Source: Trichoplax sp. H2 (Eukaryota). Taken from it: a DNA stretch of 20,000 nt. The number at the start of each line of letters is the position of its first letter. The stretch's first letter is position 1. Positions 1 through 20,000 of this stretch are shown one piece after another. Made by a program: the position numbers and the translations under genes. The notes under the pieces are model-generated. The model did not search any database. It had not been told where the DNA came from and worked only from the letters and a program-made list of their open reading frames with translations. Location of the stretch: positions 237,229 to 257,228 of the forward strand of contig NOWV01000106.1 in NCBI GenBank assembly GCA_003344405.1. Reading direction: 5' to 3'.

Positions 1-3000
1 TACAATTATCCATCTCTGGACCTGGTCCACGCCCTATCAAGAAGACAGTTTAAGTTCGTAATTTCTTAATAGCTTTCATTTACTTATTTATGATAAAGAA
101 AATCACACTGAAAGTCAGAGCAGACCTATTTCTATTAGGAGCATCTTGACCATACTTCTGTGTAGGGATCCTTCAAATAGTAAACCGATACCAATCAACG
201 ATGCAATTTGAACGTCTTGTGAGATATTTAACTCCGCTGAAGTAGGTGGGAGAAGGGCTCGGATATGAACACTGAGCATTTTAGTGACAGCCAAATCCAT
301 CGTTCCACGTCTGTAGTAAGATTAGAGTTTTATAACATCAAATGACTAAACAATATTATAGTTCGATTGAGTTTTAATATTATATTACTTACTTTGCGGC
401 AGCTATACCTAGTAATAAGCCAATGCTAATCATCGAATGTCCCTAAAAAGTAATTGTGTTGTTATATTTTGTATTTACAAAATAGATAAAGTTACTCTTA
501 CCATTGATAAATAGTCATGAATACTCGTAGCTTTTAAGTTAGATAAGTGCCCACTTAGTCCCAGAGCCATAAGAAAACCGGCATGTTCATTTGTTGATTG
601 TTCGTTTTGAGGTTTATTGTAAACAATCCATGTTGAGTCGATCTGAAATAATCATAAAATAAAGCCAGTGTGTAATATCGTAGACGTAAAAATGATCATA
701 AGGTAGAAGTTATAATCCATAGCATATTCCAAAAACATACATTAAACAATTGATTTACAGGCAAGCACAAATATTAAAACTGAAATTGTTACCTGTGAGA
801 GACCAGGCATAATGCTTATACCAGCAGCTACTCCGTTATGAAAAAGTGGCCAGTCAGTTAAACCTGGATAGTTACTCATTTCCAACTTAATGATCGCATT
901 TCTAAAAGAAATAATTCTCTATTACGAAATTTATATGTTATGGGCTGCGCTCTAGATTATCTTAATCACATCGGTAGTTTATTTACTTTGGAGGAATTCG
1001 ACCAGTTAAATTTAGAGACGGAATTGATACAACTTCAGCGACGATAGGGGAAGACTTGAAAAGAGTCAGCATACCCCTAATAAACATTTATAGCATACTC
1101 GTAGATAAGACTTTCAAATCTTTAATAGTATCAATAGTTTCTATGTGATAAAAATAAAATTTTTGAGTAACCTTCCAACTGGTAGTGCCATAGTTCTTTG
1201 ACTGATGGTATACAACCATTCTTCTTGTTGTTCAATGTACTCATGATCGCTAAATTAAATATTTTTATAATCTTCAATCAATATACATAAAATATAAATG
1301 AATTTAAGATTTAAATAGATGACGCAGCAGTAAACTAATAAGTAATCAACGGTAAATGGACATTAACCTAGATTCAGGTTTTCTAGCTACCGACACTGGT
1401 ACTGGTTTTGATGATCTCAATAATCTGCCAACCTCCCTGAGCCTAAGATCTTTGCCGAAGATAAGGTTCGTTACCTGCCATATAGTTGTTATGATGATAA
1501 AATATTAGTGACAATTCGAGGCTACTGCTGGGTTGTACGTTACTAATAAGGAATAAAGCGAATATATAACTTTTGCTATTATACAAAATCAGATAAAAGT
1601 CTACCTTGTTGGATACAGAAGTACTTTCGTCAACATCTTCTTCTAATATTTCATTTGTAGTCTATTTTAAGCGTAATAAACGTTAAGATTTTGCCAAATT
1701 TAATACCAAAACTAGCAAAGATTAAATAACATCACACTCGTAGGTCAATAGTGTTGACTTTTCGTAATGTGATTATTTAAGATATTTTTGCCCATCCTAA
1801 CTTTTGTTTGGTCATCGCTGAAGCGTTGTCTATTACTACGAAGTTTAGTTTGTCCTATTAAATCTTGTCTATTAATAAGTTCATATGCTAATTTTGGCCA
1901 ACTTCCAGATGGATTACGGCGACAATCATTTAAAATTTGATGAAGGATTATCTGTACGCCAAATGTTAGCGAATGCAATTTCCACGATCTAAAGTCTTTA
2001 AATTTTGATTAAATATTACTTTTATTAGTATTGTACAGTATAAAAATATTACTTGATATCTAGATACAAACCATATGCGACAAGCAGCATTAAGCATTGT
2101 TCGGAAATCGTGTTCCCACTTTGCAAGTAGAGAATACGGAAAATAAATTCAAGTCAATGACAAAAATGTAACATGAAATGGTCTTCTAGTTTGCAGCTTA
2201 CATGTAAACATCAGATGAATTCAAAATTTGATCGCGGTTGTTTATATCTATCGTGAAAGAAAGCAGTGAATATAGTTTTGGGGCAATAGATCTTACAATA
2301 CATTACGAAATGCATATACCAAACATGTAGTATTCATAACGGAAAATAGGCTCAGCAATAGCTTCTTCATTGCCAGTAAATTTGGTACAGATCTTTAAAA
2401 TAATAAAAAATTTGTTTATATCTGTAATCTCTAATTAACTAAAAGCTACCAAATTCTCGAAACCTTTCCAATCAATTCTAATCGACTGCAAATCCTGGGT
2501 ATGTAATATAATTTCGTATCTTGCTATAAATTTAAGAAAAATCTTAGAATGATATTGAGAGAAGTACGGTATATACAAACACGTTTGATGAATTAATTTT
2601 ACGAGCAATTACCTTCAATCGACGGAAACACTGGATCATCCAATTTCTGACATTGATGGGATACGACGTAATATAAGACGGCATTGTTTGTGATAACCGC
2701 TCTATTAATCAAATGCAGTAACAATAAGAAGGTTTACTCATTACTATCCAATACACGAACAAAGCATTGTCATTTTACAACTTTGAAATAATTGATAATC
2801 CCACCTGTAGGTACTACTTCCTGTAAGTTGTAAGTAAATAATTTAGGGAAGTCGCGGCGGTAGTAATCAAGATAAAATTTTGCGTCTAAAATACTAATGT
2901 AACAGAATTATAAGTAGTTTTAGAAGTTATTTATACCAATTTTAAAATAAAATTTATTGATAAGACACTTGATTACCTGGCACAGAAGTACAAGAATTGA

Positions 3001-6000
3001 GCTAATGGATAAAGTGAAGTAGCTGCAGTACTATCTAATTTAAATTCCTAAGGTATCGGATATCAAAACAACATACTTAGGTAGGTGAACGACCAGCATT
3101 ACCGTTACCATTAACGACGAAAAACATAAATGATATGATAGATATGATTTATAAAACTAACCTCATAGATCAGATGGAGAGAAAATAAAATAGAGGGCAA
3201 ATGCTGATAACCGATCCAGTTCTTATCAGGTCTACGATTCCGATGGATTTGTTAAGTAAGTTTTTTGAAATTTTAAATTTAAAATAGTATTGACATAAAA
3301 ACTTAATTGCCCCTAAATGTCTAAATATATCAGTAACTAACTTGATACACTTTGTTACTATAACGTCAAGCAGATCTTCTTTGGTATATCGAGCATGAAT
3401 TGGTGTTTGGAGGACCGCTGACCATATCTAATAAAGAATTTTTGGATTATAAAACTGCAATCTAATTTCAAAAAGCACCTTAGAAGAAGATGATTTAATT
3501 CAAGTTATCAATATATTAGATAAGAACGACTTACATCAGTTCCAATCCTAGTGCCAGTGCCCTGTAAGGTTGTCATCCAATTCAGGCATGAAATTTATCA
3601 GTTATTCAAAAAAAACCAACGTCGTATTTATGTGAGCATATCAATATACATATGTCAATCGAATCTTAATTAATAGTGTATATTGCGCACTGTACTTACG
3701 CTTACTTCTTCTAGAGAGCCTTTTTCAGATATAAGCCATAATAGAAATCTTACAAATACTTCCAGACTACATTCGATATTGTCATAAGATTTGTTGACAG
3801 ATGCTTTCAAGTACTGAGCTAGTATTGTAAATCCAATTTCTTCCGGTAGTAATTGATGCAAAGCAGCTAAGGACGATTTAACTGCGAGATTTTATCAAAA
3901 ATGTAAAACGATTTTTAATTTGTTGACTACGATCTGCTTCAGATCTCCTGTATTATCGCTACGATATGTACAATAGCACGCTCTCACCGATAACATTCGA
4001 TGGCAGCTTCAATAAAGGTATACGGAACATTTTCCCGTAGTTATTAGTCTATACAAAAGATACAATACATTAGTACTAGATTACACGAACTAAAACTTCG
4101 TACTACCGTATCATAAATTGCATTCATTATTCATACCACTATAAGTGTATCAAACGCCCATTGATATAGGAACTGAATCGATCCTGTACATATTGTTAAA
4201 TCAGTTATTAATTCTAGGAATCAGCAGAATGTAGTATTCGTAATATTTCGTCATACCTGGAATTTTCCAGAGATCGAAGTTCAGCTGACAAATCTAGCGG
4301 AATCGAGTAGTCAATTAGGACAATGTCAGATAAAACTAACTGAACTTGTGAAATCTACCTGTAGAAGGCCGTTATAAAAGTAACCATTTGATGCGTTATC
4401 TAAAACAGCAATTATACCAGTTTCCTATATAAAAATAACGTCGATGGGTTAACTTATACCATCAATACCGTTTAGCTACTGCATTGTGTACATAAAGTGC
4501 AATCTGTAAATCCATACGTAGGCAAGCATTTACCGTCATGCATGCGACATCCTTGCTCTCTATTGTTAGCTTATATTCAAAATTCATATCATGATATTGA
4601 TAAACTCTAGAGAATAGAAAAGGTGGGGTTAAAATTACGAATTGAAACTAACTGATCATTCAATATTTAATGACAGTAATCATTTTAACGTCGCTAATTG
4701 TACCTTAGCTGATCTCCTACAAGACAGTAAAAATATTTTCTCCCGTAGAAATCAGTAGCGAAGAAAGCTTTCTTCGCAACCGAAGCCAAGCAGCTAAAAA
4801 AATTTGATTTCATACAACAACTATATTAATAAGTATTTTTTAAGGCCACTGATAGTATAATGAACTAACAGTTAATTTATTACTAATACATCATTTAATA
4901 CACACATGTCTTCTTCCCATATTTTAGATAAACATATTTCCGATAGTACAGGTTGTAGAGGCTCAGTACTATATATATTTGTTTTGACGAAAGAAAAATC
5001 TCGACCTTGGCGATTTAGTGAAAGTTGAATACTGGACGCGGTTGGCGTTTGGTGTCCGATGGTCGGATGCTGTTGCAAACGGTTTATATCGTCCCTGCCC
5101 TGTAGAGGATGAACTTGTTGAGCAGGCATGTGTGGTATTAGCGTAGAAACTGGCGTGTTTCGATGATGCGAAATTACACTAGAATTGACAGGTGGAGGAG
5201 TATAACTTCGAAAAGGTGATAGGGCTGCGGAATGATGGAGATTCTGCGATTTTGTCGTAAGATTATGCAGTCGCTGATCGGTAAAATTAACGGACGCTAA
5301 TGGGTCTGTGTTGAAGGAATCAGATGTATTCTATACAACAATAACGAAGATAAATATAATTACATACTATATATAAATTTAAAGAAAGGCAGAATTACAC
5401 GCGCTAACCTCAGTTTTTAATTTTCGTGGTTGCCAAAGAGAATGCTTATTTCTATTTTTATCAAAAATAAGAATGAACTCAGGTTCTCTTATGGTGGTGA
5501 CGACTTGATATTCAGGACCATAAAAATATTTTGATTCACCGCCTAAACAATAAGAGAATCATCAATAAATTTAAATTACTTAATTTTTTAGCCAGAAAAA
5601 ATTTATGATATACACTTATACAAAAATATAAAGTTAATACAGGGCATTGTGATAGCTGCAAAAAAGTTAGCTTACTTTCAAGATTGATGAATACCGGATG
5701 AGGTTCGTCGATTGGATTTGAGATCGTGTACAACTCGGGTATTCGTTTACCATGTCTATGATATAGTACAATAGCCAGATGTATTTGCATTATTATAATA
5801 CGGAAAGGTTAAATTGGATAGTGAATAATTTTAGCACTCGAGCTACAGAATGATGTATGGCTAAGACTAAAGATATTGAAATAAACAGTATCTATATTAC
5901 TTTTCATATTCTGATTCTGTAAATCGTCTTTGTATTAAAAGGCCGGTGGATATATTCCAAACGTGTTGTACCTATTTAAGTGTTGAAGATTAATGCTTTA

Positions 6001-7770
6001 AATTGTAAATTGATGTACAGAAACGAATTATAAAATACCAAATTGGACAATTCACAAAGACCTTACGTAAAATAAATACTATCAGCTGCATAAGCTACGA
6101 TAAATCGGTAAAGTTTCTGTCAGTTTTTATAAAGTTCCACAGAGTACTTACCGGAAAAGGCGTTGAGCTGGTAAAGAAAGATCCATCCTCTGCGTAAAAA
6201 CTTATAAAGTTTTGCTCAATAATGCATAACTTTTGATTTTTAGCCCCATGATGACCTAAAGAGAAGTCATTCAATAATCGTTTTAGCTATACAGTTCATC
6301 AAGTATGATCGCAGTTAAGATAGAAATTTTTCATTTAACTGCAATATATAACGTTTATAGTGATAAAGTACAGCTATTCGTACGTTTTGTATTTGTGTCT
6401 TCTGAAAAGGTACACCAAAGCACCTATTGAATATAAAATAGTCAAAGTATCAAATGTAATAAATTTAGCATACTTAAAGATATCGTCTTACTGACGTCGA
6501 TTATTGGCGTTTCCACGGTAAAAGTTTTGACGATTTTGTTCGTATCGCCTATGCCACTAAAGCTTAGGACAACAGTCTTATCGCATACATAGATCTAATA
6601 CAAGTATATAATAAATTTCGTGACCACATTGCAATATATTTGCTGAAGAGCTTTAATTTGGTAAGATCACACTGGGATGACCTAATAAATTTTCTTCTTG
6701 ATTTAGCATCATAGCATTTTATTTTAACTACTATTATATGCAGCTTTAATATTTGCATAATTCTTTCTTTTAATATTGCTTCTAAATACATGCGTGTCTG
6801 TAATATGTGCGTACATGATGATATTTTTAACATTACAAACGCTATTCTCATAAACATATTCATTAAATTAATAAGATTAGATTATATCGATGACGTACTT
6901 CCTTCTCTGTAGCTACATTCCCTTCATCTTGGTCGTCTGCGTAATATGTAACTTTCCAAAAATCCTAAATGAGCGTTGTATATTGATAAATTGACTTTAC
7001 TGTATATATATATATAATATTAGACTATGGAACTATCATAAAAAAAATTATCATGGTTTATGGTAGCCAATGAATCTATTTCCATAGCTAAGATCGAAAA
7101 CGAATAACTTGTAAATTCCGATTAACAGTAGATTTTATGGATATTTTGATGGGTTAAAATGACCTTCACTGCTTGTGACTGGTTCAGTTGAAATTTGTGC
7201 ACATTTACTTGAATAGTACTGTAACGTACACGAATGTGGTTTGAATTATAATAACTCAGATTGATCGTTTGCAAATAATGGGTTAGAAACTCTGAGATTC
7301 TAGATAGAGCTATAGGGTTCAATTATATTATTGGGTATAAAAGTCATTCGCCGTACGCATGCTGTGCCCATAAAATTTATTATACGAGTATGAAACTATA
7401 GTACGCAAATATTTTACTAATCTGCAAACTTTTACAGAAAGATGAAAGATTTTTTCAGCACTGTACAGTATTACATTCAAGTCTTTCGATAGCTATATTC
7501 ATTACTTTCTGGACAGTGTCCGAATATTGCAAAAGTACATATCAATATTGAATCAGTATACTACAAGAACAAATGCAGATGCAAACATACACGTACATTA
7601 TCTTATGCAAGTGATGAATGATATGTTAAAAATAGTATCTATCTACACTATATATACGTCATATTTATTTTGGTAGAAACCTTCTGTTCTTGGTAACCGT
7701 TTTCATCATTTTTACCAAGCGGATGTCGATCTCGATAGTAAATCTTTCCATTTGGTATAAAGTCTTCCAT
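1..7770 (-). CDS. ANAPC1: Anaphase-promoting complex subunit 1 (APC1), multi-exon, 3' part outside the window
   Basis: Manually spliced, phase-consistent GT-AG exons (minus strand, 5'->3'): 7770-7681, 6964-6899, 6594-6496, 6423-6384, 6255-6152, 5971-5901, 5755-5676, 5542-5409, 5330-4906, 4793-4704, 4606-4534, 4424-4359, 4293-4257, 4183-4137, 4048-3988, 3881-3706, 3561-3535, 3427-3342, 3231-3162, 3047-2977, 2893-2805, 2701-2613, 2523-2464, 2392-2320, 2247-2202, 2118-2072, 1995-1802, 1661-1605, 1474-1368, 1249-1172, 1076-987, 901-793, 642-502, 442-393, 310-126, 33-1. Peptides match APC1 as recalled from the human protein: QRTMALPVGRGM, LNLTGRIPP, WPLFHNGVAAG, IDSTWIVYNKP, EHAGFLMALGLSGHL, SIGLLLG..AAK.GTMD, HIRALLPPTSAEL, EIGRGPGPEM, and N-terminal DFIPNG..HP and KTFTVETP. 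The start is uncertain: either ATG at 7770 or an acceptor at 7794 with an unseen upstream exon. Boundaries in poorly conserved regions are less certain. Confidence 0.95.
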
Positions 7771-8254
7771 CCTCGTTAATTCAAGCACAAAGGTCTATTT
7801 GTAATGGGGTATTTCTCTGTTCGAGATTTAAGAAAGTAGACAACAGAAAATAGCTTATTAGTGGATTAGCATTAGCGCAATGTCAATATGCTATAAATGA
7901 AATCTTGCAGATAGAGCTTGCAGTATAATAGGAAAATAGGAAGTCTAACCAGAGCATAGAGTACCATTACTGTATCTATCAGTATACAATACTGTAGATA
8001 GTATAGTACAAGTCACTGCTGGTATTTTTTCTACTGTGCAAAAATCTAGGCAATCATGGATGGTATAACAAACTTCTTGGAGATTCAGAACAATGATATG
8101 TAAATGGATAGTCAAACATGAGACACCTCCATCTTTTAACTTTACGTATTTTTATGTGGTAATATTTTATAGTCCATCGTTGGGAGTTGGGATCAACTTA
8201 TGAATAAATTGGGAAATTATCTCCTACATATTGACTACTATACAAGTTTGACAC

Positions 8255-8272
8255 TGAGGTCAAATGACCTCA
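8255..8272. promoter_or_regulatory. Perfect palindrome TGAGGTCA-aa-TGACCTCA (inverted AGGTCA nuclear-receptor half-sites, 2-nt spacer)
   Basis: Seen directly, ~490 bp upstream of the APC1 ATG candidate. AGGTCA is the canonical nuclear receptor half-site; function is inferred only. Confidence 0.3.
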
Positions 8273-9194
8273 TTGTGTTTATAAACTCTATAAAGATGTC
8301 TTTCTAGCTAGTAAAAAGACATTAGCAGATATCTAGTAGGAGCATTGAAGATGTAGTACAATTACAGGTTGATCGAGTTCAAGTGAAAATTTCGATTGGT
8401 ACATGATACTAAAAGATTGAAAGTGCCCATTTATGTATGATTCTAAGAAGGAAAGGTAAAGATCTTATTGAGTAGTCATTAATAATAATATATTGTAGAG
8501 TACTACTACTGTAGATTGGCATCTATCTGTAAGATAAGCAAAAACACTTTCTGCAATGATTAACTTGGTGGTGCTCTATCCAGATAGCTCAAAAACACAA
8601 ATATGATTTCAAAGTGGTAATATTAATCTACAACTGGGTAAAAACAGTAGAAATAGCCAAGACATACTCTAGATAATACAGAAATAACAGTCATTTATTT
8701 ATTGTAATCATGGACTATCTTAAGTTACATTGAATTTTAGTCAATAATCTGCACAGTCGCACAACTCTACTTTCTACTGCTTGTAGGTAAAACGTTGCCA
8801 ATTTGCATCACAAGAAATCAACTCATTGGATAGTTAATATACGTACCACGCAGCTAGTCCCAATTTTTCCGAAGTAGTTACGGGTTGCCTTTTAATTGAA
8901 TTTTATGTTCTATGGCAAGGGATTCAATTTGCATGCATACCAAGAGCAATGTTATAACCTGGAAAATGGATCGATTTGGAAGGCGAGAAAATCAATCTCC
9001 ATTCACAGCTCATTGCTCGATCTACAGTAAAGGATGACACTGTATTCTCTACCGTACTATACCGTAACGGTTGGGGGGTACTGTACCGTCAGTACAGTAT
9101 AGTGCACTGTTTCAGTGAGGAGTCTACAGCTAGTACAATAGTACACCAGTCAGATAATTTGATTTTCGCGCCAGATGCAACCTTTCAGTGTGTA

Positions 9195-9435
9195 CAGTAC
9201 TCTCTTACGATGTATGTACTGTGAAGTAGTACTGTACACTGTACTGTCCACTGCCAACAGGTACAGTACAGTACAGTACAGTACTGTACTGCATTGTACT
9301 GTACTGTACTGTACTGTACTAGCATGGACCTCTACAGTACAGTACTGTACTGTACAGTACTGTACACTACTGTACTGTAGGTCTACAGTACTGTAGCATG
9401 GGCCAAAGGCCGTATCGGTACTGTACTGGTACCGT
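9195..9435. repeat. Low-complexity pentamer array of (CAGTA)n and its reverse complement (TACTG)n
   Basis: For example gtacagtacagtacagtacagtactgtactgcattgtactgtactgtactgtactgtact at 9261-9320. Orientation switches several times at palindromic cagtactg/tgtaca junctions. Degenerate units extend back to ~9040. Confidence 0.9.
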
Positions 9436-9498
9436 AAATACGATACAATTTAACCTTCAGGGTTAAAGCGGAACCTGTACTGGCAACGATGAGCAACG

Positions 9499-9983
9499 AT
9501 GAGCTCTAATGTTAATAGCCCAAAACCCAAGATGTCATTTTTCAGGTAAGCAAAGACATATTATTCTACCTCTGGCATACTGGTCTTGTCGAACAGAAGT
9601 ACAAATTTCATTAAAAACTGCTACAAACAAGCACTACTTTCATTGTGTCTTGTGTTAGCCTGAAGCAATGTCTGTATTGTATACATTATATATGGATATA
9701 CGAGTATGCGGGTATACAAAGTACCAGTATGGACTCCTACTATAAGAGCACGAGCATCGGCCATTGCAGTCTATAGCTAAGATGAAATGAAGCATTTAGG
9801 CAGATATTTAGCCATAGTTAGCTAGATACCATATGATTACAAAATAGGATACTCAAGCTTGATTGTGATAGTAGACACATACATCAAACTTGTAGAAAGG
9901 ATGAAAAGGAACCTGTTGGCAAAGTAGGCTGTTTTGAGATATCAAGGATGCGAGCCATTCTCTTGACAAATTCATTTGCAGAA
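9499..9983 (+). other. Possible first two exons of an unidentified or decayed gene
   Basis: ATG at 9499 gives MSSNVNSPKPKMSFF ending in a consensus donor CAG|GTAAGC at 9545/9546. A phase-compatible open block at 9896-9983 (KDEKEPVGKVGCFEISRMRAILLTNSFAE) follows a TAG acceptor. No family recognised and no convincing third exon. Confidence 0.3.
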
Positions 9984-10449
9984 GTACAGTGTTAATTAAT
10001 TGTAACTAGCATACAACCCACTCTCTATAATAATTAGAAAGTAGTAAAATGACAAATCTATGACTGGTGAAATGATTGCATTTAAAAAATATGTACACAA
10101 CTTGAATAATACAATTAGTCGGGTAACAGGATACTTCATGCAGTGATCGTCAATTTGTTATGATGGAATGATCTAGGCCTTGCAGTCGTCATCAAATCTT
10201 TCCCATCCTCTGTGGGTGTAAAGGCTTTATTTACACCTAATAGTAGGGATAAGCGTGGTAGTAACTCGTTCTACACATATTTATTTTCGTAAAATTTTGT
10301 TAATATTATACTGTACCAATAAATTTCCTGTTCAGAATTTTGCTCGTTGCACGCCCAATACCGCATCGAAAGTGATGACTATCATCATTTCGATGAAATT
10401 ATTTACTGTACTTTGGCATCTCGCTGATTCATTCCTATGACAATAATTA

Positions 10450-11700
10450 ATGGAAATTGACAATTTATAATTCGAAAAGTCATCGTTTCTTTTCGGACTG
10501 TATAATTTAATGTGCGTTAAATTATTTACAATCAGTAACCAAGATCTGAAGCTTTATAGTCATAGTAAACTTACTATTGATATACGAGTATTAGGGACTG
10601 CTAGAGGTTGCTCGAGTATATTGCCTCTTAATGATATGGTATTTATTGACTTTTAATACGCATTGGAAGATTAATTTAAAAATTTCTTAAACAGATATAT
10701 AGGGTTGGGTATCGTTCTTTCCTCAGCCGTATTATTCTTACTTGTCAATACCGGAAGTATCGTCAATAAGCCAAAAAATTCGATTAAATCTACAGTAAGA
10801 AATTTATTGCTCTTTCCCCACTAAACGTAAATTGCTTTAAATTACTGAAGATGTAGAGATGAAAGCCATTAGTTAAAACCTAATTAAAATATTTTAAGTG
10901 ATAATATCCACAATCGTGCTGCAGTGTTAATGTATCAAGTGCTTAATTATGCTAACTATTTAGTCAGTTTTACTTTCAGCTTTATAGTTATTCATTTCTT
11001 TCTTTCTTAAAAGCGAAATACTTCAAGATGGGATGAATAAATCATTGGATCCTTCCTTCCTTTCAATATTTTAAATGGAATCACTTAAGCTTTCTTCTCC
11101 GTATTGTTTGAAAAAGTGTGATACAGAAAATGAATTCAATCTATAATTTATCTGCTCTCACTTTTACGATATGAAAGCTATTAGAGTAATGCATTTATCT
11201 TTGATGTTATCCGCTATCTATCTCTAATGTCTTTTTATTCCCACTAATTTATAATTACATCGCTGAAGGCTAAATGTTGTAAATACTTATTGTATTGTGT
11301 CTTCAATAAAATGTGATAACAGCCCCGCAACTAGTGTTCCACATTCTATTCGATTTGACCATTTTGACCTAAATTCGATTCAATTCAAAATTTGTGCAAG
11401 TAAAATTCGGTTTATTTTTACGTGAATATACAATAAATAGTCATTTGAAATTGTATATTTGTAAATTTATTGGCGTATACCATTATAATATTAGCTCTAT
11501 AGAGAGAAAATAAAGAATTTCATATCAAGCAACTAGTAAATAGACATCATTTATGACAGATGTTAAAACGTTCATTTGCAAAATAGCCAATGTGCCGTGT
11601 TTGGTAAATGCCCGTGTATATCAAAACGCTATTAGGACCATTATAATTTATAATTGCAATATAGAATTAATAACAAAGGTCAAAGATACAAATACAGGAT
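10450..11700 (+). repeat. Diverged direct duplicate of 17865-18975 (copy 1; pseudogene-like)
   Basis: Colinear matching blocks, e.g. aaatacttcaagatgggatgaataaatcattggatcc (11016) vs aaatacttcaagacggaatggataaatcgttggattc (18341); gaaattgtatatttgtaaatttattggc in both; gagagaaaataaagaatttcatatca in both. End points are approximate. Confidence 0.9.
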
Positions 11701-11744
11701 AATATGTTTAAATCTTGTTATGTAACAGCGATAAATACTACGAT

Positions 11745-12015
11745 ATATTTAAATCTTGCTACAATTCTGACATCTTAGTATGTTTCAGTCTTAGCATAAT
11801 TCATAATGCACGTTTTATTTGCAATCTTAGCTTAACTCTTATACTCTATGATGTGTTGCAATCTTAATACTCTATGATAAGTTGAAATCTTTGTGGAGTT
11901 CTAATACTGAGTGATATATTTTGTAATCATTGCGCAACTCAAATTTGTCGCAATCTTAGGGTACCGTACCCTGACACTCTGATATGCAGCACTATTAGTG
12001 CAACTCTGATGTATT
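11745..12015. repeat. Degenerate minisatellite (recurring gcaatctta / actct(at)gat motifs)
   Basis: A ~26-nt tandem pair atactctatgatgtgttgcaatctta / atactctatgataagttgaaatctt at 11841-11891, plus further gcaatcttag copies at 11821 and 11950. Confidence 0.55.
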
Positions 12016-12020
12016 ACTAT

Positions 12021-12731
12021 GATTTAGTGCCAATACATTTTATTTTAACTACTATTACATGCAGCTTTATTATCTGTGTCTTTCTTTTCAATGTTGATTC
12101 CATAACGTGCCTATCCGTGACGTGCACACAAAATTATAAAATTCTTAATATTAAGAGTAGGATTCTCATCAACATATTCATCAATAACATTAGGTCATAT
12201 CGATCGCGTATTTCCTTCCCTATAGCTATATTTCCTTTATCTTGGTCGTTTACGTAATATACCCTTAGCTTTCAAAAAAATCCTAATATATTGTACATTT
12301 ATAAATTTAGTATCTTAATATATGAAAAATTCACTTTATTGCATAAAATAGGTTCGTCTTATAACTACCAAGAAATATCTGGCTACAATCAGATTATCTA
12401 AGTTACTACAGCAAAATTCATCATTGATATATGTTACAATCAGCTATAGAATTTTTTTAGCAACACAATGAATTTATTGTCATAGTTAAGATCGAAATAA
12501 ATAACTTATAAATTTTGATGAATTGTAGATTTACGTATATTTTGATAGATTAAAACGGTCATTAATGTTTATGAGTGGCTTAGTAGATACAACAAGAGTA
12601 TCATTAATTGAGGTTGGTGTACATTTACTAGAATAGTATTGTATGTGTATGTGGTTTGAATTATGATAACTCAGATTAATTGTTTGCCAATAATGGGGTA
12701 GAAATTTACGATTCTAGATAGAACTATAGGG
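12021..12731 (-). pseudogene. Decayed direct copy of APC1 5' region 6700-7317 (exon 2 plus flanking intron DNA)
   Basis: Shared blocks: cattttattttaactactatta..tgcagcttta, attctcat.aacatattcat, atcttggtcgt, atgtggtttgaattat.ataactcagatt, gattctagataga.ctataggg. The exon-2 equivalent (12282-12212) is 71 nt rather than 66, reads DFFES*, and its donor GT has become AT. Confidence 0.88.
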
Positions 12732-13432
12732 TAATAATAGCCTCTGTGACAGATTTATTGCATTACATCTATCTAAATGTGTCATATATGATATGTACAA
12801 GTATGCAATCAACGCTTGTAACACTTCTATGTAGATCTTTGCATCGTTCTTAAAAATGATTGCTATATGATGAATGCAAATTATTGTAATCAGTAGCTTT
12901 CACTTTACAAATAAGAATTACTATTTCAAGTCAACAATATCTTTAATTAATTAAGCATGTACAATATTCTGCACTATATCAACTACGCACAATTTTATTA
13001 TAGCCAGTTAGAGGTACAACTACAGCTCATCTTAACACAATCTGACTACATTTTACAGTTAATTTCTCATAAAAAGATTTTTTAATTAATAAATTAACCC
13101 AACTTCCAAATAATAATAAACAACAAAGCAACTTAAAAACACGTTTGAGAATATGTTAATTAAACATAATGATTGAGCCCAAATATTATTGCAACAGTTA
13201 CCATGTTCATAATATCAAATTAATTAATAAGCTATATGATTATCGTCGCTCAGTAGTAATATAATTTAGACATATACAAGTACTAGAATGCGTATATTAG
13301 GACCGATTGATATCACAAGAACAGGGACTAATTGAAGTTTTTAAAGTTTAGTTATAAATTTGGATATTATTGCTATTAATCTCAGATAAATTTATCGCCC
13401 AGATTTCTACAAAGCAGAAAGACAGTAACAAC

Positions 13433-13660
13433 ATACTGCATGGTCCTAGTGCAAAAACAAGATTTCATTAATATTTACATAGCGCTAATAAGTTATTTTC
13501 CTTCGTCTTGTTTCTAAAATTTTTAACAGGAGGAATACTCTAGCTCTACCTTAAAGAATCGATTGTTGCACCTAAATTAACGAGGATGGAAGGCTTTATA
13601 CTGAATGAAAAGATTTACTTTCGAGGTCAACATCCCTTTGGTAATGCGGTGAAACTGTTC
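13433..13660 (+). pseudogene. Inverted copy of APC1 first coding exon plus upstream sequence (~7925-7695)
   Basis: aattaacgaggatggaaggctttatactgaatgaaaagatttactttcgaggtcaacatccctttggtaa aligns to the reverse complement of ~7711-7781. It gives LTRMEGFILNEKIYFRGQHPFG versus APC1 LTRMEDFIPNGKIYYRDRHPLG. The upstream motifs atactgca, caagatttcatt, gcgctaat and ctaataag.tattttc are also shared. Confidence 0.88.
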
Positions 13661-14363
13661 AACAATGTCCAATAAATTATGTAGCGCTACAGGCTGCACC
13701 TTATTATTAAGAGATAAATTTCTGGACGATAAACTCCCAATAAATAGCCCTCGATGAATCTTATCTTCTGTATAACGAATTACAATTGGAAATTTAGCAA
13801 TAGTATATACTGTACATATAATTATAAGATACAATAGATGCAATTAACAAACGAATTATGTATGACAATGAATAATGCATACATATTTTAGGGGTTAGTA
13901 TGTTTATTTAGGACTAAATCGTTTGAAACAATTCATGATTTAAACAGTCGGACATCCTCTTAATCCCTTTGGGTGAATTACATGTCTATGAGTATTTAGA
14001 AAAGAAATAGACTAGAGCCGAATCTAGAGTTAGAGTTGCTACGACATGTGCCATATATCCATGAGAATTAAACGCTTGCTCGAACTGGGAGCTAATTATA
14101 CAGTGCACGATACGTAGTTGTCAATCATTAGGAGTTCTCGGCTTATCAAATGTCAATCATTTATTGACGCCTTTATGATCAACTCTAAGAAGCAATTAAG
14201 TATGATTATTAAGCTAATTGAGTCTAAACTGTTATCTATTAAACACGATTGTACACTGTTTCAGTTAAAAGTCCATTAATAGAGAGATTGGTACTTATAT
14301 TGGAAAAATCGAAGAAGTTTATTTAAGGGTTAACCGATAAGAACTCGTTAAGATTGGATCAAG

Positions 14364-14744
14364 ATGAGTAGAATGGCTCATATTTTGATTAAAGATCTCA
14401 CCATGCAGGCCTTTATTGGTATTCGCGAAGAGGAATTTCGCAATCCTCAAACTGTTGTATTATCCCTAAAAATATTTACAGATATTAATTTAGCACGGCA
14501 AAAGGATGATATTCACTATACTCTGAACTATGTCAAGGTGATTGAGGAAATTAGATTAATAGTTAAAAGACAACACCATAAATTATTGGAATATCTTGGG
14601 GGTGATATTATCTCTCATCTCTTTGCTTCGTTTGATGCAATCCAACATATTGAGCTAAAAGTAATAAAACCGAAGGTTGTTCCCGATACAAAAGAAGTCG
14701 GTGTTTTAATCAGTCAAGATCGAAGCTCATATGAAGCGCAGTGA
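14364..14744 (+). CDS. folB: Dihydroneopterin aldolase / dihydroneopterin-triphosphate epimerase family protein (FolB/FolX, T-fold), intronless, 126 aa
   Basis: Motifs IKDL....FIGIREEE..NPQ, DDI..TLNY, KLLE and IKP..VP....VGV.I match the FolB/FolX family. E24, Y56, E76 and K102 correspond to the conserved DHNA active-site Glu/Tyr/Glu/Lys. Length is typical of the stand-alone bacterial enzyme. FolB versus FolX is not resolved, and the true start may be Met4 (14373). Confidence 0.9.
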   Translation: MSRMAHILIKDLTMQAFIGIREEEFRNPQTVVLSLKIFTDINLARQKDDIHYTLNYVKVIEEIRLIVKRQHHKLLEYLGGDIISHLFASFDAIQHIELKVIKPKVVPDTKEVGVLISQDRSSYEAQ

Positions 14745-15457
14745 AATTTTATCACGAAAATCATAATGGTCAAATAAGATCAAGTGCAATGCAGAATCTA
14801 TTATTTGCTCGATTTTAAGAAGTTTTGGAATAATTTTTTGCTATTTAGCATTGAACCTCGTTTTCAAGTTAACATTAGAAATTAGAACAAAGGTAAATTA
14901 AAGACAGAAGTTATACCTCCTGTCATACGTAGAAAATAGCAAAACAAAGCTAGATATTGTAACATAATATACAATCACATTCTGTTTAGCACTGTGTTAC
15001 GGTGTTGCCTTGTCATTAGGATAGTTTAATAAGTACAGTAGTAGCTAGGATGGAGAATATCCATATTTGTAGTGCTAGGTAGATAAGTAATGCCTTAACG
15101 TGGATGTTGGTTGTAATAGTTCATTACATACTTGATATTGATTGTTATTGTGTGATAGATAGCAGTAAGATGATTTAAGTTCTTGTTGATGATAGTTGAA
15201 TTAGACAACCTACGAGCTTAGATTAAGATTAAGTATGAGTAAGAGATTCAAAGTATTTACTGATAGAAAAGCTATGTAAGGAACATCTCAGTTCGAGATG
15301 TTTCTCCTAGTAAGGTATAATAATAATACTGTTGTTGTTTAAAAATTAGACGGTTCCTATATAAACGGGAAAATTGAGTTGAGTGGTGTGGTAAGAAGTT
15401 GTAGATGTATCTTTGCTAACAAAAGTTTCATCTTTACAGTCCTTTGCTTCGTGTGTT

Positions 15458-16106
15458 TAACGTTAAGTAAGAGGGCGTTTAAGTCAGTAGCTACTTATAG
15501 ACTTTTACTGTACGTTACCTTGTCGCAGAAGTGAAATTGTGACACAATAATACCATATTAACTGTAAGTAAGTTATGTGATAGATATACTATGCCAGCTA
15601 GCCAATCACTATGTAGCATAGGCAACTATAAAAGAAGACTATCTAGCGAATATTAGTTAGTTATTACGCATTACACATGAATACGGGCGAGTTCGGCTAA
15701 TAAATACTTTATATTTGTATCTGTTGACTCCTTTTCCTGCCTTTAATTTACAAAGCAAGGGAATATCATTACAGATATCGAAGAAAATCAAATTATACTG
15801 TATTTTTTAAGACGGAACGAGATAAGAAAGATGGAAAAGCTGGAACATTCCGGATGGTTAAACCATCGACAAGTGTAGGTGTGGTACGGTTTGGTGAGCC
15901 TTTGAGCTAAATGTGGTCCTTGCAAGAGCAGTTCGATCGAGACAATGTAATATAATCGATTTCCGAATGTGCTGCACACTACATATACATTACACACGAT
16001 ATCTATAAATCAATGTAATTTGCGAGGCTAATTATAATGCTATCTGTTGTGTATTTTCGTGGGGAACAGGTTCGAACTCAAAGAAATACACGTGCTTCTT
16101 TTTCTA
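15458..16106 (+). repeat. Near-identical duplicate, copy A, ending exactly at the assembly gap
   Basis: Starts taacgttaagtaa and ends cacgtgcttcttttttcta; it is repeated at 16127-16848 with scattered SNPs and small indels. Confidence 0.95.
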
Positions 16107-16126
16107 NNNNNNNNNNNNNNNNNNNN
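16107..16126. other. Assembly gap (20 N)
   Basis: Run of n characters. Confidence 1.
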
Positions 16127-16848
16127 TAACGTTAAGTAAAAGGGCGTTTAAGTCAGTAGCTACTTATAGACTTTTACTGTACGTTACCTTGTCGCAGAAG
16201 TGAAATTGTGACACAATGATACCATATTAACTGTAAGTAAGTTATGTGATAGATATATTATACCAGCTAGCCAATCACTATGTAGCATAGGCAACTATAA
16301 AAGAAGACTGTCTAGCGAATATTAGTTATTACGCATTACACATGAATACGGGCGAGTTCGGCTAATAAATACTTTATATTTGTATCTATTGACTCCTTTT
16401 CCTGCCTTTAATTTACAAAGCCAGGGAATATCATTACAGATATCGAAGAAAATCAAATTATACTGTATTTTTAAGACGGAACGAGATAAGAAAGATGGAA
16501 AAGCTGGAATATTCCGGATGGTTACGATATCTACAATTCCGTGTTATATATATTAATAAAGTTTTTTCTTTGAGATCGTTGCATTGGGAAGTGATACCTT
16601 AACCAAACCATCGACAGGTGTAGGTGTGGTACGGTTTGGTGAGCCTTTGAGCTAAATATGGTCCTTGCAAGAACAGTTCGATCGAGACAATGTATAATCG
16701 ATTGCCGAATGTGCTGCACACTACATATACATTACACACGATATCTATAAATCAATGTAATTTACGAGGCTAATTATAATGCTATCTGTTGTGTATTTTC
16801 GTGGGGAACAGGTTCGAACTCAAAGAAATACACGTGCTTCTTTTTCTA
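16127..16848 (+). repeat. Near-identical duplicate, copy B, starting exactly at the gap; carries an extra ~81 bp (16525-16605)
   Basis: Same sequence as 15458-16106 except for SNPs, small indels and the extra segment between ggatggtta and aaccatcgac. Confidence 0.95.
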
Positions 16849-17864
16849 GGCTACAAGCTAACTTTATTTCGCATTACTTCTGTATACATATTATCGTTTA
16901 ACAGTATCTATAGATACGAACCGAGTCAGTCAAACAGTGCTACCTTACTATACTAACATTAACTAAGTCTAAGATTCAGATATACGACACTATCCTGTAG
17001 CTAGCTAACATTCACTGTCCTCGTCCTCGCCAGTACCTTAAAACAAAGTTATGACTATTTTCTCTAAACACTGATCCAATCATTGTGTGCTTCATTCTGT
17101 TGGATCTATTTCTACTGAGTAAGTAAGTACAAAGTAGCGATCTCTTTTAAAGAGGCATTAATCAAAAACAATTTTCTTCTGAGGATGAGGATATAAAGTA
17201 AATCTTAAAACTTTACTATCTTTGGCACTATGTGGCGAACAACTCCAATTGGGCAAGGTTATTATAAGGCTCCGATCCTAATAATAATACAAAACTATGA
17301 GATCAATTTATCGGACTTGCATAACGTTTTGAGTAGGATTAAGCGCTTGTTTTCAATTATATGTCTTAATAATTTTCATAAACGACAACAGGTCATTATT
17401 AGACTAACAAAATCTTCGCAGATCAGCATAAAAAGCAATTAAATTGCTATGCTTAAATACATTACATTCATCTTTATGAATACAATAGTTAAAACAAGGC
17501 AGAATGGGGCATATTTTTCACCTGGAACACAGAAGATACGTCATACTGTACTATGAAAAAAAAAGGCCTAATCATTTACGTCCTAGAGATATACTATCGC
17601 CGTGGCAGTGCAAATATCCATATCTTGATAACAGCAGTCCCATTCTTCTCCAGAAGTAATTGCACGTTTGATGTATCGTTTTAAATATCATGTATTAGGG
17701 GAATATCTCTTATCCGACTTCAGTTTTGCAGGCCAATAACTCATTCTCTAATTGCAGAGAAACTTCCATATTTAAACAGGATATAAAAGCTCACAAGCGA
17801 AAAAACTATAAAAATTCAGCTGTTATATTTAGAGATGGTAGATTGCTTAATACGATGAATGATT

Positions 17865-18975
17865 AACATCAACAATTTGCAATCCAATCAGCAATTGTTT
17901 CTTTTCAAAGAATAATCTGATGTACGATAAATGAATTATTTACAGTCAGAAACTAAGATTTGAAACTTCATAGTCGCAGTAAAGTTGTGTCTCGTATTAT
18001 TGGTTAATTGCCATGCAATGAAATGATCTATTGACTCTATGCTTTGTAAGCTAATTTAACAGTTTATTAAAGATAAATATGTGGAATTGGATATCGCACT
18101 TTTCCCAGTCTTTATTATTGCTTATCAGCACCGAAAGCACCGTCAGTAAACCAAAATATAAATAAATAATGCTATTATTTAAAATCTAGCTAAAATAAAT
18201 TATATGATGTGATAAAATTTGCAATCATGCTGTAGTGCTGTAGTTCCAGATACTTAAATTTTTATTGAATTATCATTGCTAATTAATCGAAGTTATTTTT
18301 TAGCTTTATACTGTAGTCATAAATATGTTTCTTAGTAGCAAAATACTTCAAGACGGAATGGATAAATCGTTGGATTCTTCCTTCCTTTCTTTCAATAATT
18401 ATAATAAAATGAATAACGTAGGCTTTCTTCTCCGTATACAGTAGTTTGGAAAAGTGTGATACAGAAAAATGAATTTAATCTATAATTTATCTGCTCTCAT
18501 TCTTACAGTATAAAAATTATTAGAGTAATGCATTTATCTTCGATGTTATCCACTAACTACGAGTATCTCCGATATCTTCGTATGTGCAGCTAATTTACAA
18601 TTACTTCCTTGGCAAGGTAAACGTTGTAAATACTTATCGTATTGTGTCTCCAATAAAAGTAATGACAGTAATCCTAACCCTAATGACACCTTATTTTTAC
18701 GCGAGTGTATAATAAATAGCCATTGAAATTGTATATTTGTAAATTTATTGGCCTATACCTCTATAACATTAGCTCTATGGAGAGAAAATAAAGAATTTCA
18801 TATCAGGCAACTAGTAAATAGGCATCGTTTACGACAAAAGGCAAAACGTTCATTTCCAAAATGGCCAACGTGCCATGTTTGGTAAATGCCCGTATACGTC
18901 AAAATGCTATTAGGATCATTATTATATATAATTGCAATATAGAATTAACAAAGGTTACAGATACCAATACAGTAT
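17865..18975 (+). repeat. Diverged direct duplicate of 10450-11700 (copy 2); contains exon-like blocks of an unidentified + strand gene or pseudogene
   Basis: Colinear similarity to copy 1. Exon-like blocks 18509-18579 (IKIIRVMHLSSMLSTNYEYLRYL, donor GTATGT) and 18773-18885 (LWRENKEFHIRQLVNRHRLRQKAKRSFPKWPTCHVW*) are phase-compatible and open. A complete gene model could not be built. Confidence 0.85.
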
Positions 18976-19316
18976 AAAGTATGTATCATTTAAAGGATTA
19001 TAGTTACAAATATAAACTAAATAAACTGCGTATCTAGTCGGGAGCTGATGCATACAGTCGGTTTAAGAGAAATTACGTAGATATTACAGAAATTAATTCT
19101 AAGGAGATTTAAGATATTACATCATTATTACCTGGAGCAACACTAAAATACAAATTCATAATTACTTTTTATTTAACATTTTACCAGTAATATTTCCTAC
19201 TATGAATAGGATACGATATGATGTCTGATAGCGGTACTAATAATTAATATAATAATATTAGTGATATATTTAGAAGAAGCGATTATACAAGCATCATAAG
19301 CATACAAATGCATTGA

Positions 19317-19911
19317 TTAGACATCTACAACCATCTTCTTGTGAATATCTGTTGAGGCTACGACCTAAGACAATATCGAACAAATGAATAACAGAAGTCA
19401 GTACAAAATGTTTATTATTAAAATAGAAATGCACCTTTCAAATCAGACTTATAACCAAAATATTACAATTAATCATGGAAGTGACAAAATTTTTACTAAC
19501 TTTGCAAAATTCATCGAACGATATTTTTCCATCTCCATCCGTGTCGGCATAGATAATAGTTTTGTCAACAATTTGTTGTAACTGTGTATCTTTGAGGTTG
19601 CTACCAACCATCATTTTTAGTACACGAAATAATTCAGTATTCGTTATGTAGCCATCTTTATCCATATCATATATTCTAAAGGCAACTATATTGTATGGCA
19701 AATTAGTATCATTTTGAATCAAACTCGCTATCTCAAGTTAACAATGGGAGTGCATTACTTTAATGTAATCGTAAAATATCTTAAGAATCAATAATAAATC
19801 GTAAACGCTGATATACGAGTATATTAAGAATGCCAAATATACAGTACTTACACTTCAATTTTGATTCCCTGTCGCCTTTAACGCTAAAGAGTGAGACGCC
19901 GTGGATAAATT
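19317..19911 (-). CDS. PPP3R1: Calcineurin subunit B (protein phosphatase 3 regulatory subunit), last three exons; 5' part outside the window
   Basis: Exons 19911-19852 ([20 protein letters not shown]), 19685-19501 ([62 protein letters not shown]) and 19364-19317 ([15 protein letters not shown]). GT-AG and phase-consistent, with EF-hands 3 and 4 and the animal-type C-terminus [10 protein letters not shown]. Confidence 0.97.
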
Positions 19912-20000
19912 CTACCAAAAGTTAAAATAAATAATAGACAAATAGACATGACAGAATTAAAATTTTTTATCTGGTTGTATTTGATAAATAAGCGAACAGT

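Follow-up and report, generated by a model that had tools for sequence, protein, structure and literature searches.

To our knowledge, animals are textbook folate auxotrophs that lack dihydroneopterin aldolase, and the occurrence of a stand-alone FolB protein in an early-branching animal is therefore a small, real puzzle. The stretch of Trichoplax DNA analyzed here, 20,000 nucleotides in length and referred to below as the window, carries a gene of this kind and raises the question of where it came from and what role a conserved FolB, with RNA-library contigs over it, might play in a host for which HPPK and DHPS are not reported. On balance, and with moderate confidence, we lean toward the reading that this is a real placozoan nuclear gene for a stand-alone FolB-type T-fold enzyme, which would derive from an old transfer from a prokaryote and would act on dihydroneopterin of the host.

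The gene itself is already known. The encoded protein is 99% identical over 123 amino acids to T. adhaerens TRIADDRAFT_52657 and represents the same gene, which is named "dihydroneopterin aldolase" in UniRef and, in T. adhaerens, lies on a host contig of 13.26 Mb; the window copy departs from the T. adhaerens protein by one conservative exchange, with I at residue 18 where the reference has V. In passages of Maguire et al. 2014 (PMC4224340), the Trichoplax gene is listed as a "putative folB", with its provenance called questionable, and is omitted from the trees for poor alignment. A literature search found no mention of the locus tag TRIADDRAFT_52657, and a term search did not find folB among the transfer candidates in the accessible main text of Driscoll et al. 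2013. With the prior annotation and the 2014 mention, most of the novelty is gone, and what is added here is modest: the gene is host-borne, has its catalytic residues intact, and does not belong to the fungal FOL1 type, and its nearest sampled lineage can be named. It also joins the candidates for old prokaryote-to-animal gene transfer.

A full-length FolB-family gene and its surroundings

The gene lies on the plus strand at 14364..14744 as a single-exon open reading frame (ORF) of 126 amino acids, starting with ATG and ending with TGA (stop codon at 14742-14744). The public 123-amino-acid model starts at another in-frame ATG, at 14373, so that the window ORF can begin three codons earlier than TRIADDRAFT_52657. 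The product aligns with all but the last of the 113 positions of the Pfam FolB profile PF02152 (positions 1-112; E=1.9e-26; 93.2 bits; cut-off, 31.8), scores 93.1 bits with NCBIfam TIGR00526 folB_dom (cut-off, 45.05), and passes the folB equivalog TIGR00525 with 77.3 bits (cut-off, 72.15). Since the profile match is continuous and full length, the ORF is free of introns. It contains one FolB domain, with neither a tandem copy nor an HPPK-DHPS fusion.

By alignment, E24, Y56, E76, and K102 of the product correspond to E21, Y53, E73, and K98 of E. coli FolB, which we take to be the catalytic residues of that enzyme, and in an alignment of 27 sequences each of the four is conserved to at least 90% or without exception. 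Variants of two of these positions, Tyr53Phe and Lys98Ala, are named in the titles of PDB matches. The AF2 model of the product has a pLDDT of 94.8 and the ESM Atlas model one of 0.90; when the former was compared with the PDB using Foldseek, 37 matches were obtained at E<=0.001, the top ones being dihydroneopterin aldolases (TM, 0.86-0.88; rmsd, 1.0-1.1). As modeled, the protein has the T-fold expected of the FolB family, a four-stranded sheet with two helices. Enzymes of this family assemble into homo-octamers or tetramers whose active sites lie between subunits. These data confirm that the ORF is real and encodes a full-length FolB-family protein, in agreement with a preliminary description of the locus that had claimed an intact single-exon frame of 126 amino acids with the active-site residues of dihydroneopterin aldolase. 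The gene looks functional, and catalysis is predicted.

The same description had placed the ORF on one gap-free stretch with host APC1, and this holds: the only run of N in the window (20 N) is at 16107-16126, and minus-strand APC1 exons, together corresponding to human residues about 943-1278, lie at 115..2008 on the folB side of it. Of these, 115-321 matches human APC1 residues 1216-1278 (E=4e-18) and 475-651 matches residues 1152-1199 (E=1e-15), with a weak match to human APC1 at 1745-2008. The C-terminal part of APC1 falls outside the window, past its left end.

In composition the ORF resembles the host, with a GC content of 0.349 compared to 0.326 and 0.323 in its flanks and a GC3 of 0.291, within the range of the three APC1 exons (0.24-0.39). 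An HPPK (folK) profile gave no match at E<=10 among the 1,115 six-frame fragments of the whole 20-kb window. Both the host-like AT-rich composition and the lack of bacterial operon neighbors were thus described correctly. The further statement that the gene stays intact while everything around it has decayed has nothing to refer to, since folB has no other bacterial sequence around it.

Host duplications had also been said to flank the gene, and the upstream part of this claim stands. Low-copy diverged duplicates occupy 12020..13644 at single-copy depth, 12020-12704 and 13557-13644 being 73-83% copies of 6699-7289 (direct) and 7712-7799 (inverted). Downstream, the picture is a different one. 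The segment 15458-16106 recurs as 16127-16848 at 97-100% identity, and since this repeat sits astride the N gap, the duplication (15458..16848) is probably assembly redundancy. Adjoining the gene on its 3' side is a high-copy dispersed repeat (14995..15544), recognized by a word depth of 4,000-28,000 versus about 26-100 in the flanks and by numerous loose ends at both of these positions. Neither an Rfam nor a tRNA scan of the window gave a match, and the repeat is therefore not recognizable as tRNA derived.

Origin of the gene

A homologue search returned 2,726 matches among 1.84e9 representatives, with only the placozoan protein itself at E<=1e-30; the best nonplacozoan match has 39% identity (E=1.8e-19). 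Relatives of this match at 77-83% identity are encoded on gene-dense bacterial-type contigs labeled Leptospiraceae (metagenome-assembled genomes [MAGs]), one of them 179 kb long. Ten of the 120 matches listed carry an organism name, nine being prokaryotes and the tenth Trichoplax itself, and most close matches are metagenome proteins without domain-of-life assignment. Cluster look-ups for 30 of the proteins yielded an organism name for one of them, the fungal P0123. A search for longer proteins found seven FolB-HPPK fusions, all distant. Searches for related loci returned nothing from genome contigs or viral contigs with the query protein, nothing with the relative P0011, and nothing from metagenome contigs with the relative P0002.

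In three trees, a fasttree one of 277 rows, a quick one of 88, and a careful one of 46, the placozoan protein had no supported sister. The query sits on a polytomy, and the 88-row tree alone joins it weakly to P0002 and P0039 (SH-aLRT, 84). The preliminary description had expected the protein to nest within bacterial FolB/FolX, and the trees give that expectation no statistical support. The opposite outcome, a grouping with eukaryotic dihydroneopterin aldolases, had been named as one that would speak against a transfer. With eukaryotic FolB represented in our trees by one fungus, and holozoan, plant, Nematostella, and Branchiostoma sequences absent from them, an approximately unbiased (AU) test on the 46 rows rejected a clade of the query with domains d1 and d2 of fungal FOL1 (delta lnL, 37.3; p=0.0023), a group that was picked after the quick tree had been seen.

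The proposed bacterial transfer therefore fares unevenly: the named relatives are all prokaryotic and the fungal FOL1 clade is rejected, but supported nesting is missing and the best identity is 39%. From these sequence comparisons, we regard the gene as bacterial-like and its horizontal transfer as plausible but unproven, with a donor lineage that cannot be named. The suggestion of an endosymbiont source found no support, as nothing links the gene to known endosymbionts and the nearest lineage is found in the Leptospiraceae-labeled MAGs. In the scenario that we favor, the gene would have entered the placozoan lineage long ago from some prokaryote and would since have taken on the composition of the host; the host-like GC3 and the lack of any HPPK remnant fit an old transfer of this kind.

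Vertical descent is an alternative that we consider unlikely. Here, the gene would be a very divergent remnant of an ancestral opisthokont folB(-folB-folK-folP) that persisted in placozoans beyond the loss of the other domains but disappeared from most other animals. An opisthokont ancestor with a fusion gene that included folB, and many fissions and domain losses, are inferred in passages of Maguire et al. 2014, but the placozoan protein has one domain where the opisthokont form is tandem, and its gene is intronless in an intron-rich genome. Similarity to fungi is measurable: a FolB domain of Jimgerdemannia flammicorona FOL1 (P0123/P0277) is among the 150 best matches (55.4 bits, 27% identity), and its 55 bits equal or exceed most bacterial matches and surpass the 28 bits of E. 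coli FolB in the PDB search. Nevertheless, the AU test rejects the clade with precisely these fungal domains, and the best matches of the placozoan protein are stand-alone proteins from bacterial contigs. The lack of a supported bacterial sister and the fully host-like composition would agree with vertical descent.

Predicted activity, retention, and host linkage

For the transferred, stand-alone enzyme that we favor, the substrate would be 7,8-dihydroneopterin (phosphate) made by the animal's own GTP cyclohydrolase I; a T. adhaerens GTPCH1 is among the sequences aligned in PMC4423366. The reaction may be cleavage to 6-hydroxymethyl-7,8-dihydropterin and glycolaldehyde and/or epimerization. 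Because no host HPPK/DHPS has been reported, the product would be used in pterin metabolism or by a partner organism and not in a complete host folate pathway, although any such physiological role is a guess. Passages of Maguire et al. 2014 describe no complete pterin branch in the sampled Metazoa and folB-type genes in only three animals.

The same gene, with the same origin, could instead encode a FolX-type enzyme, that is, a dihydroneopterin-triphosphate 2'-epimerase that feeds a monapterin-type reduced pterin cofactor rather than a folate-route aldolase, a reading to which we assign a rather low probability. The best PDB sequence match is P. aeruginosa FolX (4aey; E=1.4e-11), with E. coli FolX third, and identity to the two E. 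coli enzymes is 31% for FolX and 25% for FolB. By structure, however, aldolases rank first and FolX (1b9l) ranks 13th, and by profile the score with the FolX equivalog NF008418 is 61.5 bits (cut-off, 152), compared to a pass with the folB equivalog. A clade of the query with E. coli FolX, represented by one sequence on a long branch, is not rejected by the AU test (p=0.073), but the two are not joined in the free trees. The nearest bacterial relatives point both ways. In these, 3 nt separate the FolB gene from a preceding SDR gene, whose best NCBIfam matches include pteridine reductase and dihydromonapterin reductase, all below the cut-offs, as might suit a FolX-type role; their genomes hold a single FolB homologue plus HPPK, as expected for a folate-pathway FolB. 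In favor of an epimerase, a host without HPPK/DHPS, as described in parts of Maguire et al. 2014, would have no use for the aldolase product.

A bolder proposal, which we think quite improbable, is that of a split pterin/folate pathway. Host GTP cyclohydrolase I and FolB would together make 6-hydroxymethyl-dihydropterin or epimerized neopterin, and an intracellular symbiont lacking folB would complete folate; or else the animal would reduce the product to a nonbiopterin cofactor for hydroxylases and NO synthases. The facts behind this proposal are two, the intact gene and the absence of any reported host HPPK/DHPS. Term searches returned no folate or pterin passages from the accessible text of placozoan-symbiont papers and no biopterin passage from that of the placozoan NO-synthase paper.

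RNA-library contigs lie over the gene, X19 covering 14415-14741 and X20 covering 14778-15034, the latter with contigs that fit 14778-14869 and 14840-15034. The X20 contigs indicate a probable 3' untranslated region on the plus strand at 14745..15034, its strand and ends not being read from them. As to the expression that the preliminary description had looked for, contigs over the ORF and its 3' flank speak for it, but they are of low depth (3.8-5.4), come from one study, and are strandless with undefined ends. Both RNA runs have zero cover at 9000-10895 and at 13266-14213, though DNA-type runs cover both intervals, and the gap at 13266-14213 says nothing firm about the transcript start. The RNA contigs show a misfit at 14741 and 14778, and the stop codon between these positions may conceivably be spliced out.

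Purifying selection, also suggested earlier, is hinted at and nothing beyond that. Between the window and a contig of run X2, an interval of 1,162 nt (13826..14986) is free of differences and spans the ORF together with 538 nt upstream and 242 nt downstream; in simulations, a longest spacing of at least 1,162 nt had a p value of 0.003, whereas zero differences within the ORF alone had one of 0.078.

We consider it very improbable that the ORF, transferred or relic, is intact by chance and has no present function. For this reading, one can point to its small size (381 nt), to a count of zero differences that is not significant for the frame alone, to low RNA cover, and to a host that lacks a partner enzyme according to passages of Maguire et al. 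2014. Yet the fold is complete and none of the four catalytic residues has been lost, in a protein that is at most 39% identical to any relative and whose gene has a fully ameliorated composition, the single I/V change is all that separates the product from the T. adhaerens reference protein, and both the difference-free interval and the RNA-library contigs would be unexpected of a functionless frame.

Single contigs bridge the ORF and its flanks in two DNA-type runs that carry the labels of two different organisms, X1 (12309-15023) and X2 (11388-15023). Their depth, about 26-31 and 93-100, respectively, is that of the neighboring contigs, the even, host-like depth that the preliminary description had expected. 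The stretch is present in 20 of the 24 listed runs, from seven studies; run X21, with another organism label, contains next to no sampled words and is not evidence for absence there. Taken together, the APC1 linkage, the bridging contigs, the 13.26-Mb contig of the reference protein, and the seven studies place the folB gene on the host chromosome. Contamination or a chimeric assembly, with bacterial DNA in a host scaffold, has in its favor that bacterial sequence is known in Trichoplax assemblies (from passages of Driscoll et al. 2013) but is practically refuted by these data, by the AT-rich host flanks at single-copy depth, by the lack of a bacterial neighbor gene in the window, and by the lack of a near-identical bacterial protein among the 1.84e9 representatives.

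Comparison with known systems

Bacterial stand-alone FolB proteins (PDB 3o1k from V. cholerae and 2o90 from E. coli; TIGR00525) share with the placozoan protein the length, the catalytic E/Y/E/K residues, and the T-fold, which superposes with a TM of 0.88 and an rmsd of about 1.1. The placozoan protein differs in being encoded by an animal nuclear gene, in a sequence identity of 25-39%, in having no reported HPPK/DHPS partner in its host, and in lacking a supported position among bacteria in the tree. FolX (PDB 4aey and 1b9l; NF008418) agrees with it in fold and in catalytic residues, but at the K-L of E. coli FolX the placozoan protein retains K-P, the motif of FolB.

Among eukaryotes, folB-folK of Branchiostoma floridae is described in passages of Maguire et al. 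2014 as having been transferred from bacteria, and this gene, like the putative folB-folK of Nematostella, is comparable to the Trichoplax gene in being a bacterial-type pterin-branch gene in an animal genome without folP. The placozoan folB differs from both in standing alone without an HPPK domain. Fungal FOL1, as in Jimgerdemannia flammicorona, has opisthokont FolB domains, at 55 bits to our query, but is built as FolB-FolB-HPPK-DHPS, whereas the placozoan protein is neither fused nor tandem.

The FolB-type protein and its proposed function

Our sequence comparisons indicate that the folB-type gene of Trichoplax sp. H2 is bacterial-like, host-borne, and probably functional. These parts of the horizontal-transfer reading in the preliminary description held up, whereas purifying selection, a place nested among bacterial sequences, and an origin from an endosymbiont were not established. 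The ORF (14364-14744, + strand) encodes 126 aa from an ATG start to a TGA stop, with a second in-frame ATG at 14373, and its product matches Pfam FolB (PF02152; E=1.9e-26, 93.2 bits) over model positions 1-112 of 113, as well as NCBIfam TIGR00526 (93.1 bits) and, above its cut-off of 72.15, the folB equivalog TIGR00525 (77.3 bits). When the query is aligned with 26 of its best relatives, G19, E24, Y56, and E76 are invariant, and D48, L74, and K102 are conserved at 90% or more. Residues E24, Y56, E76, and K102 share columns with E21, Y53, E73, and K98 of E. coli FolB, which we take to be the catalytic residues; Tyr53Phe and Lys98Ala variants are named in PDB titles among the Foldseek matches. 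The AlphaFold2 model from the 27-row alignment is confident (mean pLDDT, 94.8), and a Foldseek comparison with the PDB ranks dihydroneopterin aldolases highest (3o1k, 5f3m, 7su7, and 6ojo; TM 0.86 to 0.88, rmsd 1.0 to 1.2). The query sequence has a pLDDT of 0.90 in the ESM Atlas, where its nearest clusters are bacterial FolB. The gene thus encodes, as had been described, a complete protein of the FolB fold in which no catalytic residue is missing.

On balance, we lean toward a gene of bacterial origin acting in aldolase/epimerase-type pterin metabolism. The protein would assemble as its relatives do and would take as substrate the 7,8-dihydroneopterin (phosphate) that the animal's GTP cyclohydrolase I supplies; a T. 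adhaerens GTPCH1 is among the sequences aligned in PMC4423366. This substrate would be cleaved to 6-hydroxymethyl-dihydropterin and glycolaldehyde, or epimerised. Because no host HPPK or DHPS (the folK and folP products) has been reported, the resulting compound would be kept out of a complete host folate pathway.

Within this scheme, the profiles and the predicted structure favor the aldolase type. A FolX-type function (dihydroneopterin triphosphate 2'-epimerase), which overlaps with our preferred explanation, seems unlikely. An epimerase role is favored by the PDB sequence ranking of the query, in which FolX 4aey comes first, by an identity higher to FolX than to FolB when both E. coli references (from the K-12 record) are compared, and by the SDR gene that adjoins folB in the nearest bacteria. 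With 61.5 bits, the query falls short of the cut-off of 152 set for the FolX equivalog NF008418, and FolX 1b9l appears only at rank 13 structurally, with aldolases best.

Relatives and origin

A HMMER search of 1.84 billion cluster representatives returned 2726 matches at E<=0.001 and 68 at E<=1e-10; the only match at E<=1e-30 was the placozoan protein itself, followed by P0002 (39% identity, E=1.8e-19). Among the best 120 of 553 profile-search matches, 10 carried an organism name, namely, Trichoplax and nine prokaryotes (Neptuniibacter, Lacimicrobium, Halioglobus, Competibacterales, Woesearchaeota, Nanoarchaeota, Planctomycetes, Armatimonadota, and Vicinamibacteria). The longer proteins included seven FolB-HPPK fusions, and the sole organism named in cluster look-ups of 30 matches was the fungus Jimgerdemannia flammicorona, the source of a FOL1 fragment (P0123; FolB-FolB-HPPK).

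Relatives of P0002 (77% to 83% identity) occur in four MAG records, labeled Leptospiraceae (two, one locus lying on a 179-kb contig), Sericytochromatia, and Woesearchaeota, and gene order is common to three of the four. Since near-identical loci carry three different phylum labels, MAG binning errors are suggested. At such loci, chorismate synthase and an S41 peptidase are encoded upstream, and an SDR gene is followed after 3 nt by folB (SDR-folB pair at 4240-5357 in loci L005 and L006 and at 4240-5352 in L008). The best NCBIfam matches of the SDR, all below cut-offs, are PRK09134, pteridine reductase, and dihydromonapterin reductase. The folB frame of L008 is broken after 89 codons. Another FolB-family protein, P0045, comes from a Spirochaetota MAG, and the two spirochaete-type genomes each contain a single match to FolB and a single match to HPPK.

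Three trees were built, the smaller ones on subsets that we chose from best matches, named matches, and references, with 189 and then 42 rows omitted. No supported set included the query in the FastTree of all fetched FolB domains (277 rows); the IQ-TREE quick tree (88 rows) placed it weakly with P0002 and P0039, also a FolB-family protein (SH-aLRT 84), and the careful tree (46 rows) left it on a polytomy. The expected nesting within bacterial FolB/FolX was not recovered with support. The end branch of the query (0.63 to 0.77, against medians of 0.54 to 0.92) is thus not unusually long. An AU test on the 46 rows rejected a clade of the query with both fungal FOL1 FolB domains, a grouping chosen after the quick tree was seen (delta lnL 37.3, p=0.0023), which argues that the query differs from the one fungal FolB type in the tree; a clade with E. 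coli FolX was not rejected (delta lnL 16.3, p=0.073). By sequence, the query resembles stand-alone prokaryotic FolB/FolX proteins, with no donor clade supported. Vertical descent is an unlikely alternative to a bacterial origin, and one left open by trees whose eukaryotic references are confined to fungal FOL1, with no holozoan, plant, Nematostella, or Branchiostoma sequence.

As for the suggested endosymbiont source, none of the nearest sequences bears a Rickettsiales or Margulisbacteria label. Text searches of two placozoan-symbiont papers (PMC6784892; 10.1101/2025.02.27.640636) turned up riboflavin as the only vitamin proposed and no passage on folate or pterin. A pathway split between host and symbiont is speculation and quite unlikely.

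Signs of transcription and constraint

Contigs from two public RNA runs of one study (X19 and X20) cover 14415-14741 and 14778-15034, and 9000-10895 and 13266-14213 are uncovered in both RNA runs and covered in DNA-type runs. This pattern fits folB transcription, the contigs being of low depth and without strand or ends. One X19 contig (record 11) agrees with the window as far as 14741, immediately ahead of the TGA, with its final 10 letters misfitting; one X20 contig (record 27) fits from 14778, its first 25 letters misfitting; and no joint was reported. The misfit could be a skipped piece of 36 nt, removing the stop codon, or contig-end noise. Contigs from both RNA libraries also lie over non-coding-looking patches between APC1 and folB (11122-11330 and 12574-13263); low-copy repeats that are transcribed, or exons outside the coding sequence, might explain them. 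By eye, 11267-11700 resembles 18550-18980 at the translated-ORF level.

The window differs from a contig of the DNA-type run X2 at 23 positions in 3636 nt, none of them within 13826-14986. In simulation, a longest spacing this large has p=0.003, a hint of constraint rather than a measurement of selection; for the ORF alone, zero differences have p=0.078. An ORF intact by chance and without function is very unlikely. No decayed bacterial DNA surrounds the gene, and the proposed contrast between an intact gene and decay around it is therefore inapplicable.

Genomic setting and earlier records of the gene

The sole N run of the window is at 16107-16126, and the ORF shares its gap-free stretch with APC1 exons on the - strand at 115-321 (human APC1 residues 1216-1278, E=4e-18), 475-651 (residues 1152-1199, E=1e-15), and 1745-2008 (a weak match). 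All or part of 13000-16000 is present in 20 of 24 listed public runs (seven studies), 14 of which hold half or more of its sampled words. When contigs of two DNA-type and two RNA runs were compared with 9000-16100, single contigs bridged the ORF and both flanks (12309-15023 in the DNA-type run X1 and 11388-15023 in X2), at word depths (26.4 and 93.6) equivalent to those of neighboring contigs (30.7 and 100.4). Composition is host-like and AT-rich (GC 0.349 in the ORF, 0.326 and 0.323 in its flanks; GC3 0.291, against 0.24 to 0.39 in the three APC1 exons). When the window was translated into 1115 six-frame fragments, an HPPK profile made from 11 FolB-HPPK fusion proteins matched none of them at E<=10, in agreement with the described lack of a folK neighbor, and a FolB profile matched only the folB ORF. 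Contamination or a chimeric join of bacterial DNA is practically excluded.

Around the gene, 12020-12704 is a direct copy of 6699-7289 and 13557-13644 an inverted copy of 7712-7799 (73% to 83% identity). A dispersed repeat of ~550 nt (14995-15544; word depth 4000 to 28000, in both DNA-type runs about 150 to 300 times the single-copy depth) is bordered on each side by numerous loose contig ends and is also found in RNA-library contigs; Rfam and tRNA scans of the window, this repeat included, gave no match. The segment 15458-16106 recurs at 97% to 100% directly after the N gap, which looks like assembly redundancy. A GTACT pentanucleotide microsatellite (~27 copies, 9261-9395) raises GC locally to 0.44 and interrupts the Logan contigs. 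Past the gap, an open frame at 19438-19737 (- strand) resembles by eye an EF-hand calcium-binding exon, presumably calcineurin-B-like.

A word-indexed search of 5.8 billion proteins gave a single match, 99% identical over 123 aa, the [quoted passage not shown] which UniRef names dihydroneopterin aldolase. Its gene lies on a 13,260,704-base contig, and the protein begins at the second Met of the window ORF and differs at one residue (V for I18). The literature searched yielded no mention of this locus tag, and folB was not found among the 12 transfer candidates in the main text of Driscoll et al. 2013 (PMC3641634). In Maguire et al. 2014 (PMC4224340), the T. adhaerens gene was dropped from trees for poor alignment and its provenance called questionable. 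Given this annotation and the 2014 mention, the gene is not new; the one question left concerns its origin. The 2014 paper describes a complete pterin branch in none of the sampled Metazoa and reports a bacterial-type folB-folK of Branchiostoma as a likely transfer. The placozoan gene is a member of a known enzyme family, and the event is of a known kind.
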